Assembly (NCBI GenBank): GCA_963711565.1
Contig: CAVQEQ010000004.1
Location: 1,120,001-1,184,000, forward strand
Length of the DNA: 64,000 bases
Direction of reading: 5' to 3'
DNA from: an uncultured delta proteobacterium
GTDB lineage: Bacteria > Desulfobacterota > Binatia > Binatales > Binataceae
Shown here: positions 1 to 64,000 of the stretch, one piece after another
Numbering within the stretch: the first letter of the stretch is position 1
How the letters are laid out: every line of letters starts with the position of its first letter
Translations under genes and position numbers: made by a program
Notes under the pieces: generated by a model
The model's input: only the letters and a program-made list of their open reading frames with translations
Told to the model about the DNA's origin: nothing
Database searches by the model: none

Positions 1-314
1 CGCAAGCCGACGGCACCTCGGTCATCACCGAGACGATTTTTGAAAACCGCTTCATGCACGCGCAAGAACTGGCGCGGATGGGCGCCGACATCCTGATGAA
101 GGGCCCCACCGCCGTCATTCGCGGCCCGTCGAAGCTGAGCGGCGCACCGGTGATGGCGACCGACCTGCGCGCCAGCATGGGTTTGATAATCGCCGGGCTT
201 GCGGCGGAACAGACAACCGAGCTCAGCCGCATCTACCATCTTGATCGCGGTTATGAGGCGCTCGACGCGAAGCTCTCGAAGTTGGGCGCGCGAATCGAGC
301 GCGCGCAAGAATAA
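1..314 (+). CDS. murA: UDP-N-acetylglucosamine 1-carboxyvinyltransferase, 3' part (truncated by window edge)
   Basis: Frame open from base 3: [19 protein letters not shown] and YHLDRGYE are MurA C-terminal motifs. Confidence 0.96.
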
Positions 315-1684
315 TGAGGCCGCGGGTTCTCAAGTCTCAGACGCCGGAGTTCAGAAAATTTCTGGCTTCGATACTCGCGCGGCGCGGCGGCGACAGCGCC
401 TCTATCGACGGCGCCGTGTCGAAGATAATCGCCGACGTGCGTGAGCGCGGCGATCGCGCGCTAATCGATCTCACGTCAAGGTTTGATGGCGTGAAGCTCA
501 CTCTCGCGACGCTTCGCGTGACGCCCGCCGAACGGCATTCAGCGCTCAACCGTATCCCGGCTGAGGATCGACGCGCGCTGGAGCTCGCGGCCGAGCGAAT
601 CGCCGAGTTTCACCGCCGCACGATGGAGCAGTCGTTCATCTATCGCGACAAGTCCGGGATGCGGCTGGGACAGATGGTGCTACCGATGCGCCGTGTTGGA
701 ATCTACGTGCCTGGCGGCCTCGGCGCGTATCCGTCGTCGGTGCTGATGAATGCGATTCCCGCCAAAGTCGCGGGAGTTGCCGAAATCGTGATGGTCTCGC
801 CGCCGTCGTCGGAGGGCGAGCGGCTTGCCGTGCTGGCGGCAGCGGAAATTGCCGGCGTCAACGAGTTCTACCGCGTCGGCGGAGCGCATGCGGTCGCGGC
901 GCTCGCCTACGGCACCGAGAGCATCAAGCCGGTGGACAAGATTGTCGGTCCCGGCAACGCCTACGTGCAGGCCGCCAAGCGTATGGTTTACGGCGTCACC
1001 GATATCGACAAGATGGCGGGGCCGAGCGAGGTGCTGGTGATCGCCGACGACCGCGCGCATCCAGAATGGATCGCGGCCGACCTAATCGCGCAGGCCGAGC
1101 ACGGCTCCGGCGACGAGGCCGCAGTGCTGCTGACCACGTCGGCGAGTATCGCGAATCGAGTTGCCGAGGCGGTGGAAGCTGCGTTGAAGAGTCTGCCGCG
1201 CGCACGCCAGGTCGAGGCTGCATTGGTCAAGCGCGGCGCGATGGTCGTCGTCCACGATCTCAACGAGGCCTTTGAGCTCGCCAACGAGATTGGCCCCGAG
1301 CACCTCGAGCTCGACATCCGCAATCCGTCGCGATGGCTGCCCAGGGTCAGGGCGGCGGGCGCGGTTTTTCTGGGGCCTCTCACGCCTGCGCCGCTTGGCG
1401 ACTACCTGGCAGGCCCCAACCACGTGCTGCCGACCGGCGGCGCCGCGCGGTTCGCGTCGCCTTTGGGTGCATACGATTTCTTGAAACGAACCAGTATAAT
1501 CGAGGCGTCGACCGGCGCGATTGCGGCGCTCGGACCGACGGTCGCGCACTTGGCGCGGATGGAAGGGTTTGAGGGCCATGCGCGCGCCATCGAGTTGCGA
1601 AATGGAGCGCCGGACGGAAAGGCGAAGCGGGCAGGGCGGAATCGAAATGCAGAACAAGCGCAAAATCTTACGAAACGAAGCTAA
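314..1684 (+). CDS. hisD: Histidinol dehydrogenase
   Basis: GIYVPGG, YPSSVLM, KIVGPGNAYV, AGPSE, QAEH, PEHLE, GDYLAGPNHVLPT motifs; start overlaps the murA stop (TAATG). Confidence 0.97.
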   Translation: MRPRVLKSQTPEFRKFLASILARRGGDSASIDGAVSKIIADVRERGDRALIDLTSRFDGVKLTLATLRVTPAERHSALNRIPAEDRRALELAAERIAEFHRRTMEQSFIYRDKSGMRLGQMVLPMRRVGIYVPGGLGAYPSSVLMNAIPAKVAGVAEIVMVSPPSSEGERLAVLAAAEIAGVNEFYRVGGAHAVAALAYGTESIKPVDKIVGPGNAYVQAAKRMVYGVTDIDKMAGPSEVLVIADDRAHPEWIAADLIAQAEHGSGDEAAVLLTTSASIANRVAEAVEAALKSLPRARQVEAALVKRGAMVVVHDLNEAFELANEIGPEHLELDIRNPSRWLPRVRAAGAVFLGPLTPAPLGDYLAGPNHVLPTGGAARFASPLGAYDFLKRTSIIEASTGAIAALGPTVAHLARMEGFEGHARAIELRNGAPDGKAKRAGRNRNAEQAQNLTKRS

Positions 1685-2315
1685 GACCGCGAGTCCGGTC
1701 GCGCGGCTGGCGCCGGCCAGGGCCAGGCGCAGTGCCCAGGTCGAGCGCAAGACGCGTGAGACTTCGGTGACGGTCTCGCTCAAGCTCGACGGTGCGGGGC
1801 GCGGTGAGGCGAAGACCGGCGTTCCGTTCCTCGACCACATGCTCGAGAGCTTCGCGCGCCACGGATTCTTTGACCTCAAGGTCGAGGCCAGCGGCGATTT
1901 GCATATAGATGACCATCACACGGTCGAGGACGTCGGAATCGTGGTGGGCAGGGCGTTTCGCGACGCGCTCGGCGATCGCGCAGGCATCAAGCGGTTTGGC
2001 GAGGCGACCGTGCCGCTCGACGAGGCTGTCTGCACCGCGATTGTCGATATCAGCGGACGCGCGTACCTGGGCTACAACGTCCCGATCAGCCAGGAGCGGG
2101 TCGGCAACTTCCAGACCGAGTTGGTGCACGACTTCATGAAGGCGCTGACCGACGAAGTCGGAATGAACCTGCATCTCAACTTGGTCAGCGGCCGCAACCC
2201 GCATCACATCATCGAGGCCACCTTCAAAGCGTTGGCGCGCGCGATGGACCATGCCACGGCTCGCGAGCCGCGGCTTTCAGGCGTGTTATCGACCAAGGGC
2301 ACGCTCAGCAGCTAG
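1647..2315 (+). CDS. hisB: Imidazoleglycerol-phosphate dehydratase
   Basis: RKTRET, FLDHML, DDHHTVED, NPHHIIEATFKA, STKG. Start set at ATG 1647; ATG 1602 is also possible. Confidence 0.95.
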   Translation: MQNKRKILRNEAKTASPVARLAPARARRSAQVERKTRETSVTVSLKLDGAGRGEAKTGVPFLDHMLESFARHGFFDLKVEASGDLHIDDHHTVEDVGIVVGRAFRDALGDRAGIKRFGEATVPLDEAVCTAIVDISGRAYLGYNVPISQERVGNFQTELVHDFMKALTDEVGMNLHLNLVSGRNPHHIIEATFKALARAMDHATAREPRLSGVLSTKGTLSS

Positions 2316-2320
2316 ATCGC

Positions 2321-3058
2321 TTGTTCGAGAAGTTCACCGTTATTCCCTCAATCGACCTGAAGGGCGGCCAGGTCGTACGCCTGCTCCACGGCGACATGAG
2401 CCGGGTCACCGTCTATGGTGCGCATCCGGGCGAGACTGCGCGTCGCTTCGATGAGGCGGGGGCGGAACTTATCCACATAGTCGATCTCGATGGCGCGATT
2501 GCCGGCGAACCGCGAAATATCGGGGCGATCGCCGAAATTCGAGCGGCGACAAAATGCGCAATCGACGTGAGCGGGGGCTTGCGGACGATCGAAGCCGTGC
2601 GCGCGGCCTTCGCGGCTGGCGCCGACCGCGTCTCGATTGGTTCGGCCGCGTTGCTGAATCCGGACCTGCTCCGCCACGCCTGCACCGAGTTCCCGGGACG
2701 GATCTTCGGCTCGATCGACATCCGCGACGGCCGGCTTGCCGTCAAAGGATGGGTTGAGACGAGCCAACTCACCGTCGCCGAGGCAGCAGAGCGGTTCCGC
2801 ACTGCGGGTGTCGCGGCGGCAATCGTGACCGACATCGTCCGCGACGGTGCGCAGGTCGGCGTCGATGCGGCTCGCATGGAAGAAATCGCCAAGTCTGTAC
2901 GCTTCCCGGTGATCGCGTCAGGCGGAGTCGCGAGTCTCGACGACATCCGCGCCCTTCAGCGGCGATTCGAGGCTGGGATAGTGGGAGTGGTCGTGGGTCG
3001 AGCGCTATACGAAGGAAATTTCAGTCTACGCGATGCTTTAGCTGTGGCTATCAGTTAG
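2321..3058 (+). CDS. hisA: ProFAR isomerase
   Basis: IPSIDLKGGQVVRL, HIVDLDGA, SGGLR, TDIVRDG, IASGG, GRALY; TTG start. Confidence 0.95.
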   Translation: MFEKFTVIPSIDLKGGQVVRLLHGDMSRVTVYGAHPGETARRFDEAGAELIHIVDLDGAIAGEPRNIGAIAEIRAATKCAIDVSGGLRTIEAVRAAFAAGADRVSIGSAALLNPDLLRHACTEFPGRIFGSIDIRDGRLAVKGWVETSQLTVAEAAERFRTAGVAAAIVTDIVRDGAQVGVDAARMEEIAKSVRFPVIASGGVASLDDIRALQRRFEAGIVGVVVGRALYEGNFSLRDALAVAIS

Positions 3059-3079
3059 CGCTTATTCAATTCAGTACGT

Positions 3080-3480
3080 CGCTATTGCTATTCTACTGTC
3101 CTGGACTCTACCCTTAAGTTCCCTGTAGCTTTGTACTCGCCGCGCGATTGCCATCACCGAGCTATAGGCTACTTCGTACATGCTCCATAGCATGAAGCTG
3201 CCCGGTCTAGAGCTTCATTTGACTTGAACAGCTGTCTACGGGGTTCAAGAGTTGATTTTTGATATTTAGAAGTACAATCAAGCGCGTGCTATACGCTTGA
3301 CATAGAGCCTGCCGACCGTAGAGAATGCCCAAGCTGGGTAAAGACATGATTTTATGGTCTCAACCAAGCGTAACCAATCAAGAGCAAATAGCAATAAAGG
3401 TTGGATACTCCATCAGGTAGATTCTGGAGTTAGCTAGCAGTAGGTGTTTATAACTAGAAAGCTGGTTTTCCCTACAATCA
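3080..3480 (+). ncRNA. Candidate structured RNA or long regulatory leader upstream of the flp pilins
   Basis: AT-richer non-coding stretch with many inverted repeats, e.g. 3083-3092/3387-3396, 3122-3130/3160-3168, 3192-3199/3211-3218, 3223-3229/3243-3249, 3278-3284/3294-3300, 3407-3412/3425-3430. Confidence 0.35.
3297..3326 (+). promoter_or_regulatory. Possible sigma70 promoter for the flp cluster
   Basis: TTGACA (3297-3302), 18 nt, GAGAAT (3321-3326). The -35 overlaps the arm of the inverted repeat TCAAGCG..CGCTTGA. Confidence 0.35.
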
Positions 3481-3564
3481 GTTAAAGTTGTCGCAAGCCG
3501 CGGGGGTATTGGATCCCCGCGTGACGGTTGTTCGAAACACACTAACGGACGGAGGGACACGGAA

Positions 3565-3735
3565 ATGGATCTGATCAGGAAACTGTATGCGAAAGCAGAT
3601 GGGTTCGCGCGCGGCCAGACAATGGCCGAGTATGCGCTGATCCTCGCGGCGGTCGCGGTCGTGGTCTATCTCGGCTACCAGACCATGGGCACGACGATTA
3701 CGACTCTGCTCAGCAGCATTGACGGCAAGCTCTAA
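3565..3735 (+). CDS. flp: Flp family type IVb pilin (56 aa), copy 1; absent from the ORF track
   Basis: Hand-translated MDLIRKLYAKADGFARG/QTMAEYALILAAVAVVVYLGYQTMGTTITTLLSSIDGKL; Flp G/xxxxEY motif plus hydrophobic helix; GGAGG RBS. Confidence 0.93.
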   Translation: MDLIRKLYAKADGFARGQTMAEYALILAAVAVVVYLGYQTMGTTITTLLSSIDGKL

Positions 3736-3773
3736 TCGTTGACCGTTCTCGGCGAGAAGGCTGATTTAAAAAG

Positions 3774-3798
3774 CCGGCGGAGGCTGTACCTCCGCCGG
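3774..3798. terminator. GC-rich hairpin between flp1 and flp2 (terminator or mRNA-stability element)
   Basis: CCGGCGGAGG-ctgta-CCTCCGCCGG flanked by A runs; a U tail exists only on the minus strand. Confidence 0.45.
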
Positions 3799-3852
3799 AA
3801 AAACACAACTTTCGTAACAGCCAGGAAGAGGCACAGCACTCTCCAGGGCAGC

Positions 3853-4023
3853 ATGAATTCGATTAGAAAACTGTATGTGAAGGCAGAATTGTTTGCCCGC
3901 GGCCAGACGATGGCTGAGTATGCGCTTCTTCTGGCATCGGTAGCCGTCGTGGTCTATGCCGGTTACAGCACGATGGGTAAGACCATCACGACACTGCTCA
4001 GCAGCGTGGACGGCAAGCTCTAA
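3853..4023 (+). CDS. flp: Flp family type IVb pilin (56 aa), copy 2
   Basis: MNSIRKLYVKAELFARG/QTMAEYALLLASVAVVVYAGYSTMGKTITTLLSSVDGKL; start chosen by alignment with the paralogs. Confidence 0.93.
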   Translation: MNSIRKLYVKAELFARGQTMAEYALLLASVAVVVYAGYSTMGKTITTLLSSVDGKL

Positions 4024-4146
4024 TCCTGGTCCATTTTCGCCAGGCTAAGAAATTAAGCCGGCGCGGGTTTTGTGCCACCGTAGGCAAAGCCAATTAGCCG
4101 CGACTCAGCGAAACAGCTACAGTCGCGCCAAACAGAGGAGTTCAAG

Positions 4147-4317
4147 ATGAATACGATCAGGAAAATGTATGTGAAGGCAGATTCGTTCGCGCGCGGACAG
4201 ACGATGGCTGAGTATGCGCTGATCTTGGCGGCGGTTGCCGTCGTAGTCTATGTCGGCTACGAGACCATGGGCACGACGCTCACCACAATGCTCTCCAGCG
4301 TGGACACCAGCCTCTAG
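4147..4317 (+). CDS. flp: Flp family type IVb pilin (56 aa), copy 3; absent from the ORF track
   Basis: MNTIRKMYVKADSFARG/QTMAEYALILAAVAVVVYVGYETMGTTLTTMLSSVDTSL; GAGGAG RBS. Confidence 0.93.
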   Translation: MNTIRKMYVKADSFARGQTMAEYALILAAVAVVVYVGYETMGTTLTTMLSSVDTSL

Positions 4318-4347
4318 TCCGCGGCGAACAGACATAGCCAAACGCGG

Positions 4348-5376
4348 TCAGGTTGCGTCAGTGAAAGGACGCAACCTGACTCGTGGATTAGCGCACCATC
4401 GCGGCACGCGTCCACTGAGCACCGCAAGGATATTGTCCGCCGCGACGGCAGCCATGCGGGCGCGCGTAGCGATACTGGCGCTGCCGATGTGCGGCGTAAT
4501 CACCACGTTATCGAGTCGAAGGAGCGGATCGCGATGCGCGATCGGCTCGGGATCGGTCACGTCGAGGCCTGCGCCACCCAATCGGCGTGATTTCAGCGCC
4601 GCAACCATCGCGGCTTGATCGACCACTGCGCCCCGTGCGGTGTTGATTAGAATAGCCCCCGGCTTCATCATCGCGAACTCGCGCGCCCCGATCATGTGCC
4701 GCGTTTTGGCCGTCAGGGGTACGTGAATCGACACGTAGTCCGATTCCGCCAGCAAGCGGGGCAGCGTGACGGCGACGGCGCCCGCAGGCCGAACGTCCGC
4801 GCGTCGCGTTATTCGCTTGCTCGACGGATGCTTGAGATACAGCACCCGCATCCCGAATCCCATCGCGCGGCGCGCCATCGCCTGTCCAATCGCGCCGAAC
4901 CCTATTATCCCGAGCGTGCTCGAATAGACGTCGTGGCCGAGCATCATCATCGGCCCCCAAGTGCGCCATTTGCCCGCGCGCACATGCCGATCAGCTTCGG
5001 CGATTCGCCGCGCCGTCGCCATCAGCAAGCCGAAAGCGAGGTCCGCGGTGGCCTCAGTCAGCACGCCGGGAGTATGGCCGACCGCGATACCCGCGCGAGT
5101 GGCGGCGTCGAGGTCGATATTGTCCACGCCGACGCCCAGGTTGCTGATGACGCGCAGGCGCGGCGCGTCCGCAATCACTCGCGCGTCGATCTTGTCGGTG
5201 ATCATCGAGAGTACTGCATCAGCATTCGCTAGCGCCGCTCGCAGCGCCGAGGCCGGCGGCGGCATCTCATCGCGCCATACCGTAACTGCAGCCGCGGCGC
5301 GGATACGCTCGAGCGCGGCGCTGTCGATCGTGCGCGTGACGAAGACTTTTCGGCATGGACGAGCTCGACGCGGCAT
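4348..5376 (-). CDS. D-isomer-specific 2-hydroxyacid dehydrogenase (glyoxylate/hydroxypyruvate reductase-like)
   Basis: GVGVDNID, LTEATAD, GIIGFGAIG Rossmann motif, INTARG, LDVTDPEP, TPHIGSA. Confidence 0.92.
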   Translation of the reverse strand: MPRRARPCRKVFVTRTIDSAALERIRAAAAVTVWRDEMPPPASALRAALANADAVLSMITDKIDARVIADAPRLRVISNLGVGVDNIDLDAATRAGIAVGHTPGVLTEATADLAFGLLMATARRIAEADRHVRAGKWRTWGPMMMLGHDVYSSTLGIIGFGAIGQAMARRAMGFGMRVLYLKHPSSKRITRRADVRPAGAVAVTLPRLLAESDYVSIHVPLTAKTRHMIGAREFAMMKPGAILINTARGAVVDQAAMVAALKSRRLGGAGLDVTDPEPIAHRDPLLRLDNVVITPHIGSASIATRARMAAVAADNILAVLSGRVPRWCANPRVRLRPFTDAT

Positions 5377-5432
5377 CTGACGAAACTCCTGACGGTTCAA
5401 ATAGTTCTTTGGCTCTGCTATACGCGACAAGC

Positions 5433-7604
5433 GTGACTGACTCCATCGTTTCATCGGTAATTTCGTCGGCTCGTTCGAGTGGACGGACGGTTCTCACGGA
5501 AATTGAGGCCAAGCGAATCCTGCATTCGCTCGACTTGCCGGTCGTCGTGCCCGAGGCGGCCGCGACGGCTGACGACGCGGTGCGCGCGGCGGCGCGAATC
5601 GGCTTCCCGGTGGTGCTAAAAGTGCTGTCGCCGGAGGTCAGTCACAAAAGTGACGTCGGCGGCGTCGAGCTGAATCTCGGCGACGAGGCTGCCGTACGCG
5701 CCGCCTTCGATCGAATTCGCCGGAGCCTCGCCGCCAACGCCCGCGACGCTCACTTCGATGGCGTCGCCGTGCAGCCGATGGCGAAGCCCGGCGTCGAGCT
5801 CATTGCCGGGACCTTCCGCGACGAGCGCTTCGGCGCAATGGTGATGGTCGGGCTCGGCGGCGTATTCGTCGAAGTGATGAAGGATACCGCCCTAGCGATT
5901 GCGCCGATCGGCGGGCGCGAGGCGTCTGCGATGCTCGCACAGCTTCGCGGCGCTCAGATTCTGCGTGGCGTACGCGGTCAGCCGGGCGTTGATATCGACG
6001 GGATCGTATCACTGCTCGAAACCGTCTCTGGAATCGCATCGGCCCATCCCGACATCGCCGAGATGGATCTCAATCCGGTCGTCGCGTACGAGGACGGGTT
6101 CGCAATCCTCGATGCTCGAATCGTGCTGGCGGCAGAGTCGGGCAGGGTGACGCAGCCGGACCTGCACCATGCGGCGCGGCTCAAAAATCTTGAGCGCGCG
6201 TTCAACCCCCGCACGGTCGCCGTCATCGGCGACAAGCGGATGGGCGGCTACATGTGGCTGCGCGCGATGGCGCATCTCAAGGGCAAGCTCTACTCGGTGC
6301 AAATCGATCCTAACGAGATCCCGGGAATCGAGGCGCTAGGCGTCGAGAATCGCAAGAGCCTGGCCGAAATCACCGAGCCAATCGATTACGCGGTCAGCGC
6401 CGTCCCGCGCCAGATCGCGCCGCGAATCTTGAAGGATTGCGTCGCGAACCACGTCGGCTCGATCGGATTTTTCACGTCGGGATTTTCCGAGACCTCGGAA
6501 GAGCTGGGAATTCGCCTCGAGAACGAGCTGCGTGACCTTGCGCTCAACTCGGAAATCGCGCTGGTCGGCCCGAATTGCATGGGTCTGTACAGTCCGAGCG
6601 CCGGCCTGCGCAATTTTCCCGAGGAAAAAGTTGGAGAAGCGGGTGACGTTTGCTTCATCTCGCAGAGCGGCACGCACACGATCAACTTCTGCCTACAGGC
6701 GCCCAGCCACGGCATCAAGGTGAACAAGGCCGCCTCGATCGGCAACGTGCTGGTGCTCGAGGCCGCGGACTATATCGACCTGATGACCGCGGACCCAGCC
6801 ACGCGCGTGATTGGGATGTATATCGAAGGCGTGCGCGACGGCCGCCGCTTCTTCGACAGCGTCCGCCACGCGGCCGAGCGTCATCCGGTCGTCATCTGGA
6901 AGGGTGGGGTGACCGAGGCGGGCGCGCGCGCGACGTTTTCGCACACCGGCTCGCTCGCGACGCCTGAGGCGACCTGGCGCACTGTCGTGCGGCAAAGCGG
7001 CGCGGTCGAAGTCGCCAGCCTCGACGCGATGCTCGACGCTGTCGAGCTGTTCGCGCGCGCCAGACGCGTCGGCGGCAAGCGGATGGGCCTCGTCGCGATG
7101 ACCGGTGGGCAATCCGTGGTGATCACCGACACGTTCGCGACGGCGGGACTCGAGATTCCCGCGCTGTCGGACTCCTCCTACGATGAACTGAAGACCTTCT
7201 TCAACATTATCGGCGGCAGCTACCGCAATCCGCTTGACGCCGGCGGCACCATCGGCGCGGGCCACCATCAGGGCAATCTCGATCGCGTCCTTGAGATCCT
7301 CGAACGCGACCCCGTAATCGACGCAATCGTGCTCGAGGTCGGCACGGGCCTGCGCGCCGCGCGATGGGCCACGCACGAGGATGAGATCACGGGCCTGCTC
7401 GACAAGCTGGCGGACTTTGCCGGCCGCTCGACCAAGCCCTTCGCCGTCGTAATGCATCCCGCGCACGTCGAGGCTATCGTAGCCCGCGGCAAGGAGCTCG
7501 CCCGCGCGCGCGGCCTGATCGTATTCGATAGCTTCGAGCGCGCCGCGTCCGCCTTCCGGACCGTATCGGACTACTGGGAAAATCGCGCGCGGCTGAGCGG
7601 TTAA
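5433..7604 (+). CDS. Acetate/acyl-CoA ligase (ADP-forming) family, beta-alpha fusion
   Basis: N-terminal ATP-grasp (VLKVLSP, HKSDVGGV, EMDLNP), then CoA-binding domain (GPNCMG, SQSG, SHTGSL, NPLD); GTG start at 5433. Confidence 0.9.
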   Translation: MTDSIVSSVISSARSSGRTVLTEIEAKRILHSLDLPVVVPEAAATADDAVRAAARIGFPVVLKVLSPEVSHKSDVGGVELNLGDEAAVRAAFDRIRRSLAANARDAHFDGVAVQPMAKPGVELIAGTFRDERFGAMVMVGLGGVFVEVMKDTALAIAPIGGREASAMLAQLRGAQILRGVRGQPGVDIDGIVSLLETVSGIASAHPDIAEMDLNPVVAYEDGFAILDARIVLAAESGRVTQPDLHHAARLKNLERAFNPRTVAVIGDKRMGGYMWLRAMAHLKGKLYSVQIDPNEIPGIEALGVENRKSLAEITEPIDYAVSAVPRQIAPRILKDCVANHVGSIGFFTSGFSETSEELGIRLENELRDLALNSEIALVGPNCMGLYSPSAGLRNFPEEKVGEAGDVCFISQSGTHTINFCLQAPSHGIKVNKAASIGNVLVLEAADYIDLMTADPATRVIGMYIEGVRDGRRFFDSVRHAAERHPVVIWKGGVTEAGARATFSHTGSLATPEATWRTVVRQSGAVEVASLDAMLDAVELFARARRVGGKRMGLVAMTGGQSVVITDTFATAGLEIPALSDSSYDELKTFFNIIGGSYRNPLDAGGTIGAGHHQGNLDRVLEILERDPVIDAIVLEVGTGLRAARWATHEDEITGLLDKLADFAGRSTKPFAVVMHPAHVEAIVARGKELARARGLIVFDSFERAASAFRTVSDYWENRARLSG

Positions 7605-7699
7605 GTTCGATTGCGAAGATCGCGAGCGCGGCCCTGCTGCTGCGTGAGAGCGACTGCGTTGACAGCGCGCCGCTGTGACCCAAGACTTGGAAAGTAGAG

Positions 7700-8887
7700 G
7701 TGTTGAACATGGATCGTCTCCTATCCGAACGCGCCCGCCCTTATTTCGAGAAGGCGCAAAAGCTTGCACCGATAATTCGCGAGTATGCCGATCGCGCTGA
7801 ACGCGAGGCGCAGATGCCCCGCGAAGTTGCCGACGCCTTCCACGACTCCGGCCTGTTTCGGATTCTCGTGCCACGCAATATGGACGGCGGCGAACTGACG
7901 ATCCCCGATTCGTTGCGGCTCTGCGAAGAAGTATCCCGCATCGACGCGTTAACCGGATGGAATCTCGCCATTTGTGTGGGCGGTCCGATGTTTGGATACA
8001 ACCTCTCGCGTGCGGCTTTCGATAAAATTTTCTCCGATCCGCGCGGCGTGAGCGCGGGTTCGCTGAATCCCATGACCACCCAGGTGATCGCGGCAGACGG
8101 CGGATGGCGTTTCAGCGGCAAGGCCACCTATGCCAGCGCCTCGGCGCATGCGACCTACCTGATGGCGGCGGGGTTAGTCTTGCGCGACGGTGCGCCGCAA
8201 ATAGTCGATGGGCTTCCCCTGATGCGGGCCGGTGTCTTCCCGATCAAGCACGCGAAAATCCTCAACACCTGGTCGACTGCCGGGATGCGCGGCACCGGCA
8301 GCAACGACTGCGTGTTCGAAAACGTCCCGGTTCCCGATGAATTCACCTTCGATTGGCTCAACGCGAAATCGCCGTGGCAGCGCGGTCCATTCGAGAGCAT
8401 TCCATTGCAGCTGCAATTCGTCGGCAACCTGGTATCGGTGGTGCTCGGCACCGCGCGACACGCCCTCGACACCTTCAACGAAATCGCGCAAGCCAAAGTG
8501 CCGGCCGCGACCCGGGCCACGTTGCGCGAGCGCCCCATCGCGCAGACCCAGTACGCGCAGGCGGAAGGTCTGCTGAATGCGGCCCGCGCCTACTTTTACA
8601 ATTGCAACGACGAGATCTGGCGCAAGGGCGAGGCCGGCGAGAGCTTCAGCATCGAGGACCGCGCGCACGCGCGGCTCGCAGTAGTAACCGCCGCAAAGCT
8701 GGCAGTGCAGGCGGTCGACTTGGTCGCGGATGCGGCCGGAATGAACTCGGCGCAAACCTCGTGTCCCATCGAGCGATGCTGGCGCGACGTGCACACCGCC
8801 ACCCAGCACGTGCTGATGAATACGGCCCGCTTCGAAGTGGTAGGCCGCGTGCTATTCGGCCTGGATCCCGGCTCGCCAGTGATCTGA
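7700..8887 (+). CDS. Flavin-dependent monooxygenase oxygenase subunit, acyl-CoA dehydrogenase fold (HsaA/HpaH C2-like)
   Basis: GWRFSGK..ASA, W..GMRGTGSND, IERCWRDVH..TQH. Confidence 0.85.
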   Translation: MLNMDRLLSERARPYFEKAQKLAPIIREYADRAEREAQMPREVADAFHDSGLFRILVPRNMDGGELTIPDSLRLCEEVSRIDALTGWNLAICVGGPMFGYNLSRAAFDKIFSDPRGVSAGSLNPMTTQVIAADGGWRFSGKATYASASAHATYLMAAGLVLRDGAPQIVDGLPLMRAGVFPIKHAKILNTWSTAGMRGTGSNDCVFENVPVPDEFTFDWLNAKSPWQRGPFESIPLQLQFVGNLVSVVLGTARHALDTFNEIAQAKVPAATRATLRERPIAQTQYAQAEGLLNAARAYFYNCNDEIWRKGEAGESFSIEDRAHARLAVVTAAKLAVQAVDLVADAAGMNSAQTSCPIERCWRDVHTATQHVLMNTARFEVVGRVLFGLDPGSPVI

Positions 8888-8962
8888 AAGCATCTGGTGT
8901 ACGAAAAGGCCGGGATGTGCAATCAGGGCAGTTCAGCCTCGGAATTTATGATCATGCCCACC

Positions 8963-9235
8963 ATGAGAAAATCCACAAACCCGGCGGTCACTACGGCGGT
9001 AGCACGCAAGAACTTCTCTGATCTGATAAACCGGGTGGCGTACGGCAAAGACCGCGTCGTTCTGACTCGCCGCAACAAGCCATTGGCGGCAGTGGTGCCA
9101 ATCGAAGATATCGCGCTGATCGAGGAGATAGAGGACCGCGAGGATTTGAAGGCCGCCCAAGCCGCCCTTCGCGAAGTTAAACGGAAAGGCACGATCCCGT
9201 GGGCACGCATTAAGAAGGAGCTGAACCTGCCCTGA
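8963..9235 (+). CDS. Phd/YefM family antitoxin (no adjacent toxin)
   Basis: ARKNFSDLINRV..G.DRVVLTRRNKPLAAVVP; acidic EEIEDREDL; IPW..IKKEL tail. Start could be 8948, 8954 or 8963. Confidence 0.88.
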   Translation: MRKSTNPAVTTAVARKNFSDLINRVAYGKDRVVLTRRNKPLAAVVPIEDIALIEEIEDREDLKAAQAALREVKRKGTIPWARIKKELNLP

Positions 9236-9266
9236 CTTTGCAATGGTATATGCGATCGACTCTGGT

Positions 9267-9526
9267 CCGGTTCCCCCTTTCCGGGCCGGAAAGGGGCCAA
9301 GGGGATAGGACGGTGGCAACTACGCCGGCGTTCCGGTTCCCCCTTTCCGGCTCGGAAAGGGGGCCAGGGGGATAGGACGGTCCGCAACTACGCCGGCGTT
9401 CCGGTTCCCCCTTTCCGGCTCGGAAAGGGGGCCAGGGGGATAGGACGGTGGCAAGCACGGGATTTTTCTGTTCCCCTTCCCCATTCTTTCTGGGGAAGGG
9501 GTTAGGGGTTAGGGCTTTGTTCTTCA
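9267..9526 (+). repeat. Composite REP-like module A: three tandem ~67-bp palindromic units plus a GGGGTTA-containing hairpin unit
   Basis: Units start at 9267, 9333 and 9401 (CCGGTTCCCCCTTTCCGGNNCGGAAAGGGG..GATAGGACGG), then TTCCCCTTCCCCA..TGGGGAAGGGGTTAGGGGTTAGGG. Confidence 0.9.
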
Positions 9527-9592
9527 GGTTATTAACCTGACACTACACTAGAGGCGCGTTACAAAAGCTCTCGCGCAAAGTTCAGGATGATG

Positions 9593-10984
9593 TTACTCCG
9601 GCGGTTCGAGCACGCTCATCACCGTGCCCGTCGTCGCGTCCCCGTCGAGGAACGCGAGCCAGCGTCCCTTGAGCGACCAGCTCATCGTGACGATGCCTTC
9701 GGCCGGACCTTCGGCCAGTAGAAACCCACTGTCGTAGCGGAGCGAGTACGTCACGATCTTTCGCCATGGCACTGGCTTGCTCGGCGCGTAGATTTCCATC
9801 GCGGCTTCGTCAGCGCCCTTCGAAAAGGCCATCGTGCTCTGCGCGAGCATGTCCGGCCACGTATCGAAGCCGAGCGACTTCACATCGACCTCGGTCAGGT
9901 CGGCCTGCGCTATCGCGACCTGCGCGACGACCGGCTCTTCGGGACGCTCGATCGCCCGCGTGAACGAGAGATCCCGATTCCCCAGCGTGAGCGTGTCGCT
10001 GCCGGCCGTAAACGAGGCCGCGCCCGTCGACGCGCCCATCAAATGTTCCGCGCCGGTCGTAATGTTGTACTTGAATACGCCAATCGTGTGGCGCGTCGGG
10101 TCAGGCCCAACGTAGAGAAACGATCCTTCGTCATCATTGTCCCAATCGAGCACGTGGATCGGTTCGCGTACGTGGAACCTGGTGCAGGTCCCGGCGCGCC
10201 GATCGATTATTACCGGCGCGGCGCCCGCGTCGCCCTGTCCGACCGCGTAGACGCCGTGCGCGCTCCAACTGAGCGGCGACATCGGACACGACAACTTCAT
10301 CGGCACGACGGAACCGGCGCCGGTAATGACGACCAACTGCAATCCGTCCGACAGACTTGGCGGCGGCTGGACGTCCGGCTGATCCGGATCGAACTTCGGC
10401 GGTTCTTCAGTGACGCCGGATTCTTCCGGCGGCGCGGGATGCTGCCGCAGCGCCAGCGCGATCGTCGCATCGTTCAGCCAACTCAACGAGATCGAATCGA
10501 AGCGGCCATTGAAGTTCGCGATCGCGTTGCCCGGCCCGGTCGCGATCAGGTCGCGAATGATGAGGTCGACTCGATCGCCGCCCGGCGCGACCATCGCCGT
10601 CGCCAGCGTCAACCCGTTGGGGCTCACCGCCAGGTCGGCGATCGTTCCCTCCTCGGCGGCGGCCGGCCCCGTCTCTGCCGCGAGGATTCGGCCGGTTCGC
10701 CACCCGGCGCCTCCCAGCCCATACATAATCGTATGTCCCGCCTGCGTCCCGACGACGCCGATCTCCTCGCCATTTTGCATCCAGATCGGAGCACGCGTGG
10801 CAATCGGCGCGAACCCGTTCGGCATCGCGACATCGGTCAGCACCTTGATCCCGTTGGTGACCGCAAGCGTCGTCGAACGCGCGAGAAATGGCGGCGGCCC
10901 CGGCTTGGGCGCCTTCGTAGTCGAGCACGACGCAACGCTCACGACGGTGAAGGCGAGAATCAGGATGAGGACAGACCTGGGCAT
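9593..10984 (-). CDS. Hypothetical lipoprotein, probable beta-propeller
   Basis: Signal peptide with VASC lipobox; recurrent WD/TolB-like segments (VSPNG, LSWS, MSWSLKG). Confidence 0.7.
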   Translation of the reverse strand: MPRSVLILILAFTVVSVASCSTTKAPKPGPPPFLARSTTLAVTNGIKVLTDVAMPNGFAPIATRAPIWMQNGEEIGVVGTQAGHTIMYGLGGAGWRTGRILAAETGPAAAEEGTIADLAVSPNGLTLATAMVAPGGDRVDLIIRDLIATGPGNAIANFNGRFDSISLSWLNDATIALALRQHPAPPEESGVTEEPPKFDPDQPDVQPPPSLSDGLQLVVITGAGSVVPMKLSCPMSPLSWSAHGVYAVGQGDAGAAPVIIDRRAGTCTRFHVREPIHVLDWDNDDEGSFLYVGPDPTRHTIGVFKYNITTGAEHLMGASTGAASFTAGSDTLTLGNRDLSFTRAIERPEEPVVAQVAIAQADLTEVDVKSLGFDTWPDMLAQSTMAFSKGADEAAMEIYAPSKPVPWRKIVTYSLRYDSGFLLAEGPAEGIVTMSWSLKGRWLAFLDGDATTGTVMSVLEPPE

Positions 10985-11036
10985 CGAAAAGCGGTAGTCT
11001 ATTTGGACCAATCAAAAAAGGCGACCGATCCAGCGA

Positions 11037-12853
11037 ATGAAGAACCCGTTTATTGAACGTCTGTGGATAAACCGCGAGGTCCGACTCGCAATCATTGTCA
11101 CGATTCTGGGTGTCGTCGGCGTAGTGGCCTGCGCTTATGGCCACTGGAAGGTGGGCATCGCCGTCCTTGGCATCGCCGCCGCGATTGTCGCCGCCTTCTA
11201 TTTTGCCGTCGTCAAGCCCGCGCGAATACCGCGTGATGCCGTCCTGGTAATTCGGCTCGCGGGCCCAATCGAAGAGGACGTAACGCGCTCGCCGCTCGAT
11301 CAAATACTGCGCCGCGGCGCGAATAGTCTCGACCATCTCCGCTACGCGCTGGAGTCGGCGGCAACCGACGACCGCGTCCGTGCGATCGTCGTCGAGATCG
11401 CGGGCTTTGGCGCGGCCTGGCCACCGCGCACGAAGTGCATCGCCTGATGCGCGCCGCGCAGACCGGCGGCAAGCGCGTGATCGCGCTGCTGCGCGGCGAT
11501 GATGCCGGACTGCGCGAATACCTGGTCGCGTCGGGCGCCGGCGAGATCGTCGCCAATCCCGACATGATGCTCACGATGCTCGGTGTGGCGACCGGCGGCG
11601 TCTTTCTCAAGAACGCGCTCGACAAGCTGAAAATCCAGGCGCAGACGCTGCAATGGAAAGAGTACAAGGGCGCCGCCGAGACCCTTGGCCGCGACGCGAT
11701 GTCGCCAGCGGTGCGCGAGAGCATGGAGGCGATCGTCGCGGACTGGGAGAAAATCCTCGTCGAAGCGATCGCGTCGGCCCGCAAACTCTCTCCTGAAAAA
11801 GCGCGCGATCTGATCGCCGCGGGCTTCGTCAGCGCAAAGTTCGCCGTCGAGAATCATCTGATCGACCGCGAAGGCTACATCGAGGACATCCGCGCTGAAT
11901 TCGATCCCGAGTCCAGGCGCAAAGTGTTCGTCAGCCTGGCGCGCTACCGGCGCCACGCAATCTTCACCCGCGAGCGCGGGATACGCGCGCGAATCGCACT
12001 CGTGCACGCCAGCGGCCCGGTAATATCGGGCGACGCGCCGCCGACCGGCGAATACATCAGCGGCGTCGCAACCGCCGCGCAAATCGATCGCGCCTCGCGC
12101 GACGAACAGGTCAAAGCAATCGTGTTCCGCGTCAATTCACCCGGCGGCTCCGCCGTCGGCTCCGACCTGGTGTGGCGCGCCGTGCGCGAGGCGCAGGGCC
12201 GCGGCAAGCCCGTCGTCGTCTCGATGGGCGACGTGGCGGGCTCGGGCGGCTACTACGTCGCGGCCGGCGCCGACGCGATCGTCGCCGAACCCGCGACCAT
12301 CACCGGCTCAATCGGCGTCGTTTACGCGAAGTTCAATCTGGGGAGCCTGCTCACCGAGCTCGGCGTCCATTTCGATTTCGTCAAGAGCGCGCCCATCAGC
12401 GACGCGATGTCGTTTGCGCGCGCGATGACCGACGCCGAGCTCGCGCAGCTCAACGAGACGGTCGGCCATCTCTACTCGGCGTTCACCGCCAAGGTCGCGC
12501 AGGGTCGGCGTCTCAGTCCCGAGCAGGCGGAAGCCGTCGCCAAGGGACGCATCTGGAGCGGTCTCGCCGCGAAGGAGCGCGGCCTCATCGACGAGGTCGG
12601 CGGCCTCTCGACTGCGATCGCAATCGCGCGAGACCGCGCACACATCGCCGCGGATCGCCCCCATCAACTCGTGACCTATCGCGCCGAGCGGCGATGGCTG
12701 GATTTCCGCGGCAGCAGTATGGAAGTCGCGACACCGTGGGCAATTCGCGCCGCATCCGGAGCGCTCGGCATCCCAGCCCGCTGGACACCCGCGATGCTCG
12801 AGCTGCTAATCCGCGGCGGCGTGATGCTCGTCTGCCCGTTCGTCGAGCTGTAG
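11037..12853 (+). pseudogene. sppA: Signal peptide peptidase SppA (long form), split by a one-base frameshift near 11414 (possibly a sequencing error)
   Basis: Segment 1 has TM helices and LAGPIEE..DDRVRAIV. Segment 2 has YKGAAE, RVNSPGGS, SMGDVAGSGGYY, TGSIGV, GRIWSG. One extra G at 11414-11415 restores GFGAGLATAHEVHRL. Confidence 0.85.
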
Positions 12854-12861
12854 TGCCGCCG

Positions 12862-13785
12862 CTACTCGGGCGAGCGTTCCAATTCCTCGCGCAGCGACAG
12901 CATCTTCTGGCGCGCCTCGTTGATGTAGCCGTCGAGGTTGCGGCGATGATTCGCGAACAGCCCATCCGGCGAGCCGTTCAGCACGATTAACGGCTTCATG
13001 ACGGCGGCTTGGCCGAGCGCATTTACCGCATCGTCGAACAGCGTCTTCAACACCGGGTCGTCCTTGAGCTGGCCTTTGTATTCGCGCTCGATCGCTTGCA
13101 TCATGTGATACATCACGTGCGCGTAACCCTGCGAATGGTAGAAATAGTGGTCGCAATCCCAGCTATGCACCGGGCTGCCATCGTCCTTTGTCGTGCGGTA
13201 GAGGTTCGCATGCGCGTCGCCAAGCAGGTCGGTCCACGTCTGGAGCAGGCTGATTAGCTCGACGGCCCGGGTGTTGAGCTCACGCGAGGTCGGCGGCGTG
13301 GTATGCAACCCGGCGACGTACATTCGCAGATGCTCGATGCCGTCTTCGTACTTGCCTTCGGGCGACGGCAGAATCCACTTCAGCGCGTCGTTCCGAAAAT
13401 CAGTGTCGGCGATCACAAGATTTGGATCGTACTGATTCGAGGACACCTTGGTCAGGTGGTCCTTGAAGATGCGCATCGTCTCGCGCACCGCCTGAATTAT
13501 ACCGAGCTGGCGGTCCGCGTTATTGTCGGCGCCGACTTTCGGTCCCCAGATGTAGAGATCGTTGGGACGCCAGCCGAAACCGGTGTGCAGCTCATGGTCC
13601 ATGATTGCGGCCAGCGTCGAGGCGTAGATCTCGCCGGGCACCGTCGGTTTATCAGGCGGGAAGACCTCGTCGATGTTGTAGTCGAGACGATCATGGTGAA
13701 TCTGGCCGAAGTGAAGCGCGAGGTTGCCGCCAATCCAGACGAGCAGGAGGGCCGCCGCCCCTATTAGAAGTCGGTTCCGGGTCAT
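12862..13785 (-). CDS. DUF2333-like exported or membrane-anchored protein
   Basis: N-terminal TM; GWRPND..DN...QLG, PSPEGKY, D.YFY...G, PLIVLNG.....FANHR pattern recalled for DUF2333. Confidence 0.7.
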   Translation of the reverse strand: MTRNRLLIGAAALLLVWIGGNLALHFGQIHHDRLDYNIDEVFPPDKPTVPGEIYASTLAAIMDHELHTGFGWRPNDLYIWGPKVGADNNADRQLGIIQAVRETMRIFKDHLTKVSSNQYDPNLVIADTDFRNDALKWILPSPEGKYEDGIEHLRMYVAGLHTTPPTSRELNTRAVELISLLQTWTDLLGDAHANLYRTTKDDGSPVHSWDCDHYFYHSQGYAHVMYHMMQAIEREYKGQLKDDPVLKTLFDDAVNALGQAAVMKPLIVLNGSPDGLFANHRRNLDGYINEARQKMLSLREELERSPE

Positions 13786-13814
13786 CGCCGGAGGGAACTA
13801 TATCAGGATTGAAG

Positions 13815-14609
13815 CTACGCCGCGCGCAGTGGAACTACTGCGGCAGTTGCGCCTTTGAGTTCATCGCGACTTGTGCCCAACTGCTTAAGTAATGGCAGCA
13901 CGGCGCGCGTGAAGAACAGGCGCGGACTGATCCCGCCGCCGCCAAGGCGAAGGTTCTCCTGATAGTTCGGAATCAGGCCGTCGCCCGGCATCTTGAAATT
14001 CGCGAGCACGTGAGCGAGGTCGGCCAGCGTGCCAACGCGGTCTTCGGCCATCTCGATCGCGATCATTTCCCGGTAGAAGCCGGCGTGAGCAGCCTCGTCG
14101 CGGCTGACCAGGAAGAAGACCGCCTCGAGCGTCGGGTCGTGCTCGAGTTCCGCGCGATCCTTCTGCGCGCGATACGCAAGATAGGTCGCCGATTCCTGCA
14201 GCGCCCCGTAGCAACTCATCTGGCGGCGGGTCGGAAATGGGAACTTCCACGATCGCGAAAATACGTCCGCTTCCAACCTGTCGAATTGCGCCTGTGTCCG
14301 CAGCCCGGAACGGATCAGGTACTCGCGGAACACGAGCCCATGGCGCGATTCTTCGTAGCTCCACGCATTCTGAAACCATGCGAGCCCGAACACGCCGCGC
14401 AACAACTCGTTACCCGCGGCCGTGTAGTCCGGCAGGAACATCTCCTCGGCGCAGTACGTCTCGATCCGAATCGCGCGCGCTTCCGTGTTCGCTACGGACG
14501 AAACTTTGTCCCACGGCACGTCTTCGAAAAGATTCCAGCGGCGCTTGCGTTCCGCAGTCTCAAAGAACTCCATGTACGCGCGGTAATACTTCTCTTTTGG
14601 GGTCATCAA
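13815..14609 (-). CDS. Acyl-ACP desaturase-like ferritin-fold di-iron protein
   Basis: WSYEESRH and DEAAH ExxH pairs, QESAT, FKMPG. Confidence 0.85.
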   Translation of the reverse strand: MMTPKEKYYRAYMEFFETAERKRRWNLFEDVPWDKVSSVANTEARAIRIETYCAEEMFLPDYTAAGNELLRGVFGLAWFQNAWSYEESRHGLVFREYLIRSGLRTQAQFDRLEADVFSRSWKFPFPTRRQMSCYGALQESATYLAYRAQKDRAELEHDPTLEAVFFLVSRDEAAHAGFYREMIAIEMAEDRVGTLADLAHVLANFKMPGDGLIPNYQENLRLGGGGISPRLFFTRAVLPLLKQLGTSRDELKGATAAVVPLRAA

Positions 14610-14717
14610 TCAACAGTCGGAGGAGTCGGACGAAACTATGGGTAGCAGGTTAGCACGCAGCCGATCGATTACCTAACCGAAGGTGTTACCCAGAGAACAA
14701 CTTTCGGCTTATGGTAC

Positions 14718-15989
14718 TCAGAAAATACTTAATAAACGTTTAGTCATCGAGCTGCTCTTGGCAACGTCGGATGGTGCAAGCAATGCGATCGTGGCGACCG
14801 ATTTGCCCTCTGCGGTCACATTTGCCGTGCCGATCTGCTGGCCCGCCTTGACCGGAGCCGCAACCGACGGTGGCAGGTTGTAATCGACTTTGATCCCGTT
14901 GCTCGCGCCTCCACGCTTTACGAATACTCCCGCGTCGCCGCCCCAAATCGGCTTAATGCTGGCAGTATCGGCGTCAGTTAGCGCAACCGATTGCGTGATT
15001 GGCGCGCCTTTCTTCGCCACCTGCTCAATCTCGTAGTTGAGAAATCCCTGCGACAGCATCTCGGACGCTTCCTTGAAATTAGTCAGCTTGTGCTGACTGC
15101 CGAGCACCACCGCGATTAGCCGCAGATCATTGCGTTTTGCAGTGGCGACCACGTTGAACCCCGCCTTGTCGTAGAACCCGGTCTTGAGGCCGTCGCATCC
15201 CGGATACGTCCGCACCAGGTGATTGGTGTTGCGCAGAATGAACGTACCCGCGCGAAACGGCGCAGTGTCGATCGACGACCATCGGATCACGTCGGGATAT
15301 TTCAGCAGCTCGCGCGCAAGAATCGCCTGGTCGTACGCACTCGCAACGTCGGCTTGCTGCCCTTTCGCCGGCGGCAATCCGTGAACCGAGTAGTAGTGCG
15401 AATCTTTCATTCCAATCGCGGCGGCCTGCTGGTTCATCATCACCACGAACGCGTCCGTCGATCCCGCGATATACTCCGCGACCGCCACCGACGCGTCGTT
15501 GGCCGAATGCACGACCACGGCCTTCATCATGTCGTCGAGCGAAAACGTCTCGCCTTCCTTAAGATAGACTTGGGAACCGCCCATCTCCGCCGCCTTGGCC
15601 GACGTTGTTACGTTGTCGGTCAGCTTGAGCGATCCGTCGTGGATTTTCTCGGCGACGATCAGCATCAGCATCATCTTGGCGAGCGAGGCGGTCGGCCACG
15701 GCGCGTGAGCGTTGGGCGACTCGAAGATGACGGTGCCGGTTGTGGGTTCGAGCACGCACGCCTCGGAGTACGCACCCAGCGCGGCATTCGACGCACTGGC
15801 GGCGTTTTCCTCCGACGCGTCGGCCGCAGCAGCCGCGGCATGATGACGCCGCGCCGCAAAGGCGCTGTGCACCGACACCAGCGCGGCGAGCATGATCGTC
15901 ACCGCGACGAAACCAAATTTCCGGCTAGTGACAGTGGCGCGGGCCGCCGTGCCCGCGGGCGATTCGTCGCATCGCGAAATAACCTTCAT
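14718..15989 (-). CDS. D-alanyl-D-alanine carboxypeptidase (peptidase S11)
   Basis: SLAK (SxxK), SAN (SxN), KTG triad, PBP5 C-terminal domain, signal peptide; GGAGGTGG RBS before ATG 15989. Confidence 0.93.
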   Translation of the reverse strand: MKVISRCDESPAGTAARATVTSRKFGFVAVTIMLAALVSVHSAFAARRHHAAAAAADASEENAASASNAALGAYSEACVLEPTTGTVIFESPNAHAPWPTASLAKMMLMLIVAEKIHDGSLKLTDNVTTSAKAAEMGGSQVYLKEGETFSLDDMMKAVVVHSANDASVAVAEYIAGSTDAFVVMMNQQAAAIGMKDSHYYSVHGLPPAKGQQADVASAYDQAILARELLKYPDVIRWSSIDTAPFRAGTFILRNTNHLVRTYPGCDGLKTGFYDKAGFNVVATAKRNDLRLIAVVLGSQHKLTNFKEASEMLSQGFLNYEIEQVAKKGAPITQSVALTDADTASIKPIWGGDAGVFVKRGGASNGIKVDYNLPPSVAAPVKAGQQIGTANVTAEGKSVATIALLAPSDVAKSSSMTKRLLSIF

Positions 15990-16106
15990 CACGTACCACC
16001 TCCACATCACATCAGGACAACTGATCGAACGAGAGAATTCTATCCAACAAGTCTCGCGGCGGCGAGCGGTGTCCCGAATAACATGAAGCGGTCGGCGGTC
16101 AGCAGC

Positions 16107-16208
16107 TGTCATCCTGACAAAGCGAGCAACGGGAGCGGCAGGAAGGATCTCGGACAGCGGCGCGCAAGCGCCGCCGGTTCCGGTTCTGAAGATCGCGCAG
16201 CGCTCCTT
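16107..16208 (+). repeat. Repeat family C, divergent copy
   Basis: TGTCATCCTGAC..GGATCTCGGACAGC..GCCGGTTCCGGTTCTGAAGATCGCGCAGCGCTCCTT; similar to 44569-44669 and 37597-37698. Confidence 0.8.
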
Positions 16209-16215
16209 TACTGAT

Positions 16216-17289
16216 CTAGAACCTGTCCGAAGTCCAGTACACCGATCGCGAATCGGCGAACAGCTCGAACGCATGCGCCGATGCGGCTTCCGGAGCCATC
16301 GCGAACCGCCGCGCAAGCTTCTCCGGCGCCAGAATCCGCCACATGTAGTTGTTGTCAACGTGGTGCGCGACGGGACAGCCCGCGTCGCCCAGCGCCTTTT
16401 CGAGCGCGGGATCGTGCGCCGTGTGCGCGACCAGCACGCTCGGCTCGGCAGGTTTCGACGCGCGATGGAGCAGGGCGGCTCGCCGATGGTCCCCGACACT
16501 CCGAACCGTGACCGGCACGCCGGCCGCCGACTGGCCGAGGAACTTGAACGTCGCGATCATCGCATCAATCCCTGAGGCGCCATCAACGTAGCCGTACTCC
16601 ATCGCCATCGAGACGCCGTACAACCGCGTCACCCGCGCATACGCCGCGATCCGCGCGCCGTCGCGGCACACTACGAAATACTCCTCGGAGCCTTCATCCG
16701 GATGGAGCGGTTGATTGCCGGCGAATTTGAGGCTCCCGCGCCACGCTACGTCGTCGCGAACCGCGGTCACATTAAATCGCCCGCTATAGCCGCGATGTAT
16801 CCCCGCAATCTCGGCAAGGTCGCGCGCACTCTCGAAGCTGTCGATCACGAAACGATCGGCCACGTTGAGCGAAGCGGCAGCCGCCAGGATGCTCTGCTTG
16901 CGCTCGATCTCGCGCCATCCGAACTGGTTGTAGAAAGTTAGCCGGTCCGCGAACAGCAACGACACTTCAAAGCTTTCGCGCACCATCGTCTCGACCGAGA
17001 GCCGCATCAGCGCCGACGCCACCCCCTTATGCCGATACTCGTCGAGCGTGAAGACCGATCCGATTCCGCCCATCGGCACCGATTGCCCGTCAAGATTGAT
17101 GGCGCGATCGAAGATCTGGACCGTCGAAACCAGCCGCCCGCCATCGCGCGCGACGAGGCACAAGGCATCGCGAAAGCCGGGATCGTTCTGATTGTAACGC
17201 GCGAAAAACTCGCCGCGATCGTTGTACCAGTGCCCAAGCAGGGCGATCACCTCGTCCCGCTCACTCTGATGCGCCGCCCGAACTTCCAT
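16216..17289 (-). CDS. GNAT family N-acetyltransferase (Eis-like)
   Basis: GGIGSVFT..YRHKGVASALM acetyl-CoA motif, FYNQFGW. Confidence 0.85.
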   Translation of the reverse strand: MEVRAAHQSERDEVIALLGHWYNDRGEFFARYNQNDPGFRDALCLVARDGGRLVSTVQIFDRAINLDGQSVPMGGIGSVFTLDEYRHKGVASALMRLSVETMVRESFEVSLLFADRLTFYNQFGWREIERKQSILAAAASLNVADRFVIDSFESARDLAEIAGIHRGYSGRFNVTAVRDDVAWRGSLKFAGNQPLHPDEGSEEYFVVCRDGARIAAYARVTRLYGVSMAMEYGYVDGASGIDAMIATFKFLGQSAAGVPVTVRSVGDHRRAALLHRASKPAEPSVLVAHTAHDPALEKALGDAGCPVAHHVDNNYMWRILAPEKLARRFAMAPEAASAHAFELFADSRSVYWTSDRF

Positions 17290-17374
17290 AATTTGGGTTT
17301 TGTAGCTTAGTTCAAGGGTCCACCGCTATAGGACCGGCGCGATCAGCTGAGATCCCGCATGCATTCGAGCCTCT

Positions 17375-17410
17375 GTCATTCTAGAGCGAAGCTGCGTAGC
17401 GAAGAATCCC
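17375..17410 (+). repeat. Short REP-like element at the left edge of the islet
   Basis: TGTCATTCTAGAGCGAAGCTGCGTAGCGAAGAATCC; shares the TGTCATTC..GAATC ends of family C. Confidence 0.55.
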
Positions 17411-17491
17411 GAATATTTCTTCGCGCCTGTCTCCACTATCTGTCACTGTGTTCCATTACTTACTAAATCCCAATATGAAAGATCGACCGAC

Positions 17492-18055
17492 ATGGCAGGT
17501 CCCTATTTTCAAAAGAAAAGCTGGCCGTCCTTTGTCTATCGAGGGACGACGCATGACCTAATCCATCTCAATGAATATGAGCTAGTAGTGGTAGATACGG
17601 GCGGCCACGAGCGCCGGATTGCTGTCACGTTTGGCGACCACTGTTTCACACGCGCTCCCACACCCGGCGATGATCCAGCGCTTGCCTACCGGGACAGCGA
17701 TCGCAGGCCAGGCAATTTCTGTTTCGTGCGCTACGCGTTAACTTTCGGCTTGCGGCAACACATCAACGATGCCGTTGTAGGTAGGGTTTGGAATGTGGAA
17801 GGGGACCATTTCGCGGCGGTGCCTGAAGTTGATTCCTCCGGCAAGCGCGTTTCCTATGGAATCATTTTTAGTCTTGACCGCGTTACTGGTTTACCGGTGC
17901 ATCTGCACATGCGCATCAAAACAGCCTACCCGATTAATCTAAGGCTTGTGACATTTGGCTCCGTACGATTTCTGCATCTGGTTGCTTTGCGGATGAAGGG
18001 CAAAAGACCGCAAAAAGATCACCAGCGCCGTCGGAAGGTCCCAAGAATTCGGTAG
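17492..18055 (+). CDS. YjaZ/HtrC-like protein of unknown function (187 aa), basic C-terminal tail
   Basis: Motif order W.SF...G...DL.HL / VTF..HCFT / FC..RY.L / Y.I.F / LH..TAYP / V.F matches E. coli YjaZ as recalled. Visibly lower GC than the flanks. Confidence 0.75.
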   Translation: MAGPYFQKKSWPSFVYRGTTHDLIHLNEYELVVVDTGGHERRIAVTFGDHCFTRAPTPGDDPALAYRDSDRRPGNFCFVRYALTFGLRQHINDAVVGRVWNVEGDHFAAVPEVDSSGKRVSYGIIFSLDRVTGLPVHLHMRIKTAYPINLRLVTFGSVRFLHLVALRMKGKRPQKDHQRRRKVPRIR

Positions 18056-18064
18056 TGAGAGAGC

Positions 18065-18096
18065 AACAAAAAGAAATAGGCCCTTTCGGGCCTATT
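18065..18096 (-). terminator. Intrinsic terminator of the predicted sRNA
   Basis: Minus strand reads AATAGGCCC-GAAA-GGGCCTATT then TCTTTTTGTT. Confidence 0.85.
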
Positions 18097-18228
18097 CGAT
18101 TCCGCCTACGGCAGGAATCTCTGGGCGAACCTCTTTCCTGTTTCCAGGTATCAATCCCATCCGGGATTGACTTGGTTGTAAAACCAAGCGGGGCTGGCTA
18201 TGCGCACGCCCTTGTATCCAGCGATCTC
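18065..18228 (-). ncRNA. Predicted ~165-nt structured small RNA convergent with the YjaZ-like gene (SroH-like position)
   Basis: Own promoter, five consecutive hairpins (18171-18188, 18151-18170, 18137-18148, 18098-18119, 18075-18096), closing stem 18207-18211/18123-18127, and a U-tailed terminator. Confidence 0.75.
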
Positions 18229-18233
18229 AGCCA

Positions 18234-18261
18234 ATTATATGCTTCTCCCAAGGAGCGTCAA
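18234..18261 (-). promoter_or_regulatory. Near-consensus sigma70 promoter for the predicted sRNA
   Basis: Minus strand TTGACG (18261-18256), 16 nt, TATAAT (18239-18234). Confidence 0.8.
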
Positions 18262-18312
18262 GCTACAAATCGGCGCGGTCGTTGCCTTCACTCCGATCCC
18301 ATTGCGCAGCTG

Positions 18313-19281
18313 CTAGCGCAAATCCAGGTGGACGCTCGTCGGCGCGCCGCCGCGATTTACCGTCAGGTCGATCGCTGACGCGGTTTTCACCGCCTGGATC
18401 AGGCCCATCGCCTGCATCGGGTTGGTGACCGGCTGTCCGTCGATCGAGGTCAGCAAGTCTCCGTCCTGCAGGCCGAGTTGTTGAAATACCGATCCCGGCG
18501 CGACCTCGGAGATCGAGAAGCCGTCGGTCTTGCCGTTGACGAAATGCGGCATCGCGCGCATCTGCGAGAAAAATTGCGCGGGATTTTCCATCGTCTGCTG
18601 AACTTCGGCCCGGCTCACTTCGAATTTTCCGGGACCAAGCTTTTTCAGCTCGATTTTACTGCTGTCGTCGCTGTTATCGTTGCCGCGAGCGGGGATATTA
18701 GGACGAAACCCGCGCAGTCCGCGCAGTCGCTCACGCATACCGGCGGCGAATCCCCCCGCCGGTCTATGTACCGCGCCCGCCGGGTTACCCAAGTGCGATG
18801 GCGACGGTTCGGGCATGTCGGCGGACGGAATCTCAATCGCCACCCGATGCCCGCCGCGATCGATGATCGCGCGGCTGGTCTCGACGCTCACCAGCTTGCC
18901 CGCATCCGGGATGTCCTCGCCCACCTGGTAGAGCGATTCTTCGCCGGTTGGATCCTCGATTATCGCATACGGCTTCGACCGGCTCAGGATCGAAGTGCCG
19001 ATCAGCTTGATATTCAGGTCCTCTTCCACGGGAGCCGGGGCGGGCCCGCTCTCCTGCGGCGTCTCGTTGAAGATGTCGCGCTTGACGATCTGATCGTAGT
19101 AGGTGCGCGTCCGTGCCCCGAGCGCGGCCCTCCGCGCCGACGACGACGCGGGCGTGTCGGCTTCATTGGCAACGCTGCGCGCGATAATGTCGCGCACGCA
19201 CATCGCCGACACGATCGCCAGCGCGGCAATCAGCACGAAGTTCAAAATCGTCACGTGAATCTGTGAGAATCTCAGTTGCAT
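18313..19281 (-). CDS. gspC: Type II secretion system protein C with PDZ domain
   Basis: N-terminal TM, R.IF, LIGT....YAIIE....LYQVGE HR domain, C-terminal PDZ (LGLQDGDLLTSIDG). Confidence 0.85.
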   Translation of the reverse strand: MQLRFSQIHVTILNFVLIAALAIVSAMCVRDIIARSVANEADTPASSSARRAALGARTRTYYDQIVKRDIFNETPQESGPAPAPVEEDLNIKLIGTSILSRSKPYAIIEDPTGEESLYQVGEDIPDAGKLVSVETSRAIIDRGGHRVAIEIPSADMPEPSPSHLGNPAGAVHRPAGGFAAGMRERLRGLRGFRPNIPARGNDNSDDSSKIELKKLGPGKFEVSRAEVQQTMENPAQFFSQMRAMPHFVNGKTDGFSISEVAPGSVFQQLGLQDGDLLTSIDGQPVTNPMQAMGLIQAVKTASAIDLTVNRGGAPTSVHLDLR

Positions 19282-20646
19282 CTACAGGATCGGCTCAGCC
19301 CCGTACGCGCACCCTTTAACTAGACGCCCCACGTCGTAGTTCCATTCACCCTTCCAGCGGCTGATGACGAAACTCGCCTGGCTATGGCCGCCGCGCACAA
19401 GGTCCATCAGCCGCAGCAGGTAGATGCTCTCATCCTGGCCGCTGCTGTTCAACGCCCGCTGGCGTTCGAGCCCCTTGGCCGCTATCTGCATCAGCTCGTA
19501 GCCAAGCTCCTGAAGTTTAATTTTTCCCGCTCGTGCGTCAAGCCCGTTCTTATGCGCCGCGTCCGCGATTTCGCGCCGCTCCCGATAGCTCCAGCCCTTG
19601 ACCAGGTCCCACGCCCCCGCGAGGCAATCGTCGTCGTACAGCATCCCCTTCAGCAGAGCCGGCAGCGCGAGCATGAATTGCGGCGGCTGGCTGTCCGCGG
19701 TCCGCACCTCGACGTATTTCTTCAGCCGCACCTCGGTGAAAATCGTCGTCAGGTGATTGGTCCAGTCCTCGACGGTGGCACGCTCGCGGCCGTAACCGCG
19801 CTCCAGATATTGCCGGAACGTCAGCCCCGGCGGCCTGGTCAGGTCGATATATTCATGGTTGCGAATCAGGAAGTACATCGGCACGTCGAGCGCAAACTCG
19901 GCGTAATCCTCGAACGAACAATCGTCGCGCAACACGAACTCCGGCACGCCGCTGCGCTGGTTGTCGGTGTCGGTCCAGATATGCCCGCGGAAGCTGTGAT
20001 ACCCGTTCAGGCCGCCGTCGCTCAGCGGCGAGTTCGCGAATATCGCGTACAGCAGCGGCACGATCCCCATGCTGACCCGCAGCTTGCGCATCGCGTCGCG
20101 CTCGTCGCTGTAGTCGAGGTTGGCCTGCACGCCTGCGGTCTGCTTCATCATGCGCTGGCCGAGCTTCCCGACCCGCGCCATGTACGGGTACATAATGTGG
20201 TAGCGCGCCTTCGGCAGCAGCTCGATCTGGTCGATCCGGCTGACCGGCTGCATCCCGAGTCCAAGCACCGTCGCGCCGATTTGCCCGGTCAACTCGATCA
20301 GTTGATTTACGTGGGTCGCGAACTCGTCGTACGCGCAATGGATACTCTCGCACTGCTCGCCCGACAACTCGATCTGCCCGCCGGGCTCGAGCGTTATCGT
20401 AGAGCGTTCACCCTGCAACGCGAGGACATGGCCGTGCTCCTCTTCGGGCTTGAAGCCGTAGTCGCTGACCATACGATGCAGCAGGTCCTCGACGCCGCCG
20501 GCGCCGGAGTAGGGGATTGCAGTGGCGTCGCCGCTGTGTACGACGACTTTCTCGTACTCGGTGCCGATCCTCCACTGCGCGCGGGGCTTGCCGCCTTCGT
20601 GGAAGTAGCGGATCAGGTCGTCCTTCTTTTCAAGCAACTCACTCAT
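19282..20646 (-). CDS. gshA: Glutamate--cysteine ligase (plant/alphaproteobacterial type)
   Basis: RIGTEYEK, TLEPGGQIELSG, PK.RY, QANLDY, FANSP, IWTDTD..RSG, DVPMYF, HLTTIFTEVRLK.Y.EVR.AD. Confidence 0.92.
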   Translation of the reverse strand: MSELLEKKDDLIRYFHEGGKPRAQWRIGTEYEKVVVHSGDATAIPYSGAGGVEDLLHRMVSDYGFKPEEEHGHVLALQGERSTITLEPGGQIELSGEQCESIHCAYDEFATHVNQLIELTGQIGATVLGLGMQPVSRIDQIELLPKARYHIMYPYMARVGKLGQRMMKQTAGVQANLDYSDERDAMRKLRVSMGIVPLLYAIFANSPLSDGGLNGYHSFRGHIWTDTDNQRSGVPEFVLRDDCSFEDYAEFALDVPMYFLIRNHEYIDLTRPPGLTFRQYLERGYGRERATVEDWTNHLTTIFTEVRLKKYVEVRTADSQPPQFMLALPALLKGMLYDDDCLAGAWDLVKGWSYRERREIADAAHKNGLDARAGKIKLQELGYELMQIAAKGLERQRALNSSGQDESIYLLRLMDLVRGGHSQASFVISRWKGEWNYDVGRLVKGCAYGAEPIL

Positions 20647-20775
20647 GAATCAAATCCAATCGCGACTCCCTGAAAAGAGGGTGGGCAAGCGCGCCTATAA
20701 TGGCCCCGCCCAACATGCGAGGCAAGCACATTCGGAATGAACAAAAAATACATATACTCTCGCACCAAGTGATCG

Positions 20776-22083
20776 ATGGAACTTGAAGATCTTTCCCCGC
20801 GCGACGACACCGCGAGCGTCCCCGAACCGCCACCCGGCGGCGAGGGCCCCGCGATGCAATTCGAAGTCCTCTCCTATTTCGCCATCCTGAATATCGCGAT
20901 CGGATTAGGCTCGCCGCTCGGTATCGCCGCGATTCCACTTTCCTACTTCCTCAAAGACTCCCTCCATCTTTCTCCGGTCCGGCTCGCCGTCTTCCTTGCG
21001 ATCGTTTCGATTCCCGTCTGCGCCGGTTTCGCCTTCGGCTTCATCCGCGACCGATGGCGCAGCGCGCGATGGGGCGATCGCCAATACCTCTTCGCCTGCG
21101 CCGCCGTCGCCACCACTGGGTACGTATGGTTAGCCGCCTCGCCGATCAACTATTCCAAGTTGCTATTGCTCGTAGTCATCATCGTCACCGCTTACGTAAT
21201 GGTCTTCGCTTCGGCCCAGGCTCTTATGACCGGCGTGGCGCAGGCGCATGGGATGACCGGGCGGCTGAGCGTCGTCTTCAGCTTCGGCTTTTTCACTCCC
21301 GCGGTAATCTCGGCGCTGGCCGGCGGATGGCTGGTCGCGCATGCGTCCGTGCGCGGTACGTTTCTCATCGCGGGCGGTGTCACGATTATCATCGCGATAC
21401 AGGCCTTCTGGCGCCTCGAGGCCGCCGACGAATTCGAAAGCTCAAGCGTTCTCGTGCCCTATGAGAAAGGCTTCGCTGCCATGCGCCGCCTGTTCCACCA
21501 TCGCCCCCTATGGCCGGCCGCCGCCATCTACTTCCTGTGGAACTTCAGTCCGGGATGGGGCACGCCGATGTTCTATCACCTGACGGAGCACGTCCGGATT
21601 TCGAGCGAACTGTTCGGCACCTTCACCGCGCTGCAGTCGTTGTTCTTCTTGCCTACGAGTTTGCTGTACGGCTACCTATGCGTACGCGCGCCGCTATCGC
21701 GCCTGCTCTGGTGGGGAACGATAGTCGCAATCCTGCAAGCCCCGATCATGTTCCTCGCGATGGGACCGACGAGCACCATCATAGTCGCAATCCTGTACGG
21801 CCTATTCGGCGGCTTCGCCACCGCCGCCTACATCGATCTCATCATGCGTTCATGTCCCAAGGGCTTGGAAGGAACCGCGATGATGGTGGCGAACACCTCG
21901 ATGTTCGCGATCGCCGGCAACGCCGGCAACTTGCTCGGAAGCTGGATCTATTCCAGCGGCGGCTTCGCCTCGGCCGTAATCATCACAACCCTGGCAACCG
22001 CCCTGATAGTCCCGCTGCTGGCAGCAATCCCGCCCGCACTAATATCCACCCGCGACGGCGAACGCCTCGAGTCTGACGCCTAG
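20776..22083 (+). CDS. MFS transporter (BT1/folate-biopterin transporter-like)
   Basis: About 12 hydrophobic segments, G...D motif, CPKGLEGT motif. Confidence 0.8.
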   Translation: MELEDLSPRDDTASVPEPPPGGEGPAMQFEVLSYFAILNIAIGLGSPLGIAAIPLSYFLKDSLHLSPVRLAVFLAIVSIPVCAGFAFGFIRDRWRSARWGDRQYLFACAAVATTGYVWLAASPINYSKLLLLVVIIVTAYVMVFASAQALMTGVAQAHGMTGRLSVVFSFGFFTPAVISALAGGWLVAHASVRGTFLIAGGVTIIIAIQAFWRLEAADEFESSSVLVPYEKGFAAMRRLFHHRPLWPAAAIYFLWNFSPGWGTPMFYHLTEHVRISSELFGTFTALQSLFFLPTSLLYGYLCVRAPLSRLLWWGTIVAILQAPIMFLAMGPTSTIIVAILYGLFGGFATAAYIDLIMRSCPKGLEGTAMMVANTSMFAIAGNAGNLLGSWIYSSGGFASAVIITTLATALIVPLLAAIPPALISTRDGERLESDA

Positions 22084-22223
22084 CTCAATCGTCGCGCAAA
22101 CCTTCCGCTTCTTCCCCTGTCAGATAGAGGGAGGTAATTCAGGAACGTGAAGGCCCGCGGCGATGAGAACGCAAAGCCGAACATATTCGAAATATTCGCG
22201 TTTCGTTCTCCTGAACCAAAGAA

Positions 22224-22239
22224 CGTTTCACGTGAAACA
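22224..22239. promoter_or_regulatory. parS centromere-like site
   Basis: CGTTTCACGTGAAACA, 15/16 match to the consensus TGTTTCACGTGAAACA, in an AT-rich intergenic region. Confidence 0.8.
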
Positions 22240-22336
22240 TTTTCGCTTTATACCGCAACATCTAAGCGCCATTTTTTCCAAAACAGGCGAAAACTCCACG
22301 CCATTTGGTTGCTGCATAAAAGGAACCTGAGAGCGA

Positions 22337-22440
22337 AATGGCGTCCTCGACATTTCGCGCTTAGCCTTTCTTCCTCACTGGGTGCAGGGGTCACCCCTGC
22401 CCAAGGAGGTGCGGAACCCACGGCGGGTTCCGCATTCAAT
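22337..22440 (+). repeat. Repeat family B copy
   Basis: AAATGGCGTCCTCGACATTTCGCG..CTGGGTGCAGGGGTCACCCCTGCCCAAGGA..AACCCACGGCGGGTT..CATTCAAT; matches 44876-44969. Confidence 0.85.
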
Positions 22441-22495
22441 CTCCGCTCGACTTCGCGTAAAAACGTGCCACACTCGCGCGCGGGAGAATTTCGTG

Positions 22496-23998
<1,503 letters not shown>

Positions 23999-24016
23999 AC
24001 AGAAGGACAAGAAGCA

Positions 24017-24655
24017 ATGCCTGAAAACGGAAAACCCTACGTCACCGCTCTCTACCCCGAACAGGACGATCAGGCCGCCGACTCGCTCGGCCGCGCGTTC
24101 ATCAACGACCCGACCTTCAAGGCGATAATTCCGGATCTCACCGACCCGGTCGAGCGTGCCAAACATCTGGCGGACCTGTTTCGCGGTATGCTCGCGATCG
24201 AGCGCCGCTCGGGACAGCCGGTGTTCGGCGTGATCGACGACAACGGCCGCGTCGTTGCAGCCGCGATGACCGAGGGCGTTGGGCATCCAGGCGCGCTCGG
24301 CATGGTCACCACCGGCCTTGGTCAGATGCCGCGGATGATGCGCGCGATCGGATTGGGCGGTCTATGGCGCGGGCTGAATCTGGTGAGCGTGCTGGCCGCC
24401 AATCATCCAAAGGAGCCGCATCTGTACTTGCAGGTGCTCGGCTGCGATCCGCCGTTCCAGGGCAAGGGTTACGGCAAGGCGCTGGTGGATCACCTCGCGC
24501 TCGAGGCCAAAGCGCGACCCGAAATCGCGGGCGTGTATCTCGAGACGATGACCGAAGCCAACGTCGCGTTCTACAGTTCGAGGGGCTACGAAATCGTGGG
24601 AGAGCTATACCCGATAGGCGTCCGGACGTGGCGAATGTACCAGCGCAAACGGTAA
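24017..24655 (+). CDS. GNAT family N-acetyltransferase
   Basis: HLYLQVLGCDPPFQGKGYG, YLET...NVAFY...GY. Confidence 0.88.
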   Translation: MPENGKPYVTALYPEQDDQAADSLGRAFINDPTFKAIIPDLTDPVERAKHLADLFRGMLAIERRSGQPVFGVIDDNGRVVAAAMTEGVGHPGALGMVTTGLGQMPRMMRAIGLGGLWRGLNLVSVLAANHPKEPHLYLQVLGCDPPFQGKGYGKALVDHLALEAKARPEIAGVYLETMTEANVAFYSSRGYEIVGELYPIGVRTWRMYQRKR

Positions 24656-24677
24656 GAAGGGGCAGGGGGAACGAATC

Positions 24678-24738
24678 GAATGTGAAACCCGCGGTGGGTT
24701 TCACGCTTCCTTCGGCAGGGCTGAGCCCTGCACCCAGT
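24678..24738 (-). repeat. Repeat family B copy
   Basis: Reverse complement of CTGGGTGCAGGGCTCAGCCCTGCC..GAAGCGTGAAACCCACCGCGGGTTTCACATTC. Confidence 0.85.
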
Positions 24739-24778
24739 GATAAGAAAGTCGGATGCGCGGCGCGTTCCTACGATCCGA

Positions 24779-24813
24779 TTCCCCTTCCCGTTCGGGAAGG
24801 GGTTAGGGGTTAG
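24779..24813 (+). repeat. Family A short unit (CCCCTTCCC..GGGAAGGGGTTAGGGGTTAGG)
   Basis: Same hairpin and GGGGTTA tail as 9470-9514 and 56580-56614. Confidence 0.8.
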
Positions 24814-24858
24814 GTTGGACGCATCCAGCACCACCGGCTGTGTCGAGATCTCTTCTCG

Positions 24859-25137
24859 TCACCCCGCGGCGTCGCGCGGGTGGATGGTGGTGACGCGGAG
24901 GCCTTTGGAAGTCCAGCCAACGTCGAAGCCGACGATATCGCCTTCGCGTATCAGATCGATTCCTGGCATCGTGCCGCCGAGTCGCGCTCCGGCGACGGCT
25001 ACGAACGGAAACTCGAACGGAATCTCCTTGCCGCTATGCGAGCGCACGATGCCCCGGCCGCGCGCGCGGTCGAGCTTGAGTATCATCCCCTGGTAGAAAT
25101 TTCCCGGAAAGCGCTCGCCGTCGTATTCGTCAGCCAC
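24859..25137 (-). CDS. Small cold-shock-like OB-fold protein
   Basis: YQG.I.KL...RGRG.V, IPF, EGD.V.FDV resembles the CSD layout; start (GTG 25137) uncertain. Confidence 0.6.
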   Translation of the reverse strand: MADEYDGERFPGNFYQGMILKLDRARGRGIVRSHSGKEIPFEFPFVAVAGARLGGTMPGIDLIREGDIVGFDVGWTSKGLRVTTIHPRDAAG

Positions 25138-25184
25138 GATCCTAGGGAGTAGCATCCCGCGACGGCGCGGAAAAGCCGCCCATG

Positions 25185-25216
25185 AAAAAGCCGGCGATGA
25201 CTGTCTCATCGCCGGC
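25185..25216 (-). terminator. Intrinsic terminator
   Basis: GCCGGCGATGA/TCATCGCCGGC stem with a T5 tail on the minus strand, downstream of 25249-25896. Confidence 0.75.
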
Positions 25217-25248
25217 CCGATTTGCGCATCGATTCGCGCGCGAAAAGC

Positions 25249-25896
25249 TCAGCCACCCAATTTGTAATCGATCACTTTGCTCCAGGATTCCACCATCACC
25301 TTTCCAGCCCAGGTCTTCTTGGTCTCTTCCTTGACCAGGCCGCCCGGGACGTCATCCGACAGCCAATCTTTCGAGGTGGACAGCTCGCGGCCGTTCTGGA
25401 TTGAAGTCTCGACCCAATGCGTCTTGATCTTGTTGCCCATCACGGTCACGTCTTCGTCGCCTTCAGTCTCCTTGACGGTTGGCTGCTTCGCCGGCTTCTC
25501 GTACAGCGAGTCGCTCGCATTGCTGATCTCGCCGTTGGCGAACAGCGTCACCTTGTCAGCCGGCATCTCGGTCTCGCTGCCGTCGCCAAGATCGATCCTG
25601 GTCTCCTCGAGGATGGCCTTGTCCTTATTGAGATCGACCAGCTTGCTGTTGATGCGCATGACGTCGGCGGAGGGCGGATGCGCCATCGCGGCGACGACGC
25701 CGACGCTGGCATCGCGATGCTCGAGTACTTTGCGCTCAAGAGTTACGTAGGTGCCGACTTTGAATCGGGCCCATTGCGCGTACTCCGGATTGGCGGGTTC
25801 CGGAGGATGTGAATCGTCAGCGGCCATCAGGAAGAGACTTCCGCTGAGAAGAATGGAGCCCAGGATTGCCGCGGAAAGTGTCGGCCGGAACCTCAT
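25249..25896 (-). CDS. Hypothetical exported protein
   Basis: Signal peptide; NPEY..WARFKVGT and W.SDDVPGGLVK motifs; AGGAGG RBS. Confidence 0.75.
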   Translation of the reverse strand: MRFRPTLSAAILGSILLSGSLFLMAADDSHPPEPANPEYAQWARFKVGTYVTLERKVLEHRDASVGVVAAMAHPPSADVMRINSKLVDLNKDKAILEETRIDLGDGSETEMPADKVTLFANGEISNASDSLYEKPAKQPTVKETEGDEDVTVMGNKIKTHWVETSIQNGRELSTSKDWLSDDVPGGLVKEETKKTWAGKVMVESWSKVIDYKLGG

Positions 25897-26143
25897 GGTG
25901 AGACCTCCTGAAGTGACGAAGGTGGAAAGCCGCTAGAGCTACAGTCGCACTATGGGAAAATCCTACTGAAAGAAAATTGTCGCTGTCAACCGTAACCTGC
26001 TGGCGTAGCGCGCGTAATCTTAGAAGAGAGTCAGCGTCTCGGTTGACAATGGACTTAAGGAATCGTTAGATCGAAATACTGAGCGAAGGATTTCTACGAC
26101 CAGCTGACACAACCGGGATTGAGTTCCCTGCAAGGAGGAACCG

Positions 26144-26470
26144 GTGGAATCCGATAAGCCCGCCATCCACAACAAGCTTAAAGACCGCCTTCGCACCATC
26201 GTCGGCACAAGCGCCAGCACAATCGTGCTCGCGACGACGATACTGAATGTGATCCCCGCAGACGCCAATGTCGCCGACGCGAATCCCGCCGGCACCCTCC
26301 AGCAACGCGTCGAGGGAGTGCGCCCCCAGGTTCAGGACGCGAACGCCAACCTGCAACAGCGGGGCGACTCGAACATCCAGCTGGCGTGGTGGCGCAATTG
26401 GCGCAACGGCGGATGGCGCGGATGGGGTTGGCCGAACTGGCACAACTGGCGCAACTGGGGCAATTGGTAA
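26144..26470 (+). CDS. grrA: GrrA/OscA-type triceptide (cyclophane RiPP) precursor
   Basis: AGGAGG RBS plus GTG; hydrophobic leader, L..RV..VR motif; core WWRNWRNGGWRGWGWPNWHNWRNWGNW; adjacent radical SAM gene. Confidence 0.88.
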   Translation: MESDKPAIHNKLKDRLRTIVGTSASTIVLATTILNVIPADANVADANPAGTLQQRVEGVRPQVQDANANLQQRGDSNIQLAWWRNWRNGGWRGWGWPNWHNWRNWGNW

Positions 26471-26508
26471 ATCCGTAAGCCGCGCCTCGACGCTCGCGGC
26501 ATCGAGTC

Positions 26509-27687
26509 GTGTTCAAGATGGCTGCCGGCAATAGATGGCGAATCGCCGGGCCGCTCGAGCTTCTCGTCCTGCAGCCGACTCCGTTCTGCAATCTGGATTG
26601 CTCTTATTGCTATCTTCCCGATCGCGACTCGAAGCGCCGGATGTCGGACGCGACGTTGAATCGCGTTTTTCAATTCGTCTTTGCAAGCGGAATAGTTGAG
26701 CAGGGCTTCACCGTGGTGTGGCACGCGGGCGAGCCGATGGTGCTGCCGGTGTCGTACTACGAACGCGCGATTGAAATTGCGGCCGCGCATAATCCCGGCG
26801 GCTTGCAGGTTCGGCATTCGTTCCAGACCAATGGCGTGCTGATCGACGACGGGTGGTGCGATTTTTTCAAAGCGCATCAGGTGAACGTCGGCGTCAGCAT
26901 TGACGGACCGGCGTTTCTTCACGATCGCAATAGAAAAACGCGCAAGGGCGCCGCGACTCAGCATCGCGTGATGGAAGGCATCCGAAAGCTGCGGAGCAAC
27001 GAGCTGCCCTTCCACGTGATCTCCGTGCTCACGGGAGAATCACTCGACTACGCCGACGAACTGTACGATTTCTATATCGAGAACGGGATCCGGGAGGTCG
27101 CGTTCAATATCGAGGAGATCGAAGGGCCGCACGCCGCATCGACGCTCGGCGGCGCGGGCGTCGAGAATCGATTCCGGCGGTTCATCGGAAGATTTTTCGA
27201 TCTGGTCGCGCGCGACGAGTTGGCGTTGAGCGTGCGCGAGTTCGACTCGATGGTGCCGATGATTCTAGGCGGTAACGCGAATGAAAATAACTTTCCGCCG
27301 ACCCAGGAAAACTCGCCATGCGCGATATTGAGCGTGGACTGCGAAGGCAACTTCACTACCTACTCGCCGGAACTGCTCGGCCTCAAGAGTAGTCACTACG
27401 GCGATTTCGCGATAGGCAATGTGAATATCGACACGCTCGCGTCGGCGATGAACGGTGAGAAGTTTCGTCGAATGAGTAGTGATATCGCGCGTGGACTGAG
27501 TAAGTGCCGCGATACATGTGAGTATTACAGTTTGTGCGGAGGCGGCGCACCGGTGAATAAGTACTTCGAGAATGGATCGTTCGACTCGACCGAGACCATG
27601 TTTTGCCGCTTGAATCGCAAAGTAATCGTCGATGTGATCGTCGCGAAGCTGCAACACCCGATTGGCGTTGCGACGGACGCCGCCTGA
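26509..27687 (+). CDS. grrM: Cyclophane-forming radical SAM/SPASM maturase (GrrM/OscB family)
   Basis: LQPTPFCNLDCSYCYLP, WHAGEP, QTNG, SIDGP, FNIEEIEG, T.SPELL, C..C.Y..LCGGG.PVNKYFENG....TET.FC. Confidence 0.92.
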   Translation: MFKMAAGNRWRIAGPLELLVLQPTPFCNLDCSYCYLPDRDSKRRMSDATLNRVFQFVFASGIVEQGFTVVWHAGEPMVLPVSYYERAIEIAAAHNPGGLQVRHSFQTNGVLIDDGWCDFFKAHQVNVGVSIDGPAFLHDRNRKTRKGAATQHRVMEGIRKLRSNELPFHVISVLTGESLDYADELYDFYIENGIREVAFNIEEIEGPHAASTLGGAGVENRFRRFIGRFFDLVARDELALSVREFDSMVPMILGGNANENNFPPTQENSPCAILSVDCEGNFTTYSPELLGLKSSHYGDFAIGNVNIDTLASAMNGEKFRRMSSDIARGLSKCRDTCEYYSLCGGGAPVNKYFENGSFDSTETMFCRLNRKVIVDVIVAKLQHPIGVATDAA

Positions 27688-28258
27688 CGCGAAGTTCTGT
27701 GAAAATCCGCAACGCGCCGCGGTACCAGGGCCGGCTTCGCTGGCGGATCGTGTGCAGGTGCGAGATTCGACAGGATGGCGGGCAGCCAGCGCGGACGAGT
27801 TGGGGGCTATCTGCGCCGACGACGGCGACGTGTCGGTGATCGGCATACCGCGGCATTTGCTGGAGCGATGGTGGAAGCTCGCTGAAGCGGACCATATAAC
27901 TAAAGGGTTTGATGGCTATGGCCGCGAGATAGCCGAGTATTTCGTCTACAAAAACTGGCGCTTGACGGCTCCTGTCTTGATGGAGGTGGTGGCTGCCGGT
28001 GGTAAGCGCGATAAAGCTCTGATGCCCAGTCACCCGATGCGATTCGCCACCGGCGTCGGCACGCTGAGCGCGTGCATCAACCTTGGCGGCGAGAATGCCG
28101 CGATCGCGCTCAAGGCGGATTCTCGGCGGGTCCGGATAATACTCGAGCCCGGGGAGGGCTTGCTGATGCCGGCGGACGGCGTCCTCTTTAATCGATCGGC
28201 GCTCGGCGGAGCGGAACTGGCCGTCACGCTGTTGATCGGTTCGCTTGGGACTGAGTAA
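27662..28258 (+). CDS. Hypothetical protein downstream of grrM (possible cupin/DSBH-like fold); start uncertain (GTG 27752 plausible)
   Basis: Same strand and abutting grrM; INLG....VRIILEPGEG..P motif. Confidence 0.55.
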   Translation: MALRRTPPDAKFCENPQRAAVPGPASLADRVQVRDSTGWRAASADELGAICADDGDVSVIGIPRHLLERWWKLAEADHITKGFDGYGREIAEYFVYKNWRLTAPVLMEVVAAGGKRDKALMPSHPMRFATGVGTLSACINLGGENAAIALKADSRRVRIILEPGEGLLMPADGVLFNRSALGGAELAVTLLIGSLGTE

Positions 28259-28291
28259 TTGACTGACTAGTGTGGCGTCGCATAAATGACT

Positions 28292-28505
28292 TGAAGAACA
28301 AAGCCTAACCCCTAACCCCTAACCCCTTCCCCAGAGAGAATGGGGAAGGGGAACAGAAAAATCCTTGAGGAATGCCCGCGTGCTTGCCGCCGTCCTATCC
28401 CCCTAGCCCCCTTTCCGGGCCGGAAAGGGGGAACCGGAATGCCGGCGTGCTTGCAGCCATCCTATCCCCCTGGCCCCCTTTCCGAGCCGGAAAGGGGGAA
28501 TCGGA
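28292..28505 (-). repeat. Composite REP-like module A, inverted copy of 9333-9526
   Basis: Reverse complement reproduces two palindromic units and GGATTTTTCTGTTCCCCTTCCCCATTCT..GGGGAAGGGGTTAGGGGTTAGGGGTTAGGCTTTGTTCTTCA. Confidence 0.9.
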
Positions 28506-28509
28506 ATTG

Positions 28510-28812
28510 CTAGGGCATCGACAGGCAGATTTGCAATTCGTTGATTGCGTTGTCGATGTAGCCGACGGCGTTGGCCTTGTGCCCGTGATAGTCATTCGCG
28601 GCTTTGACCTGTAGCACGTACTTCGCATGCTGTAGCTCGTTCATAGCCTGTGAGATTTCAGGATGGCCGGTGGGAGGAGGTCCGCCGTAGTAGCCACCTT
28701 CAGCCGGCGGACCGTAGGGACCGCTGCTGTAGGCAGGGCCCTGCGAGCAGGCGGCGCAGGCGAGCAAGACTCCGAAGATGACGCCGCCGGCGAAACACAT
28801 TCCTTTGACCAC
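28510..28812 (-). CDS. Small putative lipoprotein
   Basis: AAAGGAG RBS plus GTG; CAAC lipobox-like motif; Pro/Gly/Tyr linker; HP....A...L..A..DY.GH..NA...ID.AI.EL helical domain. Confidence 0.65.
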   Translation of the reverse strand: MVKGMCFAGGVIFGVLLACAACSQGPAYSSGPYGPPAEGGYYGGPPPTGHPEISQAMNELQHAKYVLQVKAANDYHGHKANAVGYIDNAINELQICLSMP

Positions 28813-28825
28813 GGAAATTCTCCTT

Positions 28826-29239
28826 TCAGGGGAAGTGGCGATCGATGTAAGTGAGCGCGGACTCGAGGTCGGGCAGTATTTTGGTGCAGAAGCGGACCAT
28901 CCACGGCGAGCATTCCGCAAAACTGAACGGGCTGAACGCAATCACGAACTTGCCGAGATCGTGCCCGGCGTAAAAGACTTCCATCGCGGTGCCGAGCGAG
29001 GGCTTGGAGTAATTCACCAGCAGCAGGTCGGCGTCGCGAACGTCCTGCAGATCGAACTCGACGATTTCGTTGGCGGAATCGATCTCGCGGTCGCGGAAAT
29101 TGCGGCGCAACGGATCGAGCAGGATGAATCTTCCGGCGAGCCGTTCCTTGGCGCGGGTGCGCCAATCCTTGGCCGCGCGATCGGACTCCGCATCCATGAT
29201 TGGCCCGCAGAGGTAAATTTTTCGGACCCCGTCCGCCAT
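28826..29239 (-). CDS. Nucleoside 2-deoxyribosyltransferase-like protein
   Basis: IYLCGP, DP.R, D..DV..AD, SLGTAME motifs. Confidence 0.8.
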   Translation of the reverse strand: MADGVRKIYLCGPIMDAESDRAAKDWRTRAKERLAGRFILLDPLRRNFRDREIDSANEIVEFDLQDVRDADLLLVNYSKPSLGTAMEVFYAGHDLGKFVIAFSPFSFAECSPWMVRFCTKILPDLESALTYIDRHFP

Positions 29240-29354
29240 CGCGCCGCAATCTACCACAGCGCGGAAGGGAGTGCATCGAGAATAATCCCGGAGCGTTTCA
29301 TATCCCGCTCAAAGCCGATAAGTTTTAAGACTGCCGCTCGAGCGGCATTTCAGA

Positions 29355-30143
29355 ATGGCGACAGTTGAACGTCTAAAACCGGGAGAGGTCAGCGACGCGG
29401 CCGACAGGGCCGAAACGCTGGCACTTCGCGGCGAAGGCCTGGTCAAGGTTTACGGCGGCCGCGCGGTCGTCAACAACGTCAACGTCATCGTCAAGCCGGG
29501 CGAGGTGGTGGGCTTCCTCGGCCCCAATGGCGCGGGCAAGACCACCACCTTCTACATGCTGGTGGGACTGCTCAAGCCCGATAAGGGACGCATCATGTTC
29601 AGCGGCGAGGACATCACGACGCTGCCGCTCTATCAGCGCGCGCGCCGCGGGATATCCTATCTGCCGCAGGAGCCGAGCGTCTTCCGCAAGCTGACCGTCG
29701 AGCAAAATCTGCTGGCCGTGCTCGAAACGCTGCCGCTTACCGAAGAGGAGCGCAACGCGCGCCTGCAGACGCTGCTCGACGAGCTCGGAATCGCGCACCT
29801 GGCGAAGTCGAAGGCGGGGGTGCTGTCCGGCGGCGAGCGACGACGCGTGGAAATTACGCGCGCGCTGGTGCTCGACCCGGTGTATCTATGTCTCGACGAG
29901 CCGTTTGCCGGGATCGACCCGATCACGGTCGTCGAGATTCAGCGCGTCGTGTCGTATCTGAAAGAGCGGGGCATCGGCGTGCTGATGTCGGATCACAACG
30001 TGCATGCGACGCTGTCGATCATCGATCGCGCCTATATCATTCACTCGGGCAAGATTCTGTTCGAAGGCAAACCGCGCGACATCGTGGCGAGCGACGCCGT
30101 ACGCCAGGTGTTCCTGGGCGAGCGGTTCAAGCTGGCGAGATAG
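29355..30143 (+). CDS. lptB: LPS export ABC transporter ATPase
   Basis: GPNGAGKTTTFY, YLPQEPSVFRKLTV, LSGGERRRVEI, LDEPFAGIDP, DHNV. Confidence 0.95.
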   Translation: MATVERLKPGEVSDAADRAETLALRGEGLVKVYGGRAVVNNVNVIVKPGEVVGFLGPNGAGKTTTFYMLVGLLKPDKGRIMFSGEDITTLPLYQRARRGISYLPQEPSVFRKLTVEQNLLAVLETLPLTEEERNARLQTLLDELGIAHLAKSKAGVLSGGERRRVEITRALVLDPVYLCLDEPFAGIDPITVVEIQRVVSYLKERGIGVLMSDHNVHATLSIIDRAYIIHSGKILFEGKPRDIVASDAVRQVFLGERFKLAR

Positions 30144-30333
30144 CGAGGCTCACGCTTGATCCAGTGCGATTTTAGTGGCGCGGGCCGCCGTGCCCGCGGC
30201 TGAATTTGCCGATGCGAACAATCCGACTTGACTGCAAGTATCAGCCAAGCGGCGGCCGTCGGGGCAATGGCACCAGGGGATTGAAACGCGGGCACAGCGG
30301 CCCGCGCCACTTAAATCGCGACTCTTCGTCGAA

Positions 30334-31143
30334 TCAGTAAGGGACACCGGACGCACCAAATCCGGAATTGGGCATCGGCGGCGGATAGGTCGGATAGCCG
30401 TAAGTGCGGTAGCCCGGCGCGTAGCCGGAGCTGAATCCGCCGAAACTTCCGCCATAGCCGCCGGTGCCCATCGTCATACCACCGCCGAGCAGGAGCGGGA
30501 GGAGCATGGTCAGCCCGCTGGGGGGCGAGCTGTTGTACTGCTGATACTGCTGAATCTGCTGCCCCTGCGCCTGGTAGGCCGCCGCGCCAGGAGGCAAGCT
30601 GTTCTGATTGTTCTGATAATCCTGGACCGAACCGGATGAAGCGTACGGATCGGTGCCGTCGGACGGCATCGTATTGTCGGCCGGGACGCCGTTGACGGTC
30701 GAGCCCGAGTTGCCAGAGGAGCCGGCCAGTTCGGGACTGATCTTGATCCGGTTATCGACGACCAGCGACGAGTCCTTCAGATAGTGGCGCGCCTTCTGCT
30801 CGGCGTCCGTCTTGCCGAAATCGCTCGCGACGAAACCGAACAGTATCACCTGCTTGCCGCCGCTCGGACTGGTAACGACTTGGGCGCCGACCAGCGGCAG
30901 CGAGTGATGCTTAAGATAATCGGAGAGATCCTGACTCTGCGCTGAATCGATCGTGCCGCCGGCGACGGTGCCGGCAGCCGACGGCGGCGGCATCGAACTG
31001 GAATCGAAGCTGTTCGAGGTTCCCAGCGGCGCCGCTTTGCCCGGACCGGTTCCGAAGGGATTCTGCACCGGGTCGCACGCGGACAATCCCGCGAGAGCGA
31101 CCGCGAGTCCGAAGACCGCCAAGGCATTTGCGATACGACTCAT
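30334..31143 (-). CDS. Lipoprotein with a BON-like segment and a low-complexity Gly/Tyr/Pro tail
   Basis: LSAC lipobox; VILFGFV...K..AE..A......V.NRIKI. Confidence 0.65.
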   Translation of the reverse strand: MSRIANALAVFGLAVALAGLSACDPVQNPFGTGPGKAAPLGTSNSFDSSSMPPPSAAGTVAGGTIDSAQSQDLSDYLKHHSLPLVGAQVVTSPSGGKQVILFGFVASDFGKTDAEQKARHYLKDSSLVVDNRIKISPELAGSSGNSGSTVNGVPADNTMPSDGTDPYASSGSVQDYQNNQNSLPPGAAAYQAQGQQIQQYQQYNSSPPSGLTMLLPLLLGGGMTMGTGGYGGSFGGFSSGYAPGYRTYGYPTYPPPMPNSGFGASGVPY

Positions 31144-31344
31144 ATATGTCGCGGATTATAGTCCTCTACCACTCACCTAACAATTCGACGAATAGCCGGC
31201 AACTTCGTTTCATTTCGCGAGGATCGCTTCGCGTTGCGAGAATGAATTACGCACTGTGCGAGAAGGGGGCGCGTCGAATCTACGGTTTTCGATGGCACGC
31301 TCGATGCAATCCGAGTTAACGGGATGTGGAACGAAGGAATCGCA

Positions 31345-31857
31345 ATGCTGACCAACAAAGACAACAAGAACCGAGCGGAAAAGTGCGCGTCGGCGGCGCG
31401 GGTCGAGGCCGTGCTCGCGCGCTTGAGCCGTGAAGACTCGAAACTGGGCGACCGGATGCTCAATGCGGCGGTCGCAGGCGCGGTGGTCGCGCGGCAGCCG
31501 GCGGATACGATTCTGCGGGCGGAGGCGGCGGAGGCATGGAACTCGATTAAGACCGTGATCGAACATCACCTCAACAGCGAAGAGGATGTCGTGCTGCCGT
31601 GGGCGGAGTCGCTCGAGAATTTCCCGCCCGACCTGATATTGCGCGCCCGCGAGCAGCGCACGCGGCTGTGCTGCCTGGCGCGAACAGTCGATGCGACGTC
31701 ATTCATCACGGGGTCGAATGAGGAAGTCGTCAAGGCCGGCACCGCGCTGACGGCGTTCGCGGTATGTCTGGACGATCTGATCGACGGCGAAGAGCGCGAT
31801 TTGTTTCCAATGATCCAGCGGAGCCTGTTCGAGGAATCGAGCGGCGCCGGCGCGTGA
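31345..31857 (+). CDS. Hemerythrin-like domain protein (degenerate)
   Basis: HH...EE..VLP and EE..LFP motifs; AAGGA RBS. Confidence 0.7.
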   Translation: MLTNKDNKNRAEKCASAARVEAVLARLSREDSKLGDRMLNAAVAGAVVARQPADTILRAEAAEAWNSIKTVIEHHLNSEEDVVLPWAESLENFPPDLILRAREQRTRLCCLARTVDATSFITGSNEEVVKAGTALTAFAVCLDDLIDGEERDLFPMIQRSLFEESSGAGA

Positions 31858-31888
31858 GGTGTTAGTGATTTTCTTGCCCGTGGCTGCT

Positions 31889-32040
31889 TCCCTCGCCCGA
31901 CGTGGGGCGAGGGTTAGGGTGAGGGACAGCTGTGCGGCGCAATTGTCTGGTGCGCCACCTATTTGGAATTTCTCAGAAAATCTGGTCCCTCACCCGCCGC
32001 TCAAGGACGAGCGTCGGCCTCTCCCCACGTGGGGCGAGGC
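31889..32040. repeat. Repeat family D pair (CCCTCACCC / CTCTCCC..GGGCGAGG)
   Basis: Two oppositely oriented REP-like hairpins between convergent genes. Confidence 0.7.
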
Positions 32041-32049
32041 GAAGAAGGG

Positions 32050-32853
32050 CTACTTCGCGTAGCCGACCTCTTGCAGGAAGTCGCGCACCAGTTGATTGAA
32101 CACCGGGGCGTTCTCGAAATAGATCGAATGACCGCTGCCGGGCACCGTCCGCAGCCGCGCGTTGGGCAGGGCCGACGCCAGTGCCTTGACGATATCCGGC
32201 CTGATCAGCGTGTCTTCTTCACCAACCGTGCACAGTATCGGCATCGTCAGGCGTTGCTTCACCGCGGCGAGATCGTAGCGCAGGCCAACTATGCGTGCGC
32301 CGGCGTCGGCGGGAGGACGCGCGCCGAGAATGCGAACTTCGTCGTAGAGAAACGCCATCTCGGGATGCTTGCCGAAATAATCGGCGGCATATGTCGGCAA
32401 CGATCCGATCGGCGGGGACGCATCGACCGGCAGCGGGGTGCGCGGCGCCTCGAATTTCATGTCGGGCGTGAAGATGCCGCCCGGCGTATCCGCCATCACC
32501 ATCGCGGCGACGCGTTCCGGATGCTCGAGCGCATAGCCGACAATTGTCCATCCGCCCATCGACTGCCCGATCAACACGGCCTTGTCGATCTTCAGATAGT
32601 CGAGCAGCGCGCCGAGGTCACTCGCGTGCGCGCGATTGAACACGCCGTCAGTATCGCGTGACAAGCCGAAGCCGCGCTGATCGACCGTGATGCATTCGAA
32701 CGATCGCATGAAGTAGGGAACCTGCTGCCACCATGAGAGATGGTTGCCGCCGAGCCCGTGCAGAAAGACGATCGGCGCGCCGGCCCCGACGCGCTCGTAG
32801 TAGAGCGAAAACTTGCCGATCTCCAATCTGCCAGGCGTGATTCGATATTCCAT
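32050..32853 (-). CDS. Alpha/beta hydrolase
   Basis: HGLGG, DQRGFG, GQSMGG nucleophile elbow, GEED, GHS.YFE. Confidence 0.9.
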   Translation of the reverse strand: MEYRITPGRLEIGKFSLYYERVGAGAPIVFLHGLGGNHLSWWQQVPYFMRSFECITVDQRGFGLSRDTDGVFNRAHASDLGALLDYLKIDKAVLIGQSMGGWTIVGYALEHPERVAAMVMADTPGGIFTPDMKFEAPRTPLPVDASPPIGSLPTYAADYFGKHPEMAFLYDEVRILGARPPADAGARIVGLRYDLAAVKQRLTMPILCTVGEEDTLIRPDIVKALASALPNARLRTVPGSGHSIYFENAPVFNQLVRDFLQEVGYAK

Positions 32854-32971
32854 CGCGATTCCCCGTGCGAGCTTTCGTGCAGTCCAGAGTGGTAGTCCCG
32901 TCAAAGCGCGCGGGCAATCCCTGATAGCCCCAAATCCTGCTAACAAGGCGAGGGCCGCATCTTCTCTTTTC

Positions 32972-32995
32972 ACTGGGTGCAGGGGTCACCCCTGC
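32972..32995 (+). repeat. Repeat family B truncated copy, overlapping the TetR stop codon
   Basis: ACTGGGTGCAGGGGTCACCCCTGC. Confidence 0.75.
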
Positions 32996-33591
32996 TTGTC
33001 GATGCGCAGGCCTGAGAGCAGGTGCCCGACGTTCTCGCCGACCTCGCGGCGGGCACTGGGTTTGTCGCCCGCGTGCGCGATGAAGATTGCGCCTTCGGTG
33101 ATCGCGCCCATCAGCAGGTACGCGAGTGAATCGACCGGTCCGCGCGCGATGACTCCCTGGTCCATCGCGGCCTCCAGCGCGGCGATGACCAGCCGCAGAT
33201 TGTGCTTGGCGTCGATCTCGCGCCATCGCGCCCATCCCAAAACGGCGAGCGCGTCGATCAGCACGATCCGTTGCACGGCGGGATCGAGGCAGGCGTCGAG
33301 GAAAGCGTTGCATCCGGCGAGCATCCCGTCCCACGCGCTGGTATGCCCGACGGCGGCGTCGGCGACCGTTTGCGTGAGGCGCTGCTCCTCGAGATCGAAC
33401 ACGGCGGAGAACAGATCCTGCTTGTCTTTGAAGTGATGGTAGAGGGCGCCGCGGGTGACGCGGGTGCGCCGCGCGACGGTTTCGATGTCGGTCGCGGCGT
33501 AGCCGAGGCGGGCGAAGAGCTTGCGCGCGTTCTTGATGAGGGCGGCGCGGGTGGCGAGGGATTGTTCGAGCTTGCGGCTCTTGACTGTCAT
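32986..33591 (-). CDS. TetR/AcrR family transcriptional regulator
   Basis: TRAALI..AR.LF...GY..T.IE.VA...VTRGALYHHFKDK.DLF HTH. Confidence 0.93.
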   Translation of the reverse strand: MTVKSRKLEQSLATRAALIKNARKLFARLGYAATDIETVARRTRVTRGALYHHFKDKQDLFSAVFDLEEQRLTQTVADAAVGHTSAWDGMLAGCNAFLDACLDPAVQRIVLIDALAVLGWARWREIDAKHNLRLVIAALEAAMDQGVIARGPVDSLAYLLMGAITEGAIFIAHAGDKPSARREVGENVGHLLSGLRIDKQG

Positions 33592-33609
33592 ACTATTATC
33601 ATGTCAGAT

Positions 33610-33626
33610 ACATACTGTTGGTATGT
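33610..33626. promoter_or_regulatory. Probable TetR operator
   Basis: Palindrome ACATAC-tgttg-GTATGT in the 75-bp divergent gap between tetR and the hydrolase gene. Confidence 0.7.
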
Positions 33627-33666
33627 TAAATACCCCAAACAAACAACAACAGGAGGCAGGCTAGCA

Positions 33667-34527
33667 ATGAAAGCAGCAGAATTCCATCAGGCGCGCAAAT
33701 TCGCGGACACCACCTTCGGCCGAATCGCTTACGTCGAGAAGGGCGCGGGCCCCGTGGCGCTGTTTATCCACGGCTTCCCCGTCAACGGCTTCGCGTGGCG
33801 GGACGTTCTGGACGATCTCGCCCCGGCGCGCCGCTGTATCGCGCTCGACCTGATGGGGCTGGGATACACCGAAATAAAGGCGGACCAGGATCTCGGCTTC
33901 GACCAGCAGGCCGCGATGATCGCGGCCTTCATGGATCGGCTGGGATTGTCGCAGGTCGATCTCGTCGGCAACGACAGCGGCGCGAGTATCAGCCAGGTGT
34001 TCGCGGCGCGATATCCGTCGCGGCTGCGCAGCCTCGCCCTCACTAACTGCGAGGTCCACGACCTGTGGCCCAACGCGATGCTGAAAGCGGCGTTCGATCA
34101 ATTTGCGGACCCGTCGATCATCATCGGAATGAAGACGATGCTCGACGCGCCCGCCGTCGCGCGCCAGGCGTTCGCCTCGGTCTATGAAGACGCCGAGCGA
34201 ATCCCCGACGAGGCGTTCAAGATGTATTTCGAGGCGGCGCTGGCGTCCGAGGATCGGAGCAACAACCTGCGGCGATTTCTCAGTCTCGGCAATCTGAAGG
34301 TGCTGACTGCGATCGCGCCGCAATTGCGCGAGCTCAAGGTCCCGACGTTGATCGTGTGGGGCGAGGCCGACACCGCCTTCGATCTGAAATCGGTGGATTG
34401 GCTCAAGAACAATATCGGCAACGTGCGGCGGGTGATTATGGTGCCGCGCGCAAAACTATTTTTCCCCGAGGAGCATCCCAAGCTGATGAGCGTGCTGCTG
34501 CAGGAATTCTGGCGCAGCATCGCGTAA
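33667..34527 (+). CDS. Alpha/beta hydrolase (haloalkane dehalogenase/epoxide hydrolase-like)
   Basis: HGFP, DLMGLG, GNDSG (Asp nucleophile), VWGEAD; AGGAGG RBS. Confidence 0.88.
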   Translation: MKAAEFHQARKFADTTFGRIAYVEKGAGPVALFIHGFPVNGFAWRDVLDDLAPARRCIALDLMGLGYTEIKADQDLGFDQQAAMIAAFMDRLGLSQVDLVGNDSGASISQVFAARYPSRLRSLALTNCEVHDLWPNAMLKAAFDQFADPSIIIGMKTMLDAPAVARQAFASVYEDAERIPDEAFKMYFEAALASEDRSNNLRRFLSLGNLKVLTAIAPQLRELKVPTLIVWGEADTAFDLKSVDWLKNNIGNVRRVIMVPRAKLFFPEEHPKLMSVLLQEFWRSIA

Positions 34528-34543
34528 GTCGCGCGGTCACTCG

Positions 34544-34945
34544 TTAGCCGCGATGGCGAATCTCGGTACGGCCGCCGCCGAAGAACAGATAGTGGCAGGG
34601 TTGGTCGATGAGCAGGCGATGCCAGATTCCCTGGGGCACGATGACCGCCTCGCCGGCCTTGACCGGGATCTCGGCGCGGCCATCGTCAAGCTCCAGCGAC
34701 AACCGAAAGGCGCCGGAGATCAGGTAGAGAACCTCGTCGGCGTCGAGATGGCGTTCGCCGCCATGGCTTCCGCTATCGTCCTGCCGGCTCTCGCCCCAGA
34801 GGATCCCGTCAACCGCGGGATTCCATATCATGGTGTCGGCGAGTTTGGTGACGTTGCTGAAATCCTTGGGAAGGAACTCCGCCGATCCGCGAGGGCGGCT
34901 GTGAACGTGCACGTTGGAGAGAGTCACGACCTTGGGTTGGGGCAT
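34544..34945 (-). CDS. Cupin domain protein
   Basis: ERH.DADEVLYLISG and GEAVIVPQGIWH motifs. Confidence 0.85.
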   Translation of the reverse strand: MPQPKVVTLSNVHVHSRPRGSAEFLPKDFSNVTKLADTMIWNPAVDGILWGESRQDDSGSHGGERHLDADEVLYLISGAFRLSLELDDGRAEIPVKAGEAVIVPQGIWHRLLIDQPCHYLFFGGGRTEIRHRG

Positions 34946-34992
34946 CCGAGATCACCTCTGTTCGAGTCTCGACCAAAACTGTAAGCAGAAAA

Positions 34993-35586
34993 TTAGTCGG
35001 GACGCGAAGCGGTCTGGACGCACGAGGGGCCGACTAGTCGCCACTTCGCGAGATGCGCGCCCTTCCTGCCCTTGATCATCCCCGACAATTCGCGGCCGTC
35101 CGCGGACAGAATGAGATCGGCCTCGAGCGAAGCCGGATTCGTGTTGTTGATTCGTACCGAGACCGTCCGTCCCTTGACGGTCCCGCTGCCTACCGCCCAT
35201 AGCTTGCCCGTGCCGCCGTCGTAGCTGGTGACAGTTAGCTCGTGGCCGTCCTGTACTATCAGATGACAATTCGAGCCCATGTCGCGCCACGCACCGCTCA
35301 AATTTCTGTGCACTGGCGCGGTCGTTGCGATTGCCGGACTGTCGCCGGCGCTTGCGGGCGCATTGGCGGGGGCGTCAGCGGCAGCTAACGGACCATTCTC
35401 ATCGAGCATGTGCGGGTGGGCACTCGCTCTCGCTTCGATACCGGCCCTGCGGCGTGGATGGTTTCCGAGATATCCGGTCTGGTGTAGCAGGCCGATCAAG
35501 CCCGCGGCAGCGGCGATCGCGGTTGCGATCCCGTTGAACAGGCTCGGCATCACTTGGCGCAGTCCGGTTCTGGCGCTGTCCCCCAT
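34993..35586 (-). CDS. Hypothetical membrane-anchored protein with a C-terminal beta-barrel-like domain
   Basis: N-terminal TM, Ala/Pro linker, NLSGAW..I.Q.G..G.G.V.G..L.LS.DG..L.G. Confidence 0.6.
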   Translation of the reverse strand: MGDSARTGLRQVMPSLFNGIATAIAAAAGLIGLLHQTGYLGNHPRRRAGIEARASAHPHMLDENGPLAAADAPANAPASAGDSPAIATTAPVHRNLSGAWRDMGSNCHLIVQDGHELTVTSYDGGTGKLWAVGSGTVKGRTVSVRINNTNPASLEADLILSADGRELSGMIKGRKGAHLAKWRLVGPSCVQTASRPD

Positions 35587-35694
35587 CCCGCGACCTCAAG
35601 ACAAGTCCGACGGGCGAATCTTAGGGTAACGGGCGGGACTGCATCAAGCGCGCGCGGGCACGATCGAGGCAGTTGTGGCGACGGACAAGACGGC

Positions 35695-36348
35695 CTAGCG
35701 GATGCGTCTACCTGGTCTAACCTTGAACCGGCGGGAATCTCGTTGGGACTTGAGGTAAATCACGAGCGCGATAGCCCCTACGAATAGAACTTCCCAGAAC
35801 AGCAGAACATTCAGATGGTCCATTCTGTCGTACCACGCACCTGACGCAGCAACCTGGCTGACCGGCGTGCCAGCCGTGGTCATGAAGGTGTCGCGCCATC
35901 GCGTCACGATCATGACGCCGTTCCATACGAGACCCACAGCCAGAACCACCACCCAGAAAAGCACGCCGAATTGCTGGGGCAGGCGACGACGAACGATGCT
36001 GTCAACCGACCCGGGCTCCGGGATGATCATGGGAGCCGCTATATGATCCTTGAAATGGCGGAGGTCCGGACTGGAATATCCTTCCAAGGTCGCCGGCTCC
36101 GGGGGGCTCGGGAAGAGCGTGGTGTGATCGATTGTGGGGCTGGTAGCCTCGCGAATCTGGCGCAGGATAAAAAGCATATCCTGCTTGCAGGTCAGGGTTC
36201 CCAGGAGCGCGCACTTCGATAACGCCTCGAGTTCCTGAGGGGTTATGCTCAGGCGCGCGATGAGGTCGTGGTCGTTCCGAATCTCGTCGAGGATCGCCCG
36301 CTCTTGTTGCGAGGTAATCTTCAAATGCGCTGATGAATCGCCTTTCAT
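35695..36348 (-). CDS. Hypothetical membrane protein (two C-terminal TM helices)
   Basis: Helical N-terminal domain, Pro-rich linker, two hydrophobic segments, basic tail. Confidence 0.65.
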   Translation of the reverse strand: MKGDSSAHLKITSQQERAILDEIRNDHDLIARLSITPQELEALSKCALLGTLTCKQDMLFILRQIREATSPTIDHTTLFPSPPEPATLEGYSSPDLRHFKDHIAAPMIIPEPGSVDSIVRRRLPQQFGVLFWVVVLAVGLVWNGVMIVTRWRDTFMTTAGTPVSQVAASGAWYDRMDHLNVLLFWEVLFVGAIALVIYLKSQRDSRRFKVRPGRRIR

Positions 36349-36604
36349 GGAGCGGGATTCTGACGCCGCACGCGGCTTAAAGCAAGACTAAAGACCACGT
36401 GAGACGGATAAGACCTTATAACGTGCGTAAGAGACCCATAAAAATCCAATAGACAAAGCATATAGTAAGTTTTGCCTACCTACTGTAAGACCAGGCGGGG
36501 CGAAGCTGTAGCGAATTTCTACCCGATGTATAGGAATCGGGCTGGCGGCAGGTGCTCGATGCGACGGTGGAGGCGCAGGTATGCGGGCGCAACCGCCTCA
36601 GAAT

Positions 36605-36676
36605 TGCCCCGGCCGGGAATCGAACCCGGACCTGAGGTTCCGGAGACCTCCGTGATGTCCTTTTCACTACCGGGGC
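36605..36676 (-). tRNA. tRNA-Arg(CCG)
   Basis: GCCCCGG acceptor stem, GTGA/TCAC D arm, GAGGT-CT CCG GA-ACCTC anticodon arm, GGTTCGATTCC T loop; CCA not encoded. Confidence 0.93.
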
Positions 36677-36774
36677 GAAGGATGCGGCAGAGGACAGAAC
36701 TACATCAGCGATGGACGGCGGACAAGGCGCGCGGTGGTTGATCCTCGCGTCGAGCGCGCGGCACCATGGTCGCG

Positions 36775-37575
36775 ATGGCGACTGACACAGGCATCGACTC
36801 GGCACGTATCCTGCGCGAGCAATACAAGGACGGCTCCAACCTGACGGCGCGCATCCGGCTACATCAGCGCTTCAGCACCAATCGCTACGGATTTTTCCGC
36901 TGGATGTTCGATCGAATCCAGATTCCTGAAAACGCGCGCGTGCTCGAGATCGGCTGCGGCACCGGCGTATTGTGGCGCGGCGCGGCGCAGGTCCTTCGCG
37001 GCTGGCGCGTGATTCTCACCGACATGTCCGCCGGGATGCTGGACGAAGCGCGCACCAATCTCGCGCAGCTTGACCGCTCGTTCGCCTACTCGCAGGCCGA
37101 CGCGCAGGAACTGCCGTTTCAGGACGCGTCGTTCGACGCCGTCATCGCGAATCACATGCTCTATCACGTCCCCGACATCCCGCGCGCGCTCAAAGAGGTT
37201 GGGCGCGTGCTCAAGCCGTCGGGCTTCTGCTATGCGGCCACGATGGGACTCGCGAGCATGCGGGAGATGGACGAGCTTGGGGCGCGTTTTTTCTCGATTC
37301 ACCGGATGACGGGGTCGGCCGCGAAATTCGGTCTCGAGAGCGGTGAGCCTTACATGCGCGCCGCCTTCGGGGAGGTCAAGCTCGAACGTTACCCCGACTC
37401 GCTGGCGATTACCGAAGCCGCGCCGTTGATGGATTACATCTGCTCGATGCGCGTGCGAACCAGAATCACCGACGAGCAGATCGCGGCACTACGCGCGCAC
37501 GTCGAGAACGAAATCGCGACCTACGGCGCAATCCGGATGACCAAGGACGCGGGGATGTTCATCGCGCGGCGCTAA
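36775..37575 (+). CDS. Class I SAM-dependent methyltransferase
   Basis: VLEIGCGTG, D.S.GM, FDAVIANHMLYHV, LKP.G; start 36766 or 36775. Confidence 0.9.
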   Translation: MATDTGIDSARILREQYKDGSNLTARIRLHQRFSTNRYGFFRWMFDRIQIPENARVLEIGCGTGVLWRGAAQVLRGWRVILTDMSAGMLDEARTNLAQLDRSFAYSQADAQELPFQDASFDAVIANHMLYHVPDIPRALKEVGRVLKPSGFCYAATMGLASMREMDELGARFFSIHRMTGSAAKFGLESGEPYMRAAFGEVKLERYPDSLAITEAAPLMDYICSMRVRTRITDEQIAALRAHVENEIATYGAIRMTKDAGMFIARR

Positions 37576-37596
37576 GAGTGCGCGTCCGCACCCACG

Positions 37597-37820
37597 AAGG
37601 AGCGCTGCGCGATCTCAGAAACCGGAACCGGCTTCGCGTGCGCGAAGCTGTCCGAGGTTCCTCCTCCCGTCGCGTTCGCTCCCGTCGTCGGAATGACAGA
37701 AGCGCTCGCCTCGCTCGCTTCGTCAGGGCATAAATAATCGCTCGCCATGCTCGCTTCAGTCAGAACGACGACCAATGCTCGCAACTCGGAGCCGGTTTCG
37801 GAGATCGCGCAGCGCTCCAT
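37597..37820. repeat. Repeat family C: full minus-strand copy (37597-37698) plus partial plus-strand copy (~37788-37818)
   Basis: Near-identical reverse complement of 44569-44669. Confidence 0.88.
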
Positions 37821-37845
37821 TGCTGGGGTCGTCGCGCGGCGCTGA

Positions 37846-38703
37846 TCAGTACAGAATCGACGGGATGAAAGGGAGGCGCGGCTCGTTGTAGAGTCCGACG
37901 CTCATCAGCGTGTTTTGCTGCATCAGTTTGAGGCCCTTGCTGTAGCACCATCGGAGCAGTTCCCCGTTGCGCGACGGTATCAGCGGGCCGGGTCCGCTAA
38001 AGGCGGGCGCCGCCGCGATCAACGCCTTCAGCTCCTCGTTCGATTCGCCGACCGCATAGCCGCCGTATCCGATTGCGGTCGCGTAACCTGTGATGCGGCC
38101 AAGATGCTCGGCGACGTTCGCCGTCCGATCCGTGATCGCATCGCGCAATTCAGCGCCGCGTTCGTGGCCGTGGACCGCGAAATGGAGCCGATTGCATGCG
38201 GCGACATCGGCTTCTGTAGCGGCGCGCACCTTGTAACCTGGGATCGACTCGTTGATCAGCGGTCCGGTCATCAGAGACAGCGGTTCGCGGGTTTCGAAGC
38301 CGAGCTTGGTGTACAGACTGAACGAGCGGCTGTGATACGCCGACTGGACCAGCCTGACGCCCGGCCACCGATGCTCGGCGACACGATCGAGCATGTGTTG
38401 CATCATCGCGCGCCCGGCGCCGCTGTTCTGCACGTCCGGATCGACGCTGATCGGGCCGATGCCCGCGATCGGCGCGCGCTCGTCCTGGAAGTTGCTGCCG
38501 GCGATGCGCCCGTCCACTTCGACTGCGATTCCATAAAAGCCGGGATTCGAGATCATTGCCGTGAGCATTCCGACCGTCGCGTCGAGCGATGGGAACTCGT
38601 GCGGGAACTTGTGCTCGTCCGCCAGCGTGCAGAAGGCGCGGTAGCAGATTTCTGAGCAGACCGGGATGTCCTCGCGGGTGGCGCGTCGAATATTTGTCTT
38701 CAT
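37846..38703 (-). CDS. GNAT family N-acetyltransferase (tandem GNAT)
   Basis: IGPISVDP.VQNSGAGR, LYTKLGF; the second domain begins VRAAT. Confidence 0.88.
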   Translation of the reverse strand: MKTNIRRATREDIPVCSEICYRAFCTLADEHKFPHEFPSLDATVGMLTAMISNPGFYGIAVEVDGRIAGSNFQDERAPIAGIGPISVDPDVQNSGAGRAMMQHMLDRVAEHRWPGVRLVQSAYHSRSFSLYTKLGFETREPLSLMTGPLINESIPGYKVRAATEADVAACNRLHFAVHGHERGAELRDAITDRTANVAEHLGRITGYATAIGYGGYAVGESNEELKALIAAAPAFSGPGPLIPSRNGELLRWCYSKGLKLMQQNTLMSVGLYNEPRLPFIPSILY

Positions 38704-38735
38704 GTTTTCCGTTCTCCGAAGAAGCGAATCTGTTT

Positions 38736-39569
38736 TTACGCCGACGCCTTTATCTCGCGAAGCATCTCGGCGTGGCGCCGGTCCGCCTCGGGCCGCGTCT
38801 GCGCAATCGCCTCGACGAGCTCGTCGTGCAGCCGGCCGTTGGTTGCCAGGATATTCGCGGCGGCGACGTTGAGCTCGGAACCGTCCATGTTGGTCGCGCG
38901 TCCGCGCGCTTCCTCGACAATCAAAGCGCCGGCGGCCACGTCCCACGGCTTGAGCCCGAATTCCCAGAATCCATCGGTGCGTCCTGCCGCGACGTAGGCG
39001 AGATCGAGCGCCGCCGAACCAGTGCGGCGGATGCCCTGCGATCGCGTCATCAGTTCCTCCCAGAAGGCCAGGTAGAAGCGGCGGCGCTCGCGGCGGTCGT
39101 ACGCGAATCCGGTGCAGAGCAGGGCCGAGCACAGGTTAGGCGTCGCGCTGACGCGAATCGGTTTGCCGTTGAGGCGCGCGCCCTGTCCGCGATGCGCCAC
39201 GAAGCATTCTTTCTTGAGCGCGTCGAAGACCACGCCGAACTGCAGGCGGCCGCGCCGCTCGTACGCGATCGACACGCAGAATTGCGGATAGCCGTGCGCG
39301 AAGTTGGTGGTGCCGTCGAGCGGATCGATAATCCATCGATGGTCGCTTTGATGGGCGCTCGCGCCGCTCTCCTCGGCGAGGATCGCATGAGTGGGAAACG
39401 CGCGATGGATTACTTCGATGATCGCCGCTTCCGATTCGCGATCGGCTTCGGTGACGAGATCGATCGAGTTCGACTTGCGGTTGATGGTGATGCGGCTGAG
39501 GCGTTTGAGATGAATTCTGCCGGCGGCACGCGCGGCGCGGAGCGCAACCTGTTCGATTTCATTGATCAC
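38736..39569 (-). CDS. suhB: Inositol monophosphatase family protein (SuhB)
   Basis: DLVTEAD, AEE, WIIDPLDGTTNF, RR.GSAALDL, WDVAAG. Confidence 0.9.
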   Translation of the reverse strand: MINEIEQVALRAARAAGRIHLKRLSRITINRKSNSIDLVTEADRESEAAIIEVIHRAFPTHAILAEESGASAHQSDHRWIIDPLDGTTNFAHGYPQFCVSIAYERRGRLQFGVVFDALKKECFVAHRGQGARLNGKPIRVSATPNLCSALLCTGFAYDRRERRRFYLAFWEELMTRSQGIRRTGSAALDLAYVAAGRTDGFWEFGLKPWDVAAGALIVEEARGRATNMDGSELNVAAANILATNGRLHDELVEAIAQTRPEADRRHAEMLREIKASA

Positions 39570-39669
39570 GGTAAAGATAAGTATTACTCGCGAGGCAAGT
39601 CGTCCAGCGCGACGCGCAGATCAATCGACAATGGGTCGCAAGATTTGCAGATGCGCACGCCGCCGCTCT

Positions 39670-39921
39670 TAACCTCCCCTTGTCCGAGGGGAGGTCGCCG
39701 CGCGCCGAAGGAGCGCGGCGGGTGAGGTGCAACGCGCGACATCGCACAACGCGCGGGTCTCTTTTTGGCGACATGTCAGAAAAGTACTGCTGCGGTCCAG
39801 AGCCAGTAACTCTGTACTGTGGTTAGACGATTTGGGAATGGTGCGCTGTCAGGCGTTGCACCTCGCCCGGCGACACCGCTGCGCGGCTTTCGCCGACCTC
39901 TCCTCGGACAAGGAGAGGTTA
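39670..39921. repeat. Repeat family D pair (inverted)
   Basis: TTAACCTCCCCTTGTCCGAGGGGAGGTCG..GGGTGAGGTGCAACG at ~39669-39734 and its reverse complement at ~39854-39922. Confidence 0.75.
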
Positions 39922-39930
39922 AGGAATCGG

Positions 39931-41109
39931 CTACCAGCGCGGGGTTTCGGCCAGGCCGATGCCGAGGGCGACCTTGCCCAGCAGCTCGCGCGCGCGGGCG
40001 TTGGACAGCGGATGATTCGGGCCCGCGCGAACGTCGCGGTAGTGGCGCTCCATTGGGAATTTTTTCAGCATCCCGTGTGCGCCAACGACCTCCATGCAGT
40101 AATCGACCGCGCGGATCGCGTTGTTGGTCGCGACATACTTCGGCATCACGACGCGCGCGAGTCCCGCCTCGCCCTTGAATGAATCGCGATCGTGAATGTA
40201 GTCGTTGGCGACGCCGAGATAGAGCGCACGCGATTGCGCGATCAGCGCCTCGGCCTCGGCAATCGCGAACTGGATGCCCGGCAGATATTTGATCGTCCGC
40301 GGCTGCGTAAGGGGTTTCAGGCGCCCGGCAAATTCCTTGGCGAACTTCAATGCAGCAATCGCCACGCCGGTGTAGGTCGCGGCGACGGAAATCCCAAACC
40401 ATGCGAACAGCGAAATGGCTTGGTCGTTGACGGGGCCGATCGGCCGCGATTCCGCCATTGCGATCGCCGGAACGCGCACGTCCTTGATGACGAGATCGTG
40501 ACTGGCCGTTGCCCGCATCCCCATCGCGTCCCACGTTTCGATCAGCTCGAAGCCGGGAGTGCTACGCGGCACGACGAAGGTCGACGAGGCGGGCGGACTC
40601 GAATCCTCGATCGTCGCCATCACCATGAAGAGATCGATCACCGGCGAGAGACTGGTGAAAATTTTGCGGCCGTTGAGAACGTAGAACTCGCCGTCGCGGC
40701 GCGCGCGCGTCGCGAAGTGGCCCCAGTCGCCGCCGGTTTCGGGTTCGCTGATTCCGCCGCCGAGGATTTGTTTGCCGCGCGCAATCGCGTCGAAGAACAA
40801 TTCCTCCTGCGGGCGTCCGGTGGCGCGCTCGACCATGCTGCCGATGCCGAACAGATGCATGTTGATTGCAATCGTAGTCGCGGCGCATCCCTGCGCGAGC
40901 TGCTCCTGGCAGAGGGCAAAATCCTCGAGGTCGGCGCCGAGCCCGCCGTATTTTTCCGGAATGACGAGCGCGGTGTATCCGGCCGCCTTCATCTTGTCAA
41001 CGTTCTCGACCGGGAATGAATTGACGCGATCATGTTCTCCGGCGCGAGTGGCAAAGTCGGCCGCAAGCTCAGCTGTAAGGGATACAAGTTTGTCGCGTCG
41101 ATCAGACAT
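39931..41109 (-). CDS. Acyl-CoA dehydrogenase family protein
   Basis: IPEKYGGLG, SEP..G, LNGRKIFTS, WDAMGMRAT.SHD, ERHYRDVR. Confidence 0.9.
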   Translation of the reverse strand: MSDRRDKLVSLTAELAADFATRAGEHDRVNSFPVENVDKMKAAGYTALVIPEKYGGLGADLEDFALCQEQLAQGCAATTIAINMHLFGIGSMVERATGRPQEELFFDAIARGKQILGGGISEPETGGDWGHFATRARRDGEFYVLNGRKIFTSLSPVIDLFMVMATIEDSSPPASSTFVVPRSTPGFELIETWDAMGMRATASHDLVIKDVRVPAIAMAESRPIGPVNDQAISLFAWFGISVAATYTGVAIAALKFAKEFAGRLKPLTQPRTIKYLPGIQFAIAEAEALIAQSRALYLGVANDYIHDRDSFKGEAGLARVVMPKYVATNNAIRAVDYCMEVVGAHGMLKKFPMERHYRDVRAGPNHPLSNARARELLGKVALGIGLAETPRW

Positions 41110-41313
41110 CAGATGGACTCCGCATAGAAAATCGCACCGGCAAACAGTGCCACGAAAGCGGCGCGCAAAGAAACGGATTACTTGCCGACTGACGTGCTCG
41201 GCGGAGCGTCGTACGGGATGCCCCAACGATCTTCGCGCCTTGACGGACGTGGAAGTAAGTACGCAGGCCGTTCCTGTTTCGGTCCGATGCTATTGAAGGA
41301 GAGGCTTCGATGA

Positions 41314-41595
41314 TTAATTCGTTCGCTGGGAATCGAGCAGCTCGGAGGCGACTTTCATAATCTCCGGGATAGCTTCTTGTGGAAATGGGCCGTAGGTCTG
41401 CGAGATCTCCTCGGTGCTCATGCCTTCAGCCAGACAGGCGAGCACGAACGAGACCGACAGACGCGTGCCTCGGACCGCGAGCTTGCCGCCCAGCAGGTCT
41501 GCGTCGCGGACAATCCAGTTGTACTTCTTGTAAGCTGCGGGCTTCCAGTCGCGCATCGCCTTCACCGCCGCTGATTTTACACCGGCTCCATTCAC
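41314..41595 (-). CDS. DUF433 domain protein (antitoxin-like)
   Basis: I..D...LGGK..VRGTRLSV..VL..LA.G.S.EEI...Y motif. Confidence 0.85.
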   Translation of the reverse strand: MNGAGVKSAAVKAMRDWKPAAYKKYNWIVRDADLLGGKLAVRGTRLSVSFVLACLAEGMSTEEISQTYGPFPQEAIPEIMKVASELLDSQRTN

Positions 41596-41609
41596 AGAGC
41601 GATTGGTAG

Positions 41610-43004
41610 CTACTTGCCGGCCGCCGTGCTCGCAGGAGCGGACGGTGTGGGTTGCTGCGCCGTCATCAGGCGCTGCGCGTAGGGCATGATCGTCGTGAAC
41701 AGATCGACTTGCGAATCGAGCGATTTGCCCAGCCCGCTCAGCAGACCCATCATGCGGCCGACCAGCAGCACGTCGGCGGGAACTTCGACGATAGGGTTGG
41801 CGCGGATCGCACGCGGCAGTTCTTCGTTGAACTGCTCGATCAGGTCCTTGTCGGCATAAGCCTTCTTCGACTTGATAGTGCTTCCGAGAAAGAGGTCCGC
41901 AAATGCCAGCAGCGTGTCGGGATTGCCGTTGCGCGTGCGAAAGCCAAGCTCCTGGAACGCGGCGATGATGCCGTCGCGATTCGACGTGAGAATCGAGAAC
42001 GTCAGCCGCACGATTCCGTCGCGGAACGTCGGCGGGAAATCCTTGGCCAGGCCGAAATCGAGCAGCACGATTTTCGGGCCGGGCTGAACCAGGATGTTCC
42101 CGGGATGCGGGTCGGCGTGGAAAAAGCCGTCGCGCAAAACCTGGTCGCAGAAAATCTCGATCAGCTTCTGCGCCACCAGATGCTTGTCGATGCCCGCGCG
42201 CTCGAGGCCGTCGATATCGGTCACCTTGATACCCTCGGCCAGTTCCATCGTGAGCACGCGCCGCGTCGTGAACTCGCGATAAACCTCAGGCACCAGCACG
42301 AAAGAATCCGCGGCGAAGTTCGCGCGCATCGTCGCCGAGTTGTCGGCCTCGTGGATGAAGTCCAGCTCCATCGGCACGTACTTGAGCGCCTCGCGCATCA
42401 GGACGCGATAATCGAAGTCGCGCTCGAGCTTCGCGAGCCAGTAGAGCACCGTCGTCATGTTGCGGAGATCGGCGCGCACGATGCCGTCGATCCCGGGATA
42501 CTGCACCTTCACCGCGCATCGGCGGCCGTCGTGAAGGCGCGCCTGATGCACCTGCGCGAGCGACGCCGACGCGATCGGCGCGGGATCGAACTCGGTGTAA
42601 ACTGCCTCGAGCGGACGGCGCAGTTCGCGCTCGATCTGCTCGCGGATCATCGCAAACGGGCGCGGCGGAACGCGATCGTGCAGGCCCGACAGCGTCGATA
42701 CCCATTCGTCGGGCAGCACGTCGGCGCGAGTCGCGATAAACTGGCACGCCTTGATCAACAAGCCTTCGAGCCTGAGCGCGCTACGGTTGAGCGCTTGCGC
42801 GGCGCGCAAGTCCTGGCGGCGATAGAGTTCCGCCTTGTTCCTGTCGCTGACGAACCGCGTCCAGAGCTGGGTGCCTTTGTAGCCCACGTACACGTACGCC
42901 GCGAGCCATACGACGTTCGAAAAGCGCCACGCGCGCGTCGCCAGTCCGGGTTCGGGCACATCGGCGGGAAAATCGAAATTGCGATCGAGGCTCGTGTTGC
43001 TCAT
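41610..43004 (-). CDS. ABC1/AarF/UbiB family protein kinase
   Basis: IK..Q..ATR.D, ASASLAQVH, AVKVQYPG, ELDF..E, FFHADPHPGN, LLDFG. Confidence 0.93.
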   Translation of the reverse strand: MSNTSLDRNFDFPADVPEPGLATRAWRFSNVVWLAAYVYVGYKGTQLWTRFVSDRNKAELYRRQDLRAAQALNRSALRLEGLLIKACQFIATRADVLPDEWVSTLSGLHDRVPPRPFAMIREQIERELRRPLEAVYTEFDPAPIASASLAQVHQARLHDGRRCAVKVQYPGIDGIVRADLRNMTTVLYWLAKLERDFDYRVLMREALKYVPMELDFIHEADNSATMRANFAADSFVLVPEVYREFTTRRVLTMELAEGIKVTDIDGLERAGIDKHLVAQKLIEIFCDQVLRDGFFHADPHPGNILVQPGPKIVLLDFGLAKDFPPTFRDGIVRLTFSILTSNRDGIIAAFQELGFRTRNGNPDTLLAFADLFLGSTIKSKKAYADKDLIEQFNEELPRAIRANPIVEVPADVLLVGRMMGLLSGLGKSLDSQVDLFTTIMPYAQRLMTAQQPTPSAPASTAAGK

Positions 43005-43120
43005 GCGAAAGGTTCGGACGATCCTGATGCTACGTCATGCGGGCCATTCTGAGAACCGGTCAGCCAGTTTAGCTTTGCTACAGAGCGCTTGACTGATCGT
43101 CAGGCACAGGAATATTGTGT

Positions 43121-43250
43121 GCCCATGAAGTCGAGTGGCAATGTACGTCGCGTCCCCAATTCAACAAAGGTCCTCGTGAATTGAGACGGACATTGATACT
43201 TGGCTCTAAAAAGCCCCGGGCGCTTGCGAGCCCCGGGGCTTTTGCTTTTG
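43121..43250 (+). ncRNA. Candidate leader or sRNA: long rod hairpin plus intrinsic terminator upstream of the MFS gene
   Basis: Nested pairs 43129-36/43198-205, 43139-44/43190-95, 43146-49/43185-88, 43157-63/43177-83; TTGACT at 43089. Confidence 0.55.
43209..43250 (+). terminator. Intrinsic terminator, possibly bidirectional
   Basis: AAAAGCCCCGGG..CCCGGGGCTTTTGCTTTT. Confidence 0.85.
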
Positions 43251-43277
43251 GCGCGCCAGACTGGGTGGGAAATTTCG

Positions 43278-44531
43278 GTGGAATTCGCGCGACCGCATGC
43301 TCCGACGATTCGCGATATCACTCGCCGCTACTACACGGTATGGGGCATGTACTCGTTCGCCGGCGGCTTCCTGTTCGGCGTCTATCCGATCTTCCTGCAC
43401 TCGCGCGGCCTCAACCAGTTCCAGATAAACAGCGTCCTCGCGACGTACTTCGTCGTCCTGTTCCTGACCGACGTGCCCACCGGCGCTTTCGCCGACCTGC
43501 TCGGCCGCCGCCGCTCGTTCGTGCTGGGCGCGTCGCTGAGAGTCGCCGCCTTCCTCCTGTATTTCGTCGCCCATCATTATTATGTGTTCATTATCGCCGA
43601 GAGCATCGACGGTATCGGCACAACCTTCGGCAATGGCGCGATTGACGCGTGGGGCGTCGACGCGCTCGACGAGGCCGGCTACGACGGCCTCAAGGATCGG
43701 CTCTTCTCGCGCATCTCGCAATTGACGACGCTCGGCTTCATGGGTTCGGCGATGATCGGCGCTTACGTCGCCGACATGAATATCGCATGGCCGTGGATTC
43801 TCGGCGCGTGCGGCTACGTGGTCGCCGGCATTGTCGGCGCAATCCTGATGCACGACGAGCGTCCGCGCGCCGTGAACGTGCGGATTGCGGCGATCCCGCT
43901 CCAGGTCGCGTCGCGGATCACTGAAGGCATCCGCTCGGGATTCAATGCGCCGACGGTGCTGATGCTGAGTGCGGCCGGCGCAATCACAGTTGGGGCGTGG
44001 GCGCCGTACTGGGTTTCGTGGCCGATAATGTTCAACCAGAGCCTCGGGGTCGGCGTCTGGATTATCGGATGGATCTATTGCGGCCTGGCGTCGGCGCGGC
44101 TTATAGGCGCGGAGGTAAGCGCGCGGTTCATCCTCGATGAGGCGCAGCGCGCGGCGCGGGTCAGCATGCTGGTGATCGCGGCGAGCGCGATGCTGTTCCT
44201 TGCGGGATTGTTCGGCGGCCGCCCTGTGATCTCACTGTCGATGCTGTTCGTCATGAACCTGTTCACGGGCGCGATGATGCCGCTGGTGCAAAGCTGGTTC
44301 AACGAGCAGGTCGAATCCGTGAATCGCGCGACACTACTGTCATTCCGTTCCACCTTCGAGACGATGGGCGGCTCGATCGGCCTGCTGTTCGCCGGCCGAA
44401 TCGCCGACACCGCCGGCATCCCCTTCGAATGGCAAATCGCAGGCCTGATCTCGCTATGCGCAGCCCCGGTGTACTGGGCGATGCGCCGTCGCGAACTCGC
44501 AGAAGTCGCACTGGCAGGCTCGGCAAAATAA
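43278..44531 (+). CDS. MFS transporter
   Basis: DVPTG.FADLLGRRRS motif A; about 12 TM; RATLLS. Confidence 0.9.
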   Translation: MEFARPHAPTIRDITRRYYTVWGMYSFAGGFLFGVYPIFLHSRGLNQFQINSVLATYFVVLFLTDVPTGAFADLLGRRRSFVLGASLRVAAFLLYFVAHHYYVFIIAESIDGIGTTFGNGAIDAWGVDALDEAGYDGLKDRLFSRISQLTTLGFMGSAMIGAYVADMNIAWPWILGACGYVVAGIVGAILMHDERPRAVNVRIAAIPLQVASRITEGIRSGFNAPTVLMLSAAGAITVGAWAPYWVSWPIMFNQSLGVGVWIIGWIYCGLASARLIGAEVSARFILDEAQRAARVSMLVIAASAMLFLAGLFGGRPVISLSMLFVMNLFTGAMMPLVQSWFNEQVESVNRATLLSFRSTFETMGGSIGLLFAGRIADTAGIPFEWQIAGLISLCAAPVYWAMRRRELAEVALAGSAK

Positions 44532-44568
44532 GTCTGTCATCCGACCGCTCGAGCATGCGCTCCCTCTC

Positions 44569-44669
44569 TGTCATTCCGACGACGGGAGCGAATGCGACGG
44601 GAGGAGGAACCTCGGACAGCTTCGCGCACGCGAAGCCGGTTCCGGTTTTGAAATCGCGCAGCGCTCCTT
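44569..44669 (+). repeat. Repeat family C copy
   Basis: TGTCATTCCGACGACGGGAGCGAATGCGACGGGAGGAGGAACCTCGGACAGCTTCGCGCACGCGAAGCCGGTTCCGG..GCGCTCCTT. Confidence 0.88.
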
Positions 44670-44780
44670 CGCGGCGTCGCTCGCGCTCTCGAGTTGGTCC
44701 GTCGCCGCATCCAACGCTTAACGACGGATCAGCAAGAGAGCGAGCGTCGAAGTAGCGTGCGTGCAGCTTGAATCGCAGAA

Positions 44781-44838
44781 CCCTCACCGCAGGCCGCGAT
44801 GCGGCCGGCCGCCTCTCCCGTAACATAACGGGCGAGGT
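44781..44838 (+). repeat. Repeat family D copy
   Basis: CCCTCACC..CCTCTCCCGT..ACGGGCGAGG. Confidence 0.65.
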
Positions 44839-44875
44839 AATTCCGCCGCCGCCTCTTCCCCAAACCTGAGAGGGA

Positions 44876-44969
44876 AATGTCGTCCTCGACATTTCGCGAT
44901 TATCACCGGGTGCAGGGGTCACCCCTGCCCAAGGAAGCGTGAAACCCATGGAAGGGTTTCACATTCAAT
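44876..44969 (+). repeat. Repeat family B copy
   Basis: AAATGTCGTCCTCGACATTTCGCG..GGGTGCAGGGGTCACCCCTGCCCAAGGAAGCGTGAAACCC..GGGTTTCACATTCAAT. Confidence 0.85.
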
Positions 44970-45042
44970 ACGTTCCTTACGTTCCTTTTCGCCGCGTCCC
45001 TACTAGCGGCGTAGGCGGGCGTCCGTTAAAACTTATAGTTCA

Positions 45043-46248
45043 ATGGATTTCCCACGAATCAAGCGGCTGCCACCCTACGTCTTCAACGCCATCGGAGACC
45101 TGTGCCTGAAGGCGCGCCGTGCCGGCGAGGACATAATCGATTTCGGGATGGGAAATCCCGACGAGGCGACGCCACCGCACATCGTGGCGAAGCTGGTCGA
45201 GGCGGCCACCAAGAACGCCAATCATCGCTACTCGGTCTCGCGCGGCGTGTACAAGCTGCGGCTGGCGATTTGCGATTGGTACAAGCGGCGCTATGGCGTC
45301 GAGCTCGATCCCGATTCGGAAGCGATCGTCACGATTGGATCGAAGGAGGGCATCGCGCACCTAGCGCTCGCGATTCTCGACCAGGGCGACGTGGTGCTCG
45401 CGCCGACGCCGACCTATCCGATCCATCAGTACGGATGCATCATTGCGGGCGCGCAGGTGCAGGGCGTGCCGATTCGGCGCGGCGAGGAATTTTTCGACGA
45501 GCTGATGGCGACGGTCAATCGATGCTGGCCGCGGCCGAAGTTTCTCATCATGAATTTCCCGCATAACCCGACCACCGCTACCGTCGATTTGCATTTCATG
45601 AGTAGGGTGGTCGAGTTCGCGCGCGAAAACGACATCATGGTCGCGCAGGATTTCGCGTACGCGGACCTGTGTTTCGACGGCTACAAGGCGCCGTCGATGA
45701 TGCAGGTGGCCGGCGCAAAAGACATCGGCGTCGAATTCTTCACGCTGTCGAAAAGCTACAACATGCCCGGCTGGCGCGTCGGCTTCGCAGTCGGCAATCG
45801 CGAGATGATCGCGGCGCTGGGACGGCTGAAGTCGTACTTCGACTACGGGATGTTCGCGCCGGTGCAGGTGGCGGCGATCGCGGCGCTCAACGGACCGCAG
45901 GAATGCGTCGCGCAGATTAATGCGACGTACAAGAATCGGCGCGACGTGCTGATCGACGGCCTCAATCGCGCCGGATGGCCGGTCGAGAAGCCGAAGGCGA
46001 CGATGTTCGTATGGGCGCCGATTCCGGAGCCGTTTCGCGCGATGGGTTCGCTCGAGTTCGCCAAGTTCCTGCTCGCCGAGGCCAAGGTCGCGGTCTCGCC
46101 GGGGATCGGCTTCGGCCAGGACGGCGACGGCTTCGTGCGCTTCGCGCTGATCGAGAACGAGCATCGCACGCGCCAGGCGCTCCGCGGAATCCGCCACGCG
46201 CTCCGCGCCGGCCACGCAGAAATTCCGCGCGCGGCCAGCGGCTCCTGA
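45043..46248 (+). CDS. alaC: Class I/II aminotransferase, AlaC-like
   Basis: [61 protein letters not shown]; upstream of hom. Confidence 0.85.
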
Positions 46249-46276
46249 GCGCAATCACAAAAGCATCGGGGAAGAA

Positions 46277-47584
46277 TTGAAACCGGTACGGATTGCCCTG
46301 CTCGGATGCGGAACCGTGGGCGGCGGCGTCGTCAAGCTGCTGCTGCGCAACCCCGACAAGTACGAGCGCATCCTCGGCGCGCCGCTCGAGCTGGCGGTGG
46401 TCGCTGATCGAAGCCTCAAGCCCGACGATGTGCCCGGCCTGCCGGCAAAGCTGATCACGCGTGACGCGATAGCGGCGGTGACGCGTCCCGACATCGACAT
46501 TGTGGTCGAGCTGTTCGGCGGTCACGAGCCTGCCCGCGCCTTGATCATGAAAGCGCTCGCGGCGGGCAAGGACGTCGTTACCGGCAACAAGGCGTTGCTC
46601 GCGGAGCATGGCGGCGAGATTTTTCGCGAGGCGGGCAAGCATGGGCTCGCGGTCGGTTTCGAGGCGAGCGTCGGTGGCGGCGTGCCCATAATCCGCACGC
46701 TGCGCGAGGCGCTGGCGGGAGACCGGCAACGCGCCGTTTATGGAATCGTCAACGGCACCTGCAATTCGATCCTCACTACGATGACCGAGAACGGCGTCGA
46801 GTTCGGCACCGCCCTGGCCGACGCGCAGGCCAAGGGCCTGGCCGAGGCGAATCCCGCGACCGATGTCGAAGGCCATGACTCTGCCCACAAACTCTGCCTG
46901 CTCGTGACGCTGGCGTTTGGCGTGCTCGTAAAGCCGGCGCAGATCTATACGGAAGGCATCACGCGAATCACGCAGGCGGATATCGAATATGCGCGCGAAC
47001 TTGGATGCGTGATCAAGCTGCTCGCGATCGGCAAGGACGACGACGGCGCGGTCGAGGCTCGCGTGCATCCCACGATGATTCCCGAGCGCCATCTGCTGGC
47101 GGGCGTCGGCGGCGCGTACAACGCGATCTATATCCACGGCGATGCGCTTGGCGCGACAATGTATTCGGGGCTCGGCGCGGGCGAAATGCCGTCGGCGACT
47201 GCGGTGATGGCCGATATACTGGAAATCGCGCGGCATCGGATGGCCGAAGGATCGGCGCGCACGCACGCATTTGGATTTCCGATTCGTCTGATGAAGGGCG
47301 CCAGTGTCAAGCCGATGGACGACGTGGTATGCGAGTATTACCTGCGCTTCACGGCGCGCGATAAGCCGGGGGTGCTCGGCGCGATCGCGTCCGTGCTGGG
47401 CAAGCACGGGCTGTCGATCGCGTCGGTGATCCAGAAGGATCGCGGAAAGGCATCGACCGTGCCGGTGATCATGCGAACTCACGGCGCGCCCGAGCGCAGC
47501 CTGAAGCGCGCGCTGGCGGAGATGCGAAAGAAGAAGATCGTGCAATCGGCACCCGCGTTTATCCGAATCGAGGAGAAGCTTTAG
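46277..47584 (+). CDS. hom: Homoserine dehydrogenase with ACT domain
   Basis: GCGTVG, T.NK, FEASV.GG.P, NGT.N, AEA.P..DVEG.D, G.GAG..P.A.AV, D.PGVL. Confidence 0.96.
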   Translation: MKPVRIALLGCGTVGGGVVKLLLRNPDKYERILGAPLELAVVADRSLKPDDVPGLPAKLITRDAIAAVTRPDIDIVVELFGGHEPARALIMKALAAGKDVVTGNKALLAEHGGEIFREAGKHGLAVGFEASVGGGVPIIRTLREALAGDRQRAVYGIVNGTCNSILTTMTENGVEFGTALADAQAKGLAEANPATDVEGHDSAHKLCLLVTLAFGVLVKPAQIYTEGITRITQADIEYARELGCVIKLLAIGKDDDGAVEARVHPTMIPERHLLAGVGGAYNAIYIHGDALGATMYSGLGAGEMPSATAVMADILEIARHRMAEGSARTHAFGFPIRLMKGASVKPMDDVVCEYYLRFTARDKPGVLGAIASVLGKHGLSIASVIQKDRGKASTVPVIMRTHGAPERSLKRALAEMRKKKIVQSAPAFIRIEEKL

Positions 47585-47587
47585 GCG

Positions 47588-48691
47588 ATGGCGTCGGACT
47601 CGAAGAGCGAATCGAAAAATCGGCGGCTGTTTCACTGGCCCGGGCTCATCGAGCATTACCGGCGCTTCCTGCCGGTGACCGATTCGACCCCGGTCGTCAC
47701 GCTCAACGAGGGCAACACCCCGCTAATCGAGGCGCCCGCGATCGCCGAGCGGCTCGGATTAAACATCAAGGTTTACTTTAAGTTCGAAGGCGCCAATCCG
47801 ACCGGCTCGTTCAAGGACCGCGGCATGACGCTGGCGATTTCGAAGGCGCTGGGCGAGGGCGCTCGCGCCGTGATTTGTGCCTCGACCGGCAACACGGCGG
47901 CGTCCGCGGCCGCATACGCGGGACGCGCCGGGCTGAAGGCATTCGTGCTGATTCCCAAGGGCGCGGTCGCGCTCGGCAAGTTGTCGCAGAGCGTGATGCA
48001 TGGCGCGCGCGTGCTCGAGGTGATCGGTAACTTCGACATCTGCTTGAAGGTCGTGCGCGATCTCGCCGAGCGCGACCCGTTGGGGATTCGGCTGGTCAAC
48101 AGCGTCAATCCGGATCGAATCGCGGGGCAGAAGACGGCGGCGTTCGAGATTTGCGATCAGCTCGGCGACGCGCCGACGCATCATTTTCTGCCGGTCGGCA
48201 ACGCCGGCAATATCACTGCGTACTGGGCGGGCTACCAGGAATACAAGTCGGTGGGGCTCAGCGAGCGCATCCCGAAGATGATGGGCTACCAGGCGGCCGA
48301 GTCGGCGCCGATTGTCATCGGCCATCCGATCGACGATCCGCACACCGTGGCGACGGCAATCAAGATCGGCAATCCCGCGAGCTGGAAGGGCGCGACCGAC
48401 GCGCGCGACCAGTCGAGCGGGATCATCGACGTGGTCACCGATTCGGAGATCCTCGCGGCGTATCGGCTGATCGCGGCGGGCGGTATCTTCGCGGAGCCGG
48501 CGTCGGCGGCGTCTGTCGCAGGGCTATTGAAATACGCGGGTGCGGGATTGCTTAAGCCGGGGTCAGTGGTCGTATGCACGCTCACCGGCCACGGCCTGAA
48601 AGATCCTGACACGGCGCTCAAAAATCTAAGTAACACGATCGTGGTCGAACCCGACATCGCGAAAGTGCTGAAAATCCTGGAGCGCGAGTAA
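47588..48691 (+). CDS. thrC: Threonine synthase
   Basis: [55 protein letters not shown]. Confidence 0.96.
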
Positions 48692-48699
48692 GCTGTGCC

Positions 48700-49614
48700 A
48701 TGAACAAGGAACGAGCCGACGAACTCGCGATGTTTGGCACCGCGCTCGAGATCGCCGATCTTCATCCCAACGAGATCAGCCTGCCGGAGGACCATCAGCT
48801 GATCGTCGGCGCGATGCGCTTTCATTATCTCGACTGGGGCGGATCGGGCACGCCGATCCTGTTCCTGCACGGCGGCGGCCTTAACGCGCATACCTGGGAT
48901 TGCGTAGCGGTAATGCTGCGCGAAGGTTATCGATGCATCGCGTTGGATCAGCGTGGTCATGGCGATAGCGAGTGGTCACCGGTGCTCGACTATCGGTTCA
49001 TCGCCCACGCCGGCGATATCGAGGGGTTTATCGAGGCGACGCGATTGGAACGGCCAATCCTGGTTGGACAGTCGATGGGAGGTCTCAATTCGCTCGCCTA
49101 CGCGACGCGGCACAGCGACCAGATGCGAGCGATGGTTATCGTCGATGTGGCGCCGGAGGTCAGCTCCTCAGGCGCGGAGAGGATTCGCGCATTCACCGCA
49201 ACTCCCGAGCTGGATTCGCCTGAGGCATTTCTCGAGCGCGCCGTAAAATTCAACCCACTGCGAGATCCCGCGGTGTTGCGTCGCAGCCTTTACTACAATT
49301 TGCGCCAGACACCGGTGGGGAAATGGACGTTCAAACACGATCAGCGACTACGGTCCGATGAAGGGATGCGCTCCTTTAGCGAGGCTCGCGTGCGGCTCGC
49401 GTCAGAACTCTCCAGCATCAGATGTCCAACGCTGGTGGTGCGGGGAGCGTTGAGCGATATCCTTACCGATGACGCCGCGGAGAAGTTCGCGCGCTCGCTT
49501 CCCGACGGGCGATGGGTGCGGGTCGAGAAGTCGGGTCACAACGTGCAGGGCGACAATCCGCGCGCGCTGCTTGATGCGATGCTCGCGTTTTTCCGCGAAG
49601 CAGGAATCTCCTGA
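48700..49614 (+). CDS. Alpha/beta hydrolase
   Basis: HGGG, DQRGHG, GQSMGG, GHNVQGDNP. Confidence 0.88.
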   Translation: MNKERADELAMFGTALEIADLHPNEISLPEDHQLIVGAMRFHYLDWGGSGTPILFLHGGGLNAHTWDCVAVMLREGYRCIALDQRGHGDSEWSPVLDYRFIAHAGDIEGFIEATRLERPILVGQSMGGLNSLAYATRHSDQMRAMVIVDVAPEVSSSGAERIRAFTATPELDSPEAFLERAVKFNPLRDPAVLRRSLYYNLRQTPVGKWTFKHDQRLRSDEGMRSFSEARVRLASELSSIRCPTLVVRGALSDILTDDAAEKFARSLPDGRWVRVEKSGHNVQGDNPRALLDAMLAFFREAGIS

Positions 49615-50843
49615 TGAAATACATCATCATACACGGCGACGGGATGGCTGATTGGGCGTGCGAAGAACTCGGCGGCAAAACTCCGCTAGCTGCTGCGCAT
49701 AAGCCCAACATGGACTTGCTCGCGACGCGCGGGACGCTCGGGATGGTCGCGACGATTCCCAAGGGCATGCCGTCGGGGAGCGACGTTGGCACCATGACGA
49801 TGCTCGGCTACGACCCGGCGCGTTATCACACCGGCCGCGCGCCGATCGAAGCGGCGAGCATGGGAATCGAGATGGGGCCGCGCGACGTGGTGTTCCGCAT
49901 GAATCTCGTATCGCTGAAGCCGGGCGACGCCGGCGCGATGATCATGAACGACTTCACCTCGGGCCATATCACCAGCGACGAGGCCGCGCTGATCGTCGCG
50001 GACCTGCGCAAGGAACTCGCCGGCGACGGTATCGAATTTTTCAACGGCGTCAGCTACCGGCACCTGATGATGTGGCGGGGCGGCATCGCGACGACGCATC
50101 TCACGCCTCCGCACGACATCACCGGCAAGACTGTCGAGGAACATCTGCCGAAAGGCGCGGGCGCCGATTTGCTGCGCGATCTGACGCGGCGCTCGCGCGA
50201 GATTTTGCGCGAGCATCCGGTGAACAAGGCGCGACGCGCCGCCGGCAAAGCCGAGGCAACGTCAGTATGGTTTTGGGGGCAGGGCACGCGACCGTCAGTG
50301 CCGACATTGAAGGAGCGCTTCGGCGTCGATGGCTCGGTGATATCTGCCGTCGATCTCGTCAACGGCCTCGGCAGGCTCGCTGGACTCAATTTGATCAAGG
50401 TGCCGGGCGCGACCGGATTTCTCGATACCGATTACGCCGCAAAAGGGCGCTACGGTCTCGAATCGCTCAAGTCGCGCGACTTCCTGCTGCTGCATATCGA
50501 GGCGCCCGACGAGGCCGGTCACATGGGCCGCGCCGATCTCAAAAAGGAAGCGATCGAGCGCATCGACGAGTTGATCATCGGCCCGATGCTCGCGGGGCTT
50601 GGCGCACTTGGCGATTTCGCAATTCTGCTGATGCCCGATCACGCGACGCCGAGCCAGCTCAAGACTCATTCGCCGGAGCCGGTCCCGTTCGCACTGATGA
50701 CCTCGGCGCAATTCAAGTCGGGCGGCGGCGCGCCGCATCGCTACACCGAAGAGGAAGGCGCAGCGACCGGCGTACTCGTCGGCGACGGCTATCACCTGAT
50801 AGAATCGCTGTTCGGCAGCCCCTTGAAGACTACGTCGAATTGA
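49614..50843 (+). CDS. apgM: Cofactor-independent phosphoglycerate mutase, archaeal type (ApgM; proposed homoserine-kinase subfamily)
   Basis: GDGMAD, TPL, GSDV, GRAPIEA, TPPHDI, WFWGQG, H.EAPDEAGH, PDH.TP, TH. Confidence 0.9.
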   Translation: MKYIIIHGDGMADWACEELGGKTPLAAAHKPNMDLLATRGTLGMVATIPKGMPSGSDVGTMTMLGYDPARYHTGRAPIEAASMGIEMGPRDVVFRMNLVSLKPGDAGAMIMNDFTSGHITSDEAALIVADLRKELAGDGIEFFNGVSYRHLMMWRGGIATTHLTPPHDITGKTVEEHLPKGAGADLLRDLTRRSREILREHPVNKARRAAGKAEATSVWFWGQGTRPSVPTLKERFGVDGSVISAVDLVNGLGRLAGLNLIKVPGATGFLDTDYAAKGRYGLESLKSRDFLLLHIEAPDEAGHMGRADLKKEAIERIDELIIGPMLAGLGALGDFAILLMPDHATPSQLKTHSPEPVPFALMTSAQFKSGGGAPHRYTEEEGAATGVLVGDGYHLIESLFGSPLKTTSN

Positions 50844-50858
50844 CCTGGAGGCCCCTGG

Positions 50859-51812
50859 ATGGAGCGAAATCTTGCCCTCGAAGTGGTACGCGCGACTGAA
50901 GCCGCGGCGCTGGCGGCGGCGCGCTTCATTGGCAAGGGCGACGAGCGGATGGCGGACCGCGCGGCGTGCGATGCGATGCGCAAGACGCTGAACTCGGTCG
51001 CGATGGACGGCAAGATCGTGATCGGCGAGGGTAAAGAGGGCGACGCCGAGTTCCTGTACGAGGGCGAAATAGTCGGCACCGGCGCGGGCACTGAAATCAA
51101 CGTCGCGCTCGACGCGATCGAAGGTCCGATCATCTGCGCGACCGGCGGGCCCAACGCGCTGTCCTGCGTCGCGCTGGCCGAGCGCGGGCGAATCTTGCGA
51201 TGCCCCGATACTTACATGGACAAGGTGGCGTGCGGACCGGCCGGGCGCGGCGTGATCGATATCGACCGCTCGCCGACCGATAATCTCAAGGCACTCGCCG
51301 AAGCAAAACACGTTTACGTCGAGGATTTGCGCGTCGCGATCCTCGATCGCCCGCGCCATGAAAAGTTGATCAATGAAGTCCGCCGCGCCGGCGCCGGGAT
51401 CAAGATGATCTCCGCCGGTGACTTGTCCGCCGCGATCGCTACCACGCGTCCCGAGAGCGAAATCGACATGCTGATCGGCATCGGCGGCGCGCATCAGGGA
51501 GTGCTCGCGGGCGCCGCGATTCGCTCCGCCGGCGGCGAGATGCAATGCCGGTTCGTGCCGCGCAACGGCGAGGAAGCCGAGGCGTGCCTCGCGATGGGCA
51601 TCATGGATCTCAAGCATCGCTACACGCTCGAGGAGCTGGCGGGAGACAACGTGATGTTCGCGGCGACGGGCGTGACCACCGGTGACTACCTGCGCGGCGT
51701 GCGATTTTTCTCCGGCGGCGCGACCACCAACAGCGTCGTGATGCGCTCGAAGACGCGCACCATCCGCTTCATCGAAGCGATTCATCATTTCGATTTCAAA
51801 CCCGAGTATTAA
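50859..51812 (+). CDS. glpX: Class II fructose-1,6-bisphosphatase
   Basis: RATEAAAL, VIGEG, YM.K, LDRPRH, GIGG, FAATGVT.G..L.GV, R.KT.T.R. Confidence 0.92.
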   Translation: MERNLALEVVRATEAAALAAARFIGKGDERMADRAACDAMRKTLNSVAMDGKIVIGEGKEGDAEFLYEGEIVGTGAGTEINVALDAIEGPIICATGGPNALSCVALAERGRILRCPDTYMDKVACGPAGRGVIDIDRSPTDNLKALAEAKHVYVEDLRVAILDRPRHEKLINEVRRAGAGIKMISAGDLSAAIATTRPESEIDMLIGIGGAHQGVLAGAAIRSAGGEMQCRFVPRNGEEAEACLAMGIMDLKHRYTLEELAGDNVMFAATGVTTGDYLRGVRFFSGGATTNSVVMRSKTRTIRFIEAIHHFDFKPEY

Positions 51813-51825
51813 CCGATCCGTCGCC

Positions 51826-52035
51826 GTGAAGCGCGTTCCAGAATGGCCGAAGCTGCGCGCCCCTTCGTGGCGCGGGGCCAGCGTCGCTGAACGGGCGCGC
51901 GCAATCGAAAACGCTTGTCGTACCGCCATCGAACTGCTCGAAGATTCCAAAGAGCGTGAGGCTAGACTGCGGCGCATCGACCCGGTCCCGAGCTCGACCC
52001 GAGCTATCATCCGCCGCCTCGCCGCCAGTGGCTAG
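51826..52035 (+). CDS. Small hypothetical protein (69 aa)
   Basis: GTG start after glpX; amphipathic helices ending DP.P.STR.IIRRL. Confidence 0.5.
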   Translation: MKRVPEWPKLRAPSWRGASVAERARAIENACRTAIELLEDSKEREARLRRIDPVPSSTRAIIRRLAASG

Positions 52036-52176
52036 GCGAAGCGCTAAAACCGCAGCTCAAGTCGCCCGCGCTCTCGCTCTGGTCTCGCAGTACCGCTTCA
52101 GCATCGCCAGCGGTAACCTGTCGCGCCCGGCTTTTATCGCCTAGTATAAATCGAACTCGAGGGAGGGTGGCGGGAT

Positions 52177-52371
52177 ATGTGGCTGCGCGTGACGATGAAA
52201 GACAGGCCGGTAATGATTAACGCGGATCGAGTCGTGAAAATTGTGGAGATTCCCGGCAGTGTCGAGCGGAGCCGCGGATGCCACGTCTATATTTCGCTCA
52301 CCGAGTTCCTGGAAGTCGATCAGTCGCTGCACGAGATGATGATCTCGCTCGGCTTCGAAGAGCGGCAGTAG
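52177..52371 (+). CDS. Small hypothetical protein (64 aa)
   Basis: GGAGG upstream; W......PV.IN.D.V..I pattern of small beta proteins. Confidence 0.55.
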   Translation: MWLRVTMKDRPVMINADRVVKIVEIPGSVERSRGCHVYISLTEFLEVDQSLHEMMISLGFEERQ

Positions 52372-52860
52372 TCACTCCATCATCTCCAAAGCCTGACACG
52401 TGCTCGAGTCCGGTTTGAACTGGCCGGCCAGACACGACATCTTGGCTGCGTCGATCAGCGCCGGCTCGTCCCAATTCGCAGGCCAGGGACCGGTGTTGAC
52501 TGCCGCGCACGCCTGGCTATTGCCCATCGAGCACCAGGTGCTCAACTCGCCGTGCAGCACGGCCATCTGCTGGCACGCGTCCTGTTTGCCGGCGTTGCAG
52601 GCGGGCGTTTGCGTCTCGATCGGTGCGGTCGATTCGATCGCAACCTTGGTTTTGCCGAGCTCCTGCACGATCGTATGACACGCGGCCTGGTTGCCCTCGC
52701 TGCACTTCTCGGCTGACTCTGTGCGAATCTTATCGACGAATTCCTTCGCCGGCGCAGTGCATCCCGTAACATTGACGAGCGCGAGGGCGAGCGCGAAAAG
52801 GCGGGCATGCGTTCTCAATCCGGCGGGCACGTGCGCATTGTTTCGCGCGCGATGAGTCAT
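52372..52860 (-). CDS. Cys-rich lipoprotein with CxxGxxxAC (Sel1/Hcp-like) repeats; start uncertain
   Basis: VTGC lipobox; CSEGNQAAC, CNAGKQDAC, CSMGNSQAC. Confidence 0.65.
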   Translation of the reverse strand: MTHRARNNAHVPAGLRTHARLFALALALVNVTGCTAPAKEFVDKIRTESAEKCSEGNQAACHTIVQELGKTKVAIESTAPIETQTPACNAGKQDACQQMAVLHGELSTWCSMGNSQACAAVNTGPWPANWDEPALIDAAKMSCLAGQFKPDSSTCQALEMME

Positions 52861-52911
52861 ACGCAAGCGAATAGGGTTGACACCGAAAGCGTGCAGGGCG
52901 GAATTAGGGAC

Positions 52912-53691
52912 ATGGATCTCAAGAATATAATTTTCGACAAAGCTGCGATCGCGACGCTCACCGTGAACCGACCCGGTGCGCTCAACGCGTTGAATCGCGA
53001 GGTGCTCGAGGAAATGGCGCGCGTGATTCGCGAGGTCCGCCACGACCGGTCGGTGCGCGTGCTGATCGTCACAGGCGCCGGCGACAAGGCATTCGTCGCG
53101 GGCGCGGATATCGCGGCGATGGCGAAAATGTCGGCGGTTGACGGCCTCGATTTTTCGCGCCTCGGTCATCGCGTGATGGAAAGTTTCGAGGACTTGCCAA
53201 TTCCCGTCATCGCGGCGGTCAACGGCTTCGCGCTCGGCGGCGGCCTCGAGCTCGCGCTCGCCTGCGACCTCGTCGTCGCGAGCGACAAGGCGCGATTCGG
53301 TCAGCCCGAAATAAATCTCGGACTAATTCCGGGCTTCGGCGGCACGCAACGCCTGCCGCATCGAATCGGCCACAACAAGGCGCGCGAGTTAATCATGACA
53401 GGCGACATGTTCGACGCGAAGACCGCTCTGGAACTTGGCCTCGCCAACCAGGTCGTTGCCCCCGACGCACTGCTCGAGACCACGCGCAAACTAGCCGAGA
53501 AAATCGCAAGCAAATCCGCCGTCGCGTTACGTCAGGCGAAAGCCGCTCTGCGGGCGGCGTTCACGATGGAAGAAGACAGTGGCCTCCGCTTCGAGCAGGA
53601 GGCCTTCGGCGTAACCTTCGCCAGCGCAGACCGTGTCGAGGGCACAACCGCCTTCGTCGAGAAGCGCCCGCCGAAGTGGCAGCACAAATAG
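52912..53691 (+). CDS. Enoyl-CoA hydratase (crotonase)
   Basis: NRP..LNAL, AFVAGADI, NGFALGGG.E, GQPEI.LG.IPGFGGTQRL. Confidence 0.93.
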   Translation: MDLKNIIFDKAAIATLTVNRPGALNALNREVLEEMARVIREVRHDRSVRVLIVTGAGDKAFVAGADIAAMAKMSAVDGLDFSRLGHRVMESFEDLPIPVIAAVNGFALGGGLELALACDLVVASDKARFGQPEINLGLIPGFGGTQRLPHRIGHNKARELIMTGDMFDAKTALELGLANQVVAPDALLETTRKLAEKIASKSAVALRQAKAALRAAFTMEEDSGLRFEQEAFGVTFASADRVEGTTAFVEKRPPKWQHK

Positions 53692-53699
53692 CCCTTAAC

Positions 53700-53757
53700 A
53701 CTGGGTGCAGGGCTCAGCCCTGCCCAGGGAAGCGTGAAACCCACGGCGGGTTTCATA
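53700..53757 (+). repeat. Repeat family B copy
   Basis: ACTGGGTGCAGGGCTCAGCCCTGCCCAGGGAAGCGTGAAACCCACGGCGGGTTTCAT. Confidence 0.85.
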
Positions 53758-53915
53758 TCTAATAAAGTGATTTACCCTTCCCCGCGCGAGGGTTGACCAC
53801 TTCCCGCCCCTGTGGGAAACTCCGGCCAATGCAGCAGACAGCGCCGCCGGATTAGGCGGCGTTGTTCATTCTGATGGCGTGACTATATTAAATTTGAAGC
53901 GTTCGGAGGATCTTC

Positions 53916-54356
53916 ATGGCTGAGCAGGCTCAAGCTACTGACACGGGACCGCGCCCGATTGTTCCATGGTTGAAATTGGCGCCCAAGCCCCATCTCGAAG
54001 GGATCAAGTGCGCGTGCGGCGCAATCTATCTCGATCCCAAACGCGTCGCATGCTCGAAATGCGGCGAGACTGACAAGTTCAAACCGCTGACGTTGTCCGA
54101 CAGGGGCAAGGTCTACGTGTTTTCGGTCGTGCATCAGTCGTTCCCGGGAATCAAGACGCCGTACGTGACGGCGATCGTCGATCTGCCCGAGGGCGTCAGC
54201 GTCCGTGCGAATCTGACCGGCGTCGATCCCGAGCAGGCGCAGAAGGAACCCAACAAGATTTTCAATTTGCCGGTCGAGCTGGTCACCGGCGTGGCGGCCA
54301 AGGATCGCGAAGGGCACGACGTAGTGGCTTTTTCGTTCCAGCCGAGTAAAAATTAG
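53916..54356 (+). CDS. DUF35 Zn-ribbon/OB-fold protein (ChsH2 C-terminal-like)
   Basis: C.CG....P....C..C zinc ribbon, G.VY.FSVV, PYV.A.V.L.EG. Confidence 0.88.
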   Translation: MAEQAQATDTGPRPIVPWLKLAPKPHLEGIKCACGAIYLDPKRVACSKCGETDKFKPLTLSDRGKVYVFSVVHQSFPGIKTPYVTAIVDLPEGVSVRANLTGVDPEQAQKEPNKIFNLPVELVTGVAAKDREGHDVVAFSFQPSKN

Positions 54357-54429
54357 GCGGCTCCGCAGGCGCCGCGAACAACTTTACGACGGACCTGAGC
54401 TTCGGGCCGGGCCGCCAGGAGGAATCAAG

Positions 54430-55590
54430 ATGCGAAATGTTTATGTTCTCGGAACCGGGATGATCAAATTCGGGCGCTATCCCGACAAGAGCGTTCCGGA
54501 ACTCGGCGGCCAGGCGGCGATCCTCGCGCTCAAGGACGCCGGAATCGGAATCAAGGACGTTGAGATGTTCGCCTGCGGAAATCTCTACCAGTCCAACGCG
54601 ATGGTCGGGCAGCGAATCCTGCAGCAAATAGGCCAGACCGGAATCCCCGTGATCAACGTCGCGAACGCATGCGCCACCGGCTCGACGGCGTTTCGCGAGG
54701 CGTACATGTCAGTTGCGGCCGGGATGTATGACATCTCGATGGCGGTCGGCGTCGAGCAGATGGGCAAGCAAGGCTTGCTCGGCGGCGCAGGCGGTGGCGA
54801 TCCCGCGTACTCGACCGAGGGCAAAGTCGGCTCAGGTTTGATGCCCGCGGTATTCGGCCAGGCTGGCATCGAGCACATGCGCAAGTACGGCACCAAGCCG
54901 GAGCACTTCGCAAAAATTTCGGTCAAGTCGCACAAGCATGCGACCAAGAATCCGTTCTCGCAGTATCGTAACGAAGTCTCGCTCGAAGACGTGATGAATG
55001 CGCGCATGGTCGCGTATCCCAACACTCTTTATATGTGTTGCCCGACGGGTGACGGCGCGGCGGCTGCGATTCTTGTCAGCGAGGACAAGCTGAAGCAGCT
55101 CGCCGGCGGACGCAAGCGTCCGAAGATTGCGGCTTCCGTGCTCACCTCGGATCCATGGACCGATCGCGACCTCACGCTGCCAGACGTCAGCACGCTCACG
55201 CGGCGCGCGTCGAAGCAGGCGTACGAGAAGGCCGGCATCGGACCCAAGGATATCGCGCTTACCGAATTGCATGACTGTTTCGCGACCGCGGAACTCGTGC
55301 ACTACGAGAACCTCGGACTCTGCGGCGACGGCGAAGCCGGCCGTTTCATCGACTCGGGCGGCGGCATGCATCCGAGCCTCGGCGGCCATGACCCCGTCAA
55401 TGTTTCGGGCGGACTGCTCTCGAAGGGGCATCCTCTCGGCGCGACCGGCGTCGCGAATATCTGCGAAGTGGTCTGGCATCTGACGCAGGACGATCGCGCG
55501 AAAGATCGCCTGGTGCCTAACGCCAAGGCGGGCCAAGCCCACGTAATCGGGCTGGGTTCCGCCTGCACGATTCACATCCTGACGGTATAA
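54430..55590 (+). CDS. Thiolase family protein (SCP2/lipid-transfer type)
   Basis: NACATG, CCP..DGAAA, ELHDCF, N.SGGL..KGHPLGATG, H.IG.G. Confidence 0.92.
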   Translation: MRNVYVLGTGMIKFGRYPDKSVPELGGQAAILALKDAGIGIKDVEMFACGNLYQSNAMVGQRILQQIGQTGIPVINVANACATGSTAFREAYMSVAAGMYDISMAVGVEQMGKQGLLGGAGGGDPAYSTEGKVGSGLMPAVFGQAGIEHMRKYGTKPEHFAKISVKSHKHATKNPFSQYRNEVSLEDVMNARMVAYPNTLYMCCPTGDGAAAAILVSEDKLKQLAGGRKRPKIAASVLTSDPWTDRDLTLPDVSTLTRRASKQAYEKAGIGPKDIALTELHDCFATAELVHYENLGLCGDGEAGRFIDSGGGMHPSLGGHDPVNVSGGLLSKGHPLGATGVANICEVVWHLTQDDRAKDRLVPNAKAGQAHVIGLGSACTIHILTV

Positions 55591-55631
55591 TTCAGGAACG
55601 ACGAAAAGACGCCTAATCGGCACTTCGAGAG

Positions 55632-55660
55632 AGGGCCGCCCAAACAGGCGGCCCTTTTTC
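55632..55660 (+). terminator. Intrinsic terminator
   Basis: AGGGCCGCC-caaaca-GGCGGCCCT followed by TTTTCTTT. Confidence 0.85.
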
Positions 55661-55698
55661 TTTCCCGATCAGGCCGATAAGTTTGACGGACCATCAGA

Positions 55699-56607
55699 AT
55701 GGCGAACGAAACAAAATCGACAGCTGAACGGCTCGGCTACAAGGCCGACGCGCGCGTGCTCATCCTCAATGCCGACGACTTCGGCATGTGCCACGATCAG
55801 AACGAAGGCGTGATGCGGGGATTGAAGGAGGGCATCTTCACGTCGTTGACGATCCTCGTGACGTGTCCGTGGTTCGAGGAGGCGGCGGAGTTCGCGCGCA
55901 ATAATCCCGCGGCAGATCTCGGCGTGCATCTCACGCTCACCGCCGAATGGGACAGCTACAAATGGGGACCCGTATTGGGGCGTCGCGCGGTGCCGTCGCT
56001 GGTCGATGAGCGCGGGTACCTGTGGCAGACAGTCGCGCAGGTTTACGAGCATGCGCGCCTCGACGAAGCGGAAGCCGAGCTGCGCGCGCAAATCGAGAAG
56101 GCGCTCGCGGCGGGAATCGACGCGACTCATCTCGATTCGCACATGGGCACGTTGCAGCTGCGCGCCGACTATCACGAGATCTACGCGCGGCTCGCCACGG
56201 AGTATCGACTGCCGATCAGGCTCGCATCGCGCAAGATGATGCGTGACCAGATGGGGCCGATTCTCGACCAACTCGACAAGGCGGGCGTTGTAACACCCGA
56301 CCATCTCGTCTTTCACGGTCCGTCAAAGCTGGCGGAGACCGAGTCCTACTGGTCGGATCTGATTCGCTCGCTGTTCCCGGGCGTGACGGAGATCCTGTGT
56401 CATCCCGCGCTCGCTCGCGACGAGCTGAAGAGCTGCGCGCGCGACGCTCTCCAGCGCGAAGCCGATTTCCGCTACTTCACTTCGGACAAGACGCGCAAGC
56501 TGGTCGCCGTTGAAGGCGTCAAGCTGGTCGGCTTCCGCGAGCTGCGCAACCTGATGCGCCCGGAACCCTCCAACTCCGGTTCCCCTTCCCTCAAGGGAAG
56601 GGGTTAG
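55699..56607 (+). CDS. YdjC/ChbG-like carbohydrate deacetylase
   Basis: NADDFG, GVHLTL, THLDSHM, E..CHP. Confidence 0.88.
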   Translation: MANETKSTAERLGYKADARVLILNADDFGMCHDQNEGVMRGLKEGIFTSLTILVTCPWFEEAAEFARNNPAADLGVHLTLTAEWDSYKWGPVLGRRAVPSLVDERGYLWQTVAQVYEHARLDEAEAELRAQIEKALAAGIDATHLDSHMGTLQLRADYHEIYARLATEYRLPIRLASRKMMRDQMGPILDQLDKAGVVTPDHLVFHGPSKLAETESYWSDLIRSLFPGVTEILCHPALARDELKSCARDALQREADFRYFTSDKTRKLVAVEGVKLVGFRELRNLMRPEPSNSGSPSLKGRG

Positions 56608-56614
56608 GGGTTAG
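56576..56614 (+). repeat. Family A short unit overlapping the ydjC-like stop and the hisS ribosome-binding region
   Basis: CCGGTTCCCCTTCCCTCAAGGGAAGGGGTTAGGGGTTAGG. Confidence 0.8.
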
Positions 56615-56619
56615 GTTAG

Positions 56620-57876
56620 TTGGAACTGACGCGACTCAGAGGGTTTCGGGATCTGATCGGCGCCGACGCGCGCGCGATGAGCCTCGTCGAGGAGCGGGCG
56701 CGCGCAATTTTCGATCGCTACTCGATCAAAGAAATCAGAATTCCCGTGCTCGAGCGCACGCAGCTCTACTCGCGCTCCAGCGGCGAGACTTCGGATGTCG
56801 TCGAAAAGCAGATGTACACGTTCACCGATCGCGACGAGGGCGAGACCGCCGTCGCGCTCCGCCCCGAAGGTACGCCCGGCGTTGTGCGCGCATATGTCGA
56901 GGCCGGTCTCGATCGCACCGACCCCGAGCAGCGGCTGTTCTACTCGGGTCCGATGTTCCGTCGCGAACGTCCGCAGAAGGGCCGCTATCGCCAGTTCTAT
57001 CAATTCGGCGTCGAAATATTCGGAAGACCCGACGCGGCCTCCGACGCCGAGCTGCTGATCATGATCGACGAGCTTTGCCGCGATCTCAAACTTCCGTTCA
57101 CGATGGAAGTCAATTCGATTGGCGACCAGAAATGCCGGCCCGCCTTTCGCGAGGCCCTCGTCCAGTGGGGTCGAGCGCATTGGGACGAACTCGACGACGA
57201 CTGCCACAATCGCATCGATCGCAATCCGCTGCGCCTGCTCGATTGCAAGAAAGACGCGAAGGTCACGGAGTCGGCGCCCAAGAGTCTGGACTACCTGTGC
57301 GACGAATGCCGCGCGCATTTCGACATCGTCAAGGAGCTTCTGACCGCCGCGAACGTCCAGTACATCGTCAACCCGCGGATGGTGCGAGGCCTCGATTACT
57401 ACACGCGCACCGCGTTCGAGGTGATGGCGAGCGGTCTCGGCGCGCAGAGCACAATCGTCGCGGGCGGGCGATACGACGGCTTGGTCGAGACGATGGGCGG
57501 TACGGCGATTGCAGGAATTGGCTTCGCGATCGGGGTAGATCGGATGGCGCTAGCTCTGGAAGCTGCTGGCGTGACGCCGACTATCGCGCCGGATGCCGCG
57601 ATAATTTCGATGGGGCCTGCGGCGATGCGTCATGCGGTCATCGTAGCGCGCGATTTGCGGGCGGCGAACCTCAACGTCGAGATGCTCTCGCCGGAGCGCA
57701 AGATGAAGTCGCTGCTTGCGCGCGCGTCGAAGATTGGCGCGCGCTTCGCAGTGATTATCGGCGACGACGAACTGGCGCGCGGCGTCGTGCAGCTACGCGA
57801 CTTGAACGAGAGCACGCAGCGCGAAGTAGCAGTAGCAGAGGCCGCGCGCGCGATTGCGGAGGCTCGCGAAGAGTGA
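56620..57876 (+). CDS. hisS: Histidine--tRNA ligase
   Basis: RG..D, LRPEGT, FRRERPQKGRYRQF.Q, RGLDYY, GGRYDGL, GFAIG.DR; TTG start. Confidence 0.96.
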   Translation: MELTRLRGFRDLIGADARAMSLVEERARAIFDRYSIKEIRIPVLERTQLYSRSSGETSDVVEKQMYTFTDRDEGETAVALRPEGTPGVVRAYVEAGLDRTDPEQRLFYSGPMFRRERPQKGRYRQFYQFGVEIFGRPDAASDAELLIMIDELCRDLKLPFTMEVNSIGDQKCRPAFREALVQWGRAHWDELDDDCHNRIDRNPLRLLDCKKDAKVTESAPKSLDYLCDECRAHFDIVKELLTAANVQYIVNPRMVRGLDYYTRTAFEVMASGLGAQSTIVAGGRYDGLVETMGGTAIAGIGFAIGVDRMALALEAAGVTPTIAPDAAIISMGPAAMRHAVIVARDLRAANLNVEMLSPERKMKSLLARASKIGARFAVIIGDDELARGVVQLRDLNESTQREVAVAEAARAIAEAREE

Positions 57877-57936
57877 CTGTTTCTTACACTCAATCGCACA
57901 GGTATTCTTCGACCGACGGGATAAATTTCAACTGTA

Positions 57937-59730
57937 ATGGGTAAAACTGACCAATATTCTCCGCTGCCGCCGTGGACGCGAACTGACTATTGCGGCGCGA
58001 TCCGCGCCAACGACGTGGGGCGCGAGGTTGCGCTGTGGGGATGGGTCCAGACGCGGCGCGATCATGGCGGACTGATCTTTATCGATCTGCGCGACCGCGA
58101 CGGAATCGTGCAGCTTGTGCTGAATCCCGCGCACAGCAGCCAAGCGCACGAGGCGGCCGGCGACGTGCGCTCCGAGTTCTATGTCGCGGTGAAGGGCAAG
58201 GTTGTGCGCCGCGCCGAAGGCACCGTTAACGCCGAGCTGCCGACCGGTGAGATCGAAATTCTGGTCAGCGCATTCGAGACGCTGAGCGGGTCGGCGCCCG
58301 TGCCTTTTCAGATTGCCGACGGCGACGCGACTGCCGAGGAAATCCGGCTCAAGTATCGATACCTCGATTTGCGCCGTCCCGAGATGCAGCGCAATCTGCG
58401 CCGGCGCCATCAGGCGTTGCAGGCGGTGCGCAGCCATCTCGATCAGAACGGGTTCATCGATGTCGAGACGCCGATCCTTTTCAAATCGACACCCGAGGGC
58501 GCGCGCGACTATCTCGTGCCGAGCCGCGTCAATCCCGGAAAATTCTACGCGCTGCCGCAATCGCCGCAGTTGTTGAAGCAGATACTGATGATCGGCGGAT
58601 TCGATCGCTACTATCAAATTGCGCGATGCTTCCGCGACGAGGATTTGCGCGCGAATCGCCAGCCCGAATTCAGCCAGATCGATATCGAGATGACGTGCCC
58701 GCGGCCCGAAGACATCCAGTCGATCGCCGAAGGGATGATCGCGTCGGTTTATCGCAGTGTGCTCGACATCAACGTCAAGCCGCCGTTTCCGCGGATGCAG
58801 TATGCCGAGGCGATGGAGCGGTTCGGCGTGGACAAGCCCGACACGCGCTTTGCGATGGAGCTGAAGAATCTCACGGCCGCATTCGTGGGCACCTCGTTCA
58901 AGGTGTTCGCGGAAATTCTCGCGCGCGGCGAGTCCGTCTATGGAATCAACGTCACGGGCGATCACGCGCTGAGCCGCCGCGAACTCGATGAGCTTACCGA
59001 GTCGGTGAAATCGCGCTATGCGATGGGGTTGGCGTGGATAAAAGCAGGCGAGGGCGGTTGGCAGGGACCGATCGCAAAATATTTGAGCGACGGCGAAAGA
59101 GCCGCGGCCACTGCGGCCGCTGAATTGAAAACGGGCGATACGCTGTTGATGGTCGCGGGACCGCCGGATAAGGTGCGCCCGGTTCTCGGCGATATCCGCT
59201 TGCAGCTCGCCGCGAAATTCGGCCTCGACAAATCCGACGAGCTCAAATTTTTGTGGGTCGTCGATTTCCCGCTGTTCGATTACAGCGCCGACGACAAGCG
59301 CATGGTCTCGGTGAACCATCCGTTCACCGCGCCGAATCCCGACGATCTCGCGATGCTCGAGTCGGCGCCGCTCAAGGCGCGCGCGCTCGCCTACGATATG
59401 GTGCTCAACGGCCAGGAGCTCGGTGGCGGCTCGATTCGTATCCATAGCCGCGAGCTTCAATTGAAGGTATTTGAGTTGTTGGGGCTGACGCGCGAGGAAG
59501 CGATCGACCGCTTCGGCTTTTTGCTCGACGCGCTCAAGTACGGCGCGCCGCCCCATGGCGGAATCGCTTTTGGAGTCGATCGGATTTGCATGATGCTGTG
59601 CGGCACCGATTCGTTGCGCGACGTGATCGCGTTCCCCAAGACGCAGAAGGCGGTCGATCCGATGAGCGGCGCGCCGTCGGAGGTCGATCCGCGCCAGCTC
59701 AAGGAACTGTCGATCAAGGTGACCTCATGA
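57937..59730 (+). CDS. aspS: Aspartate--tRNA ligase (probably non-discriminating Asp/Asn)
   Basis: RRDHGGLIFIDLRD, RLKYRYLDLRR, STPEGARDY, PQSPQ, CFRDEDLR, GGGSIRIH, GAPPHGGIAFG.DR. Confidence 0.97.
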   Translation: MGKTDQYSPLPPWTRTDYCGAIRANDVGREVALWGWVQTRRDHGGLIFIDLRDRDGIVQLVLNPAHSSQAHEAAGDVRSEFYVAVKGKVVRRAEGTVNAELPTGEIEILVSAFETLSGSAPVPFQIADGDATAEEIRLKYRYLDLRRPEMQRNLRRRHQALQAVRSHLDQNGFIDVETPILFKSTPEGARDYLVPSRVNPGKFYALPQSPQLLKQILMIGGFDRYYQIARCFRDEDLRANRQPEFSQIDIEMTCPRPEDIQSIAEGMIASVYRSVLDINVKPPFPRMQYAEAMERFGVDKPDTRFAMELKNLTAAFVGTSFKVFAEILARGESVYGINVTGDHALSRRELDELTESVKSRYAMGLAWIKAGEGGWQGPIAKYLSDGERAAATAAAELKTGDTLLMVAGPPDKVRPVLGDIRLQLAAKFGLDKSDELKFLWVVDFPLFDYSADDKRMVSVNHPFTAPNPDDLAMLESAPLKARALAYDMVLNGQELGGGSIRIHSRELQLKVFELLGLTREEAIDRFGFLLDALKYGAPPHGGIAFGVDRICMMLCGTDSLRDVIAFPKTQKAVDPMSGAPSEVDPRQLKELSIKVTS

Positions 59731-60518
59731 AAGCGCGCCTGGCTACCGCGTCGGCCAGGATGGTTCTCGTGGCGGCGTCGCTGTGGCTCGCGAGCGGATG
59801 CACGACGATGGCGGCGGACGTGGTCGATTCCACCACCGGGGCGGTGAGCGACGCGATCAATCAGCGCGACGTGAAGTCGCATGCGGTGCGCTCGATCAAA
59901 ACCATCGAGATCAATCGCGTCGCCGTGATGCCGCTGGTGGAGGATCCCGGGACTGGCGAACTGCTGGCTCCAGGAGCCGCCGAGGCGATCAGCGCCGAGC
60001 TTTACAGCCAGGTCGCCGTGGCCGGTGGATGGGACCCGATCGCGACGCAGGATGTTGACGATGCGATGCAGAAGATGCCGCCGACCACGCCGGGGAACCT
60101 CGACGCGAACGCGCTAAGGCTGGGTCATGACGTCTCGGCCGACGGCGTAATCTACGGCACGGTCGAAAAATATCAGGAGCGCGTCGGCATGGATTATTCG
60201 GCGGCGAGCCCGGCTTCGGTGGCGTTCTCGCTCAAGTTCGTCGATATGAAGAGTCAGCAAATCGTCTGGACGGCGAAGTTCGCCAAGTCGCAGGCGGCGC
60301 TCAGCCAAAATCTTTTCGATCTCGCTAATTTCGTGCAGCGTTCCGGACGCTGGGTGCGCGCCCACGAAATTGCGCAAGAAGGCGCGAAGGAGGCGGTCGC
60401 CGATCTTCACGGCGATCTCAACCTGTCGCAAAACGTTAAGCGTTTTGAAACCGGCAGCTACGGCCAACTCAAGTCCGGACAGCAGCGCTACAACACCGGC
60501 CCGAACGGCATGTACTAG
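59727..60518 (+). CDS. Lipoprotein, DUF799/GNA1162/CsgG-like fold
   Basis: ATGA overlap with aspS; ASGC lipobox; RVAVMP, LG....ADGVIYG.V, V.F....VD.....IVW. Confidence 0.7.
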   Translation: MKARLATASARMVLVAASLWLASGCTTMAADVVDSTTGAVSDAINQRDVKSHAVRSIKTIEINRVAVMPLVEDPGTGELLAPGAAEAISAELYSQVAVAGGWDPIATQDVDDAMQKMPPTTPGNLDANALRLGHDVSADGVIYGTVEKYQERVGMDYSAASPASVAFSLKFVDMKSQQIVWTAKFAKSQAALSQNLFDLANFVQRSGRWVRAHEIAQEGAKEAVADLHGDLNLSQNVKRFETGSYGQLKSGQQRYNTGPNGMY

Positions 60519-60523
60519 AGGGG

Positions 60524-61567
60524 TCAGGCCCCTCGCTCGACTGGGAGGTTTGCGTCCTTCCATTCGAGCATGCCGCCTTTCAGGTTCCAGACGTGTTCGA
60601 AGCCGAGGCCGGTCAGGATTGCTGCGGCGGTGGCGCTTCTCATTCCGACTCTACATATCGTTACTATGTCGAGACTCTTCGCGTTTGCCAGATCGGCGGT
60701 TCGTTCGGGCAGCTCCTTCAGCGGGATCAAGCGCGCGCCGGCGATGTGGCCGAGCTCGCCGCGGTACTCATCCTCTTCGCGAACGTCGATTAGCATCGGC
60801 GGCTTGGCGCTTGCGAGGCGGTCGCGCAGTTCCGCGGCGCTCAACTGACGCACATGGTTGAGTTGCGAGAGCGTCGGGAACTTGAGCGTGCCCGCGTCGA
60901 GATCGGCTTCGTTCGGTTGCAACGATTCCTGAATGCCGTCGGGCAGCGGCAGGCCGAGGTTGTTCATCAAGTTGATGTAGTCGTCGCGCGTTTTGCCCGC
61001 CAGCCGCGGGTTTGAACGCTTCTCGTCGCCAATCGTCGATTGCGTATGTCCGCGATAATCGTGCGCCGGGAAAACCAGGATTTCGTCGGGCAGCGTGAAC
61101 AGCTTGCGCGTTATCGAATCGTACTGAATGCCGGCGTCGCCGCCCGCGAAATCGGCGCGTCCGGTGCCATGGATGAAAAGCACATCGCCGGTGAAAACGC
61201 GATCTTTTGCGAGGATGCTAATCGAATCCGGTGTGTGGCCGGGGGTGTAGAGGACGCGAAGCTCCTCGTCGCCCAGCTTCAGCACCTGGCCGTCTTCGAC
61301 GTGAATAGTGACGTGCGGTGCCGGCGCCAGACGATGCATCGCGACGGGCGCATCGGCCAGCGCGCCCAACTCCATCGCTCCGCTGCGATGATCGGCATGC
61401 GTGTGGGTGTCGATGATCAAGTCGAGGCGTAGTCCGTGATAGGCGAGGACCGCGAGGTAGCGCTCGACCTTGTCGCGCAGAGGGTCGATGACCGCGGCCT
61501 TGCGGGTCGCTTCCGAGATAGCCAGATAAGTCTTGCACTTGCCGTGATTTAGTTCGCGAAAGATCAT
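60524..61567 (-). CDS. Persulfide dioxygenase (ETHE1-like MBL)-rhodanese fusion
   Basis: DTHTHADH, TPGHT, TGD, GR.DF, P.HDY, STI..E...NPRL; C-terminal DVRE..E and CRVGMRS. Confidence 0.9.
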   Translation of the reverse strand: MIFRELNHGKCKTYLAISEATRKAAVIDPLRDKVERYLAVLAYHGLRLDLIIDTHTHADHRSGAMELGALADAPVAMHRLAPAPHVTIHVEDGQVLKLGDEELRVLYTPGHTPDSISILAKDRVFTGDVLFIHGTGRADFAGGDAGIQYDSITRKLFTLPDEILVFPAHDYRGHTQSTIGDEKRSNPRLAGKTRDDYINLMNNLGLPLPDGIQESLQPNEADLDAGTLKFPTLSQLNHVRQLSAAELRDRLASAKPPMLIDVREEDEYRGELGHIAGARLIPLKELPERTADLANAKSLDIVTICRVGMRSATAAAILTGLGFEHVWNLKGGMLEWKDANLPVERGA

Positions 61568-61595
61568 TTTAGTCTTTACCTTTTCGCTAATCTGG

Positions 61596-62843
61596 CTATT
61601 TTGTACGGTCGCGGAGTTGGCGGGCGGCGCCGGCGAAGAAGTTACGCGCGATGAACGATCGCTCACTTGCGGCCATCGCTTCAAGGATCTCGGCGTTCAA
61701 CGTGATCGCCTCAGTGTCTGACGAGTTCGCATTCAGCGCGATCTCCGCTATGGCGAGTGCGCGCTTGAGTTGGCCTGAGTCTTTGAGGGTGCGCGCCCTT
61801 TCGAGGATCGCCTGCCGTCCGCACAACGCCATGATGTCGCTGCCGTGGTCCTTGCGCGTCGCGGGAAACATTTGCGACGGCTCGCCCGACCACCATCCGG
61901 CGTAGCGGCGGATCACGTCGCGTACGACGAACGGGACGCATCCGTAAATCGGCCGCAGGTAGGGTTTCGCGGCGAGGTCGGCCGGAATCGAAATGCCCGC
62001 CTCGACGATATCAACCGGCCATTCGCCGGCGTTGAGGCGTCGCACTACTTCGTCGTGAATGATGCGGAGCGCGCGCGCCGTCTCGCGCAGCACTTCGACG
62101 CATAGTTCTTCGCCGCGATAGGCGGGGCCGTGGCCCGGCAGGATGTAGCGCGGCGCGAGCTTCGCGATTGCCTCGAGCGTCTCCGCCCATTCGAGCGTGT
62201 AACGCTGCACCTTGTTGGGATTGCCCGTGTTCGGCATCGACGAGACGATCAAGTCACCGACCATTGCGAGCCGCCGCGTCGGCATCCAGAGCCAGGTCGC
62301 GTCGTCCGTCTCGCCCATCCCATGATGCAGCTCGACCGGCTCGCCGACGAGGTCGAGAAATTGCTGGTCGCGATAAACCAGGTCGGGGTAGCTGAACGAT
62401 TTGGGCTCGAACAGGCCGTCGGTCGCGAACGCGCCGCCGAACTGGAGCCGATTGATATGCGACTGCCATCCGCGCGTGAGTGCGTAACGCTTGAAGCGGC
62501 CAGCGACGTCCTCGTGCGCCCAGATTTTCGGTCGCGCATGCCCGCGCGTGAGCGCGTCGGCGATGAACGCTTCGGTGCCGAAGGCATGATCACCATGGCC
62601 GTGCGTGTAGATGAGAAACGCGAACGGCTCGTCGCTGACCTCGCGAATCGCGCGCACCGCCATCGCGCCCATCAGCCGCGAGCTGGTATCGACAACGATC
62701 ATCTCGCCGCGCCCGTACGCGAACGCGACGTTGGCGAAGCCGTGGAACATCGCGATGCCCGACTCGAGTACTTCGAGCTGCCCCATCATCGGGTCGAAGC
62801 CGGGCAGGTTGTTCGATCGGTTGGGGTTGGCCGTTGAACTCAT
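61596..62843 (-). CDS. Alkyl sulfatase-like metallo-beta-lactamase fold hydrolase
   Basis: YTHGHGDH, GETDD, PN.GNP.KVQRY, PGHG, YL.P.Y, YAGWW.G dimerisation region. Confidence 0.85.
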   Translation of the reverse strand: MSSTANPNRSNNLPGFDPMMGQLEVLESGIAMFHGFANVAFAYGRGEMIVVDTSSRLMGAMAVRAIREVSDEPFAFLIYTHGHGDHAFGTEAFIADALTRGHARPKIWAHEDVAGRFKRYALTRGWQSHINRLQFGGAFATDGLFEPKSFSYPDLVYRDQQFLDLVGEPVELHHGMGETDDATWLWMPTRRLAMVGDLIVSSMPNTGNPNKVQRYTLEWAETLEAIAKLAPRYILPGHGPAYRGEELCVEVLRETARALRIIHDEVVRRLNAGEWPVDIVEAGISIPADLAAKPYLRPIYGCVPFVVRDVIRRYAGWWSGEPSQMFPATRKDHGSDIMALCGRQAILERARTLKDSGQLKRALAIAEIALNANSSDTEAITLNAEILEAMAASERSFIARNFFAGAARQLRDRTK

Positions 62844-62906
62844 GGTCGCTCTCCTGCGGACGCGGGTCGCTTGGGAAGAATCTATCGTTTAGACTTTGAA
62901 CTTGGA

Positions 62907-64000
62907 ATGAAAGCTGAAGTCATCGCGACGAGCGCGCCGCATAATGAGCTGGAACGCCTGCTGGCGTTCGAGCATCACGATCCTCATTCGATCCTCGGTG
63001 CGCATCTCGACGGCAAACATCTCATCGTCCGCGCGTTTCGCCCCGACGCGACGCGGATCGATCTACTCGTGCCGGGGGACGCGCCGCGCCCGATGCGCAA
63101 GCGCGATCAGGCGGGACTGTTCGAGGTGACGATCGAGGGCCGGGTCTCGATTTTTCCGTATCAGCTCGAGATTCACTTCCCAGACGGCGAGTCGTTGACG
63201 ACTTATGATCCCTACTCGTTCATGCCGACGCTTGGTGACCTCGATCTTCATCTGTGGGGCGAGCAAAAGGACGACCGCGCCTACGACAAGCTCGGCGCGC
63301 ACGTGCGCGAGATGGCGGGCATCCGCGGCGTGTCGTTCGCGGTGTGGGCGCCCAACGCGCGGGGCGTCAGCGTGGTCGGCGACTTCAACCGCTGGGACGG
63401 GCGCGTGCACATGATGCGCACGCTTGGCAGCTCCGGCGTGTGGGAGCTGTTCATCCCCGGCGCCGGCGCGGGCACGAATTACAAGTACGAAATTCGCACG
63501 CGCGACGGTAATCTGCTGCTGAAGAGCGATCCCTTTGCGCAGCGGATGGAAGCGCCGCCGGCGACCGCCTCGATCGTTTACCAATCGAACTACCAGTTCC
63601 ACGACGCGGAATGGCTTGCGGAGCGGGCGCGGCGCGAGTGGATCAAATGCCCCGTCTCGATCTACGAGGTCCATCTCGGCTCGTGGCGACGCGTGCCGGA
63701 GGAGGGTAATCGCCCGCTGACCTATCGCGAGATGGCGCCGATGCTGGGCGACTACGTCACGAGGATGGGCTTCACCCACGTCGAACTGCTGCCCCTGATG
63801 GAGCATCCGTTCACGGGATCGTGGGGCTACCAGGTCAGCGGCTACTTCGCGCCGACCTCGCGCTACGGCAGCCCCGACGATTTGCGCTACCTGATCGACG
63901 AGATGCATCGCCGCGGTATCGGCGTGATCCTCGACTGGGTGCCGGCGCATTTTCCCAAGGACGAATTCAGCCTCGGCCGCTTCGACGGCACCGCGCTGTT
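62907..64000 (+). CDS. glgB: 1,4-alpha-glucan branching enzyme, 5' part (runs off the window; absent from the ORF track)
   Basis: MKAEVIA..HHDPHSILGAH; FAVWAPNARGVSVVGDFNRWDG; IYEVHLGSW; GFTHVELLP..EHPF.GSWGYQ; ILDWVPAHFP. Confidence 0.95.
   Translation, partial: MKAEVIATSAPHNELERLLAFEHHDPHSILGAHLDGKHLIVRAFRPDATRIDLLVPGDAPRPMRKRDQAGLFEVTIEGRVSIFPYQLEIHFPDGESLTTYDPYSFMPTLGDLDLHLWGEQKDDRAYDKLGAHVREMAGIRGVSFAVWAPNARGVSVVGDFNRWDGRVHMMRTLGSSGVWELFIPGAGAGTNYKYEIRTRDGNLLLKSDPFAQRMEAPPATASIVYQSNYQFHDAEWLAERARREWIKCPVSIYEVHLGSWRRVPEEGNRPLTYREMAPMLGDYVTRMGFTHVELLPLMEHPFTGSWGYQVSGYFAPTSRYGSPDDLRYLIDEMHRRGIGVILDWVPAHFPKDEFSLGRFDGTAL

Follow-up and report, generated by a model that had tools for sequence, protein, structure and literature searches.

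What is the structured RNA encoded tail to tail with an open reading frame in a genome of the Binatales, and what does it do there? The question is raised by a stretch of 64,000 nucleotides from an uncultured delta proteobacterium (contig CAVQEQ010000004.1, positions 1,120,001 to 1,184,000), called the window below. An initial annotation had described a single-unit folded RNA on its minus strand. We have found that this RNA and the neighbouring gene, which encodes a homologue of YjaZ/HtrC, lie together in an inserted segment with the following parts.

17290..18312, no strand assigned: the whole inserted cassette (about 1.0 kb), flanked by gspC and a GNAT gene
17492..18055, plus strand: gene of a YjaZ/HtrC-family protein and putative toxin, 187 aa, pI 10.3, PF27200, with a predicted RelE/BrnT-like (BECR) fold
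18065..18228, minus strand: the YjaZ-associated ncRNA, about 160 nt in a single unit, supported by folding, covariation, linkage and RNA contigs
18234..18261, minus strand: sigma70-type promoter-like site of the RNA, TTGACG-16-TATAAT, an 11/12 consensus match
18065..18097, minus strand: intrinsic-terminator-like hairpin (18097-18074) with a GAAA loop and a U tract, ending about 10 nt short of the yjaZ stop

The RNA is real, and it belongs to a conserved family of structured ncRNAs that is not listed in Rfam. When the minus strand of 18055-18240 was folded, its energy of -73.7 kcal/mol corresponded to a z-score of -4.91, and none of 200 shuffled sequences equalled it. Without the terminator, the z-score was -4.04 on the minus strand versus -2.67 on the plus strand. 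The RNA is present as one copy in its genome, which speaks against an origin as a genomic repeat. At the gathering score it matched no Rfam family, falling below the threshold of sroH, of sraL and of every other family, and a search by E-value returned only a chance match (E 7.9); the initial annotation, which did not recognise it as a tRNA, SRP RNA, 6S RNA or riboswitch, is in line with this. The promoter-like and terminator-like sites were both located on the minus strand, as had been claimed, and bracket the RNA exactly, while the counts of such sites do not exceed the shuffled level. As judged by eye, most homologues have similar promoter boxes with the spacing unchanged.

In terms of architecture, the sequence, the five hairpins and the complementary segments GGGCG and CGCCC of the initial annotation were all present on the minus strand of 18065-18228, hairpin D with a single bulged U. 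The arrangement of the core was different from the one proposed.

18193..18222, minus strand: helix P1, GCUGG (18222-18218) with CCAGC (18197-18193), which holds the top mutual-information pair and was absent from the earlier drawing
18123..18211, minus strand: predicted pseudoknot helix, GGGCG (18211-18207) with CGCCC (18127-18123), crossing P1
18130..18192, minus strand: P2, CC (18192-18191) with GG (18131-18130), which closes the junction of hairpins A, B and C
18188-18171, minus strand: hairpin A
18170-18151, minus strand: hairpin B
18148-18137, minus strand: hairpin C, with a GAAA loop
18098..18119, minus strand: hairpin D, variable in length and sequence

The hairpins and the GGGCG/CGCCC complement of the multibranch core are thus real, but this complement does not close the multiloop. 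It crosses P1 and is therefore likely to be a pseudoknot arm, and the junction is closed by the CC/GG pairs of P2. Accordingly, the core is likely to be a pseudoknot with a four-way junction and not a simple multiloop.

Covariation across homologous loci supported every hairpin. In an alignment of 45 sequences, 95.6% of the cells were paired and 27 of the 44 pairs changed on both sides; structures slid along the same alignment reached at most 49% paired, although the shuffle test can be inflated by kinship among the sequences. Covariation was strongest at pair 7-36 of P1 (A-U in 26/45 and G-C in 18/45 sequences), and two-sided change was seen in 16 of the 17 pairs of hairpins A to C. The first pair of P2 was C-G in 43 rows, U-A in one and A-U in one, and in phage copies it was G-C (locus L129) or A-U (L221). 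The crossing arm was paired in 97.8% of cells with no two-sided change in the close family, where its outer pair was broken in 4/45 sequences. Distant families retain a complement at this place with different sequences, and the support for the putative pseudoknot arm comes mainly from them. The junction linkers AUA and AAGAG are conserved, and the P1 loop carries the pseudoknot arm together with the conserved unpaired bases U23, G24, G26, A28 and A30. Conservation reaches at least 90% at more than 20 unpaired positions, in contrast to the variable hairpin stems; this pattern fits bases that touch a protein or take part in tertiary contacts better than it fits a guide.

Homology of the neighbouring protein to YjaZ/HtrC of E. 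coli K-12 was established by hhalign (96.7%, E 4e-10). The window ORF itself matched no family in the copies of Pfam, NCBIfam and PADLOC that were searched; the precomputed label PF27200 was found on 73/73 close relatives, for which the Atlas name is YjaZ. A profile search for homologues gave 816 representatives at E<=0.001, and among 80 homologues of about 20-35% identity, H25 and H50 were invariant and R80 was kept in 79. Two independent AlphaFold models (pLDDT 91) both ranked the RelE, BrnT, HigB, ParE, YoeB and CdiA-CT folds at the top, with Z 4.1-4.3 and rmsd 2.9-3.5 over 71-76 residues, where the best background match of the tool is typically 7-8. Foldseek searches of PDB and viral libraries returned nothing at E<=0.001, and the ToxN fold was absent among the listed fold hits, all of them weak. 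From these models we infer that YjaZ would be a RelE/BrnT-like nuclease. With respect to its expression, a Shine-Dalgarno sequence at the usual spacing was found by a crude test before 2/38 yjaZ genes versus 372/1383, and several yjaZ homologues have a -10-like box directly before the ATG (17472-17491 in the window). Together these two features suggest leaderless or weak translation of yjaZ. A passage in PMC11551758 notes that an earlier functional name of YjaZ/HtrC was retracted, and a strain table in PMC4666387 lists viable yjaZ deletions, which fit a toxin-antitoxin view or otherwise. The Bacillus gene also called yjaZ (PMC4374534) has only the name in common and is irrelevant here.

The RNA is tied to this gene, as the initial annotation had supposed. 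Of 71 loci fetched by protein, 68 belong to close relatives. A model trained on 45 sequences placed the RNA after the gene and convergent to it in 64/68 close loci; 44 of these 64 are training sequences and several are duplicates, and 51 distinct full-length copies were listed besides the window. Three of the four loci without the RNA stop at a contig edge, and the fourth (L006) has only half of yjaZ. The seven named hosts include assemblies of Binatota, Planctomycetota, Chloroflexia and Pseudomonadota. A survey of neighbours showed no conserved protein partner beside YjaZ. In some homologues (P0076; L077:1893-2498; L081:1866-2498) an upstream gene for a helix-turn-helix protein or regulator either is fused to yjaZ or overlaps it.

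The RNA-yjaZ pair is a patchy, mobile two-gene cassette that is common on plasmids. In 6/15 congeners gspC and the GNAT gene abut with a gap of 5-6 bp, indicating that the cassette in the window is an insertion, and most of the other congeners hold different inserts. The window-type RNA was absent from 46 congeners searched; YjaZ occurred in 2/36 congeners, and with a close-family profile in 0/200 other genomes of a phylum sample. Homologues of YjaZ were present in 491 plasmid records, including plasmids of 5-7 kb. Genes seen next to yjaZ encode, among others, recombinases, an IS3 transposase and ParA. In E. coli, sroH was found in 3743/5426 genomes and yjaZ in 3741/5426. PADLOC gave no match for 19 YjaZ proteins and matched 2/75 neighbours (75/145 ORFs scanned), so there is no defence-island signal. 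A second YjaZ cassette lies elsewhere in the genome of the window (G000:C4:761155-761685; L073/L123), with further copies in two congeners (L122, L124, L125). Its RNA is a shorter variant with an unchanged topology (GAGCGC/GCGCUC, GCUGGG/CCCAGC). As side observations, the gspC-GNAT junction (L107-L121) is an insertion hotspot that is either empty, in the 6/15 congeners, or filled with short or unrelated inserts, and the left edge of the cassette (window 17374-17419) bears a REP-like repeat, for which blastn found about two dozen matches across the genome.

Two known small RNAs of E. coli are probably related to the window RNA. In E. coli K-12, SroH (RF00372) is convergent to yjaZ (htrC) and ends 1 nt from its stop, which is the layout of the window; the proteins are homologous, the RNA is likewise about 160 nt and the pair is likewise accessory, but the window RNA has no match to RF00372. 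Plasmid copies of SroH have, by descriptor fit, the same P1-P2-pseudoknot topology. A set of 25 distant YjaZ loci was hand-picked for diversity in E. coli and on plasmids; here the slot after the yjaZ stop held Rfam sroH above threshold in three and sraL in five, and one further distant locus scored 38.5 for sraL against a cut-off of 39. Next to YjaZ homologues on plasmids, SraL/RyjA (RF01408) thus takes the place that the window RNA has here; it has P1, P2 and the crossing helix and has the linkers GAUA and AAAG in common with the window RNA. It differs from the window RNA in that the latter does not match its Rfam family and that the chromosomal SraL of E. coli, described as a base-pairing regulator, has no adjacent yjaZ.

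In the SraL group, P1, P2 and the crossing helix were 96.3% paired, with one two-sided change in the crossing arm, in an alignment of 8 rows of which one is misaligned; the SroH-group alignment was misaligned and was left out of the covariation evidence. A topology descriptor fitted 19 of 31 transcripts versus 3.8 expected from shuffles, a result that is supportive only since the descriptor was designed post hoc. It missed 12 loci, some of them where the promoter was picked wrongly or the arm has only 3 bp, and its registers differ from the by-eye reading in L082, L093 and L098. By group, the crossing arm reads GGGCG/CGCCC, GCUGGG/CCCAGC, CGGA/UCCG, CCGG/CCGG, CUGG/CCAG, CAGA/UCUG, CAGG/CCUG or GUGG/CCAC. 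When the RNA types, assigned by eye, were placed on the protein tree (41 rows), six changes were required where the minimum is five; RNA types that follow the protein tree indicate co-inheritance, not co-evolution. Model R1 matched the expected slot in 9/18 distant loci, only weakly (E 0.003-0.6), and gave no match to E. coli SroH; neither R1 nor the Rfam models bridge the three RNA groups significantly. On the basis of position, topology and short linkers, we infer that the window-type, SroH and SraL RNAs share ancestry. One intact YjaZ homologue, on a Vibrio plasmid (L092:1165-1713), has no recognisable RNA and is followed by a different hairpin-rich stretch.

Plasmid relatives of the orphan E. 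coli SraL are convergent to YjaZ homologues. The E. coli ryjA/sraL gene itself (L105:2427-2567) adjoins soxR, and no YjaZ remnant was detected there; E. coli SraL is possibly a domesticated antitoxin. In the open-access literature searched, no report linked YjaZ/HtrC with SroH or SraL as a system. As cited in a passage of PMC5389530 from Hobbs 2010, an sroH deletion in E. coli is viable and sensitive to envelope stress.

Copies of the RNA were also found in phage records. In one viral record (L128), found by a DNA-pattern search of viral contigs, the RNA occurs together with YjaZ. In at least four others it occurs without YjaZ and in two variants, one in L129 (1495-1641, upstream of a portal gene, 103.7 bits) and L166 (2453-2561), the other in L221 and L227, which are records of 253 and 195 kb. 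Wherever their ends were sequenced, these copies show promoter-like and terminator-like sites. The four records are incomplete (11-66%), and YjaZ may therefore be unassembled in them. No YjaZ was found in annotated phages, and a peptide-pattern scan of viral contigs found none either; the scan missed the viral record that does bear YjaZ, which indicates that it under-reports. As for the RNA, a viral 3'-core pattern gave at least 120 matches, mostly noise, and R1 recognised one true copy among the 80 listed; a regular expression run across the 3'-core matches added at least three, one being a repeat of L128. A CCAAG-type pattern had no matches in viral contigs, a GUGG-type pattern had eight, none of them RNA-like, and L127, a further candidate, was rejected as a chance match. 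Decoy versions of type III antitoxins are known from phages.

Taken together, we favour, with moderate confidence, the interpretation that the RNA and YjaZ form a type III-like toxin-antitoxin family in which a single-unit, convergent RNA antitoxin blocks a predicted ribonuclease. This reading is the most economical one considering the folded core, the predicted nuclease, the lack of a protein partner, the mobile two-gene unit and the phage copies that carry only the RNA. In a broad sense, type III systems are recognised by a conserved, structured and pseudoknotted ncRNA linked to a protein gene, and such a pair, with the pseudoknot as predicted from sequence, is found here. On the proposed mechanism, a strong promoter would supply the RNA in excess over a weakly translated, basic YjaZ; the pseudoknot and junction core would dock on YjaZ via its conserved unpaired bases; and the RNA would thereby bind and block the RelE/BrnT-like ribonuclease. 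When host transcription stops on phage infection, or when the cassette is lost in plasmid segregation, the RNA would decay and the nuclease would halt growth. A phage RNA without YjaZ would act as a decoy antitoxin. On the other side we count the weak fold match, the viable sroH deletion, the mRNA targets of SraL and SroH, the RNA-less locus L092, the pseudoknot arm without two-sided change in the close family and the missing defence-island signal.

ToxIN, CptIN and TenpIN likewise combine a pseudoknotted RNA with a predicted endoribonuclease in a two-gene mobile cassette. Passages in PMC12283969 describe their tandem RNA repeats and a terminator upstream of the co-transcribed toxin. In contrast, the window RNA is a single unit that lies downstream, on the opposite strand and with its own promoter-like site, and the window protein weakly resembles RelE/BrnT; by its layout the pair does not belong to these three families. 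RNA antitoxins outside the three classical families are described for AvcID and AbiF in PMC12283969 and PMC10511110. The AvcID toxin AvcD is a deoxycytidylate deaminase, unlike YjaZ. The AbiF toxin is a HEPN nuclease. Among type II toxins, RelE, BrnT and HigB (BECR fold) are the top structural neighbours of the YjaZ models by the Z values given above, but they are neutralised by proteins, and YjaZ differs from them in extra N- and C-terminal elements and a basic tail. To our knowledge, YjaZ would be the first RelE/BrnT-fold nuclease to be restrained by an RNA.

A wider proposal, to which we give somewhat less than an even chance, is that YjaZ/HtrC proteins and their convergent RNAs constitute a widespread, hitherto undescribed protein-RNA toxin-antitoxin and anti-phage superfamily, in which YjaZ has SroH as its antitoxin in E. 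coli, SraL would be a domesticated orphan from the same lineage and phage decoys disarm the system. What is new here is an RNA family outside Rfam that is tied to a protein family without an accepted function. This gives testable roles to E. coli K-12 yjaZ/htrC, sroH and sraL/ryjA, genes that have been studied for decades, and if the proposal is true, two long-unexplained E. coli small RNAs have a common origin. RNA antitoxins would then reach the RelE/BrnT fold, in a convergent layout missed by repeat-based searches for type III systems. Plasmids of Enterobacterales, Pseudomonas and Vibrio commonly carry the cassette, which could help to maintain them or to defend against phages, and the RNA copies in phages point to counter-defence.

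Of the alternatives to RNA inhibition, the one that survives best is that RNA and YjaZ assemble into a ribonucleoprotein whose activity depends on the RNA, which would serve as cofactor, scaffold, sensor or self-cleaving element and not as an inhibitor. The linkage, the covariation and the conserved unpaired core fit this as well, the viable sroH deletion is consistent with it, and a pseudoknot with a junction is a common feature of ribozymes and scaffolds. The RNA contigs hint weakly at processing. Three contigs of one soil metatranscriptome cover 18110-18214, including one identical to the window, and the ORF has none; they stem from a single study and have a small word share, neither habitat nor ends, strand or level can be derived from them, and the missing cover of the ORF proves nothing. 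The contigs are a hint that the RNA is abundant. They derive from different strains and all end at 18213-18214 in the P1 loop, in one case followed by adapter letters, so that a processing site or a library artefact is possible. Against a ribonucleoprotein, the RNA has no variable single-stranded guide segment, its variable parts being paired stems, no Rfam ribozyme was matched, and the phage copies lacking the protein are explained more easily as decoys. We consider this alternative unlikely.

The tail-to-tail layout brings to mind antisense control of type I, of which Bacillus txpA-RatA is a convergent example: the RNA would pair with the 3' end of a yjaZ mRNA that reads through and would destabilise it. 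The RNA end falls from -12 to +32 nt from the yjaZ stop in homologous loci, and in the window the plus strand has no U tract after the terminator hairpin, so the yjaZ mRNA might read through. However, in two separate events genes have been inserted between the RNA and an unbroken yjaZ, over 741 and 1001 nt, and neither the RNA nor the gene shows a break; this suggests that the overlap is not needed. Outside the overlap, the longest complement between the RNA and the yjaZ mRNA is 8 nt, which is at chance level, and antisense pairing would not require so elaborate and conserved a fold, whose G-U pairs favour one strand. Accordingly, we regard antisense control as improbable.

It is also conceivable that the RNA is a trans-acting, base-pairing sRNA that merely travels with yjaZ. 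Passages in PMC3753932 report SraL repressing tig by pairing, as a validated target, and in PMC6172242 SroH bound kbl mRNA in a binding assay; orphan copies of the RNA exist as well. On the other hand, the link to YjaZ is near-obligate across hosts from several phyla, the RNA types track the protein clades, and the RNA was not found in the 46 congeners. The targeting of mRNAs may be a later role of the orphans, and we give trans-acting regulation little credence as the role of the RNA at this locus. That the locus is merely a terminator or a repeat-derived cluster of hairpins without an RNA function is very improbable: its 3' end is terminator-like and REP-like repeats are near in the genome, but it is a single copy, a promoter-like site precedes it, all of its stems covary and RNA contigs cover the core. 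Lastly, the 3' ends of two homologous loci are rearranged, with a duplicated terminator segment in L021 (3574-3758) and an inverted duplication behind the terminator in L017.
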